Virus record (IMG/VR): IMGVR_UViG_3300042564_003163
DNA length: 41,641 nt
From: a virus
Reading direction: 5' to 3' (one strand)
Shown piece after piece: positions 1-41,641 of this stretch (the stretch's first letter is position 1; each line of letters opens with the position of its first letter). Under the pieces are notes generated by a model that was not told the origin of the DNA, ran no database searches, and saw nothing but the letters and a program-made list of their open reading frames with translations. Position numbers and translations under genes: made by a program.

Positions 1-127
1 AAATGATATTTACAGTTAGACACCTCATCGAAATCGCAGACAAAGCTCAAAAAGCAATTGCGCAAGGTGAACTAAGGCCGACAGACGAGGTGTATTTATC
101 TCTCGAAGTGACCGATGACAATGACGA
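1..127. repeat. Terminal overlap, identical to 41515-41641 (circularisation overlap or terminal redundancy)
   Basis: Direct comparison of the two window ends. The ORF at 3..263 has its Shine-Dalgarno (aaggggg, 41504-41510) only at the other end. Confidence 0.95.
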
Positions 128-263
128 AAGCACCTTTGAACATAGGGTGCATGGTGGGGAGCTGATACAAGCTGGTCTTGTTAGCACACTAGATGGTCAG
201 TATGTGCATATTCAAATCATGGGCGAGCCTAATTTCAACATTTTAGCAAGGGGTGAGAAATGA
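3..263 (+). CDS. Hypothetical protein (86 aa), early low-GC block
   Basis: ORF with an RBS across the circular junction. Its stop overlaps the next start (ATGA at 260-263). Confidence 0.6.
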   Translation: MIFTVRHLIEIADKAQKAIAQGELRPTDEVYLSLEVTDDNDESTFEHRVHGGELIQAGLVSTLDGQYVHIQIMGEPNFNILARGEK

Positions 264-562
264 CTGACACGACTGACCGTGAAAACCTGGAACTGGCCGC
301 GAAGGCTGCGGGGTATTGGAATTACACGTATAACTGTTACGAAGGTAAGATGTCTTGGAACCCGCTCGACGACAATAACGATTCGTTTCAATTGGCTGCC
401 AGACTGAAACTGCAAGTCGCTTTCGGTACTTTCACTGACTACGAGGCATCAGCCTATGAGTTCGGGAAACCGGCGGTTCATGTAGAAAACACTGACATAG
501 AAGCCGCTGCCAGAGAGGCAATTTTTCTCGCCGCGGTTGAGATTGGGAGGGGTATGAAATGA
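260..562 (+). CDS. Hypothetical protein (100 aa)
   Basis: ATGA-type overlaps with both neighbouring ORFs; ggtgag upstream of the start. Confidence 0.6.
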   Translation: MTDTTDRENLELAAKAAGYWNYTYNCYEGKMSWNPLDDNNDSFQLAARLKLQVAFGTFTDYEASAYEFGKPAVHVENTDIEAAAREAIFLAAVEIGRGMK

Positions 563-891
563 CTGACCGTGAGATTATGCAGCAAGCGCTGGAAGCGCTA
601 GATTACATCTCTCGTCGAGATTACGACGATACGCCATTGCATGACTACGAGCTTGCAAAAATGCGTCCAGCAATGTCAACTTTACGTGAGCGACTAGCGC
701 AGCCAGAGCCTGATCCGCTAATTAACCCCACCACCTGCACCTGGACACACGACGACGACGAAGGAAGCTGGGACGCTGAGTGTGGCGAGCGCTGGTCGAT
801 AACGGAAGGAACACCGGAAGAAAACAACTTCCGATTCTGCCCCGGATGCGGTCGCACCGTTAAAACCATTTTCGTGACGCCGCGAAAATGA
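559..891 (+). CDS. Hypothetical protein with a C-terminal zinc-ribbon-like Cys cluster (110 aa)
   Basis: gggagg RBS upstream. Four Cys, including FCPGCG near the C-terminus. Confidence 0.6.
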   Translation: MTDREIMQQALEALDYISRRDYDDTPLHDYELAKMRPAMSTLRERLAQPEPDPLINPTTCTWTHDDDEGSWDAECGERWSITEGTPEENNFRFCPGCGRTVKTIFVTPRK

Positions 892-941
892 TCAGAGGAA
901 TGAAATGACTAAACCCAAACGCAACGACCGCCGCAAAGCCC

Positions 942-1151
942 GTGAAAACAAACGATACCCGACCAGATAATTTTATGAACCACGCAGAACACTTATTGAA
1001 AATACAGGAAGCGGCAAAGCGCTTGCCTGATTTACTCGAAACAGGCAGGAAAGAACCGGCGGTGATGCTTCTGGCATCCACCATCATCGCAGCCGAGAAA
1101 CTGCTTACCGACTTGCTCGACCCCAGCGCAGCGAACGACACCGATATTTGA
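942..1151 (+). CDS. Hypothetical protein; start uncertain (alternative ATG at 975)
   Basis: ORF only, with no clear RBS. Confidence 0.3.
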   Translation: MKTNDTRPDNFMNHAEHLLKIQEAAKRLPDLLETGRKEPAVMLLASTIIAAEKLLTDLLDPSAANDTDI

Positions 1152-1191
1152 AATCGTTGCAGCGTGACTATCCGGCGTGTAGAATCGCCGG

Positions 1192-1569
1192 GTGGCAGCC
1201 AATCGTGAAACCCGGTCAGTACAAAACCCCGCACTACTCGCAGTCGGTGCCAGGCCGGATGTTCTCATCTGGCGCCAGCAAGCGGGGTTGTTTCGCGCCT
1301 ACGATGACCCCAGCCGGGTAGTCCGCGTAGGCCAGCCAGGCATGGCCGATGCCGGTGCTATCGTGGCCGTCACCATCACCACGGACATGGTTGGCAAGAC
1401 CATCGGCGTAGCAGTTCAGCCCGAATTCAAAACCACTCGCGGCCAGCAAAGCGAAGCGCAGAGAAGCTGGCAACACGCCGTCACTCAACGTGGCGGTATT
1501 TACCAGATCGTGCGCAATTCCCAAGACATGATCGACCTTGTGGCGCGAGTACAACGCGGGGACTGGTAG
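1192..1569 (+). CDS. VRR-NUC domain nuclease
   Basis: PD-(D/E)XK core of VRR-NUC type: GQPGMADAG....VQPEFKT...Q..W. Size about 125 aa. GTG start. Confidence 0.7.
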   Translation: MAANRETRSVQNPALLAVGARPDVLIWRQQAGLFRAYDDPSRVVRVGQPGMADAGAIVAVTITTDMVGKTIGVAVQPEFKTTRGQQSEAQRSWQHAVTQRGGIYQIVRNSQDMIDLVARVQRGDW

Positions 1570-1572
1570 CAC

Positions 1573-1600
1573 TTGCACTGCTTTGTGCATTTGCTATACT
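1573..1600 (+). promoter_or_regulatory. Candidate sigma70-like promoter (TTGCAC-16 nt-TATACT)
   Basis: Hexamers read in the intergenic region after the VRR-NUC gene. A 180-nt leader with two hairpins follows. Confidence 0.4.
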
Positions 1601-1780
1601 GTTTACGTTGTAACTATGGAGCGTCACAATCAGCCGATGTGACGTTGTGCAGTTCAGGACCAGGCCGGTTAGTCCATTCTGGAGCCTGCCAGCAAATTAG
1701 AGAAAGGACAAATAGGCTGTAACTACTAAGGAGAGCTGTACCGCCGCCCCGGCGGTTCCGGGGCACCACCAAGGAAAATA

Positions 1781-3355
1781 ATGAATCAATTCGAACTCGT
1801 GGACGATGAATCCACATTTTTTGCACCGGTATCTACCAGCGTTTTGGACTCACTGATCGGTCAATACGACGCCACCAAAGCCCGCATCCTGTCGCTGTCC
1901 GAAACGGTAACGGGCGAAGTCGCTGAGACCGTTCACTACTTTCTGGAGGCGGCCAAGGTGCGTGACCGACATCACAGCGCGCCATCGGTCAGCGAGCTAT
2001 TCAACGCACAACGCGCCGTCGCCGCACTCAATTCCGGTTACTGGAGCAAGGCGCTCCAGCTCACCGATGTGCTCGATTACATGCCCCAGGCGCGCCGTGA
2101 CGAGTGGCACAAAACCATCAGCGAACACAAAGCGCCGGAATTTACCGCCGAGACTGTCCGGGCAACGCTCACGGACTTGCTGAGCAAGCGCAGCCAGTTT
2201 CTGGCCGAGCGTGTCGATGGCATTTTTCGCAACCTGTCCGGTGAGCACGTGACTAACGCCCCGGAGGGCTTCGGCAGGCGTATGATCATCGGCTTCGTGC
2301 TCAACAGCTACTACAGCACGAACCATGGCCGCGCTGGATACATCAACGACCTGCGCGCGGTGATCGCCAAATTCATGGGACGCGACGAACCGAAGTGGAC
2401 AGCCACATCGAGCCTGATAGACACCCTGAAACGTAACTGGGGGCAATGGGTAACGGTTGACGGTGGCGCGCTACGGATGCGCTTGTACAAGAAAGGCACC
2501 GCGCACCTTGAAGTACACCCAGACATGGCCTGGCGTCTGAATTGTGTGCTCGCCCAGCTTTACCCGCTCGCCATTCCCAGCCAATTCAGGAAGCGCCCGG
2601 AGCGCAAGGCCAAGGCCGTGGCCGCGATCATGCGCCCGTTGCCGTTCGCCGTGATCAACCGGTTGTATGAGTTCAAGCGCGACAAATACAACAACAAGTG
2701 GTCATTCTGGCGCGCGGAGGTTGACAAACACGTCGAGCAGCAAGCGCGCCAGGTCATCGAGAGCATGGGCGGTGTCCGGGATAATGACTGCTACCACTTC
2801 GACTACGACCCCACCGATGTGCTCGATGAGATCATCAACAGCGGATGCGTACCCGACCACAAATCGCACCAGTATTACCCTACCCCACCAAGCCTGGCCA
2901 AGATCGCTGTAGAGCTGGCCGAGATCGGCGATACCCACACCGTGCTGGAGCCCAGCGCAGGCCAAGGCGGCCTAGCGGACATTCTGCCCGGTCACACCGT
3001 ATGCGTGGAGCTGAGCAAGCTGCACTGCAAGGTGCTTCAAGCCAAGGGCAAGACCTGCATCGAAGCTGATTTTCTAGCACACCAGTTTGCCGAGCGCTTC
3101 GACCGTATAGTGATGAACCCACCGTTCGACCAAGGCCGGTGGCAGGCGCACTTGGAACGCGCTGCCAGTCTGGTCAAGCCTGGTGGGCGGCTGGTAGCGA
3201 TCCTGCCATCTGGCGCCAAGAATCGGAGCCTTATTCTGGAACTGCCCGGCATGAACCTGGCCTGGCATGGTCCCTACGATAAGGAATTCCAAGGCACAGG
3301 TGTATCCGTAATCATTCTGGTGGCGCAAAATAATTACAGCCCCACAGGCCAGTGA
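1781..3355 (+). CDS. N6-adenine DNA methyltransferase with a large N-terminal domain of unknown function (possibly DUF4942-like)
   Basis: Motif I VLEPSAGQGGLA and motif IV IVMNPPF in the C-terminal 150 aa. RBS aaggaaaa upstream. Confidence 0.8.
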   Translation: MNQFELVDDESTFFAPVSTSVLDSLIGQYDATKARILSLSETVTGEVAETVHYFLEAAKVRDRHHSAPSVSELFNAQRAVAALNSGYWSKALQLTDVLDYMPQARRDEWHKTISEHKAPEFTAETVRATLTDLLSKRSQFLAERVDGIFRNLSGEHVTNAPEGFGRRMIIGFVLNSYYSTNHGRAGYINDLRAVIAKFMGRDEPKWTATSSLIDTLKRNWGQWVTVDGGALRMRLYKKGTAHLEVHPDMAWRLNCVLAQLYPLAIPSQFRKRPERKAKAVAAIMRPLPFAVINRLYEFKRDKYNNKWSFWRAEVDKHVEQQARQVIESMGGVRDNDCYHFDYDPTDVLDEIINSGCVPDHKSHQYYPTPPSLAKIAVELAEIGDTHTVLEPSAGQGGLADILPGHTVCVELSKLHCKVLQAKGKTCIEADFLAHQFAERFDRIVMNPPFDQGRWQAHLERAASLVKPGGRLVAILPSGAKNRSLILELPGMNLAWHGPYDKEFQGTGVSVIILVAQNNYSPTGQ

Positions 3356-3585
3356 TTACAACGTATAATTACTTCATGACTGATTCTAAACAACGACAGG
3401 ACGAACTCAGGCAAATCCTTACCGGATTACCTGAGCCTACGAACATCGCCAGGATGCGCAGGATCGCTGAGATACTGCACATCCGCGAGGGAACGGTGCG
3501 CGGCTGGCTTCTCAAAGACCCACACCGGCACATCCCGGCCAGGCAGTTGGGGATGCTCAAGGACGCACTGCGTAAGAAGTCCTGA
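3352..3585 (+). CDS. Hypothetical small protein, possible HTH; start uncertain (ATG at 3376)
   Basis: ORF overlapping the methyltransferase stop. IAEILHIREGTVRGWL resembles an HTH. Confidence 0.45.
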   Translation: MITTYNYFMTDSKQRQDELRQILTGLPEPTNIARMRRIAEILHIREGTVRGWLLKDPHRHIPARQLGMLKDALRKKS

Positions 3586-3657
3586 CCAATCTATTCACCC
3601 CTGCTTACTGGGCGCGGCTGGGGTGTTTTCATGTGTAGCGCTCGGAGAGGGTTTTAT

Positions 3658-3906
3658 ATGGAAATCAGAGCTAGGGAGCAGTGGCGCATCGAGCGCCTGG
3701 AAAAAGCCTTTAGGATCGTGTGCTCGATCCTGCACCTCGATGCAGCGCAGATGCACGCGCTGGTCAATTCAACCGATGACCGGAGCGGCAAGCTGGTGGT
3801 GGTCTGGAATCATCCGACCACCGACGCGCAAGTCCGTGCCTGGTCTGTCGCATGGGAGCTTTGCGGGGAACATGCCGGCAATGCAATTCACCACGTCCTT
3901 GCGTGA
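3658..3906 (+). CDS. Hypothetical protein (82 aa)
   Basis: ATG preceded by ggagaggg. Lies directly upstream of the primase gene. Confidence 0.5.
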   Translation: MEIRAREQWRIERLEKAFRIVCSILHLDAAQMHALVNSTDDRSGKLVVVWNHPTTDAQVRAWSVAWELCGEHAGNAIHHVLA

Positions 3907-3912
3907 GGGCGT

Positions 3913-6168
3913 ATGCATATCCACGACATCATCGAACAATTCCGCGCCGCCATGGCGCAGGCCGGTCTTAAATTCACTGGCGAGATCAAACCGGACGCGC
4001 AAAAAATCCAGCGATTCAGCGTAGATGAAGACCGCCGAAGCGCACTCACCGGCTGGTACATTCTCTACACCGATGGCATCCCCGCTGGCGAATTCGGATG
4101 CTGGAAGCGCGGCATTCAGTTAACGTGGTGCGCGAAGTCGCCTGCCGAGATCACACCCGCCGAGCGCGAAGCTATCGAGCAGCGCAGGCGCAAAAATGAG
4201 GAATACCGCAGGGCAATTCAGGACGAAGCGCACAAAGCCGCCGCCGAGTTGGCAGGTATCATGTGGGACGCTGCCGAGCCCTGCACCACTCACCCGTACC
4301 TGACCCGCAAGGGCATTCAGTCGCACGGCCTGCGCACCGCCACATGGCGCAAGACGACCCCCAACGGCGAGGTAGTCGTTGAGAATGCCTTGCTGGTGCC
4401 CGTGCGTGACGGCAGGAAAATTGTCAGTCTGCAAGCGATCCTGCCATCACGTGAGCCTGCCCTAGACCGCGACAAGGATTTTCTGCCCGGTGGCAAAAAG
4501 CGCGGCTGTTTCTACCCTATCGGCAAACCCGCCGAGGACGATCAGCAGCCTACTATCTACATCGGCGAAGGGTATGCCACCTGCGCCAGTATCCACGAAG
4601 CCACCGGCTGCCCGGCCATCGTGGCGTTCGATGCAGGCAACCTGCCATCAGTCGCCGAGCGCATTCGCGCCAAATTCCCGACCGCCAAGATCGTCATCGC
4701 TGCCGACAACGACCGCTGGACTGTACCCACACCCGACAAGCCCAACACAATCGAGAACCCTGGCGTTCACTACGCCACACGCGCCGCGCGTGAAATCGGC
4801 GCTGCCTTGGTGATACCGGACTTCAAAAACCTCGACAGCAAGCCGACCGATTTCAACGACCTCCACAATCTGGAGGGCATCGAAGCGGTGCGACAGTTTT
4901 TGTCACCCCAGCCAGCGAACGACAACGTACCGGCTGAGCGCCCTGCGACACCCCCCGCCGCCATTGACTGGTTCAGCCCGTTCCCGGACATCAACGGCAA
5001 AGGCAAGCCTATTGCGACCATCGAGAACATCGAGGAAGCGCGCCGCCGGTTGGGCGTGGTGGTGCGATACAACGTGATCCGCAAAGACCTCGAATTGCTT
5101 ATCCCGAACGCATCGTTCAGCATCGACAACAAGGCCAACGCTTCGCTGGCGTGGTTCGAGAGCGCCTGCAACCGCTTCCAGATTCCAGTCGGTTCGTTGC
5201 AGGGCTTTCTGGGCTATCTTGGCGATCAAAACCAATACAACCCGGTGGCCGTCTGGATCCAGAGCAAGCCATGGGACGGCACCAGCAGGCTTCGGGATTT
5301 TTACAACACCATCCATGCCGATGGCGAGACTCACGACGAGCGCATCCTTGAGCTCAAGATCGCCATGATGCAGCGCTGGATGATCAGCGCAGTCGCTGCC
5401 GTATTCCGACCGACCGGCGTATCAGCGCATGGCGTGCTGGTACTCCAGGGCGATCAATATCTGGGCAAGACGAAGTGGTTCAAATCCCTAGCACCGGCTG
5501 ACTTGGGCGTGATCGCCGATGGCCTGACTCTGCGACCAGACGACAAGGACAGCGTAAAAACCGTGCTTTCTAACTGGATTGTGGAGCTAGGCGAGCTGGA
5601 TGCAACGTTCCGCAAATCCGACATCGCCCAGCTCAAATCATTCCTGACCCGTGACCGCGACAGCCTGCGCAGGCCGTATGCGAAGCTAGAGAGCGAATAC
5701 GCCAGGCGGACGGTATTCTTCGCCAGTGTGAACCCTCGCCAGTTCCTGCATGACCCGACCGGCAACCGCAGATATTGGACAATATCGTGTAAATCCATCG
5801 ACCACGATCATTCGCTGGATATGCAGCAAATCTGGGCTGAAGTCTATGAAGCCCTGTACCTCAAGGGCGAGACGTGGTTTTTATCGCCCGTCGAGATGGC
5901 CATGCTCAATGATCATAATAAGACGCATGAGGTGCTAGACCCCATACGTGAGCGCTTGCAAACACGGCTGGATTGGGAGGCGCATGAGTCTATGTGGCGT
6001 TGGATGACGGCCACCGACATCATGAACGAGCTGGGCTTCGACCGCCCCACCAGATCGGATGTGACCCAAGCCGGGCAGATCGTGCAGGAACTGAATGGAG
6101 GGCAACATAGGCGAAGCAACGGCAAATCTCAGGCCAGGGTGCCGCCTCCAATTTCCCAGCATTTTTGA
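3913..6168 (+). CDS. Primase-helicase: TraC/P4-alpha-like Toprim primase fused to a VirE-family P-loop domain
   Basis: Toprim signature IYIGEGYATCAS...IAADNDRW. P-loop GDQYLGKTKW in the C-terminal half. 751 aa. Confidence 0.8.
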   Translation: MHIHDIIEQFRAAMAQAGLKFTGEIKPDAQKIQRFSVDEDRRSALTGWYILYTDGIPAGEFGCWKRGIQLTWCAKSPAEITPAEREAIEQRRRKNEEYRRAIQDEAHKAAAELAGIMWDAAEPCTTHPYLTRKGIQSHGLRTATWRKTTPNGEVVVENALLVPVRDGRKIVSLQAILPSREPALDRDKDFLPGGKKRGCFYPIGKPAEDDQQPTIYIGEGYATCASIHEATGCPAIVAFDAGNLPSVAERIRAKFPTAKIVIAADNDRWTVPTPDKPNTIENPGVHYATRAAREIGAALVIPDFKNLDSKPTDFNDLHNLEGIEAVRQFLSPQPANDNVPAERPATPPAAIDWFSPFPDINGKGKPIATIENIEEARRRLGVVVRYNVIRKDLELLIPNASFSIDNKANASLAWFESACNRFQIPVGSLQGFLGYLGDQNQYNPVAVWIQSKPWDGTSRLRDFYNTIHADGETHDERILELKIAMMQRWMISAVAAVFRPTGVSAHGVLVLQGDQYLGKTKWFKSLAPADLGVIADGLTLRPDDKDSVKTVLSNWIVELGELDATFRKSDIAQLKSFLTRDRDSLRRPYAKLESEYARRTVFFASVNPRQFLHDPTGNRRYWTISCKSIDHDHSLDMQQIWAEVYEALYLKGETWFLSPVEMAMLNDHNKTHEVLDPIRERLQTRLDWEAHESMWRWMTATDIMNELGFDRPTRSDVTQAGQIVQELNGGQHRRSNGKSQARVPPPISQHF

Positions 6169-6171
6169 CCA

Positions 6172-6196
6172 AGCCCGCCGCGAGCGGGCTTTTTTT
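6172..6196 (+). terminator. Rho-independent terminator after the primase gene
   Basis: Stem agcccgc/gcgggct, a 5-nt loop, then a T7 run. Confidence 0.8.
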
Positions 6197-6237
6197 ATGT
6201 TATCCTCAGTGCACGATTAACTACACTAAGGAATACC

Positions 6238-6585
6238 ATGTTACCCTCTAAAGCCGTTTTTTTAGCCTGCATTGCTCAAGGAATAGACGAAGTTACAGCA
6301 GAAAAAGTCGTCTCATCTTTTCAACGCCTTGCCAATACAAAGCCAACGCACTCAACTGCAATTGAGGCTATGGCAAATCGGATACGCCAGCATTTCGATT
6401 TCACCCAACCCTTAAGCAAGCGCATGACAGCAAGTCAGGTATGGGCAGCAATTGATTCAGGACAGGCAACAATGGGCGATCTAACTTTGGTTGGGCATGC
6501 ACTTCCAAAATGCACCGGAAAACCTGGGTATCGCAGCAATGGTAAGGTAATTCATTTGCTTCCACCCCAGATAGGGCAACCATAG
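6238..6585 (+). CDS. Hypothetical protein (115 aa), low GC
   Basis: ORF with RBS taaggaa 5 nt upstream. Confidence 0.55.
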   Translation: MLPSKAVFLACIAQGIDEVTAEKVVSSFQRLANTKPTHSTAIEAMANRIRQHFDFTQPLSKRMTASQVWAAIDSGQATMGDLTLVGHALPKCTGKPGYRSNGKVIHLLPPQIGQP

Positions 6586-6775
6586 GTTGCACGTTGCACT
6601 GAGGTTGATGCACTGATTTTTTCCTTAATAATCATATACTTATACCTAAAGGTAAACCAGTGTATGTATGTAGTAATAAATAAGGGGGGTATAGGGAAAG
6701 GGTATAGGTAGAGGTATCAGGAGGGGGGTGGGGGGTAATATAGGCGACCTGATGCACTCGATGCACTGTTGCACT
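6586..6775 (+). repeat. Iteron-like array: 3 + 3 direct copies of G(A/T)TGCACT flanking an AT-rich stretch and a G-tract block
   Basis: Copies at 6586, 6593, 6607 and at 6751, 6760, 6768. AT-rich at 6616-6682. G6/G3 runs at 6684-6735. Confidence 0.7.
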
Positions 6776-6990
6776 GTCCTGCCCAATCCGGCCTGGTGGA
6801 AACAGGGCGCTACAGCGCGCCGAAATGCGCGGACATATCCAGACACCAACACGACCGCGAAAGCCCAGCCACGGGGCTGTATTCAAGCGGTATCGTGTAT
6901 AATTCAATTCATCGGGATAGGACGGCCATCCGAAAAGCAGCAAAGTCCACTGCCTTCCCGATATTTTCTCGGGCTATCGAAAGGACTTCG

Positions 6991-7770
6991 ATGGATATTC
7001 TTAAATCCTCAACTCTGCGAACTCGCCGTTATCGTGAGCGACTCAAGGCTAAAGGCGAACAAAACAAACGCGACTTAGCCAAAGAACGCGAAGCCAAGCG
7101 TCACAAATCAGCATTGTCCAAAGGCTTTGCATCATGGGACGAATATCAGGCATTTAAGGCGCAAACAAAAAAGCCGAAGCAATTACCAAAGAAACGAGTA
7201 ACCGGGCATGATGGTGTTTGCTGGTTATGGGAAAGGCCGGGCTTAAGTGCGGCAGAAAAATTTGCAAAGCGCTATAGTCTCGACCAGCAGTTTGCAGAAA
7301 ATCAGCGCCTTAGATCAATTGTTCAAAAAACAAAAAAACGCATTGAACTTGGAGTGGCTGTTTGCTGGTTATGGCAAAAGCCAGGTCTTACTGAATTGCA
7401 AAGGCATCATGTAAGAAAAAAACTTGATATGGATTATGCTGCAGCCAGTCGCATAAAAAACCAATGTCGCCAGCTATCCGCAGATTTAAGGGCGGCAATA
7501 AAAATGAAATCCGGTTCAAGGGCGTCGTTTCGTAATCTTGGATACACAGCGGCTCAGCTAAGACAGCATATTGAACGACAGTTTGTTGATGGAATGACGT
7601 GGGATGCATTCAATCAAGGGGATATACACATTGACCACATTATCCCAAAAGCGGCATTTGACCTTAGTGATTTTGAGCAGTGGCGCAAATGCTGGTGCAT
7701 GAGCAATCTAAGGCCATTGTGGGCAAAAGATAATGTATCCAAAGGCGCAGAGCTAATGTTTTTGGTTTGA
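6991..7770 (+). CDS. HNH endonuclease (free-standing, low-GC island)
   Basis: C-terminal HNH motif IHIDHIIPKAAF...NLRPLWAKDNVSKG. ATG at 6991 with RBS aagga. The upstream part of the 6769 ORF is judged non-coding. Confidence 0.75.
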   Translation: MDILKSSTLRTRRYRERLKAKGEQNKRDLAKEREAKRHKSALSKGFASWDEYQAFKAQTKKPKQLPKKRVTGHDGVCWLWERPGLSAAEKFAKRYSLDQQFAENQRLRSIVQKTKKRIELGVAVCWLWQKPGLTELQRHHVRKKLDMDYAAASRIKNQCRQLSADLRAAIKMKSGSRASFRNLGYTAAQLRQHIERQFVDGMTWDAFNQGDIHIDHIIPKAAFDLSDFEQWRKCWCMSNLRPLWAKDNVSKGAELMFLV

Positions 7771-7882
7771 GTGTTGTAGGTACCTCCAGAAACCCAGCCG
7801 CGCGGGTGACGCGCGACCCCGATCAAAAACTAGTGGGAGCTATTGAAAGTCTGTTTTGGATAGGCACAGGCTATTGCACGGT

Positions 7883-7926
7883 TTTGGAATATAGAACGCT
7901 TCCTATATTCCTATTTGGAATATAGG
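7883..7926. repeat. Three copies of GGAATATAG in alternating orientation (operator-like or cosB-like)
   Basis: ggaatatag at 7886-7894, its complement ctatattcc at 7903-7911, and ggaatatag at 7917-7925. Confidence 0.7.
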
Positions 7927-7962
7927 CAAATCGTTGCCAGAAAACGACAACATATTGCCAAG

Positions 7963-7991
7963 TTGTACAACGTAATAAACCAGCATACAAT
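7963..7991 (+). promoter_or_regulatory. Candidate promoter of the ParB-to-terminase operon (TTGTAC-17 nt-TACAAT)
   Basis: Hexamers with 17-nt spacing, 38 nt upstream of the 8029 start. Confidence 0.4.
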
Positions 7992-8028
7992 GCGACAACC
8001 TTGAGTTGTCACTGGAGCCGAAGCCCGT

Positions 8029-8700
8029 ATGCTGATCGAAGACTGGCCGCTGTCAAAAATTAGGCCTTACCCGAACAATCCGCGAGTGCTCAGGAACGCC
8101 GCAGAGAAGGTGGCCGAGTCGATCAAGTCATTCGGCTGGCGTCAGCCGATTGTCGTGGACTCTGATGGGGTAATCGTTGCCGGTCACAGCCGACACGCTG
8201 CCGCGCAGTTGCTGAAACTCAAGACCGTGCCGGTGCATGTAGCCAAAGACCTGAGCCCCGATCAGGTCAGGGCGCTCAGGATCGCCGACAACAAGACCGC
8301 GACATTCGCCGACTGGGACGATGCCAAGCTGGCGGACGAACTCTCGGCGATCATGGAAGGCCTGGGCGACATCACCTCGACCGGTTTCAGCCAGTCCGAA
8401 TTCGACGCGCTAGAAATGAGCGCGCTGGCCGAGCTGTCCAAGCTGGAGCAGGTCAACAACCCGGCACCAGCACAGGCCGACGAAGAACCCGACGAAGAAC
8501 CAGCACCAGCTAGTGACGAGCCTGCGCCCAGCCAGGACGAACCGCCGCCGCTGGCCGATATGGTGCCGTTCAACGTGCTCATGACCTTCGAAGCCCGTCA
8601 GGTGGTCTATGACGCGGTGGCAGCCGCGAAGAAACAGCACGGACTGGAACAGACCGCAGACGCCATGCTTGTGATTGCGAGGAAGTATCTCGATGCTTGA
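8029..8700 (+). CDS. ParB/Srx N-terminal domain protein of the type usually fused to N4/N6 methylases, here with an acidic Pro-rich linker and no methylase domain
   Basis: IRPYPNNPR...IVVDSDGVIVAGHSRHAAA...RIADNK...DWDD motifs, followed by DEEPDEEPAPASDEPAP low complexity. Confidence 0.75.
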   Translation: MLIEDWPLSKIRPYPNNPRVLRNAAEKVAESIKSFGWRQPIVVDSDGVIVAGHSRHAAAQLLKLKTVPVHVAKDLSPDQVRALRIADNKTATFADWDDAKLADELSAIMEGLGDITSTGFSQSEFDALEMSALAELSKLEQVNNPAPAQADEEPDEEPAPASDEPAPSQDEPPPLADMVPFNVLMTFEARQVVYDAVAAAKKQHGLEQTADAMLVIARKYLDA

Positions 8701-9391
8701 AACGTTTCCGTGGACTGGTGGACCGGTATTCAGCTCGGCCACTGCATCGGTTATTGCAGCGCACAATCCCGCCTGGGATGCGCTTTACCGATTCGGCAAG
8801 CCTGGCGCGGTATTCGGGTTTGTCGTGGACGGCGAGAACGCCACCCTGCGGCACCGTGGCAGGGCGCACAGCATCGGCAGCGGATGTTACTTCGTGATCC
8901 AGTCGGGCGCTGGCGATCTGACCAACCCGGGCGGTCGGATTCTGTTGATCTACCAGCCTGGAGGCGATTTCCCGTTCATGACCGGTGGACCGGTCGAGAG
9001 CCAGGGGCGGCTCAAGTACATCAACGGCTGCACCGACAGCGTACTGATCCAGCCGTGGCGTAAGGGCGAGGCCTGCCTGAATCACCTGCACATCCCGCCT
9101 GGTGTCGAGCAGATCATGCACACGCACCCGAGCGACCGCATCGGTGTGGTGCACCGTGGCCGGGGGCAGTGTGTGACCCCGGACGGAGTAACGGAACTGG
9201 CGCCCGGCGTACTCTGGCGGATTCCGGCCAACGCGCCGCACCGTTTCAGGACGACCGACAAGCACCTGGACGTGATCGCCTGGCACCCGGACAGCGATGT
9301 CGGACCTACAGACGAGAGCCACCCGATGATCGGCAGGACGTTTGTGGATGGTGTCCGCGCATCCGAAATTGAAACGATCAGGACGCTCTGA
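8693..9391 (+). CDS. Cupin-fold, probably metal-binding protein
   Basis: Cupin motif 1 MHTHPSDRIGVVHRGRG and motif 2 PGVLWRIPANAPHRF. ATG at 8693 overlaps the ParB stop by 8 nt. Confidence 0.6.
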   Translation: MLETFPWTGGPVFSSATASVIAAHNPAWDALYRFGKPGAVFGFVVDGENATLRHRGRAHSIGSGCYFVIQSGAGDLTNPGGRILLIYQPGGDFPFMTGGPVESQGRLKYINGCTDSVLIQPWRKGEACLNHLHIPPGVEQIMHTHPSDRIGVVHRGRGQCVTPDGVTELAPGVLWRIPANAPHRFRTTDKHLDVIAWHPDSDVGPTDESHPMIGRTFVDGVRASEIETIRTL

Positions 9392-10563
9392 TGGCTAAGC
9401 TATTTCGCCGCAAGATTCTTCGTGCCAACGTGTTCGACAAAGCGCTTGAGCGCATGAATCTGCTGTTCGACCGCTTCGACAAGGTGTGCGTGTCGTTTTC
9501 CGGTGGCAAGGATTCCACCGTATGCCTGAATCTGGCGCTGATGGTTGCCAGTGAACGTGGACGGCTACCGCTGGACGTGTACACGTTCGATGAGGAAGCG
9601 ATTCACCCGGAAACCGTCGAATACCTGCACCGGGTAGCAGCGCGCCCGGATATTCGCTTCCGCTGGTACTGCATCCCGGTTCAGCACAGGAACGCATGCA
9701 GCCGAAAATCGCCCTACTGGTATCCATGGAACCCGGCAGAGCGTGGCATCTGGGTGCGCGAACTGCCAAAGACCGCGATCACGAAGCTGCCCGGTTTCAG
9801 CCTGGGCATGTCGATGCCCGACTGCGCACCGCTGGTGTATGGGGCAGAGCACGGCATGGTGGCCGATGTTCGCGGTATCCGGGCACAGGAAAGCCTGCGA
9901 CGGCTGCGCATGGTGTCGATGAAGATTGAGGATAACTGGATCACGTCGCCGAGAAACGGGCATAACTGCGCGGCCAGCCCGATCTACGACTGGACGACCG
10001 AGGATGTCTGGCTGGCGCCCAAGCTGTTCGGCTGGGACTACAACCGGACGTATGACGTATTCGACAAAGCTGGCGTGTCGCACAGCGCCCAGCGCGTGTG
10101 CCCACCCTACGGCGAGGAACCGCTCGGCGGGTTGCATCAGTACGCGCAGTGCTGGCCGCATCTCTGGCACAAGATGATTGCGCGCGTGCCCGGCGCTGCA
10201 ACCGCTGCCCGGTACGCCAAGACCGAGCTGTACGGCTACGGAACCATCGAACTGCCGGAAGGCAAGACCTGGCGGACGTGGTTCGATGATCTGGTGGCGC
10301 TCTGGCCGAAAACCGAGCAGGGCGAGATTCGCGCCAACGTTGCCGAACTGATTGACCTGCACAATCGCAAGACGCTGGGCAGAGACATCCCCGCCGAGGA
10401 AGCCGACCCGGTAAGCGGGGCAAGCTGGCAGTTTTTCTGCATTCTGGCGCTTAGGGGCGACCTGAAAGGCAGGCGCAGCGGGAATATGCAGATCAAGGGC
10501 GATCTGACCCGCAAGAAAACCGGGCAGACGCTTGAGCAGGCACTCGCGGAGGTAGGCCGGTGA
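9391..10563 (+). CDS. PP-loop ATP pyrophosphatase of the PAPS-reductase family (IbrA/DndC-like)
   Basis: PP-loop SFSGGKDS near the N-terminus. 390 aa. TGATG overlap with the cupin gene. Confidence 0.8.
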   Translation: MAKLFRRKILRANVFDKALERMNLLFDRFDKVCVSFSGGKDSTVCLNLALMVASERGRLPLDVYTFDEEAIHPETVEYLHRVAARPDIRFRWYCIPVQHRNACSRKSPYWYPWNPAERGIWVRELPKTAITKLPGFSLGMSMPDCAPLVYGAEHGMVADVRGIRAQESLRRLRMVSMKIEDNWITSPRNGHNCAASPIYDWTTEDVWLAPKLFGWDYNRTYDVFDKAGVSHSAQRVCPPYGEEPLGGLHQYAQCWPHLWHKMIARVPGAATAARYAKTELYGYGTIELPEGKTWRTWFDDLVALWPKTEQGEIRANVAELIDLHNRKTLGRDIPAEEADPVSGASWQFFCILALRGDLKGRRSGNMQIKGDLTRKKTGQTLEQALAEVGR

Positions 10564-11072
10564 GCACCGAAAATCAGCCAGTCAGCCGTGTCCGCTGGAT
10601 CGCTCGGGGGAAACTGAGGGCGAATAATTACAACCCGAACGCGGTAGCGCCGCCTGAGCTCGACCTGCTGAGAACCAGCATTATCGAGGACGGCTGGACT
10701 TCCCCTATCTGCATCCTGCCCGACAACACCATCGTGGACGGGTTTCACCGCTGGACGGTCAGCGCTACGCCTGCCATCCGCGCCATGACTGGCGGCATGG
10801 TGCCGGTAGTGACGATTCAGGCCGACCCGGTGCATCGCATGATGAGCACGATACGGCACAATCGCGCCAGGGGTACGCATGCTGTCCTGAAAATGGCTGA
10901 GATCGTGCGCGGCATGGTCAAAGCCGGAATGAATAGCGCCGAGATATGCCGCAGGCTGGGCATGGAAGATGAAGAGCTGGAGCGCCTGTTGGATCGTTCC
11001 GGTATGACGGTGCGCGGTTCGGCGCGCGCATCGGGTTTCGGCAGGGCGTGGGTGCCAGGCCGCGAAGGATGA
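10560..11072 (+). CDS. ParB-like nuclease domain protein (IbrB-like)
   Basis: NYNPN...LL.SI.EDGW..PI......IVDGFHRW motif. GTGA overlap with the upstream gene. Confidence 0.7.
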   Translation: MSTENQPVSRVRWIARGKLRANNYNPNAVAPPELDLLRTSIIEDGWTSPICILPDNTIVDGFHRWTVSATPAIRAMTGGMVPVVTIQADPVHRMMSTIRHNRARGTHAVLKMAEIVRGMVKAGMNSAEICRRLGMEDEELERLLDRSGMTVRGSARASGFGRAWVPGREG

Positions 11073-11073
11073 T

Positions 11074-11643
11074 ATGGAAATTGTCACACTGCGCGAATTT
11101 GCTCGCCGTGTGGGCGTAAGCCTCACGGCAGTACAAAAAGGAGTTCAAAACGGCAGAATTTATGCCGACAAAGACCCCAAAACAGGGCGCATCAGTGGCA
11201 TTGATTACGATACTCAGGCGGAGGCCTGGGTGGCCAACGCAATGCACCCGCAGAAACGCCCGCATAACATCGCTGGCGGTAGGCCGCGAGAAGACGGCAG
11301 GCCACCGGCAGCGCCAGAAAATCGCACCCAACTCAGGCAGCCAGACGACTCGCCGTCGCCACGGTCAGGCATGCCGCTGGCCGAGATTCAGCGCGCGCGT
11401 GAGTTGGTGAAACTCCAGCTCGATAACGTCAAGCTGAAAGAGGCCCAAGGTGACCTGGTTGCTGCAACCGATGTCGAAAAGCAGGGCAGGCAGCTTGCAT
11501 CGGTGATTATCAGCTCGATGTACAACATCCCCGACCGGATTAGTGACGAACTGGCGGGAATGAGCGAACCGCACGACATCCACCGGCTGCTACTCGAGGA
11601 AATAGACCGGGCGGTTCAAGAATTACGGAAAACGTATGCTTGA
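11074..11643 (+). CDS. terS: Terminase small subunit (Nu1-like, N-terminal winged HTH)
   Basis: N-terminal LREFARRVGVSLTAVQKGVQNGRI HTH. Lies immediately upstream of, and overlaps, the GpA-type large subunit gene. Confidence 0.7.
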   Translation: MEIVTLREFARRVGVSLTAVQKGVQNGRIYADKDPKTGRISGIDYDTQAEAWVANAMHPQKRPHNIAGGRPREDGRPPAAPENRTQLRQPDDSPSPRSGMPLAEIQRARELVKLQLDNVKLKEAQGDLVAATDVEKQGRQLASVIISSMYNIPDRISDELAGMSEPHDIHRLLLEEIDRAVQELRKTYA

Positions 11644-13558
11644 CACTAGGAACCCGTTAATCCGTGGGTTTTTCGAGGTGTTCAACGTGCCCACCCGGCG
11701 CACGGTGACGCAGTGGGCAGACGACAAGCGGATGCTACCCAGCAAGGGTGCGGCAGAGCCGGGTAAGTACCGAAGCGCCCGGACGCCCTACATGCGCGAA
11801 CCGATGGACTGCCTGAGTACGAGCAGCCCCATCGAGGAAGTCGTGCTGATGGCCGCAGCCCAGACCGGAAAATCGGAATCTGGGAATAACTGGGTTGGGT
11901 ATGTGATCGACGAGGCACCAGGTCCGATGCTGCTGGTGCAGCCGACCGTGGACAACGCCAAGCGCTACTCCAAGCAGCGTATCAGCCCGATGATTCTGGA
12001 AACACCGAGCCTGCGCGACAAGGTGCCCCAGAATCGCAGCCGGGATGGCGGTAACAACATGCTTGAGAAGGAATTTCCTGGCGGGATCCTGCTCATGGGC
12101 GGGGCGAACTCAGCCGCTGGCCTGCGCTCGATGCCGATTAGGTATCTTTTCGCTGACGAGATCAGCAACTGGCCGCTCGATGTTGACGGCGAAGGCGACC
12201 CGCTTGGGCTGGCAGAGGAACGGACGAATACGTTCGGGCGCAAGCGCAAGATATTCAAGACCAGCACACCGGGCGTGAAGGATATATGCCGGATCGAGGC
12301 CGAATACCTGAAAACCGACCAGCGCCGGTATTTCGTGCCGTGTCCGCATTGCTCGCACATGCACACGCTGCAATGGAAGAACTTCGTCATACCGAAAGAC
12401 GAGGAAGGTAGGCACCAATTCCGCAAGGCATACATGACGTGCCCGGAATGTGGCGGTGTGATCGAGGAACGGCACAAGACCGACATGCTCAACGGTGGGG
12501 AGTGGGTGCCCACTTGCGCGGAAAAGGCAGACCCGGCAAGGCGCGGCTATCACATCAGCGCGCTGTACTCGCCAGTCGGCTGGAAATCGTGGGCAAAGAT
12601 CGCGCGCCAGTGGGTAGAAGCTCAGGGCAGCCCGAAAAAGCTGCAAGCGTTCGTCAACAACGTGCTGGCCGAGACATGGGAGGAAGCCTACAGCTCGAAA
12701 CTCGACGCGGACAGCCTATCGAAGCGAGCCGAGCCGTTTGACCTGCTGACCGCACCGGCGGGTGGGCTAGTATTGACGGCTGGCGTGGACGTTCAAGAGA
12801 ACCGCATCGAGATCCAGACAGTCGCTTGGGGCATTTCCGAAGAAGCCTGGATCGTGAACTATGCCGTGATTTTCGGCGACCCGTCCCGCTTTGAAATATG
12901 GCAACAGGTGCTCGATGTCATCAATACGCCGATACGCCACGCATCGGGCGCGGACATGCACGTCTATGCTGCCGTGGTGGACTCAGGCGACGGTAACAAG
13001 ACCAACGAGGTCTATAGTTTCACGCGCCAGCATAGAAACCGCCACATCCTGGCTGGCAAGGGTATGTCTGGCAGCAGGCCGCCGATAGGCGCACCGACGA
13101 AGCAGGACATCAACATACGCGGGCAGAAAATCAAGAGCGGGGCGCATCTCTACCCGATTGGCGTGGATAGCATCAAGTCCACGATCTACGGCAGGCTGAA
13201 ACGCCCCGAGGAAACTGGCGCGGGGGTGTTTCATTTCCCGCTGGGCTTGCCAGAGGAATACTTCGATCAGCTCACATCGGAAAAACAGGCGACAAAATTT
13301 GTCAACGGAATGCCGAAGCGATTCTGGACGAAGAAGGACAGCGACCGAAACGAGGCATTGGATACCCTTGTTTACGCTTATGCGGCACTGCATTATTGTT
13401 ATTCGAGACACAATCGCTCAAGTTTTTGGCAGCAAATGTTGTCAAGACTGGAAAAAAAAGCCGAAATAGTACAGAATACTGCGCTGGAAGCGCCCGCCGC
13501 ACCAGAAATACCGGTTGCGCCGGGTAAAATCTCGCTCAACGGATGGAGGCGCGGATGA
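11636..13558 (+). CDS. terL: Terminase large subunit, lambda GpA family
   Basis: Walker A AAAQTGKSE. Zn-ribbon CPHC...CPECGG. 640 aa. Position before gpW and the portal gene. Confidence 0.9.
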   Translation: MLDTRNPLIRGFFEVFNVPTRRTVTQWADDKRMLPSKGAAEPGKYRSARTPYMREPMDCLSTSSPIEEVVLMAAAQTGKSESGNNWVGYVIDEAPGPMLLVQPTVDNAKRYSKQRISPMILETPSLRDKVPQNRSRDGGNNMLEKEFPGGILLMGGANSAAGLRSMPIRYLFADEISNWPLDVDGEGDPLGLAEERTNTFGRKRKIFKTSTPGVKDICRIEAEYLKTDQRRYFVPCPHCSHMHTLQWKNFVIPKDEEGRHQFRKAYMTCPECGGVIEERHKTDMLNGGEWVPTCAEKADPARRGYHISALYSPVGWKSWAKIARQWVEAQGSPKKLQAFVNNVLAETWEEAYSSKLDADSLSKRAEPFDLLTAPAGGLVLTAGVDVQENRIEIQTVAWGISEEAWIVNYAVIFGDPSRFEIWQQVLDVINTPIRHASGADMHVYAAVVDSGDGNKTNEVYSFTRQHRNRHILAGKGMSGSRPPIGAPTKQDINIRGQKIKSGAHLYPIGVDSIKSTIYGRLKRPEETGAGVFHFPLGLPEEYFDQLTSEKQATKFVNGMPKRFWTKKDSDRNEALDTLVYAYAALHYCYSRHNRSSFWQQMLSRLEKKAEIVQNTALEAPAAPEIPVAPGKISLNGWRRG

Positions 13559-13833
13559 GTCGCAGGGATTATGCTCAAGAATTTGCCTGTCTTGCCAAAG
13601 AAGTCGCTGGAATAGGTCAAGATCAGGCGCAAAGGTTCGAAAAGGCGCTGCGCGAGCGGTTTGGAGGTGAAACTGCCCGAATTTTTCCCAGGCCTGCACT
13701 CACACTAGATCGTATCAACGCAGAATTACGAAACCGCAAGCCTGTTGCTGTGATTGCCGCTGAATCTGGCGTAAGCAGGGCAACAATTTACCGCTATTTG
13801 AAGCCGAAAAAGTCGCAGAGTGACGCGCCCTGA
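13543..13833 (+). CDS. Mor/C-family-like transcriptional activator (start may be the ATGA-overlapping ATG at 13555)
   Basis: RERFGGETARIFPRP followed by the C-terminal HTH AAESGVSRATIYRYLK, the same layout as Mu Mor (GGGQVYIPRG ... HTH). Confidence 0.55.
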   Translation: MEARMSRRDYAQEFACLAKEVAGIGQDQAQRFEKALRERFGGETARIFPRPALTLDRINAELRNRKPVAVIAAESGVSRATIYRYLKPKKSQSDAP

Positions 13834-13862
13834 GACGCAACAAAGACTAGAATCTGAAAATC

Positions 13863-14090
13863 ATGCCCGGAATAACACTCGCCCAAGCCCAAACGCAGCT
13901 CGACGCCTATCTGGCGGCAGAAACAGCCGTTTTAGCCGGTCAAAAATACGAAATTGCAGGCCGTGTGCTGCAACGCGCCGATCTTGCGCAGATTCAGGCC
14001 GGTATAGAACTATGGAACCAGCGTGTAGAAGCGCTGGCAGCGCGAGCCAGTGGCAGCCGCCGCGCTATCGTTGCGCGACCGGGCTGGTAG
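13863..14090 (+). CDS. Head-tail joining protein, gpW family
   Basis: 75 aa with a gpW-like sequence pattern, located between the terminase and portal genes as in lambda. Confidence 0.7.
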   Translation: MPGITLAQAQTQLDAYLAAETAVLAGQKYEIAGRVLQRADLAQIQAGIELWNQRVEALAARASGSRRAIVARPGW

Positions 14091-14091
14091 C

Positions 14092-15696
14092 ATGAAAAAA
14101 CAGCTAAAGCAGAGCATTATTGAGCGAGCTATCGCTCAGATTTCACCCCAATGGGCATTAAAACGTCACCAGGCGCGTACAGCGATGGCGCTCACTGGCG
14201 GATACTCAGGCGCTGGATACCATGAGCGCATGACGTACTGGCAGCCCGGTACTGGCGACAGTGACTGGGACACGATCCGCGACCTGAAAGAGCTCAGGGC
14301 TCGCAGCCGTGATCTGGTGCGTAACTCGCCGATTGCATCGGGCGCTATCGAGACGCAGGTCACTCACGTAGTCGGCTCCGGTCTATCCCTCCAGTCCAGG
14401 ATAGACGCTGAACGCTTGGGCATGGAAGACGAGGAAGCCAGCGAATGGCAAAGTAATACCGAGCGCCTGTTTACCATGTGGGCAGAGTCCGAGTTTGCGG
14501 ACGCATTTGACCAGCAGAATTTCTACGAGCTGCAAGACTTGGCATTTCGCAGCCGACTAGAGTCTGGCGATAGTTTTGTCGTTTTGGCTGGCGTGAATCG
14601 CCCGGACTGGCCGTTTACTATCGCATTGCAGATCATCGAAGCGGATCGCATATCCAACCCTAATTTGGCGGGTGACACCGACCAGATGACCGCCGGAATT
14701 GAGAAGAACGCAAGCGGCCAGCCTATTGCTGTTCACATCGCCGACCGTCACCCAGGCCGAGGCATTCCGACGAGCAAAATGAAGTGGCAGCGAATTGCCA
14801 TTTACGGCAACAGTGGCCGCAGAAACGTCATTCACCTGATGCGCAAGCTGCGCCCAGGCCAGACCCGTGGTGTGCCAGAACTGGCGCCGATTATCGAGCA
14901 GCTCAAGCAGCTATCCCGCTACAGCGAGGCCGAAGTCGATGCAGCCGTCAATAGCGCCGTGTTCGCGCTGTTTGCCAAGATGGACCCAGATACGTTCACG
15001 GACGTATTCGATGATACTGCTCAGCAAGCAGTGCTCGACTCAGCAAAGCGCTGGGACGGCACGATCAAAAGCGGGGCTGTAGTAAACCTGCTGCCCGGCG
15101 AGAGCATCGAAAGCCCGGTGCAGAATAGGCCGAATCCGAACTTCGATCCGTTCGTGAGCGCCGTAATGCGCCAGATCGGCATCGGTTTGAACATTCCTTA
15201 TGAAGTGCTGAGCAAGCATTTCCAGAGCAGCTACAGCGCAGCCAGAGCAGCCTTGCTTGATGCCTGGCGCACGTTCCGCGTTCGCCGCGAATGGCTTGCC
15301 GCCAAGCTATGCCAGCCGGTGTATGAAGAATGGCTGGCTGATGCTGTTGCGACCGGTCTGGTTGCAGCGCCTGGCTTTTTCGCCGACCCGATGATCCGTA
15401 AGGCATGGTCAGGCGCGAAGTGGAACGGCGACGGTCCAGGCTCGATTGACCCAGAGAAGGAAGCCAGAGCAGCGCGCGAGCGCATGGATATTGGCCTGAC
15501 TACGCTGGCCGAGGAAATCGTGGCCTACGATGGCGGCGACTGGGAAACGAAACATCGCCAGCAGGTTGAGGAAAAAGAAGCGCGCATCGAAGGTGGGCTA
15601 ATTGCGCCTGTGACCATGCCGCTACCGGGTGCAGCCGCACCGATCATGACGCAATACGACAACGATACTAACGAAAGCTCAGATAGCGAGGATTGA
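14092..15696 (+). CDS. Portal protein, lambda gpB family
   Basis: Size and position fit. The ATG at 14092 (MKKQLKQ) follows the gpW stop. The 14050 extension is rejected. Confidence 0.85.
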   Translation: MKKQLKQSIIERAIAQISPQWALKRHQARTAMALTGGYSGAGYHERMTYWQPGTGDSDWDTIRDLKELRARSRDLVRNSPIASGAIETQVTHVVGSGLSLQSRIDAERLGMEDEEASEWQSNTERLFTMWAESEFADAFDQQNFYELQDLAFRSRLESGDSFVVLAGVNRPDWPFTIALQIIEADRISNPNLAGDTDQMTAGIEKNASGQPIAVHIADRHPGRGIPTSKMKWQRIAIYGNSGRRNVIHLMRKLRPGQTRGVPELAPIIEQLKQLSRYSEAEVDAAVNSAVFALFAKMDPDTFTDVFDDTAQQAVLDSAKRWDGTIKSGAVVNLLPGESIESPVQNRPNPNFDPFVSAVMRQIGIGLNIPYEVLSKHFQSSYSAARAALLDAWRTFRVRREWLAAKLCQPVYEEWLADAVATGLVAAPGFFADPMIRKAWSGAKWNGDGPGSIDPEKEARAARERMDIGLTTLAEEIVAYDGGDWETKHRQQVEEKEARIEGGLIAPVTMPLPGAAAPIMTQYDNDTNESSDSED

Positions 15697-15697
15697 T

Positions 15698-16165
15698 ATG
15701 TCTAATTTCATTCAAACTGGCCTTCCCGACAAATTCCCAGTCAGGATATTTGAAACCGGCGTCAACGCTGTGTCAGCCGGTACACCTGGCGGTGGCTGGG
15801 TTTCCGGCAACCCGGCAAGTTTGGCGGCGTCGGCTAGTGTCACTTGTATATTCGACTTAGGGCAAGACTGGCACCAGTTTGTAGCGGTAGCCATTGGCAT
15901 ATTGTCGTCTGGTACTTCCACCGGCTTTAATGCTGTTCGTGTATCGAGCTCAGACACATCAACAATCAATCCGGCGCGCAGACTCAAAGATATATCGCAA
16001 GCGGGTATCAACCCACTTAATGCAACGGTAACAACCTCCGAGGGCGCGCATCAAGTCAATGTTAGGCCGGTGGGGCGCTATTTGTTTGTTGCTTTAACTA
16101 ACGCTGATGCGACAAACGCACAAGATGCGAACGCTCGGGTTACTATTGCGGCTTATCCCTCTTGA
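15698..16165 (+). CDS. Hypothetical protein (155 aa) inserted between portal and protease; lower GC
   Basis: The ORF starts 2 nt after the portal stop. Ser/Thr/Ala/Gly-rich, probably a beta-rich fold. Confidence 0.55.
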   Translation: MSNFIQTGLPDKFPVRIFETGVNAVSAGTPGGGWVSGNPASLAASASVTCIFDLGQDWHQFVAVAIGILSSGTSTGFNAVRVSSSDTSTINPARRLKDISQAGINPLNATVTTSEGAHQVNVRPVGRYLFVALTNADATNAQDANARVTIAAYPS

Positions 16166-16220
16166 TGAAAGTCGCGCTTGCGTGTGGTTTTGAAACACTT
16201 CACCGCCTAGAATCTAACCT

Positions 16221-17636
16221 ATGACACTTGTTGACTTTCTAACCGCGCCCTGGGCTATCTTGCCTGATCGACTGCTTGAAATACAGGCGATCTATTCCAC
16301 TCATTTGCGCGGCGAAAAGATAGACATCGCAGCCATCGAAGCGCGCCTAGGCCGGCCACTAGCCAACGATCAGCAAGAATACACGGTGCGCGACGGTGGG
16401 GTAGCTGTCCTGCCCATTTCTGGCGTCATTTCGAACAAAGCCAATATGTTCACCCGCATATCGGACGGCGCATCAGCGCAGTTGTTGACGCAACAGCTTG
16501 CGAGCATGCGCGCTGATCCGCGCGTGAAGTCTGTCGTTCTCGATTTCGACACCCCTGGCGGTTCGGTGTTCGGCATTCCGGCCATGGCCTCAGAGATACG
16601 CGCCTTAGCCAGCGAGAAGCCTACCGTAAGCGTTAGCACTGGCATGATGGCATCAGCCGGGTACTGGACTGGAAGCGCAGCGAATGCCGTGTACCTGTCT
16701 GGTGAGACCGATTACATGGGCTCGATTGGTGTAGTCGCTACGCACAATTATCAGCCGAGAGACAAGTCAGTCACCACCGAGATTACGGCAGGCCGGTACA
16801 AGCGGATTGCCACCGACAACGAGCCGCTGAGCGATGAAGGCCGAGCCTACCTGCAAGGCCAGGTTGATCAGATTTATTCGGCCTTTGTCGATGCTGTAGC
16901 CACCAATCGCCGCGTGAAACCAGATCAGGTTCTGGAGCGCATGGCCGATGGTCGCATCTTCATTGGCCAACAAGCCATCGACGCCGGTCTGGCCGATGGT
17001 TTTGCAACCGTTGAAACGATGGTCGAACGCCTAGCGTCCGACCCGACGAAGTACGCGAGCCGCCGCAAGGCTGTATTCGCGCTGGGAGGGATTACTGAAT
17101 CAGCCGGTGCTGCTGATGACGAAACCCGCCCAACAATTGTTGACGAGCCGGTGCTGCCCGTCGAATCCGAAACCACACCGAAAGGAAAAGCAATGAACCC
17201 TCAAGAGCTAGCCGCAAAATTCGCGGCAGAAAGCCCCGAGGCTTATGCGCTGATCCGTGCCGAAGGAGCCGACGCTGAGCGCGCCCGCATCCAGGCGGTA
17301 CGCGAGCAGGCCATGCCTGGGCATGAGAAGTTGATCGACGCACTGGCGTTTGACGGTCGCACTACTGCGCCCGAAGCCGCTGTGCAGGTACTGGCCGCCG
17401 AAAAAGCGCGCCTGGGCGCATTCGCTTCTACACGAACCAACGACGCACCCCCGCCCGTTGCTCATGCAGCAGCGCCTGAATCCGAAGACAAGCCCGTGAG
17501 CAATATCGGCAACAACGGCATAATCGGACCTGGTGTCGATTCAGCAGCGCTCGATGCAGCCGCAAGAAATTATCAGTCTAACCATCCCGGCACGTCCTAC
17601 CTGGACGCCGTTAAAGCCGTTCAGAAAGGAGCCTAA
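16221..17636 (+). CDS. Head maturation protease, S49/ClpP-like (lambda gpC-like), with a C-terminal scaffold region
   Basis: VAVLPISGVI...VLDFDTPGGSV...GMMASAGYW motifs of the S49 family. The C-terminus is Ala/Glu-rich and helical. Confidence 0.8.
   Translation: MTLVDFLTAPWAILPDRLLEIQAIYSTHLRGEKIDIAAIEARLGRPLANDQQEYTVRDGGVAVLPISGVISNKANMFTRISDGASAQLLTQQLASMRADPRVKSVVLDFDTPGGSVFGIPAMASEIRALASEKPTVSVSTGMMASAGYWTGSAANAVYLSGETDYMGSIGVVATHNYQPRDKSVTTEITAGRYKRIATDNEPLSDEGRAYLQGQVDQIYSAFVDAVATNRRVKPDQVLERMADGRIFIGQQAIDAGLADGFATVETMVERLASDPTKYASRRKAVFALGGITESAGAADDETRPTIVDEPVLPVESETTPKGKAMNPQELAAKFAAESPEAYALIRAEGADAERARIQAVREQAMPGHEKLIDALAFDGRTTAPEAAVQVLAAEKARLGAFASTRTNDAPPPVAHAAAPESEDKPVSNIGNNGIIGPGVDSAALDAAARNYQSNHPGTSYLDAVKAVQKGA
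17193..17636 (+). CDS. Possible nested in-frame scaffolding protein (Nu3-like)
   Basis: In-frame ATG at 17193 preceded by aaaggaaaag, analogous to lambda C/Nu3. Confidence 0.4.
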   Translation: MNPQELAAKFAAESPEAYALIRAEGADAERARIQAVREQAMPGHEKLIDALAFDGRTTAPEAAVQVLAAEKARLGAFASTRTNDAPPPVAHAAAPESEDKPVSNIGNNGIIGPGVDSAALDAAARNYQSNHPGTSYLDAVKAVQKGA

Positions 17637-17638
17637 TC

Positions 17639-17977
17639 ATGGCAGCTTCGAGTACCAATACCCTAGTCCTGAGCATTGTGGCATCTGCCGCTATTACTCA
17701 GTTTCGAGCGGTGAACGCAGCAGGCGCAGTGCCAGCAGCAGCAGCTCACTCTATCGGTCCCGCCATGAATGGCGCGGCCTCTGGCGATGCTGTTCCTGTT
17801 GTTGCGCTGGGCACGGCCATCGGTGAAGCCGGTGCAGCCATTACTGCCGGTGCATTGCTGGAAACCAACGCCAGCGGCCAGTACATCACCCGCTCAGCCG
17901 GTGCAATTGTTGGCCGTGCGCTGACTGCCGCAGGTGCAGCCGGTGACCAGATCGAATTTTTGATTATCCCGAACTAA
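17639..17977 (+). CDS. Small Ala/Gly-rich head protein (decoration or DUF2190-like)
   Basis: 112 aa, lying between the protease and major capsid genes. Confidence 0.55.
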   Translation: MAASSTNTLVLSIVASAAITQFRAVNAAGAVPAAAAHSIGPAMNGAASGDAVPVVALGTAIGEAGAAITAGALLETNASGQYITRSAGAIVGRALTAAGAAGDQIEFLIIPN

Positions 17978-17992
17978 TTTTAGGAGCAAAAC

Positions 17993-18946
17993 ATGCCTCA
18001 ACTCACTCTAGCTCAGGCACGGGTAATCAATCCTGTCCTTACTTCCATCGCTCAGGGCGTCAGTCAGAATACCTTGGTCGGTTCGGTTCTTTTCCCGGTG
18101 GTTAATGTTGGCCAGCGCGCTGGTAACATCATCACCTTCGGTCGCGAAGACTTCATGCAGTATTCTGGCCTCGTTCGCGCCCCTGGTGGTGCCACCAAAC
18201 GAGTGCAGGTCGGCTACGGCAGCAGCCCTTTTTCGCTGATCGACTACTCGCTTGAGGGTTCTCTGCCTATTGAAAACTTGCAGGAAGCCGAAGCCAGTGC
18301 CAACGGTTTCAGTATTGACATGGCAACCGTGACGCTGAGAAAGACCATCGGCATCATGAATTTGCGCCTTGAGATCGCTCAGGCCACCCTGGCTACCACG
18401 CTGGCGAACTATCCTGCCAACAACCGCGTTACGCTGTCCGGTACTGCGCAGTGGTCGGATTATTCTGGCGTTTCTAACCCAGCCGGTGTTGTTGAAACAG
18501 CTAAAGAGCAGATTCGCGCCAGCACTGGCAAACGCCCGAACGTCATGGTTCTCGGTCCTGTTGTATTTGCTCGCTTGCGCCAGCACCCGCAGATTCGTGA
18601 TTACATCAAGTACTCCAACCGTGAAGTAGCCACCGCTGCCATTCTGGCCGAGTTCTTTGGTGTCAGCCAGGTTATCGTTGCTGATGGTGTCCAGGCGACT
18701 GATGCCGGTGTGCTATCTGATGTCTGGGGCAAGCACGCCATTCTGGCCCACACCGAGAGCGATACGCTAGCCAACATGGGAGCACCCACCTTCGGTTACA
18801 CGTATAACCTAGGTGGCTATCCGTTGGTGGAAGAACCTTACTATGACCGCAACCACAAAACTTGGTACTTCCCGATTACTCGCGCGGAAGCCCCGGTTAT
18901 TGCTGGTTCCAGCGCTGGTTACTTCATCCAGAACGCGGTGGCATAA
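17993..18946 (+). CDS. Major capsid protein (gpE-like by position)
   Basis: 317 aa, strong RBS (taggagc), canonical position after the protease and decoration genes. Confidence 0.8.
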   Translation: MPQLTLAQARVINPVLTSIAQGVSQNTLVGSVLFPVVNVGQRAGNIITFGREDFMQYSGLVRAPGGATKRVQVGYGSSPFSLIDYSLEGSLPIENLQEAEASANGFSIDMATVTLRKTIGIMNLRLEIAQATLATTLANYPANNRVTLSGTAQWSDYSGVSNPAGVVETAKEQIRASTGKRPNVMVLGPVVFARLRQHPQIRDYIKYSNREVATAAILAEFFGVSQVIVADGVQATDAGVLSDVWGKHAILAHTESDTLANMGAPTFGYTYNLGGYPLVEEPYYDRNHKTWYFPITRAEAPVIAGSSAGYFIQNAVA

Positions 18947-19107
18947 TGAAGGTCGTGATCATTTCCCAAGTCGAGCACGACGCCAAACTCTTGGAGGTTG
19001 GCGCCGAGGTCGATCTTCCGAAAGAAGTAGCCGACGCTCTTATCGAGTCCGGTGCAGCCGAAGCCAAGCAAGACAAGGCCAAGGCAAAGGCTTCTACGGA
19101 GGAATGA
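18946..19107 (+). CDS. Hypothetical small head-associated protein (53 aa)
   Basis: The ATG overlaps the capsid TAA (TAATG). Acidic/lysine-rich tail. Confidence 0.45.
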   Translation: MKVVIISQVEHDAKLLEVGAEVDLPKEVADALIESGAAEAKQDKAKAKASTEE

Positions 19108-19110
19108 TCC

Positions 19111-19395
19111 ATGCCGTTCGCCGAGGTAATTTCCACGTTCTTCAATGCTGATGAGTTTGCCAGCCAGGCAACGTGGGGAGCGTTCACGGCGAACGTCATA
19201 CTGGATACGCCCACTGAGGATGTTCTTGGTGGGCGTGCCCAATCCATCGAATACGAAGCGATGTTACCTTCCGCTCAGTTTCCGGGCATCAAGCGCGGGG
19301 ACACTGTTGTAATTGCTTCGACCACATACGCCGTGCGCGAGGTAAAGCTACTCGATGACGGTGCCATTAAATCGCTCTCGCTGTCCAAGTCATGA
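19111..19395 (+). CDS. Head-tail joining protein, lambda FII-like
   Basis: Pattern F..F.....AT...V.L.TP....G........PS......KRGDTV.I....Y.V..V...DDG resembles gpFII. Confidence 0.55.
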   Translation: MPFAEVISTFFNADEFASQATWGAFTANVILDTPTEDVLGGRAQSIEYEAMLPSAQFPGIKRGDTVVIASTTYAVREVKLLDDGAIKSLSLSKS

Positions 19396-19811
19396 GCAAG
19401 CGCGAGCAAATAGTTTCAGCCATTGTTACCGCCCTAGCGGGAACGACTGGCGTAGGTACTCGGATATTCCGAAGCCGTGAAGACGCACTGGAGCGCGACG
19501 AAGCGCCTGCTCTGGTGATCCGGCCTGAATCCGACGAACCGCAGACCGACATCGTCGGGATCACGGAAAAGAAACTGACCGTAACGGTGGGCATCTACAC
19601 CAGGGGCGCAATACCCGATCAATTGGCGGATGCGACCGCAGACTCGGTACACAGTAAAATCATGGCTTCGCCAACCCTTGGTGGCCTGGCGATTGATATT
19701 GAAGAAGGCGCAGCCAGTTGGGATTTTGACGAAGCCGATCTTACGGCTGGCTGGCTGACCATGCGCTATATTGTCTGGTACAGGCATCAACGCGGGAACC
19801 TAGCACTATGA
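19392..19811 (+). CDS. Tail terminator, gpU-like
   Basis: 139 aa, ATGA overlap with the upstream gene, gpU-like layout, lies upstream of the major tail gene. Confidence 0.5.
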   Translation: MSKREQIVSAIVTALAGTTGVGTRIFRSREDALERDEAPALVIRPESDEPQTDIVGITEKKLTVTVGIYTRGAIPDQLADATADSVHSKIMASPTLGGLAIDIEEGAASWDFDEADLTAGWLTMRYIVWYRHQRGNLAL

Positions 19812-19972
19812 ACACTAAGACAGATCAAAACATGGGTCAGGGCGGCAGTTATGTCACTGACCCAAAAACGGGAATGCTGAAACTCTTGGAGCGCACCGAA
19901 GACGCGCTCCGCGATACTGCGCCCGAGCCGGTTAATTCAGACAGCGAGGCCGCAAAGGCCGATAAGGAGTAA
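19808..19972 (+). CDS. Small hypothetical protein (54 aa), not in the ORF track
   Basis: ATGA overlap with the previous gene. Its stop lies 3 nt before the major tail ATG. MNTKTDQNMGQGGSYVTDPKTG... Confidence 0.45.
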   Translation: MNTKTDQNMGQGGSYVTDPKTGMLKLLERTEDALRDTAPEPVNSDSEAAKADKE

Positions 19973-19975
19973 TAA

Positions 19976-21142
19976 ATGCCATTGTTAGCACGCAAGCGAG
20001 TATTGCTCGCAAGAATTGAAACCACCTACGGCACCGACCCGAACCCTACTGGTGCGGCAGACGCTATCCTAGTTCGCAATATGAGCGTCACCCCCCAGGA
20101 AGCCGATCTGGTGGATCGCGACCTGGTAAGACCCTACATCGGACGCTCTGAGCAGCTACCCGCTGGCATTCGCGCCATGGTGGACTTCGAAGTCGAGATC
20201 GCTGGCGTAGCCACGGCAGGCCAAGCGCCTGGCTGGGGTTCGCTGATGCGCGCTTGCGCATTCTCACAGACGCTAACCGCTGCCGCTGTTGTTGGCACCG
20301 CGCAGGCAGGAAGCACGGCCACGACAATCGTGCTGGCTACTGGCGCATCTGCGGTCGATGGTTTCTACAACGGCATGCCGGTGCGTATCACTACCGGCAC
20401 CGGTAACGGCCAGACCGGCATTATCATCGGCTATGCTGGCTCGACCCGCACCGCCACGGTTGCAACATCCTGGACAACGAACCCGGACGCAACGAGCCAG
20501 TACAGCATCGACCCGAACGCCGTTTATCGCCCGGTAAGCGGCAGCTTCGAATCCGTGACGATCTATTTCAACGTCGATGGCGTGCTGCACCGCCTTACCG
20601 GCTGCCGTGGCAGTGTTCAAGCCACACTGACCGTTAAGCAGATTCCGGTGCTGAAATTCAGCTTTACCGGCATTTATAACGCCGTGACTGATACCGCAGC
20701 GCCCGCGCCTACCTACACCGCATTCCAGACGCCCGTGCCGGTAACGAACACGAACACCACGGCATTCCGTTTGCACGGTACGGCAGCAGTGCTGTCAGAG
20801 CTTTCAATTGATGCCCAGGTAAGCACTATTCACCGTACGCTGGTGAACGGCGCAGAATCCGTGCTGGTCACAGACCGCGAGCCTCAAGGCCAGGTCACTA
20901 TCGAAGCCGAGACCGTTGCATTCCGCAACTGGTGGACGCTCACCCAGAACGCAACGCTTGGCGCGATGCAGATTATCCACGGCACCGCAACATCCGGCCA
21001 GCGTGTCGTTTTAAGCTCGCCGCGTGTGCAGCTCACGAAACCAGCCTATAATGAGCAGGACGGTATCCAGATGTTGCAGATGGGTCTGCAATTCGTGCCT
21101 AGCACAGTCGGCAACGACGAGCTGGCGATAGCCGTTTACTAA
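19976..21142 (+). CDS. Major tail protein
   Basis: 388 aa ORF with RBS aaggag, immediately upstream of the chaperone pair and tape measure. Confidence 0.7.
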   Translation: MPLLARKRVLLARIETTYGTDPNPTGAADAILVRNMSVTPQEADLVDRDLVRPYIGRSEQLPAGIRAMVDFEVEIAGVATAGQAPGWGSLMRACAFSQTLTAAAVVGTAQAGSTATTIVLATGASAVDGFYNGMPVRITTGTGNGQTGIIIGYAGSTRTATVATSWTTNPDATSQYSIDPNAVYRPVSGSFESVTIYFNVDGVLHRLTGCRGSVQATLTVKQIPVLKFSFTGIYNAVTDTAAPAPTYTAFQTPVPVTNTNTTAFRLHGTAAVLSELSIDAQVSTIHRTLVNGAESVLVTDREPQGQVTIEAETVAFRNWWTLTQNATLGAMQIIHGTATSGQRVVLSSPRVQLTKPAYNEQDGIQMLQMGLQFVPSTVGNDELAIAVY

Positions 21143-21152
21143 GGACTATTCG

Positions 21153-21497
21153 ATGGCGCTTAAAATTGCTCAGTCGGCCACCTTCCGGTGGCCTGTCAAG
21201 ATCATGATTCCGGTCGATGGTGGCCGTCACGATTCGCACACGTTCGATGTCGAGTTTGCTCGCAAGAGCACCAGCGATGTCGAGCTGATGGTGGCGAAGA
21301 TTGCAACCGGCGAGCTGACCGAATTCGACGCTTTCCGCGATCTGGTCAAGGGCTGGTCTGGTGTGGTTGATGACAAAGGCGAAATACCGTTCAGCGAGTC
21401 CGCGCTCAAGATGGTGCTGGACATACCCACAGCCGGAATTGCGATCCTGAACGCCTACAAGGAAGCCACCGGCGAGGTAGCGCGAAGAAAAAACTGA
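21153..21497 (+). CDS. Tail assembly chaperone (gpG analogue)
   Basis: 114 aa, between the major tail and tape measure genes. It ends in a slippery heptamer. Confidence 0.8.
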   Translation: MALKIAQSATFRWPVKIMIPVDGGRHDSHTFDVEFARKSTSDVELMVAKIATGELTEFDAFRDLVKGWSGVVDDKGEIPFSESALKMVLDIPTAGIAILNAYKEATGEVARRKN

Positions 21498-21838
21498 CGG
21501 ATGCCGTTGCGCACCTGTTCCGCAGCGGCAGTACGTCAGAGCTAGAGCAGGATTTTGCAACACTGGGGGCGCCGCCGCCTGAATTTATACAAGCAGTCGA
21601 GGATGCGGAAATGTTTGAAGTCTGGCCGGATAACGTTGAAATGCTAAACCTGTTCATGCGTATTCAGACGCAGTGGCGGTCGGGCGTCAACGGCATCACC
21701 GGCCTGGACTACGCTGGCGTACAGGCAGCAATTGCCATGCTTGGCATGACACTGCCCAAAGGCTGGTTTGACGACTTGCAGGCGATGGAAACCGCAGCAC
21801 TACGGGTAATGGCAGAGGGGCGCGAGAATGGCGCTTAA
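21153..21838 (+). CDS. Tail assembly chaperone fusion (gpGT analogue, via -1 frameshift at 21488-21494); the C-terminal part is DUF1799-like
   Basis: Frame arithmetic gives 21153 mod 3 = 0 and 21611 mod 3 = 2. No stop codons in the -1 frame over 21494-21610. The FEVWPDNVEMLNLFMRIQTQWR motif is typical of gpT-like DUF1799. Confidence 0.75.
21488..21494 (+). other. Programmed -1 ribosomal frameshift site A_AAA_AAC
   Basis: In zero-frame register (AGA AAA AAC TGA). The -1 frame is open from 21494 into the 21611..21838 ORF. Confidence 0.8.
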
Positions 21839-23993
21839 TGTCGGCGCAGCCTTCAAGATCAGCGCTTCGGTCGATGGGCAGGCGCAGCTCGACCGGCTAA
21901 ATACCTCCCTCCAGAATGTCGGCAAGTACGGCGATGTCAGCGCCGGGCAGATCAAGTGGGCCATGCGCTCGTTGCCAGCGCAGTTCACCGACATAGCCAC
22001 GCAGCTTGCTGGCGGCCAGTCGCCTTTCATGATCCTGTTGCAGCAGGGCGGTCAGATCAAAGACCAGTTCGGTGGCGTCGGCAACGCCCTGCGCGGCATC
22101 GGTTCGCTGATAACACCCGCAGCCGTTGCCTTCGGTGGCCTGGCGGCAGCAGTCGGGGCATTTTCATTTGCGGCAATTCAAGGCTATCAGGAAAGCATTG
22201 CGCTCCAGCGCGCTATAGCCCTGACCGGCAACTACGCTGGGATTACTGCCGATCAATTCGACAGCGCAGCAAAACGCATTCAAGCCGCGAGTGGTTCGAC
22301 TATAGGCGCGGCCAGAGAGCTCATGATGTCGGCGGTTGGTTCGGGGCAATTCGGGCCACAATCCATTGACGCCGTGACGAACGCTATGGCGCGGCTCCAA
22401 AAGCTAAGTGGGCAGTCGTCAGAGGAAATCTTGAAGGTATTCAGCGGCATGTCGAGAGGCGTGGCGAATTGGGCAGCCGAAGCTAACAAGAGCTACAACT
22501 TCCTCGATGCTGCGCAGTACCGTTACCTGCGAAGCCTAGAAGATCAAGGCCAGAAAGAAATGGCTATGGCCGAAGCTGCCAGGATGCTCGATGCAGCCTT
22601 GCAGCAGCGCACGGTTCAGCTCGGTTACATTGAAACCGCTTGGAACAAAGTAAAAGTAGCCGCTTCCAGCGCTTGGAACTCGATGATGGGTCTGGGGCGC
22701 GATGAAACGCCACAGCAGAAAATGGCAGCGCTCCAGGAAGAACTGGCGCGTGTCGAAGCATCCGCTGAGCGCGCGAAGCGAAACCCGCAAGACCACCTAC
22801 GCAATTCATTCTACACCAAGACAATCCAGAATCTGAAAGACCAGATCGACAACTTAAACGAAGTCGTGCGCCTGGAAAACCGCTCGGTATCAATGGCATC
22901 TACCCGAGCTGCCGAAAACCGCAAAGCCGTCGAGGCCGAGAAAAAAGCAGGCGAGGAACGCCGCAAGACAATCAGTGAATTTGATCGGCTCAAGACCGGT
23001 TACGAAGACCAGATCGCCAAGGTAGGCGACCTGAGCGCAGCCGAAGAATTGCTGAAAATGATCCAGCTTGGGCGCTACAAAGATCTATCCGCGCAGCAGC
23101 GGGATGAGCTAGTACGACTGGCGAAGGAACTTGACCAGAAAAAAACCGCGCACGAACAGGAAAGAGAAGCCGCTTCCTTGCGCGAAAAAACAGCCAGGCA
23201 GGAAGCGTCAGACGCCGAAGCCCGTGAGCGTAGGCTCGATGCTACGCGTCAGAAATGGATAGACCTGATCGACCCGGTTGAGAAATATCGCCGCGAGCTT
23301 TGGGAAATCCGAGACTTGGAAGATCGGGGCTTGCTCAGCCCAGAGCAGGCAGCAAGTGCTGAAAACAAGGTGCGCGAGAAGATTGACGAGCTGGGCAGGC
23401 TGAAAGAGACCGGGAAAGACACCTTTTCAGAGCTGGAGTCTGCCATTCGCCGGTTCGGCGAAGAAGCCACCAATACATTTGTTGATTTTGTTTTCGGTGG
23501 CAAAGCCAGTTTCAAAGACCTGATCACCAGTGTGCTCAAAGACTTGGCGCGACTGGTGATTCAGATGCAGGTTATGAAACCGTTGTTCGAGTCGATCAAA
23601 GGCGGATTTGGCGGGTCTGGGAACATCTTCGGCTCTATCAAAGGCTTTTTCGGCTTTGCGAACGGTGGCGTCATGACTAGCAGCGGTTCCATGCCGCTCA
23701 AGGCCTACAGCTCTGGCGGTATCGCCAACAGCCCACAGCTTGCATTGTTCGGTGAAGGCCGGATGCCCGAGGCTTACGTTCCACTGCCTGACGGGCGCTC
23801 GATACCGGTCACCATGAATGGCGGCTCTGGTGGCGCGCCAGTCAACGTGAACGTGGTCGTCAACGCCCAGACCGGCCAGACGGACAGCAACGATCAGGGC
23901 ACATTCGGCAGGCTTGGTGCAGCGATTGGCGCAGCTGTGCGCCAAGAAATTATCAACCAGAAACGCCCAGGGGGTCTGCTCGCAGCAGCATAA
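21828..23993 (+). CDS. Tape measure protein
   Basis: 721 aa, coiled-coil and Gly-rich C-terminus, position after the G/GT pair. Confidence 0.9.
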   Translation: MALNVGAAFKISASVDGQAQLDRLNTSLQNVGKYGDVSAGQIKWAMRSLPAQFTDIATQLAGGQSPFMILLQQGGQIKDQFGGVGNALRGIGSLITPAAVAFGGLAAAVGAFSFAAIQGYQESIALQRAIALTGNYAGITADQFDSAAKRIQAASGSTIGAARELMMSAVGSGQFGPQSIDAVTNAMARLQKLSGQSSEEILKVFSGMSRGVANWAAEANKSYNFLDAAQYRYLRSLEDQGQKEMAMAEAARMLDAALQQRTVQLGYIETAWNKVKVAASSAWNSMMGLGRDETPQQKMAALQEELARVEASAERAKRNPQDHLRNSFYTKTIQNLKDQIDNLNEVVRLENRSVSMASTRAAENRKAVEAEKKAGEERRKTISEFDRLKTGYEDQIAKVGDLSAAEELLKMIQLGRYKDLSAQQRDELVRLAKELDQKKTAHEQEREAASLREKTARQEASDAEARERRLDATRQKWIDLIDPVEKYRRELWEIRDLEDRGLLSPEQAASAENKVREKIDELGRLKETGKDTFSELESAIRRFGEEATNTFVDFVFGGKASFKDLITSVLKDLARLVIQMQVMKPLFESIKGGFGGSGNIFGSIKGFFGFANGGVMTSSGSMPLKAYSSGGIANSPQLALFGEGRMPEAYVPLPDGRSIPVTMNGGSGGAPVNVNVVVNAQTGQTDSNDQGTFGRLGAAIGAAVRQEIINQKRPGGLLAAA

Positions 23994-23996
23994 TCT

Positions 23997-24329
23997 ATGC
24001 CGACATTCACTTTCGCAGCCGATAATGGCGCTCAGTTATCGGTCAAGCCCAGGGTGCTTGAATCGAAGTTTGGCGACGGTTACAGCCAGCGCGTAGGCGA
24101 CGGCATCAATATCCGTAAACGTAAGTGGTCACTCTCATTCAATAGCAGAACTAACGCAGAGATAGCGTCTATTGTGTCGTTTCTGGAGGCTCAAAACGGC
24201 ATTTCATCATTTGACTGGGTTCCACCCTACGGCGCGACTGGCAAGTGGGTATGCTCGGAATGGCAGCACCAGGTGGTAAGGTTCGGTATCAACAACCTGA
24301 CCGCGATTTTCGATGAGGTATTTGAATAA
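23997..24329 (+). CDS. Minor tail protein M (lambda gpM homologue)
   Basis: FGDGYSQR and F.W.PPY motifs shared with lambda gpM. 110 aa. Confidence 0.9.
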   Translation: MPTFTFAADNGAQLSVKPRVLESKFGDGYSQRVGDGINIRKRKWSLSFNSRTNAEIASIVSFLEAQNGISSFDWVPPYGATGKWVCSEWQHQVVRFGINNLTAIFDEVFE

Positions 24330-25024
24330 TGCCCATCCAGCAAGACCTCCAGCAACTCCAGCCGAATAGCATTGTCGAGTTGTTTGTGCTGGACTGCACA
24401 TCGGTGGGTGGCGATTTGTTGCGATTCCACAACGGCAATAACGCACTTGGCGCGAATGTCGTATGGCAGGGCAATACCTATACAGCTTTCCCGATTGAAG
24501 CATCCGGCTTCGAATTTAACGGCAAGGGGCAATTGCCCAGGCCGACACTGCGCGTAGCGAACGTGACCGGCATTCTGGGCGCGCTGGTGCGCACTTATCA
24601 GGACTTGATTGGCTGCAAGCTGACGCGCAAGCGCACGCTGCTCAAGTACCTCGATGCGGTCAACTTCACTGGCGCAACGAATCCGACAGCCGATCCAGCA
24701 GCCGAACTTCCTGATGATGTCTATTTCATCGACAGAAAATCGACTGAAAACAAAATTCTCATCGAATTCGAGCTGGCATCTGCATTCGATGTGTCTGGCG
24801 TGAGGCTTCCGCGCCGGTTCATTGTGCAGAATGTTTGCCAATGGCGGTATCGCGGCGGTGAGTGTGGCTACACTGGCACTGCATATTTCAACGTCAACGA
24901 TCAATCCGTGCCCAGTCTCTCGCAAGACGTGTGCGGCAAGCGCCTGAGCAGTTGCAAGGCTCGATTCGGGCAGTTTGCCGAATTGCCGTTCGGCTCATTT
25001 CCAGCAGCCGGTCTTGTCAGGTAG
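24329..25024 (+). CDS. Minor tail protein L (lambda gpL homologue)
   Basis: WQGNTYTAFPIEASGFEFNGKG and the C-terminal Cys cluster CQWRYRGGECGY...CGKRLSSCKARF, as in gpL. Confidence 0.9.
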   Translation: MPIQQDLQQLQPNSIVELFVLDCTSVGGDLLRFHNGNNALGANVVWQGNTYTAFPIEASGFEFNGKGQLPRPTLRVANVTGILGALVRTYQDLIGCKLTRKRTLLKYLDAVNFTGATNPTADPAAELPDDVYFIDRKSTENKILIEFELASAFDVSGVRLPRRFIVQNVCQWRYRGGECGYTGTAYFNVNDQSVPSLSQDVCGKRLSSCKARFGQFAELPFGSFPAAGLVR

Positions 25025-25029
25025 CCCGC

Positions 25030-25725
25030 ATGGACTGGAAGCAAGAAGCCGAAGATTATGCAAAAAGCGAATATCCTAGAGAGGCTTGCGGCCTGATTGT
25101 CATCGTAAAAGGCCGCGAACGGTTTTTTCCTTGCCAGAATATAGCCATCGGCGATGACCATTTCGTGCTCAAGCCTGACGACTACGCAGCAGCCGAAGAC
25201 GCTGGCGAGATTGTCGCGGTCTGGCATAGCCATTGCGGCATCGGGGCAGAGCCGAGCGAAGCTGACTTGGTGTCGTGCGAGAAAACCGGCTTGGCTTGGT
25301 ACATCTACGCCACCCCGGCTGATAACTGGTGCCGATTTACGCCTACCGGATACCGCGCCCCGCTAGTAGGCCGCCAATGGCAGCATGGCGTGTTGGATTG
25401 CTATTCACTGGTCAAAGACGCCTACGCCGAAATGTTCAGCATATACCTGCCAGATTTTGAGCGAAATGATAACTGGTGGCTGCGGGGTGAGAATTTATAC
25501 ATCGACAACTTCGCCAAAGTCGGCTTCCAGCAGGTAGAATCACCACGTCACGGTGATGCTTTGCTGATGCAGATAGCATCGCCAGTGCCTAACCATGCCG
25601 CGATCTGGCTCGATGGCGATATGATTTTGCATCATATACACGGCAGATTATCGAGCAAAGATGTATATGGCGAGTATTACCGGAAAAACACTGCGATGGT
25701 ATTGCGATATGCTGCGAGAGATTAG
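25030..25725 (+). CDS. Tail tip protein K (JAB/MPN + NlpC/P60 domains)
   Basis: JAMM motif HSHCGIGAEPSEAD (HxHx7SxxD) and the NlpC/P60 Cys in GVLDCYSLV. ATG at 25030. Confidence 0.9.
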   Translation: MDWKQEAEDYAKSEYPREACGLIVIVKGRERFFPCQNIAIGDDHFVLKPDDYAAAEDAGEIVAVWHSHCGIGAEPSEADLVSCEKTGLAWYIYATPADNWCRFTPTGYRAPLVGRQWQHGVLDCYSLVKDAYAEMFSIYLPDFERNDNWWLRGENLYIDNFAKVGFQQVESPRHGDALLMQIASPVPNHAAIWLDGDMILHHIHGRLSSKDVYGEYYRKNTAMVLRYAARD

Positions 25726-26311
25726 ACTGTACGGCAAGCTGGGCGAACGCTTCGGACGGGTTCATCACCTGGCCGTGGAAACAGTCGGCGAAGCCCTGCG
25801 CGCCCTGATGGCGAATTACAAGGATTTTGAGCGGGAATTCGTTCAGGACTCAGCCGCTTACAAGGTTTGGGTTGGATCGAGCCGGTTGGCTGATGTTGAA
25901 GAGATACACAACCCAGCCGGATCAAAGGATATTATCCGCATTGCTCCAGCCATTGCCGGGTCTGGCGGTAGGGGTTTGGGTCAAATATTGATCGGATTTG
26001 CCCTGGTGGTTGCTGCCGTATTGATGCCGCCAAGTATTGCTGGCATCAGCCTGTTCGGCACGGCTACAGTGGGGTCGGTCATTGGCGGCATAGGTATATC
26101 GCTTGTTCTTGGCGGTATTGCTCAGATGCTAAGCCCTGCGCCCAAAGTCAACGAGCCGGGCGAGCGCCCAGAAAATAAACCGAGCTATGTATTCAACGGG
26201 GCAATTAACACCACCGCGCAAGGCCAACCGGTGCCCATTTGCTATGGCCGCTTGATTGTCGGCAGCGCCGTTATCAGCGCAGGCATCACTACACAGGATA
26301 TACCCGTATGA
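25709..26311 (+). CDS. Tail assembly protein I (lambda gpI-like)
   Basis: Ubiquitin-like N-terminus LREIRLYGKLG, a Gly-rich hydrophobic segment, C-terminal VPICYGR. Position between K and J. Confidence 0.8.
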   Translation: MLREIRLYGKLGERFGRVHHLAVETVGEALRALMANYKDFEREFVQDSAAYKVWVGSSRLADVEEIHNPAGSKDIIRIAPAIAGSGGRGLGQILIGFALVVAAVLMPPSIAGISLFGTATVGSVIGGIGISLVLGGIAQMLSPAPKVNEPGERPENKPSYVFNGAINTTAQGQPVPICYGRLIVGSAVISAGITTQDIPV

Positions 26312-29300
26312 GCATCATCGGCTCTGGAGGTGGAGGCGGTAAAGGTGGCGGTGGAAGCGGTCGCGTCGCTCAGGAAGCGCCAGATAGCCTGAGAAGCAAA
26401 GCATTCGCTAAAGTGCTCGATCTTATCAGTGAAGGCGAGATCGAGGGTCTGGTCGATGGCGCAAAGTCGATCTACCTGGACGATACGCCACTCCAAAACA
26501 GAGACGGCAGCTACAACTTCACTGGTGCAACGTGGTCAACACGCAACGGCACGCAGAGCCAAGGGTACATTCCGGGCTTCTCAGCCGTAGAAAATACCAC
26601 ATCGGTGGGTGTGGAGGTGCTCAAGAACACATCGGTGACGCGCCAGTTTACTAATCCGAACATCAATTATGTCCGGGTCACGCTTGGCTTCCCCGGTCTG
26701 GTGTCCCAAAACCCCAGCAATGGCGACACATCGGGCACATCGGTGTCGATCAGAATTGATGTGCAGAGCAATGGCGGCGGCTTTGTTAGTCAAACGCTTA
26801 GCCAGCAAACCGTTGCAGCATCCGTTTCGGGCAATACGGCAGCAGCAACAGCGTTTAAGCTGCGCGCAAATCTTACCGTCACGGCTGGCGTCGAATATTT
26901 TAATGACCCGAACAGTGACTATAATCCTTCCCTAAGGAACGTCTGGCCTACCGTCAGGGCTGAATATCGTTTGAATGGCGGTGCCTGGACGACAATATCA
27001 GAGACAGTCGAGGGCGGCGCTTGGGCAAATAGTATATTCAGCAATTCGACTACCGTCACCTACGAAACGCCATCGCTATCTAGCCAGCAAAACATCGAGC
27101 TGCGCGCCACCGTCACCAGCGGAGCCAATACCGGATCTGTGCAGATGACTTCGGCGGAAGCGGTCATCTTAGCCAATTTTGACACCATCAGCGGCAAAAC
27201 CACCAGCCGATACCAGCGCACCTACACCATTCCGGTCAGCGGTACAGGTCCGTGGGATGTACGTGTGGTGCGACTGACCGATGACAGCACCAGCCAGACA
27301 CTCCAGAATAAGACATTTTGGGATGCGGCCACCGAGGTCATCGACACGAAGCTGCGCTATCCGAACAGCGCACTTATTGGGTTGCAATGCGATGCCAGTC
27401 AGTTCAACAGCATTCCTAGGCGCGCCTACGATATTCGCGGCCTGAAAGTCAGGGTGCCAGTCAACTACAACCCGCTCACACGGGCATACACTGGAAGCTG
27501 GGACGGCACATTCAAAACAGCCTGGACGGATAATCCGGCATGGTGCCTGTACGATCTACTGACGACTGAGCGCTACGGCTTGGGCGCATTCATCAACACC
27601 ACCCAGGTTGATAAGTGGGCGCTTTACGCCATTGGCCGGTACTGCGACCAGATGGTGCCCAACGGTTTTGGCAGCCAAGAACCACGGTTCACCTGCAATC
27701 TGTACCTGCAAAGCCAGCAGGAAGCGTACCAAGTCATTCAGGACATGGCCTCGATATTCCGGGGTATGGCTTTCTGGTCATCGGGCAGCATCACAGCCGT
27801 GCAGGATTCGCCAGCAACGGCGGCCTATCTGTACACAGCCGCCAACGTCATTGATGGCGTATTCACGTATTCAGGCAGCTCAGCGAAGGCGCGGCACACG
27901 GTTGCACTGGTGGCGTGGAATGATCCAGCCGATATGTACCGCCAGAAAGTCGAATACGTCGAGGATGCGGAAGGCATCGCCAGGTATGGTGTGATCACTA
28001 CAAATATCGCTGCAATAGGCTGCACCAGTCGTGGACAAGCACACCGGGCTGGGCGCTGGCTACTTTTCAGCGAACGGCTAGAGACAGAGACCGTCACGTT
28101 TAAGACCGGCATCGAGGGCATGATTTGCCGTCCCGGCCAGATCATCAAAGTCGCCGATCCAGCACGCGCAGGGCTCCGGTACGGTGGCCGGATCGTATCA
28201 GCCACCACCAGCTCGGTGCAGATCGACTCGCCGATAACGCTGGTGGCCGGGCAGTCGTACACGCTATCGGCACTCAAGGCTGATGGCACCGTCATGGAAA
28301 CCACCGTGTCGCATTCTGGCGGCACGCTGAGCACGTTGAGCCTATCCCCTGCGCTTTCGGAAGCTCCAGCCGTGAGCAGCGTGTGGATGCTGACCAGCAC
28401 GGCGGTGAATCCGCAGACATTCCGGGTCATCGCCGTTGTTGAGAATGATCGCAACGAGTTCGAAGTCACCGCGCTGGCGCATGAGCCGAGCAAGTACGGC
28501 GCCATTGAGAACGGCTTTGCGCTGGAGCAGCGAAGCATCAGCATTCTGACGGCAACCCCGGCAACACCGGAAAACCTGACCGTCACGGATAGCCTGTACC
28601 GGTCGAGCTCCGGGGTGCTGGTGCGCATGTCCGTGTCATGGAGCCCGGTAGTCACTGCCACGTCCTACGCTGTTGTATTGCAGCGCCAAGGCGGCAATTC
28701 TGAGCCTGAGATTATTTCTACTACGCCGAGCGTCGATGTAGATGTGACCGAGGGGCTTTACACGGTTCGCGTGGTGGCGATCAATGCAATCGGTAAGCGA
28801 AGCACCAATGCAGCTACCGCCACTTATCAGGTAGTAGGCAAAACATCACCACCTGAGAATGTTCAGAATTTCGTGGTGGCAAGGAACGGCACCATTCTGA
28901 ATTTCACTTGGCGGCCTGTCGGTGATGTGGACTTTGACCACTACGAACTGCGCCAAGGCCTGAGCTGGAATACCGGCATCCCCATCGGTTCGACATCGAG
29001 CAACGCTTTCTCATGGTCTGCGCCGCGCGGTGGTACGTTCATGATCAAGGCGGTTGACACATCCGGCAACTTTAGCGCGGTAGAGTCGCTAGTCAGTGTG
29101 CCAGACATTAGCGGCATCAACGTTGTCCTGGCTTCGGATGAGACAACAAACGGCTGGAACGGAACGACCAACAACGCCTATGCCACCCCCGGCGGTGTCG
29201 TCATTAACGGCACGCAGCCTTGGAGTGCCTACACACAGCCGTGGAACAGCTACACCAGTGCGTGGATGTTCCTCGATCCGGTCAGCTCAGGCACCTATAC

Positions 29301-29877
29301 GACGCAGCCTATTGATATTGGCTTCGTTGCCACCTCGACCGTGCATCTTGAAAATATAGTCCAGACGATCCAGCAGGTAGGCGTGTGGAATGACTTCACC
29401 GAGCCGTGGAGCTACTATTCAGCTCCAGAATGGTCTTGGCAGGGCAGGATTAGCGGTATTTCGGCGTCTTTCGATATCAGTACCAGCAACGATAACATCA
29501 CCTGGAGCGCATGGCAGCAGTTCACACCGGGCGCTTATACGTTCCGGTACGTCCGTATTCGCGCTACTCTGGCAACTGACGACTTGGTGATCATCCCGTA
29601 CCTGACCAGCCTGATCGTGCGCATTGATGTGCCCGACCGGGTACTGCATTTCGGCAATGTCTCAATTCCTATTGCTGGTGCGACATTGACATTTTCACCG
29701 GCCTTCGTCGGTGTCCAGACCGTGCAGGTCACATTACAATCAGCGACTAGCGGTGATCGCTTTACTGTCACTGGAAAAAGCAATTCACAAGTAACAGTCA
29801 ATGTATTTGACGGCGCTGGTAGCGCCAAAGCCGGAACCGTCGATGTGGACGTGTTCGGTTACGGAGAAAGGTTCTAA
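26308..29877 (+). CDS. Host specificity / central tail fibre protein J
   Basis: 1189 aa. ATGA overlap with gpI. N-terminal GGGGGKGGGG and EGEIEGLVDG..SIYLDDTP are typical of gpJ. Confidence 0.9.
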   Translation: MSIIGSGGGGGKGGGGSGRVAQEAPDSLRSKAFAKVLDLISEGEIEGLVDGAKSIYLDDTPLQNRDGSYNFTGATWSTRNGTQSQGYIPGFSAVENTTSVGVEVLKNTSVTRQFTNPNINYVRVTLGFPGLVSQNPSNGDTSGTSVSIRIDVQSNGGGFVSQTLSQQTVAASVSGNTAAATAFKLRANLTVTAGVEYFNDPNSDYNPSLRNVWPTVRAEYRLNGGAWTTISETVEGGAWANSIFSNSTTVTYETPSLSSQQNIELRATVTSGANTGSVQMTSAEAVILANFDTISGKTTSRYQRTYTIPVSGTGPWDVRVVRLTDDSTSQTLQNKTFWDAATEVIDTKLRYPNSALIGLQCDASQFNSIPRRAYDIRGLKVRVPVNYNPLTRAYTGSWDGTFKTAWTDNPAWCLYDLLTTERYGLGAFINTTQVDKWALYAIGRYCDQMVPNGFGSQEPRFTCNLYLQSQQEAYQVIQDMASIFRGMAFWSSGSITAVQDSPATAAYLYTAANVIDGVFTYSGSSAKARHTVALVAWNDPADMYRQKVEYVEDAEGIARYGVITTNIAAIGCTSRGQAHRAGRWLLFSERLETETVTFKTGIEGMICRPGQIIKVADPARAGLRYGGRIVSATTSSVQIDSPITLVAGQSYTLSALKADGTVMETTVSHSGGTLSTLSLSPALSEAPAVSSVWMLTSTAVNPQTFRVIAVVENDRNEFEVTALAHEPSKYGAIENGFALEQRSISILTATPATPENLTVTDSLYRSSSGVLVRMSVSWSPVVTATSYAVVLQRQGGNSEPEIISTTPSVDVDVTEGLYTVRVVAINAIGKRSTNAATATYQVVGKTSPPENVQNFVVARNGTILNFTWRPVGDVDFDHYELRQGLSWNTGIPIGSTSSNAFSWSAPRGGTFMIKAVDTSGNFSAVESLVSVPDISGINVVLASDETTNGWNGTTNNAYATPGGVVINGTQPWSAYTQPWNSYTSAWMFLDPVSSGTYTTQPIDIGFVATSTVHLENIVQTIQQVGVWNDFTEPWSYYSAPEWSWQGRISGISASFDISTSNDNITWSAWQQFTPGAYTFRYVRIRATLATDDLVIIPYLTSLIVRIDVPDRVLHFGNVSIPIAGATLTFSPAFVGVQTVQVTLQSATSGDRFTVTGKSNSQVTVNVFDGAGSAKAGTVDVDVFGYGERF

Positions 29878-29879
29878 GC

Positions 29880-31346
29880 ATGGCCTGGCAATCCTCGACA
29901 ATCAACCCGGCAACGACAACGCCAGCCGCAGACATTAGCAAGATCACCAATGACTTGCAGCAGTTGCGCGGCGTCATCGGTGGTACACCCGATGTTGCAA
30001 TCCCGTCAGTCTGGACAACCCCGGCGAACGTACTCGCTCAGACTGCCAACAGTGCCACGACCGCAGGCACCAGCACTGCATACACGCTCGCCCCGGCGCA
30101 GGCTATTACATCCTACGCAGCGGGTCAGACGTTTTGGGTAACATTCCATGCCGCCAGCGGTGCGAATCCGACACTCCAGGTCAGTGGCGTGGCTTCACCG
30201 CCTACGCTGGTGCGCCAGGCGGCTAGTGGTAGTTACGTCAACATCGGGGCTGGTGATATTCCGGCCAACCATCGCAGCCGGGTGACGTTGCTATCGACAT
30301 CGCAGGCGTTTGTCGAAGAAATGCCACCGAGAATTGCGTCTGGGCTAAAAAATAAGATCATCAACGGCAAGATGGACATTGCCCAGCGGGGGACGAGTTT
30401 TGCGGCGGCGTCTGCATACACGCTTGACAGGTGGGAGCTAACCAACACCTCGTCCGCTGTTGCCACGGTGACTCAGCAAGCGGACGCGCCCAGTAACAAT
30501 GAATTCCGATACAGTTATCGCTACGCAGTTACCACGGCAGACACAAGTATTGCTGCTGGTGACGCTTTAGCCATTCAGCAACGCATTGAGGGATTTAATG
30601 CCAGAGACCTAATTGGCAAAACATTTACGGTTTCATTCTGGGTTCGTAGCAGCAAGACAGGTACGCATTGCGTAGCATTTCGAAACAGCGGCACTAACCG
30701 CAGTTACGTTGTCGAGTACACCATAAGCGCGACAAATACGTGGGAACAAAAATCTATCTCCCTTCCGAGCGGACTTATCACCGCAGGTACCTGGGACTGG
30801 ACTAACGGAACTGGTCTGATTGCGTCGTGGGCACTCGCCGCAGGCACCACCTTCCAAACCACCGCAGGCGCATGGCAGACCGGCAATTTCCTCGCCACTT
30901 CCAACCAAGTCAACTGCCTCGACACCGTCGGCAACATTTTCGCCATCACCGGTGTGCAGTTAGAAGTCGGCTCATTCGCAACGGAATTCGACCACCGCCC
31001 ATTTAGCGCCGAGCTGGCGATGTGTCAGCGGTATTATGAACAGAGTTATGAACCCGGTGCGGTTGGTACTGCAACAAGTGTCGGTGCCCTTCAAAATTAC
31101 AACGCATCAGGAGCCACCAATACAGCGGCACTGCAAGTTATATTCAAAGTGCAAAAAAGAGCAACGCCAACAGTAACTTCTTATAGCACGCAGTCAGGCG
31201 CATCTGGTCAAATTCGAGATGGATCAGGCGCGGATAGAACTGCTACTGTTCAATACGTTTCAACGTCTGGCGCTCATATAACAAATAGCGCTGCTGGAAA
31301 TGCTGCAAACTATTCCGCGCAATGGGTCGCTGCCATTGAACTCTAA
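29880..31346 (+). CDS. Tail fibre / receptor-binding protein
   Basis: 488 aa Ala/Thr/Ser/Gly-rich ORF directly after J. GC drops in the last roughly 270 nt. Confidence 0.65.
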   Translation: MAWQSSTINPATTTPAADISKITNDLQQLRGVIGGTPDVAIPSVWTTPANVLAQTANSATTAGTSTAYTLAPAQAITSYAAGQTFWVTFHAASGANPTLQVSGVASPPTLVRQAASGSYVNIGAGDIPANHRSRVTLLSTSQAFVEEMPPRIASGLKNKIINGKMDIAQRGTSFAAASAYTLDRWELTNTSSAVATVTQQADAPSNNEFRYSYRYAVTTADTSIAAGDALAIQQRIEGFNARDLIGKTFTVSFWVRSSKTGTHCVAFRNSGTNRSYVVEYTISATNTWEQKSISLPSGLITAGTWDWTNGTGLIASWALAAGTTFQTTAGAWQTGNFLATSNQVNCLDTVGNIFAITGVQLEVGSFATEFDHRPFSAELAMCQRYYEQSYEPGAVGTATSVGALQNYNASGATNTAALQVIFKVQKRATPTVTSYSTQSGASGQIRDGSGADRTATVQYVSTSGAHITNSAAGNAANYSAQWVAAIEL

Positions 31347-31355
31347 GGGCAAGTT

Positions 31356-31745
31356 ATGTACAAACTAACTAACACACCAAGCGTCATCAGATTAACAGAC
31401 GGAGCCTGCATTCCGGCAGACCCGGCAAACTCCGACTTCATTCAGTACCAGCAATGGCTTGCCGAAGGAAATACGCCGGAACCGGCTGATGCTCCACCCG
31501 TTCCTGTCATTACCAGCGTCACAATGCGACAGGCACGTCTGGCGCTACTTCAACAAGGATTACTAACGCAGATCAATAACGCAGTCGCTTCAATTCCGGG
31601 CGCTCAGGGCGAAGCAGTGCGTATTGAATGGGAATTTTCTAGCACTGTTGAGCGAAACAGACCGCTTGTGCAGGCTTTAGCCGCGTCACTTGGGCTGACC
31701 TCTCAACAACTCGATGACTTATTCACACTTGCAGCGACACTATGA
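31356..31745 (+). CDS. Hypothetical protein, possible tail fibre assembly / accessory protein
   Basis: 129 aa ORF immediately after the fibre gene. Confidence 0.4.
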
Positions 31746-32194
31746 AACTCGCTTTCATCTACGGCAAGCAACCGAGTAGCACCCTGACCAAGATATTCAC
31801 TGGGTCAACGTGCTACCACGTTGGCTTTACGAATGAGGTGCATTTCTGGGATATGAACCTGATTCGTCGCCGTAGATTGTGGTCAACCTATGCACACAAG
31901 CAGACGGTGCTGATCGACACGCCAGTGCCAATTACTGCCGATTATCTGGATTGGAAGTTGGACACAGACGATTCCAGGTACGGCGTGCTCGACTATATTC
32001 TGTTTGGAATGCGCCCACTGTTTCATATTATGGGCAAGAGCACCATCAATGCTGGTGGCGTCATCTGTTCTGAGATGGTTGCTAATGACCTAAATGCACA
32101 CGGCTGGGGGGTGCATTTTCATCAGGTGCCTAGCCCTGCCGATCTGGAGTTAACGATTGGCGGAAGAAAGGAACTCATTCGAGGGTATTTATGA
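31742..32194 (+). CDS. Hypothetical protein, possible permuted papain/NlpC-P60-like hydrolase
   Basis: A His-containing CYHVGF segment precedes GGVICSEMV, the His-before-Cys order seen in permuted NlpC/P60 (YiiX-like) enzymes. Confidence 0.35.
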
Positions 32195-32640
32195 AAGAAA
32201 GCGCCGTTTTCGTTGGTTTATTGCTCGCCGTGGTTCTTGGCTATATTTCCTACCGCCTGCCGCCTTCGAAGTGGCGCGAATACTTTTCAACCAGTGAGGG
32301 CAGAGGTATTCTCAAAGGCATCATACTTGCCCCGATAGTCATTCTGCTCATTGCGCTGGTTCTCAGCATTTTCAATCAGGCACACGCGCAAGGCCGCTGG
32401 TTCAAAGACGCTGGCGTTTTCGTTGGCCTTGACCAGACATTCAAACAATCCCCGCAGTGCTCGGCCAATACGATTGACGACAGAGGCACCAGCAACATGG
32501 GCTTCTGGGTCAATGCCTGGCAGTATCAGAATGTCCAAGTCAATTTCAAATACACGCACCACAGTTGCGTGCTTGGCAGAGATCGCAATGCTTACGATGC
32601 TGCTGGCATCGAGCTGCGCTGGACACTTTGGAAGCGATGA
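32191..32640 (+). CDS. Membrane protein (two N-terminal hydrophobic helices plus an 85-aa C-terminal domain)
   Basis: Hydrophobic segments VFVGLLLAVVLGYISY and IILAPIVILLIALVLSIF. AHA-QG looks like a signal-peptidase site. Confidence 0.5.
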   Translation: MKESAVFVGLLLAVVLGYISYRLPPSKWREYFSTSEGRGILKGIILAPIVILLIALVLSIFNQAHAQGRWFKDAGVFVGLDQTFKQSPQCSANTIDDRGTSNMGFWVNAWQYQNVQVNFKYTHHSCVLGRDRNAYDAAGIELRWTLWKR

Positions 32641-33017
32641 ATATGGCCGAACCTACATCCACGACCAGCATCAGCATATCGGCGCTGGCCGTTGCACTTA
32701 TGGGGCCTTTCGCGGGACCGTATGCGCTGATCGTATTTTCTGCGCTGGCTGGTTCGCTGTGGCCGTTGTCGGCTACAATCAAGACTGAAAGTAGGGCTGC
32801 TGGCGCGTGGCTGTTGCTGCGCTGTGTGCTGATGGCTGTTGTCCTAGTCGGCTCAGCGGCTGCGGTGATCGAACGGTTTTATAATATCCCGGCGGTTGAA
32901 TTGCTTGCGCCACTGGCGTTTGTTGTTGGCGCGCTAGGCAACGGCTGGCGCTCGGTAATGAGTGCAATCTTGGATGCTATCAAGATCACAATCAGACGAA
33001 TCGGTGGGGGCACATGA
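32637..33017 (+). CDS. Holin candidate (multi-pass membrane protein)
   Basis: Three to four hydrophobic helices. ATGA overlap with the upstream gene. Lies upstream of the endolysin. Confidence 0.5.
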   Translation: MNMAEPTSTTSISISALAVALMGPFAGPYALIVFSALAGSLWPLSATIKTESRAAGAWLLLRCVLMAVVLVGSAAAVIERFYNIPAVELLAPLAFVVGALGNGWRSVMSAILDAIKITIRRIGGGT

Positions 33018-33307
33018 TTATTTCGCTCGTAATTCATGAGATGCTATGCGCGGCTTTGTTTTATACCGTGTTTTGTCGAGCGGTTCACACGAACGAAGAA
33101 ACCACGAAGCTATCCGTGCGCCTGGCTATCTGCGCTCTGGGCGCAGTTGCCTGCCTAGGTATGGCTGCACCGATTGTCTGGTACTGGACGCCGAACTGGT
33201 ACACCACAGCTTTGCTGGCCACAGTCGTCATCAGCCAGTCGATATTTTCGGTTCAATGGCGGAACGGTGTCCCGAATGATTTTTGCAGGACTACCGAGCA
33301 GTCCTGA
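33014..33307 (+). CDS. Small 3-TM membrane protein (holin/antiholin candidate)
   Basis: 97 aa with three hydrophobic segments. ATGA overlap with the upstream gene. Confidence 0.45.
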   Translation: MIISLVIHEMLCAALFYTVFCRAVHTNEETTKLSVRLAICALGAVACLGMAAPIVWYWTPNWYTTALLATVVISQSIFSVQWRNGVPNDFCRTTEQS

Positions 33308-33884
33308 GCGCAAGCTCTAGCGATTCTTGCAGCCTGCGCTCAAACACTGCCTGACTGACGCGCAGGCCGTCGTCTCTCAGCTTCAATCTGGGCTCAATAT
33401 CTGCGCGCGGTACTAGCAGGTACATCAGGCGCAATTCGGTCTTGTTCCTGCCTTTTCTGCTTCGCTTGAGTGCAAGCCATTTCCTGCCCATGAATTCGAT
33501 AACCTCAGCTTTGTTGCCCAAAGATTTCGGGCGGTCGGCTTTGCGTATCATGTCCTTTGGCGTTCGCCTGACCAGGCTGGTGGGCACGGCCAGATAATTG
33601 CCTAGCGGACTTTTCGCGCCACCAACCTCTTGCAGCCCCATGAAAGCATCACGGCTGAAAACCATCGCCTCCAGATTCTGCTTAGTAGCGCGCTGTATCT
33701 GAATCCCTTGGCGCACCCAGTTATTCCTGAGCGTAAATCGCTGCGCCAGATTGTTGCGCACCTCGTCCTGGACATCGCGCGCGGTGACAGTCAGCGCCCG
33801 AGCGATGGCAAACGGTAATTGCTTGGCATCGGTAATTCTTTGCAGCTTTGCCACGGCCTGCTTGATGTTGCTCTGAATGTTCAT
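33291..33884 (-). CDS. Hypothetical protein (197 aa), possibly an HK97 gp10-like virion component; the only minus-strand gene within the late region
   Basis: Long ORF whose codon usage looks like that of its neighbours. The N-terminal helical A.AKL......LPFAIARAL..TA.DV pattern loosely resembles gp10-type proteins. Confidence 0.5.
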   Translation of the reverse strand: MNIQSNIKQAVAKLQRITDAKQLPFAIARALTVTARDVQDEVRNNLAQRFTLRNNWVRQGIQIQRATKQNLEAMVFSRDAFMGLQEVGGAKSPLGNYLAVPTSLVRRTPKDMIRKADRPKSLGNKAEVIEFMGRKWLALKRSRKGRNKTELRLMYLLVPRADIEPRLKLRDDGLRVSQAVFERRLQESLELALRTAR

Positions 33885-33929
33885 TCGTTTACTCTACCCT
33901 AAATTGGATTTTGAGAATAGAATACAGGA

Positions 33930-34517
33930 ATGAAATGGCTCACGATACTCACGAAATGCGGCGTCAAGTCAGACGTAGCCCAGCAATGGGCACCTGTATT
34001 CAATTCGCATCTAGCCCTGCATCCTAGGGCAATCCCTTACTTCCTCGGCCAAGTGTTGCACGAGAGTGCCAATCTCACACGGCTGGTGGAATCTCTTAAT
34101 TATCGAGATCCGCAGCGGCTGCGCGCCGTCTGGCAGAGCAGGTTCCCTACGGTTGCGTCGGCTTTGCCTTATGTTGGCAACGCAGAAAAGCTGGCCAACC
34201 TGGTCTACGCCAAACGAATGGGAAACACCGAACCCGGTGACGGCTGGCGCTATCGTGGGCGCGGCCTGATTCAAGTGACTGGCCGGGCGAATTACGATGC
34301 AGTGGGTAAGGCCATCGGCCTTGATCTGGTGGCCGATCCAGACCAGTTGCTGAAACCAGACATTGCCCTGCGCGCCAGTCTGGCTTGGTGGTCAATCAAC
34401 GTGCCTGCCCATTACATCGGGGATGTTGAGAAAATTACCCGGGTCGTCAATGGCGGCACCAATGGCCTCGATGAGCGCAAATTCGTCACCGCGCAAGCGA
34501 TTGGCGCGTGCGCATGA
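33930..34517 (+). CDS. Endolysin, glycoside hydrolase family 19 (chitinase-like)
   Basis: FLGQVLHESANL...ESLNY...GDGWRYRGRGLIQVTGRANY...ASLAWW motifs. Confidence 0.9.
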   Translation: MKWLTILTKCGVKSDVAQQWAPVFNSHLALHPRAIPYFLGQVLHESANLTRLVESLNYRDPQRLRAVWQSRFPTVASALPYVGNAEKLANLVYAKRMGNTEPGDGWRYRGRGLIQVTGRANYDAVGKAIGLDLVADPDQLLKPDIALRASLAWWSINVPAHYIGDVEKITRVVNGGTNGLDERKFVTAQAIGACA

Positions 34518-34993
34518 TTGTCGGCTTCATAAATCTGATACCGCGCTGGGCGCTGCTGGCCGCGCTGGTGGCCGCACTCGCTGGCGCGGCCTGGCAGACA
34601 GTCAAACTTGCATCGGCGCGGTCTGACCTGCTCACCGCCGAACGCCAGATTGCCGATATGCGCACAGCCATTGCCGTCGCCAATACCGAAGCGGCCAACA
34701 AGACAGCCGCCCTTCAATCCTTCGTCACGAAAGCCCAAAATGAAGCCAAGAAACGCGAGAACGATCTGCGCGCCGCTGCTGCTGGCGCTCAGTCTGAGTC
34801 TGACAGCCTGCGCAACGACCTCAATACCCTACGTCAGCAACTCGCCACAGCTTCCAGCGATGCCCGAGCTGAGCGAGCCTCTGCCATCGCAGCCGTACTC
34901 GCGCAGTGCTCAACCCGCTATCAAGTGCTGGCGGAACGTTGTGACCGGCACGTCAACGACTTGCGAACCATGACCGAAGCATGGCCGAAATAG
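34514..34993 (+). CDS. Rz: i-spanin (Rz-like)
   Basis: N-terminal TM helix LLAALVAALAGAAW, coiled-coil body, ATGA overlap with the endolysin stop. Confidence 0.8.
   Translation: MIVGFINLIPRWALLAALVAALAGAAWQTVKLASARSDLLTAERQIADMRTAIAVANTEAANKTAALQSFVTKAQNEAKKRENDLRAAAAGAQSESDSLRNDLNTLRQQLATASSDARAERASAIAAVLAQCSTRYQVLAERCDRHVNDLRTMTEAWPK
34740..34973 (+). CDS. Rz1: o-spanin (Rz1-like lipoprotein) embedded in the +1 frame of the i-spanin gene
   Basis: Lipobox LSLSLTAC after a basic N-terminus. Pro-rich mature part. Lies entirely inside Rz. Confidence 0.8.
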   Translation: MKPRNARTICAPLLLALSLSLTACATTSIPYVSNSPQLPAMPELSEPLPSQPYSRSAQPAIKCWRNVVTGTSTTCEP

Positions 34994-35050
34994 TGTAGAA
35001 TCTTATTTGAATGTCTCCTTGGCGGTTGCAGTACGCAATCACCCCTTTTG

Positions 35051-35081
35051 CCCCGGCCTAATCAGCCGGGGTCTTTTTTTT
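35051..35081 (+). terminator. Rho-independent terminator ending the late operon
   Basis: Stem ccccggc/gccgggg, a 7-nt loop, then tcTTTTTTTT. Confidence 0.85.
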
Positions 35082-35193
35082 CCAGTCGGCGTATTTGTCG
35101 CCACGTCTGCCTTGTGATACCTAAAGCGTCGGCCATCTTGTTGTCAGACAATCCGAGCCTTCGCTGTAGGTCTAACAGCTCCGGTGCAGTCAC
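35062..35193 (-). CDS. Small HTH DNA-binding protein (43 aa), not in the ORF track
   Basis: GTG start with a strong RBS (gggagg, complement of 35199-35204). Translation: MTAPELLDLQRRLGLSDNKMADALGITRQTWRQIRRLEKKDPG. Confidence 0.55.
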   Translation of the reverse strand: MTAPELLDLQRRLGLSDNKMADALGITRQTWRQIRRLEKKDPG

Positions 35194-35243
35194 TTATACC
35201 TCCCTGTTTATGAGCTGCCCGGGCAGACTGGTGCGCTTACAAA

Positions 35244-35283
35244 CAGTTTTCAAGACGTAAAGGTTTTAACCGTCTGAAAACTG
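35244..35283 (-). terminator. Imperfect 13-bp inverted repeat downstream of the ssb-like gene (terminator or operator)
   Basis: cagttttcaagacg / cgtctgaaaactg with a 13-nt loop. On the minus strand it is followed by tttgt. Confidence 0.45.
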
Positions 35284-35303
35284 CCAGTAAGATTTTCAAC
35301 GTA

Positions 35304-35600
35304 TTAAAACGGTATGTCGTCATCGATGGCTTGGGGCTTGGCCACCGGGGCGACTGGTGCAGCCGCCTGCTGCTGGTCTTGCGGCTTGAACATCGACACC
35401 AGGATAGATTCCCCACCCTTCCCGCTCAGGTCTGGAACGCCCGCCGGATTGAACCAGCGCGCCAGCATTATGAATTTGTTGCCGTCATCAGACTGCATCA
35501 CTGCGCCGACATTCTGCCACCGGCCTTTGGTCTGGCCTGATGCGCGGTCTTGATATTCGCCGGTTTTGACGGCGAGGTCATAAAGTTTCTTGGAAGCCAT
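35304..35600 (-). CDS. ssb: Atypical short single-stranded DNA-binding protein with a canonical SSB C-terminal tip
   Basis: The C-terminus ...DDDIPF matches the bacterial SSB tip. A Gln/Ala/Pro linker precedes it. The N-terminal domain is only about 73 aa. Confidence 0.55.
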   Translation of the reverse strand: MASKKLYDLAVKTGEYQDRASGQTKGRWQNVGAVMQSDDGNKFIMLARWFNPAGVPDLSGKGGESILVSMFKPQDQQQAAAPVAPVAKPQAIDDDIPF

Positions 35601-35620
35601 GATTACCTTTCAAAGTGTTG

Positions 35621-36583
35621 TTAAAAAACGTCATCGGTGTTGTCTTGCGCCGGCGGTGTTGCTGCTGCGGCTGCGTTGAGTGCAGACAGTGCCGGGTCTT
35701 GCTGCTGCTGCTGTGCGCCTTGCTTGAGCTTGTCGAAGCTGGCCGCACTGGCCTTGGCGGATTCGATAAACGCTTTGCCGAGCGCTTTCTGAATCGCCTT
35801 CGGCGTCGCTTCCCAGGCTGAGCGTAGGGCATCGACGCCACCTTCTGCGGCATTGAGAAGCATCCCTCTGGCGTGCTCGACCTTCGGATTGATCGCCTTG
35901 CCGCCATCTACCCAGCGCCGAAGCGATACGCCATCCTCTGAAGTCACATAATCCGCACCACGACCGAGCACGTCATGCAGTTCGGCTGGGCATTTCAGCA
36001 CGTCCTGCCTGCGCCCTTGATCGTGCATCATTAGCGAGACCGTGGCCTCGAATGAGAAGTTTTTCTCTTGAATCGGCTGGATACCCAGGGGGCGCGGATT
36101 CTTCGGATCGGAAAAATCCACCTTCTCACGGGCACGGGTGCAGGCGATCACGTGCGCAGGCGATTGCAGCATGTGCGTCATGAATCGCTTATGCTCGCGC
36201 TTGGCGGTTTTCCAATCTGCGATGCGGCCACTGGTATTGGTGGCGATCCACTCGCAGCCACCTTCCGATTCCCATTCATGCGTCACCGAGTCGATGACGA
36301 TCACCTCGGCGCCAGCCTTGCAGGCCGCATCAATCGCGGCGATGTAGCGCTCAGGGCTGAATGGTGCGTAGAAGTCGATCACACGGAACGGCTGGGGAAG
36401 TGCATTTGCGTAAAGGCTTCCCCGGCGGTTTTCAGTGTCAATGAGCACGATCTTGCTGGCGTCATTGTTGGCCAAGCCATACGCGAGCTGGAGGGCTGTA
36501 TAGGTCTTGCCAGAACCGGACACGCCAGAGAGTTGAATCAGTAATCGAGCGCCTTGGCGCTCTGCGGTCTTAATCTCAAACAT
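35621..36583 (-). CDS. Sak4-like (AAA_24) RecA-fold ATPase / ssDNA annealing protein
   Basis: Walker A GVSGSGKTY, Walker B VIVIDSVTHEWE, flanked by exonuclease and SSB genes. ATG at 36583 with RBS aagggg (a GTG at 36589 is also possible). Confidence 0.6.
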   Translation of the reverse strand: MFEIKTAERQGARLLIQLSGVSGSGKTYTALQLAYGLANNDASKIVLIDTENRRGSLYANALPQPFRVIDFYAPFSPERYIAAIDAACKAGAEVIVIDSVTHEWESEGGCEWIATNTSGRIADWKTAKREHKRFMTHMLQSPAHVIACTRAREKVDFSDPKNPRPLGIQPIQEKNFSFEATVSLMMHDQGRRQDVLKCPAELHDVLGRGADYVTSEDGVSLRRWVDGGKAINPKVEHARGMLLNAAEGGVDALRSAWEATPKAIQKALGKAFIESAKASAASFDKLKQGAQQQQQDPALSALNAAAAATPPAQDNTDDVF

Positions 36584-36592
36584 AATCACCCC

Positions 36593-37444
36593 TTAATTAT
36601 CAATTGCTTCGGAAACCTGCTTTTCTGCCCAAGTCGGCAGTGTCAGCGGTTTGACTTCGGACGGATACCCAGGCCAAGTGTTGCTCGCTACGCAATTCTT
36701 GTAAATCGCAAGCAAACTCTTGTAGGTCTTGCGACCGTATGCGAGTAAGTCTTCACTAGCGCTGTAATACGCGCTCGCAAACGGTGCATCTTTTTCCTGC
36801 GCCAGCCAGATAAACGTGGGCGGCTGGCTTGTGCCGTGCACTTTTTGGAAGCCGTCGCAGTACCAGGCCGATTGCAGGTGCGCGTCATAGTTCCAGACGA
36901 ACTTGGCAAAACCTTCCGGGCTGGCATCGAGGCAGGTCTTGCCGTCAGCGATTAGCCCATGCGGAAACATCTCGCATGGTGCGACCATAAAGTCCGGGCG
37001 CATCTTGCAGTTTGCGCCAGTGTCTGAATCCACCCAGAACATCGAGGCTTCGCAGACTGCGCTTACGCCATCGCCGAATAGCACCCGGCTGATCGGGTTG
37101 CTGCGCGATGCTTCGCGCATACGCCTGAGCTGTTCCCAGGTGGACGCGCTGAGCGGTTCCAGTCCGCTCGCTTCCAATTCTGCCCAGAGGGCTTTTCCTT
37201 CCTTGGTGCGCCGATCAAGGCCTTCCGGCACCTGAACATATCGCTCGGTGAATTGGTCAGGTTCAAATATGGCGCAATGCCAGGCCGTGCCCTGCTTCTT
37301 GGCTGGCGTGGGTTGCTCGCGCTCACGGTCTGGGTCGAGATACCGAGACCAGTAGTGCAGGGGTGAACGTTGTAGCAGCTTGAGGCCGCTAGAGCCGATT
37401 GCCGGATGATCGTGGTATTCAGCATTAGGTAGATCTTTAATCAT
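36593..37444 (-). CDS. PD-(D/E)XK exonuclease (RecE / exonuclease VIII-like, DUF3799-type)
   Basis: N-terminal LPNAEYHDHPAIGSSGLKLL signature and a D...ADGKT core. ATG at 37444 with RBS aaggag. The upstream ORF extension is rejected. Confidence 0.65.
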   Translation of the reverse strand: MIKDLPNAEYHDHPAIGSSGLKLLQRSPLHYWSRYLDPDREREQPTPAKKQGTAWHCAIFEPDQFTERYVQVPEGLDRRTKEGKALWAELEASGLEPLSASTWEQLRRMREASRSNPISRVLFGDGVSAVCEASMFWVDSDTGANCKMRPDFMVAPCEMFPHGLIADGKTCLDASPEGFAKFVWNYDAHLQSAWYCDGFQKVHGTSQPPTFIWLAQEKDAPFASAYYSASEDLLAYGRKTYKSLLAIYKNCVASNTWPGYPSEVKPLTLPTWAEKQVSEAIDN

Positions 37445-37482
37445 AGAGCTCCTTGTTGGTTGATGCGCTTCAGTACAGCGCT

Positions 37483-37534
37483 TTGACAATATAGCATATA
37501 TTCTTACATTGTGGTACATTGTGGCACATTGTAT
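37483..37534 (+). promoter_or_regulatory. Promoter (TTGACA-16 nt-TACATT) overlapped by three tandem 10-bp repeats (TACATTGTGG x2, CACATTGTAT)
   Basis: Read directly: the repeats are at 37505-37534 and start at the -10 element. Confidence 0.6.
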
Positions 37535-37561
37535 TATCTTGTCTATTGGGAAAGGATTTAC

Positions 37562-37714
37562 ATGACTAACCGAAGCATCACTTTGCGAATGCCTGCCGAT
37601 CTTGTCAAAAAGATTGACGCCATTGCCGCTGAGCAGTCGAAGCGGTTGAGCCTGCGCGTGGATCGCAGCCAAGTCATTCGGCAATTCATTATCAAAGCAC
37701 TGGAAGGAAAATAA
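37562..37714 (+). CDS. Ribbon-helix-helix (CopG/Arc-like) DNA-binding protein (50 aa)
   Basis: RSITLRMPADLVKKIDAIAAEQ is a beta-strand plus helix RHH signature. RBS aaagga. Confidence 0.65.
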   Translation: MTNRSITLRMPADLVKKIDAIAAEQSKRLSLRVDRSQVIRQFIIKALEGK

Positions 37715-38010
37715 TGAGACGAGTCTATATCGCTGGACCTATGTCCGGTCTGCCAGCGTATAACTGGCCGCTATTCAACGACACCGCCGCCCGACTTCGG
37801 GCGCAGGGCTATAACGTCACCAACCCGACCGAAAACGGGCTTCGCGCAGATGCGCCTTGGGAGCATCACATGCGCCGTGACATCGCGATGCTGTTGACGT
37901 GTGACGCAATACTGATGCTGCCTGGCTGGTCAAAGTCTCGCGGTGCGATGCTGGAGTGGAAGATCGCCGTCGAGCTGGGCTTTGACGTGATCTATGAAGC
38001 CTCTGAATAA
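37714..38010 (+). CDS. DUF4406 / nucleoside 2-deoxyribosyltransferase-like protein
   Basis: VYIAGPMSG.P.YNWP.F...A..L...G..V.NP...W...M..D...L..CD.I..LPGW..S.GA..E...A..LG matches the DUF4406 pattern. Confidence 0.65.
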   Translation: MRRVYIAGPMSGLPAYNWPLFNDTAARLRAQGYNVTNPTENGLRADAPWEHHMRRDIAMLLTCDAILMLPGWSKSRGAMLEWKIAVELGFDVIYEASE

Positions 38011-39483
38011 ATGATCGAACTACGACCATATCAATCGACCGCCGTCGATGAGCTTCGGGCTGCCTATGCTTCCGGGCGCAGAACGCCATTGCTGGTGTTG
38101 CCAACTGGTGGCGGAAAAACAACGATATTCGGCTACGTCACCCATGGCGCTGCTGCCAAGGGCAGGTGCGTTTACCTGGTGGCGCATCGCGCCGAGCTGG
38201 TGAAGCAGATCGCCGCTACGCTGGCCAGATTCGGTACTCAGCACCAGATCGTCGCGCCCGGTTCAGTAGTCAGGCAGGCGCAGGTTGCCCAGTTCAAGGC
38301 GCACGGGAAAACCTACACGCACCGGAATGCGAGGGTTTATGTCGCCAGCGTCCAGACCTTAGTCAAACGCCTAGACGACCTGCCGCCGCCTGACCTGATC
38401 GTAGTCGATGAAGCCCACCACCTGACGATGGACAGCACGTGGGGTCGCGTGGTGAGCGCCTACCCGGCGGCCAAGCTGCTACCTGTCACAGCCACCCCAT
38501 GCCGCCTGGACGGCAAAGGCTTGGGGCTGGGAGCCGGAGGCTTCGCCGATGAGATCGTGACGGGTCCATCGATGCGCGAGCTAATCGACAGCGGCTTCCT
38601 GTCGCCGTACCGGATATTTGCGCCGCCGAATGCGCTTGACCTGTCTGGGGTGCGCACCAGGGCAGGCGATTACGCCAAGGATCAACTGGCCGTCGCTGTC
38701 GATAAGCCGACCATCACGGGTGACGCCGTGGCGCATTACAAACGCTTGGCGACCGGCAAGCGAGCTGTCGCTTTCTGCGTATCGGTCAGCCACGCCGAGC
38801 ACGTTGCAGCCGAGTTTCGCCAAGCTGGAATAGCGTCTGAATTTCTCGATGGGAAGATGGACGCAGCCGAGCGCGAGAAAACCATCGCCAGGTTTGAATC
38901 CGGCGAAACGCTGGTGTTGTCGTCATGCGACATAGTGAGCGAAGGCTTCGATCTGCCAGCGATTGAAGTCGCTATCTTACTGCGCCCTACCGAGAGCCTG
39001 AGCCTGTATCTACAGCAAGTCGGCAGAGCGCTTCGCACATTCCCCGGCAAAGAATGCGCGATCATTCTCGACCACGTTGGCGCAGTGGTACGGCATGGTC
39101 TTCCGGACGAAGACCGCGACTGGTCACTCGATGGTGTGCAGCGCCGCCGCCGCGCGGCCAACGACAATGATGAGCCTGGCGTCGACCGCGTGGCCACCTG
39201 CCCGAAGTGTTTCACGGTGCACCTACCCGCGCCACGGTGCCCGACTTGCGATCACGTGTATCCAGTCAAAGAGCGCGTGGTTGAGAGCACCGAAGGCAAC
39301 CTGATCGAGATCACTGGCGATCAGCTAGAAGCACTGCGCCGCCAGAAACGCGCCGAGCAGGGTGGCGCAAAGACGCTCGATGACCTGATCGCCGTAGGCC
39401 GCTCGCGCGGGATGAAACAGCCCGAAGCCTGGGCGCGCCACGTGTTGCGTGCGCGGATGGCGAAGTATGGGGCGCGGGCATGA
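38011..39483 (+). CDS. Superfamily 2 DEAH-box helicase (ResIII + helicase C) with a C-terminal zinc ribbon
   Basis: Walker A LPTGGGKTT, DEAH VVDEAHHL, motif VI QQVGRALR, Zn-ribbon CPKC...CPTC. Confidence 0.85.
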   Translation: MIELRPYQSTAVDELRAAYASGRRTPLLVLPTGGGKTTIFGYVTHGAAAKGRCVYLVAHRAELVKQIAATLARFGTQHQIVAPGSVVRQAQVAQFKAHGKTYTHRNARVYVASVQTLVKRLDDLPPPDLIVVDEAHHLTMDSTWGRVVSAYPAAKLLPVTATPCRLDGKGLGLGAGGFADEIVTGPSMRELIDSGFLSPYRIFAPPNALDLSGVRTRAGDYAKDQLAVAVDKPTITGDAVAHYKRLATGKRAVAFCVSVSHAEHVAAEFRQAGIASEFLDGKMDAAEREKTIARFESGETLVLSSCDIVSEGFDLPAIEVAILLRPTESLSLYLQQVGRALRTFPGKECAIILDHVGAVVRHGLPDEDRDWSLDGVQRRRRAANDNDEPGVDRVATCPKCFTVHLPAPRCPTCDHVYPVKERVVESTEGNLIEITGDQLEALRRQKRAEQGGAKTLDDLIAVGRSRGMKQPEAWARHVLRARMAKYGARA

Positions 39484-39716
39484 CCTGCCTCGGCTGCCAG
39501 CGGTGCGAGACCGACCCCATGGTGACCCTGATCAACGGCAGGAAGGTGTGCAGCTATTGCCCAGACTGGCGGCTTGAGTGCGAAGCTAGGCAGGTTGCCG
39601 CCATGCCTACACTGGAGCAAAGAAGAGCCTACATGGTGGAGGTGCAGAAAAGGCGCGGCCAGGCCGCTTATTTAGAGCTTGCGCGAGTGGTTTCCGTTGT
39701 TTGGAAGAATAACTAG
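39480..39716 (+). CDS. Small Cys-rich protein (CxxCxxC...CxxC)
   Basis: ATGA overlap with the helicase gene. 78 aa. Confidence 0.5.
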   Translation: MTCLGCQRCETDPMVTLINGRKVCSYCPDWRLECEARQVAAMPTLEQRRAYMVEVQKRRGQAAYLELARVVSVVWKNN

Positions 39717-39739
39717 GGTAAACCCCTATAAAATACTAT

Positions 39740-39767
39740 TTACAACGTAAATAAATAGGCGTATAGT
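39740..39767 (+). promoter_or_regulatory. Candidate promoter (TTACAA-16 nt-TATAGT) carrying the shared TTACAACGTAAA motif
   Basis: Hexamers in the AT-rich intergenic region ahead of the low-GC small-gene block. Confidence 0.4.
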
Positions 39768-39810
39768 TATCTACATGGATAGCAATAAAGCTAATCCTAC
39801 ACCAAGGAGA

Positions 39811-40158
39811 ATGAAAATGATGACAAGAGCCGAAGCAGTAAAAGCATTATCCGAAGCAATCAAGTCTTACAGCGGCGAAACTGGACCGGGCAAGTGGTCT
39901 GTAGAAGAAAGCGCCAATAGCAATAGAGCGGCTGTCGGCTTGGTGTACACGGTCGAATTACAAAACCTTGCCTTTCCAAGCCCTCACGCTGACATAAAAG
40001 ATTCGAGCTACATTTTGGAAAAATTCGGCGGCAATCAGATACTAAAAAACGCTGGACTTGATTATTTTGATGGCATGTCAGATTGCTATGTCGATGAATT
40101 TGGGGATCGCATGTATTGCCAGATGTCACTTATTGAAGTGGCAGACGAAGCGGAATGA
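39811..40158 (+). CDS. Hypothetical protein (115 aa), low GC
   Basis: ATG at 39811 directly after aaggaga. The longer ORF from 39775 is less likely. Confidence 0.5.
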   Translation: MKMMTRAEAVKALSEAIKSYSGETGPGKWSVEESANSNRAAVGLVYTVELQNLAFPSPHADIKDSSYILEKFGGNQILKNAGLDYFDGMSDCYVDEFGDRMYCQMSLIEVADEAE

Positions 40159-40206
40159 TTAGCGGTAAATAGAAAACAGGGGCGCAAGCCCCTACAGGAG
40201 AATAAA

Positions 40207-40386
40207 ATGAATACATACTACGAAACGACTAAACATAGTTTTGGTTTTGTTGCCGTTCGGGAAAATGGCGCGAATTACACTCCACCCGGTAAGCGTATCA
40301 AGGCCACGCCAAAGCTGCGTGAGCTGGCCAAAATTGGAGCGATACCAACGTTGAGCCCTATAGCCTCTGGTCTTGGCTATTTATAA
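40207..40386 (+). CDS. Small hypothetical protein (59 aa), not in the ORF track
   Basis: RBS caggaga 5 nt upstream. MNTYYETTKHSFGFVAVRENG... Confidence 0.45.
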   Translation: MNTYYETTKHSFGFVAVRENGANYTPPGKRIKATPKLRELAKIGAIPTLSPIASGLGYL

Positions 40387-40406
40387 ATTCAAGAATTGAG
40401 ACAAGT

Positions 40407-40553
40407 ATGAGTGAATTATTACTCGTCAATAGTGCCCATCAAACAGCACAATTGATCATTCTAGAAGACAAGCCCGTCGATATTACATTCGATGATTTTG
40501 TTAATGCTGCTGGATGGGGTGACTATGATTTACATGATGGGCAAGCCCGTTAA
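40407..40553 (+). CDS. Small hypothetical protein (48 aa)
   Basis: ORF only, with a weak RBS. Confidence 0.25.
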   Translation: MSELLLVNSAHQTAQLIILEDKPVDITFDDFVNAAGWGDYDLHDGQAR

Positions 40554-40734
40554 GACAGCCAAACCGGCCGCGCCAGTAGTCGTGCCAGTAGTTTCCAAGG
40601 CGGCACCGAAAGCCAGGATTCAGCCAGTCCAGTGCGAGCTGAGCCAAACAGAGCGCAAGCTGGCCAAAATTTACGGACGCTTGCCATTCAGTTTTGCAAA
40701 TAATTGGGATGCTCGCCTAGAGCCGCCCGCTTGA
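40525..40734 (+). CDS. Small hypothetical protein; start uncertain
   Basis: ORF with ggggtg upstream. Lys/Ala/Pro/Val-rich. Confidence 0.3.
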   Translation: MIYMMGKPVKTAKPAAPVVVPVVSKAAPKARIQPVQCELSQTERKLAKIYGRLPFSFANNWDARLEPPA

Positions 40735-40744
40735 AAGGAATGAA

Positions 40745-40870
40745 ATGAACATGAAAGAATTGATGTGGTGGACGATTGCAGCAAGCCAGTTCGGCCTGCT
40801 GATGTATATGACATTCGTGATGTCGCCCGAGCAGGCGCAAGCGATATTTCAGTGCGTGAGGTACTTATGA
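40745..40870 (+). CDS. Small membrane peptide (41 aa), not in the ORF track
   Basis: RBS aaagga. Hydrophobic core WWTIAASQFGLLMYMTFVM. ATGA overlap with the next gene. Confidence 0.4.
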   Translation: MNMKELMWWTIAASQFGLLMYMTFVMSPEQAQAIFQCVRYL

Positions 40871-41097
40871 GCATCAAACAAGACTTGCGCGACTTTATAG
40901 AATGCTATTTTCCAGCGTCAAAATTCAAGCGCGCATGGCAAAACGCCATTGCTTTTTTTGCGCCCGAAGACGCCAAGGTCGAACTGGAAGCGCTAGACTA
41001 CACCATTGCTGACCTGGAACGCCAGCGCAGGATCATCGGCCTACAGTTGAGTTTTCTGCGCCTCGAGCGCGCACGCAAGATGCAGGAAATAAAATGA
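40867..41097 (+). CDS. Hypothetical protein (76 aa)
   Basis: ATGA-coupled at both ends. Confidence 0.45.
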   Translation: MSIKQDLRDFIECYFPASKFKRAWQNAIAFFAPEDAKVELEALDYTIADLERQRRIIGLQLSFLRLERARKMQEIK

Positions 41098-41240
41098 AGC
41101 ACGCGATCCTGATAGCCGTGCTCATCATGTTTTGCTTCGTTGTTGTATTTATCACGAAAAAGATGAGCGAAGACGGTGGAAGTATATTCAGTCTGCTGGG
41201 CGCTAAGGCGCATTGTGGCGCGCATTGTTTGGTGAGGTGA
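41094..41240 (+). CDS. Small membrane peptide (48 aa), not in the ORF track
   Basis: ATGA overlap with the upstream gene. Hydrophobic N-terminus AILIAVLIMFCFVVVFI. Confidence 0.4.
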   Translation: MKHAILIAVLIMFCFVVVFITKKMSEDGGSIFSLLGAKAHCGAHCLVR

Positions 41241-41243
41241 GAG

Positions 41244-41513
41244 ATGATACCGCTTACTTACGGCGAATGCAGTAACGGTGAAATGTATATACAGGAAGTA
41301 GATAACCCCGACATTCAGGTGGCCTATGTACTTAATTACGGCGATTTTAATAAAACCTTGGCGCTTGCTCAATTATTTGCCGCCGCGCCTGATTTGCTTG
41401 GAGCGCTAGAAGAATTGTTAGCCATGTGCCAACGTCAAGAAAACTTTAACGACGACGGCGACGGTTGCATGTTTGAGCGCGCCAGTGCCGCTATTGCAAA
41501 AGCAAGGGGGTGA
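41244..41513 (+). CDS. Hypothetical protein (89 aa)
   Basis: ORF with ggtgaggtgagag upstream. Confidence 0.5.
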   Translation: MIPLTYGECSNGEMYIQEVDNPDIQVAYVLNYGDFNKTLALAQLFAAAPDLLGALEELLAMCQRQENFNDDGDGCMFERASAAIAKARG

Positions 41514-41514
41514 G

Positions 41515-41641
41515 AAATGATATTTACAGTTAGACACCTCATCGAAATCGCAGACAAAGCTCAAAAAGCAATTGCGCAAGGTGAACTAAGGCCGACAGAC
41601 GAGGTGTATTTATCTCTCGAAGTGACCGATGACAATGACGA
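41515..41641. repeat. Second copy of the terminal overlap (equals 1-127)
   Basis: Exact sequence identity with the window start. Confidence 0.95.

Follow-up and report, generated by a model that had tools for sequence, protein, structure and literature searches.

The closest described relatives of the locus presented here are IbrA and IbrB, which are encoded on an island of E. coli ECOR-9 and in prophages and have the K-12 paralogues YbdN and YbdM. IbrA combines PAPS_reduct and DUF3440 domains, and its ParB-like partner IbrB is encoded next to it. Sandt and colleagues are reported to have found in 2002 that ibrAB activate the expression of prophage eib genes. The family takes its name from this activation, and the SEED label, 'coactivators of prophage gene expression', agrees with it. 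In K-12, YbdO represses ybdNM. No biochemical function is given for IbrA/IbrB in the literature that we searched. A ParB-superfamily protein is also paired with a PAPS-reductase-fold ATP pyrophosphatase in DndB/DndC, which act on DNA; DndC requires a [4Fe-4S] cluster, with C280 being essential. In the Dpd system of 7-deazaguanine modification (DpdA/DpdB/DpdC), the ParB-like ATPase DpdB assists the DNA-modifying enzyme DpdA. BrxP of type-4 BREX, a conflict system, has a PAPS-reductase fold and has been given a role in DNA modification. Glutamine amidotransferase and PP-loop enzymes occur in phage DNA-hypermodification pathways, and ParB-methyltransferases and standalone ParB-like phage proteins are commonly found 5' of terminase genes.

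The window analysed here, a stretch of 41,641 nt from an IMG/VR virus record (IMGVR_UViG_3300042564_003163), carries a four-gene cassette on its + strand. Genes for ParB1 (8029..8700), a bicupin (8693..9391), an IbrA-family PP-loop enzyme (9391..10563, hereafter IbrA) and an IbrB-family ParB-like protein (10560..11072, hereafter IbrB) lead into those for the terminase small subunit (terS, 11074..11643; phrog_57, 1.8e-21) and the lambda gpA-type large subunit (terL, 11636..13558; Pfam GpA_ATPase 1.2e-94, GpA_nuclease 3.8e-93). All four ORFs are present where the original prediction had placed them, and the junctions that it had interpreted as translational coupling read exactly as claimed. The stop codon of ParB1 and the ATG of the bicupin share an 8-nt overlap (ATGCTTGA, 8693-8700), the bicupin and IbrA genes meet in TGATG at 9389-9393, IbrA and IbrB overlap in GTGA at 10560-10563, a 1-nt gap separates the IbrB stop codon from the terS ATG at 11074, and terS and terL overlap by 8 nt (11636-11643). 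Since gene calls in relatives with 60-80% protein identity keep the same tight spacing, this arrangement is not a product of chance, and operon-like coupling of the quartet with terS/terL is supported. The proposal of a sole promoter upstream of 8029 stands only in part: a promoter scan returned + strand matches at 7964-7991 and 8006-8033, none within the cassette or terS/terL and only one other, at 6605-6632, but the region holds just as many matches as shuffled sequence would be expected to give, so that the scan is consistent with a single promoter and says nothing stronger.

Upstream of the cassette, the sequence points to a physical end of the genome. An HNH-type endonuclease-like ORF (6769..7770, + strand; phrog_1035 'endonuclease VII', 3e-07), with a C-terminal H-x-D-H...N...N motif, ends just before this point in a region of low G+C (0.446 in 7001-8000 versus ~0.61 in the cassette), and from its position it may be a packaging partner. 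A conserved non-coding block at 7798..7855, CGCGGGTGACGCGCGACCCCGATC...AGTGG.AGC...GAAAGTCTGTT, is kept in contigs L004 and L007 and in part in L170. The independent IMG/VR contigs L008, L006 and L007 begin at the equivalents of 7804, 7805 and 7806, and the start of L045 has a similar GTGACG... sequence. Conservation and contig starts suggest a probable cos, or physical left end, at ~7804-7806. Between this site and ParB1 a repeat search detected a cluster (7883..7926), conserved in L007, that comprises two direct copies of TTTGGAATATAG and an inverted CCTATATTCC/GGAATATAGG pair; TerS, ParB1 and IbrB are candidates for binding it. The cassette is bounded by the probable end on one side and terS on the other. 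In HK97-type packaging regions the order is HNH endonuclease, cos, terS and terL; the window likewise has an HNH-type gene, a probable end and terS/terL (gpA), but differs in that the four cassette genes, ~3 kb, are set between the end and terS.

What kinds of protein make up the cassette? Profile searches back the predicted ParB, cupin and PP-loop assignments (Pfam ParB_N, Cupin_2 and PAPS_reduct with DUF3440; phrog_2159 for the fourth ORF). ParB1 consists of a ParB/Srx N-domain (ParB_N 6.8e-08, 32.9 bits against a cut-off of 26.3) with the motif AGHSR of the GxxR nucleotide-binding type, an acidic Pro-rich linker, correctly noticed in the translation, and a short conserved C-terminal domain; it reaches Spo0J/ParB structures at 1.9e-06. 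This protein had been read as the N-domain of a ParB-methylase in which the methylase has been replaced by the linker. The N-domain likeness is strong (phrog_620, 2e-47; phrog_498, 5e-43; PADLOC MTase_II, 3e-26). However, ParB-domain DNA methyltransferases carry a methyltransferase domain that ParB1 does not have, and since ParB1 matches phrog_930 and phrog_723, standalone phage ParB-like families of about 220 aa, over their full length, we place it as a typical representative of such a family and not as a truncated methylase. A ParB1-like gene lies 5' of the set in nearly all related loci.

IbrA matches PAPS_reduct (PF01507; 3.6e-11, 43.8 bits) and DUF3440 (PF11922; 7.3e-14, 52.4 bits), both above the Pfam cut-offs, as well as phrog_2302 (1.3e-83). 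Its PP-loop SFSGGKDS, which contains the SGGKDS expected of the PAPS-reductase family, is invariant across 13 diverse and 36 closer homologues, and other residues of that family are also kept. In an AF2 model the N-terminal ~225 residues match CysH, APS reductase, FMN adenylyltransferase and CysD. BrxP resembles IbrA in its PP-loop alone (22 bits over 24 residues) and differs from it in having extra domains and a cysteine-rich region and in serving host defence rather than a phage. IbrB has no Pfam match; it belongs to phrog_2159 ('ParB-like', 6.8e-62) and its profile reaches ParB/Spo0J/Noc structures (ParB 4umk, 2.3e-04), in line with the second ParB-like domain anticipated for this ORF. The motifs DGFHR (GxxR-type) and IRHNRARG are invariant, and the C-terminus has an HTH-like segment. 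Escherichia phage PhiR5_2 has annotated IbrA and IbrB proteins, to which those of the window are 30% (over 365 residues, E 1e-47) and 37% (E 1e-34) identical, respectively, and the suspected kinship with IbrA/IbrB is thereby borne out. The window pair shares with the E. coli proteins the two IbrA domains, full-length similarity, adjacency of the partners and carriage by a phage; it differs in its two further companions, the bicupin and ParB1, and in its fixed place beside terS/terL, neither of which is seen for the annotated E. coli phage pair. Pairs of this type are a common, widespread phage module (223 GenBank phage records; 1,906 database proteins at E <= 1e-10), and in cultured phages they are not always beside the terminase and can be far from it.

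The second protein is the new part of the cassette. It matches Cupin_2 (Pfam; 1.2e-12, 47.8 bits against a cut-off of 27.2), and the metal motif ascribed to it, MHTHPSD...H183, is present in the translation; H143/H145/H183 and C113/C128/C160 are invariant in 37 homologues. With an AF2 model of pLDDT 93 and pTM 0.90, Foldseek retrieved small bicupins and bicupin dioxygenases, and we assign the protein with high confidence, on the strength of this model, as a 3-His bicupin with putative metal-binding capacity. Small bicupins whose function is either unknown or of the aminohydrolase type (PDB 1sfn, 1sef, 3rns, 1sq4) share the two-barrel fold (TM 0.6-0.66), and in these as in the bicupin dioxygenases the metal motif resides in the C-terminal barrel, as it does in the phage cupin. 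However, sequence identity is 13-15% only, and the invariant cysteines and a WHPDSD...HPM segment are particular to the family of the phage cupin. No specific Pfam cupin subfamily was matched by the 37 members, which hit the generic Cupin_2 and AraC_binding only; MPI_cupin_dom matched 12 of them weakly and DMSP_lyase a single one (E 0.053). Identities as cysteine dioxygenase, acireductone dioxygenase, DMSP lyase or sugar isomerase were rejected on these family profiles. The cupin has no PHROG family, no tblastn match in 50,697 GenBank phage records and no account alongside IbrA/IbrB or Dnd in the literature searched. We know of no cupin in Dnd systems, and the protein had rightly been regarded as foreign to both known pairs.

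The cupin is not, however, an oddity wedged into one genome, but the constant companion of IbrA proteins that form a large clade in uncultured phages. Its relatives are encoded by 442 IMG/VR stretches; in the 80 loci most similar to the query, IbrA and IbrB lie on the same strand beside the cupin in 75, and in 56 of the 57 with enough flank, and as these 80 are the most query-like, linkage may be lower over all 442. The set occurs in two gene orders, in 59 and 16 loci respectively, and this points to selection acting on the set itself and not to a single arrangement inherited from a common ancestor. It is nearly always found directly upstream of terS/terL, and the large subunits belong to four TerL Pfam families, a tie to the packaging genes that is stronger than the original prediction could know. 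Among 88 clustered loci (84 viral, 4 prophage), 17 have an extra short PAPS_reduct gene and seven a class-II glutamine amidotransferase gene. Variants that add an amidotransferase and PP-loop pair resemble the phage Gat-QueC type; IbrA itself has the PAPS-reductase fold, not that of QueC, and no tRNA-guanine-transglycosylase homologue or QueC/D/E was found among the window ORFs scanned. In cellular genomes the cupin family is present without IbrAB. In 22 loci of Gemmatimonadota, Myxococcota, Armatimonadota, Planctomycetota and Verrucomicrobiota it is clustered with two asparagine-synthetase-like (glutaminase plus PP-loop) genes, an independent link of the cupin to PP-loop chemistry. Other cellular contexts are a STAND NTPase operon, fused SAM methyltransferases, a polysaccharide-type neighbourhood and an AMP-binding enzyme. 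Given the polysaccharide-type, STAND-NTPase and methyltransferase-fusion settings, which are free of ParB and IbrA, the cupin is not intrinsically a DNA enzyme.

What might the cassette do for the phage? The reading that we favour, at a probability of about 40%, is a late-expressed pathway for DNA or nucleotide modification. The four proteins, whose genes would open the late/packaging operon and be expressed along with the terminase, would chemically modify DNA or a nucleotide destined for DNA. ParB1 and IbrB would provide nucleotide-dependent engagement of DNA, with IbrB contributing its HTH-like tail. IbrA would drive adenylation of a target oxyanion or carbonyl at the expense of ATP, so that a nucleophile could be installed, and the 3-His bicupin would catalyse a metal-dependent step coupled to this adenylation, either tailoring or donor processing. 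The modified product might label the progeny DNA or protect it from the defences of the host. The earlier suggestions of an oxidative or isomerase step by the cupin and of modification during packaging may likewise apply. We infer that DNA rather than a small molecule is the substrate, and likewise the chemistry and what the phage gains from it. Tight coupling, strong gene linkage and the retention of catalytic residues (IbrA PP-loop, cupin histidines and cysteines, GxxR motifs) speak for modification, as do the repeated pairing of the cupin family with PP-loop enzymes and the position of the set between the probable cos end and terS and, elsewhere, before four TerL families. By analogy, the action on DNA of ParB-like proteins and PP-loop or TGT partners in other systems (DndB/DndC, DpdB with DpdA, BrxP) points in the same direction. 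Against it, solved PAPS-reductase-fold enzymes act on small molecules (sulfonucleotides, FMN), the only experimental report on the family concerns prophage gene activation and not DNA chemistry, the cupin also exists without ParB or IbrA, and IbrA/ParB pairs of cultured phages are not always terminase-adjacent. A more detailed version, in which the quartet constitutes an undescribed virion-DNA hypermodification pathway, we regard as doubtful. IbrA would adenylate a DNA position that the ParB-like proteins keep open, and a group containing nitrogen or sulfur would next be put in place, for which some phages would supply a glutaminase and a second PP-loop enzyme. The bicupin would act last, oxidising or tailoring the group, and the resulting base or backbone would be non-canonical and would stop host nucleases.

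An alternative that we judge unlikely is that the set is a regulatory or packaging accessory. The ParB-like proteins would bind near the genome end, for example at the TTTGGAATATAG repeats, and together with IbrA would turn on late transcription or help the terminase to recognise or process cos; the enzymes would be nucleotide-driven switches and would not modify DNA. The reported eib activation and the SEED label fit this idea, as do the location upstream of terS and downstream of a probable cos end that is flanked by repeats, the HNH-type gene on the far side of that end, the conservation of the pre-terS/terL position across terminase families and the HTH-like segment of IbrB. However, a regulator or cos-binding helper needs no intact PP-loop site, no conserved 3-His metal centre and none of the amidotransferase and second PP-loop genes that some phages add, and cultured-phage pairs can lie far from the terminase. 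The set also accompanies cos-type and other terminase families alike, as would hardly be expected if it recognised a single type of packaging site.

We also attach a low probability to a small-molecule or nucleotide-pool function, by which the set would make, alter or destroy a metabolite, cofactor or signalling nucleotide and leave DNA untouched, either to take over the host or counter its defences, or as an auxiliary metabolic route of sulfur assimilation, the usual 'PAPS reductase' annotation. All structural neighbours of IbrA act on small molecules, the cellular contexts of the cupin are small-molecule- or conflict-like, with AsnB-like and AMP-binding enzymes, SAM methyltransferase fusions and the STAND NTPase, and phage papers routinely label such genes auxiliary metabolic genes. 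Two ParB/Srx-fold proteins as fixed partners and a tie to the terminase and genome end would, however, be needless for a plain metabolic gene. As IbrA scores far below the curated NCBIfam cut-offs for CysH (21 bits versus 154) and CysD (27 versus 195 and 18 versus 397), a true CysH/CysD assimilatory role is unlikely.

Dnd-type phosphorothioation, the DndC/DndB architecture first suggested for IbrA and IbrB, is very improbable despite the shared domain pairing and weak partial PADLOC DndC matches (23 bits, residues 153-208): IbrA reaches 15 bits on the DndC model TIGR03183 against a cut-off of 290.4, the 13 diverse and 36 closer homologues have no three-Cys Fe-S set of the sort DndC needs (C237 alone is near-invariant in the wide family, C103 invariant in the close clade only), and the window ORFs scanned, mainly large ones, yielded no cysteine desulfurase (DndA/IscS), DndD or DndE; they encode methyltransferase, primase, helicase, exonuclease, structural and lysis proteins, and genes for replication, structure and lysis make up what remains of the genome.

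What are the implications of this cassette for the IbrA/IbrB family? In the large, uncultured clade that includes the window, a metalloenzyme is the fixed companion of IbrA and IbrB, and their location beside the packaging genes is fixed as well. For experimental work the clade offers a defined quartet of genes for expression, a metal centre that can be probed and a predicted ATP dependence. A DNA modification as the product would be of a new kind and would bear on phage-host conflict, sequencing artefacts and enzyme tools; should the set instead govern late expression or packaging, terminases would have a new accessory. If the hypermodification pathway proves true, IbrA/IbrB, unexplained since 2002, would gain a biochemical function.

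A cassette of ParB-like, cupin, PP-loop and second ParB-like genes joined to the terminase genes had been predicted for this region, and all four open reading frames are found where the original prediction placed them, with domain assignments that Pfam and PHROG profile searches support. On the plus strand, ORF1 (ParB1, 8029-8700, 223 aa) matches ParB_N at 6.8e-08, above the Pfam cut-off, and ORF2 (the cupin, 8693-9391, 232 aa counted from ATG) matches Cupin_2 at 1.2e-12. ORF3 (IbrA, 9391-10563, 390 aa) combines PAPS_reduct (3.6e-11) with DUF3440 (7.3e-14) and matches phrog_2302 at 1.3e-83; ORF4 (IbrB, 10560-11072, 170 aa) has no Pfam match and is recognized by phrog_2159 'ParB-like' (6.8e-62). 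ORF5 (TerS, 11074-11643, phrog_57) and ORF6 (gpA-type TerL, 11636-13558, 640 aa) follow on the same strand. The junctions read exactly as described earlier: ATGCTTGA between ParB1 and cupin (8693-8700), TGATG between cupin and IbrA (9389-9393), GTGA between IbrA and IbrB (10560-10563), a 1-nt gap before terS at 11074 and an 8-nt overlap of terS with terL. Because relatives with 60-80% protein identity keep the same overlaps or few-base gaps in their gene calls, the coupling of the cassette is conserved and not due to chance. A plus-strand promoter scan is consistent with a single promoter upstream of 8029: it has promoter-like matches at 7964-7991 and at 8006-8033, and no match falls within the cassette or terS/terL. 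Support for the single promoter is weak, since promoter-like matches in the region are no more numerous than in shuffled sequence.

The whole genome of a lambda-like siphovirus fills the window. Positions 1-127 recur exactly at 41515-41641 as a 127-nt terminal direct repeat, so that 41,514 nt are unique and the window is a circular or concatemer assembly. Genes for a DNA methyltransferase, a primase/VapE protein, a helicase, exonuclease VIII and a Sak4-like protein precede the cassette; terminase, portal, protease, major head protein, tape measure and J-like fibre genes are found from the cassette onward, and the genome also encodes an endolysin and a spanin. The methyltransferase (1781-3355, 524 aa, DUF4942 and MTS, phrog_6263 at 2.8e-185) means that the phage carries a conventional DNA-methylation gene too. 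A non-coding block at 7798-7855 that is kept in related phages is best read as a cohesive-end site (cos), with probable ends at about 7804-7806: the independent IMG/VR contigs L008, L006 and L007 start at bases equivalent to 7804, 7805 and 7806, and contig L045 opens with a similar sequence, GTGACG.... An HNH-motif ORF (6769-7770, G+C 0.446 against about 0.61 next door) ends 34 nt short of the probable cos end, the position that HNH proteins occupy in HK97-type packaging regions. Between the probable cos end and ParB1 lies a repeat cluster (7883-7926) of two direct TTTGGAATATAG copies and an inverted CCTATATTCC/GGAATATAGG pair, which is conserved in L007 and may be where TerS or a ParB-like protein binds. 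With the HNH ORF on one side of the probable cos and the repeats and ParB1 on the other, the order becomes HNH, probable cos, repeats, ParB1, cupin, IbrA, IbrB, TerS, TerL, and the contig ends suggest that, on the virion chromosome, the cassette belongs to the packaging region at the left end. As a separate observation, the near-identical NCBI contig JAVQHV010108091.1 (L001) encodes a TerL of 1024 aa (8944-12018) with an insert after about residue 82 and a faint LAGLIDADG_3 match, and the TerL matches of L006 (3791-6862) are split likewise; this insertion, missing from the TerL of the window, looks like an intein or a homing-endonuclease insertion.

How widespread is the set? A megablast of the cassette against GenBank phages returned nothing, and the cupin has no PHROG family and no tblastn match among 50,697 GenBank phage records. 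Relatives of the cupin form 191 clusters in a word-indexed search and 359 clusters at the 50% identity level in a full profile search (E <= 1e-30), and a scan of IMG/VR found one encoded in 442 viral stretches. Homologues of the six window proteins were located in the best 80 of these 442 loci, so that the linkage figures describe the loci closest to the query. IbrA and IbrB lie beside the cupin on the same strand in 75 of the 80, and in 56 of the 57 with enough flanking sequence on both sides. Two gene orders occur, cupin-IbrA-IbrB (59 loci) and IbrA-IbrB-cupin (16 loci), with a ParB1-like gene upstream of the set in nearly all loci. A recognizable TerL follows within 1.5 kb in 53 of the 70 loci that could be evaluated, and 6 further loci have one within 4.5 kb; these TerL proteins belong to four Pfam families (GpA, Terminase_6, TerL_ATPase and Terminase_3). 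The same quartet holds IbrA proteins only 55-61% identical to that of the window, whereas none of the 223 GenBank phage records that carry an IbrA-like gene (identity 35% at most) has the cupin, and their ParB and IbrA genes are not always close to the terminase. One large IbrA clade, so far uncultured, thus has the cupin as a fixed partner. Adenylylation of the 5' ends at cos by IbrA was considered and is a poor fit, as TerL families outside the gpA (cos) type are found with the set too.

ParB1 has a match in the ParB N-domain found in methyltransferase fusions (phrog_498, 5e-43; PADLOC MTase_II, 3e-26), and had been taken for such a fusion with its methylase half replaced by a linker. This idea gives way to full-length matches to phrog_930 and phrog_723, families of standalone phage ParB-like proteins of about 220 aa; these profiles make ParB1 an ordinary standalone protein rather than a methylase stripped of its catalytic half. 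The likeness to IbrA/IbrB holds: ORF3 is 30% identical to the annotated IbrA of Escherichia phage PhiR5_2 (E 1e-47) and ORF4 37% identical to its IbrB (E 1e-34), and by the sequence comparisons run both are members of the pair. PDB sequence searches found no solved relative of either protein. The N-terminal part of the IbrB profile matches ParB/Spo0J/Noc structures and its tail is HTH-like. In the predicted model of IbrA (pLDDT 88), the first ~225 residues match CysH, APS reductase, the PAPS domain of FAD synthase and CysD, while fold comparison gave no solved counterpart for the helical DUF3440 half. Alignments show the PP-loop and the acidic and arginine residues of the family to be invariant, and in the wide family no more than a single cysteine is nearly invariant. 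A PADLOC scan of the cassette returned only partial PP-loop, DndC and methyltransferase-N-domain matches. Literature searches on IbrA/IbrB, DUF3440, YbdN/YbdM, COG3969 and PAPS reductase with ParB retrieved no functional study, and nowhere in the literature searched is a cupin partner mentioned.

The predicted model of the cupin is a confident bicupin (pLDDT 93, pTM 0.90). Among solved folds it comes nearest to small bicupins whose function is unknown or aminohydrolase-type (TM ~0.6-0.66) and to bicupin dioxygenases or decarboxylases, with 10-15% identity to the solved neighbours; a BFVD search gave no convincing viral match, and 37 cupins compared with Pfam at E <= 1 fell into no specific subfamily. 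Across homologues H143, H145, H183, C113, C128, C160 and a WHPDSD...HPM segment are invariant, and the alignment by itself suggests an invariant arginine in motif 1 in place of the usual glutamate. A thiol dioxygenase, conceivable from three histidines without that glutamate and from Srx/PAPS-reductase sulfur chemistry, is speculation that no profile supports. A cellular scan with one genome per species yielded 392 stretches with the cupin; IbrA/IbrB adjoin it in only 4 of the best 80, and these look like prophages. A cellular cluster of 22 loci (L166, L167, L124, L138 and 18 more genome loci) in five phyla, Gemmatimonadota, Myxococcota, Armatimonadota, Planctomycetota and Verrucomicrobiota, joins the cupin to two asparagine-synthetase-like genes (glutaminase plus PP-loop) and two uncharacterized proteins, in the order asparagine-synthetase-like, 354-aa protein, asparagine-synthetase-like, (270-aa protein), cupin; none of these partners has a homologue in the viral loci at E <= 1e-3. 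Elsewhere the gene is kept across the genus Maricaulis beside sugar/polysaccharide-type genes, and in a myxobacterium it accompanies an AMP-binding enzyme and an amidohydrolase. Only 7 nt separate an HTH-NACHT STAND NTPase gene from a tandem-duplicated 449-aa form that follows it (L178 3664-7350; L179 2146-5832), and cyanobacterial copies are divergent from NACHT-WD40 giant proteins (L144, L150, L130), neighbours that hint at a role in conflict systems. Eight of nine long proteins examined (P0293, P0331, P0341, P0352, P0355, P0363, P0367 and P0384; 544-1812 aa) carry the cupin C-terminal to at least one class-I SAM methyltransferase domain. In a rough neighbour-joining tree of 159 cupins, viral and cellular members are interleaved, and the tree gives no direction of transfer. 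The class of partner that recurs with the cupin is that of adenylating enzymes of the ATP-pyrophosphatase type, often together with a glutaminase; this is the main new clue to the chemistry of the cupin.

The set also varies. Among 88 clustered loci (84 viral, 4 prophage), some have additional genes within the set: 17 contain a second, short PAPS_reduct protein, 7 a class-II glutamine amidotransferase starting MCGIFG, and 6 a 160-aa protein between IbrA and IbrB. Where the short PAPS_reduct protein and the amidotransferase are added (L169 6716-7513; L017, L018, L021, L022, L030, L058 and others), the two together amount to a split amidotransferase. L045 (IMGVR_UViG_3300033571_005773) has ParB1, cupin, TerS and TerL and no IbrA/IbrB in the 7.5 kb available; either ParB1 and the cupin are able to act without IbrA/IbrB, or these lie elsewhere in the genome. 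On L170, the contig of a relative, ThsB-TIR, SLATT and TIR genes (1725-3152) lie a few kb upstream of its ParB-cupin-IbrA-IbrB set; they may form a defence island or be defence genes carried by the phage.

What might the set do? The four genes and their coupling, the folds, the conservation of active-site residues and of the neighbourhood, and the cupin-PP-loop pairing are established here; from them we infer a multi-enzyme pathway rather than a set of binding proteins. IbrA would adenylate a target at the expense of ATP, the ParB/Srx proteins would engage DNA in a nucleotide-dependent manner, by analogy with DndB and the ParB-like ATPase DpdB, and the bicupin would act on the donor or the adduct in a metal-dependent step. 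Expressed together with the terminase at the genome end, the set would be well placed to modify replicated DNA ahead of packaging or in its course, a tentative reading to which we give a probability of about 40%. A regulatory or packaging-accessory role is unlikely by comparison, and yet it is the only reading with an experimental root, in the study that gave IbrA/IbrB their name. We hold to be just as improbable a role in small-molecule or nucleotide-pool metabolism, which is in line with the structural neighbours of IbrA and with the cellular contexts of the cupin. Dnd-type phosphorothioation, which the likeness to DndC/DndB had brought to mind, is very improbable, because the score with the DndC model is 15 bits where the cut-off is 290, IbrA lacks the Fe-S cysteine set and no DndA/D/E occurs among the window ORFs scanned. 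The DNA-modifying pathway that we favour is likened in its working to the Dnd, Dpd and BrxP systems, yet the set is a member of none. The module is real and widespread, and what is new is that IbrA/IbrB, a known phage pair, occur together with a metalloenzyme as part of a conserved set of four genes. An unusual product is a prediction only; the new associations make the old question about IbrA/IbrB testable.
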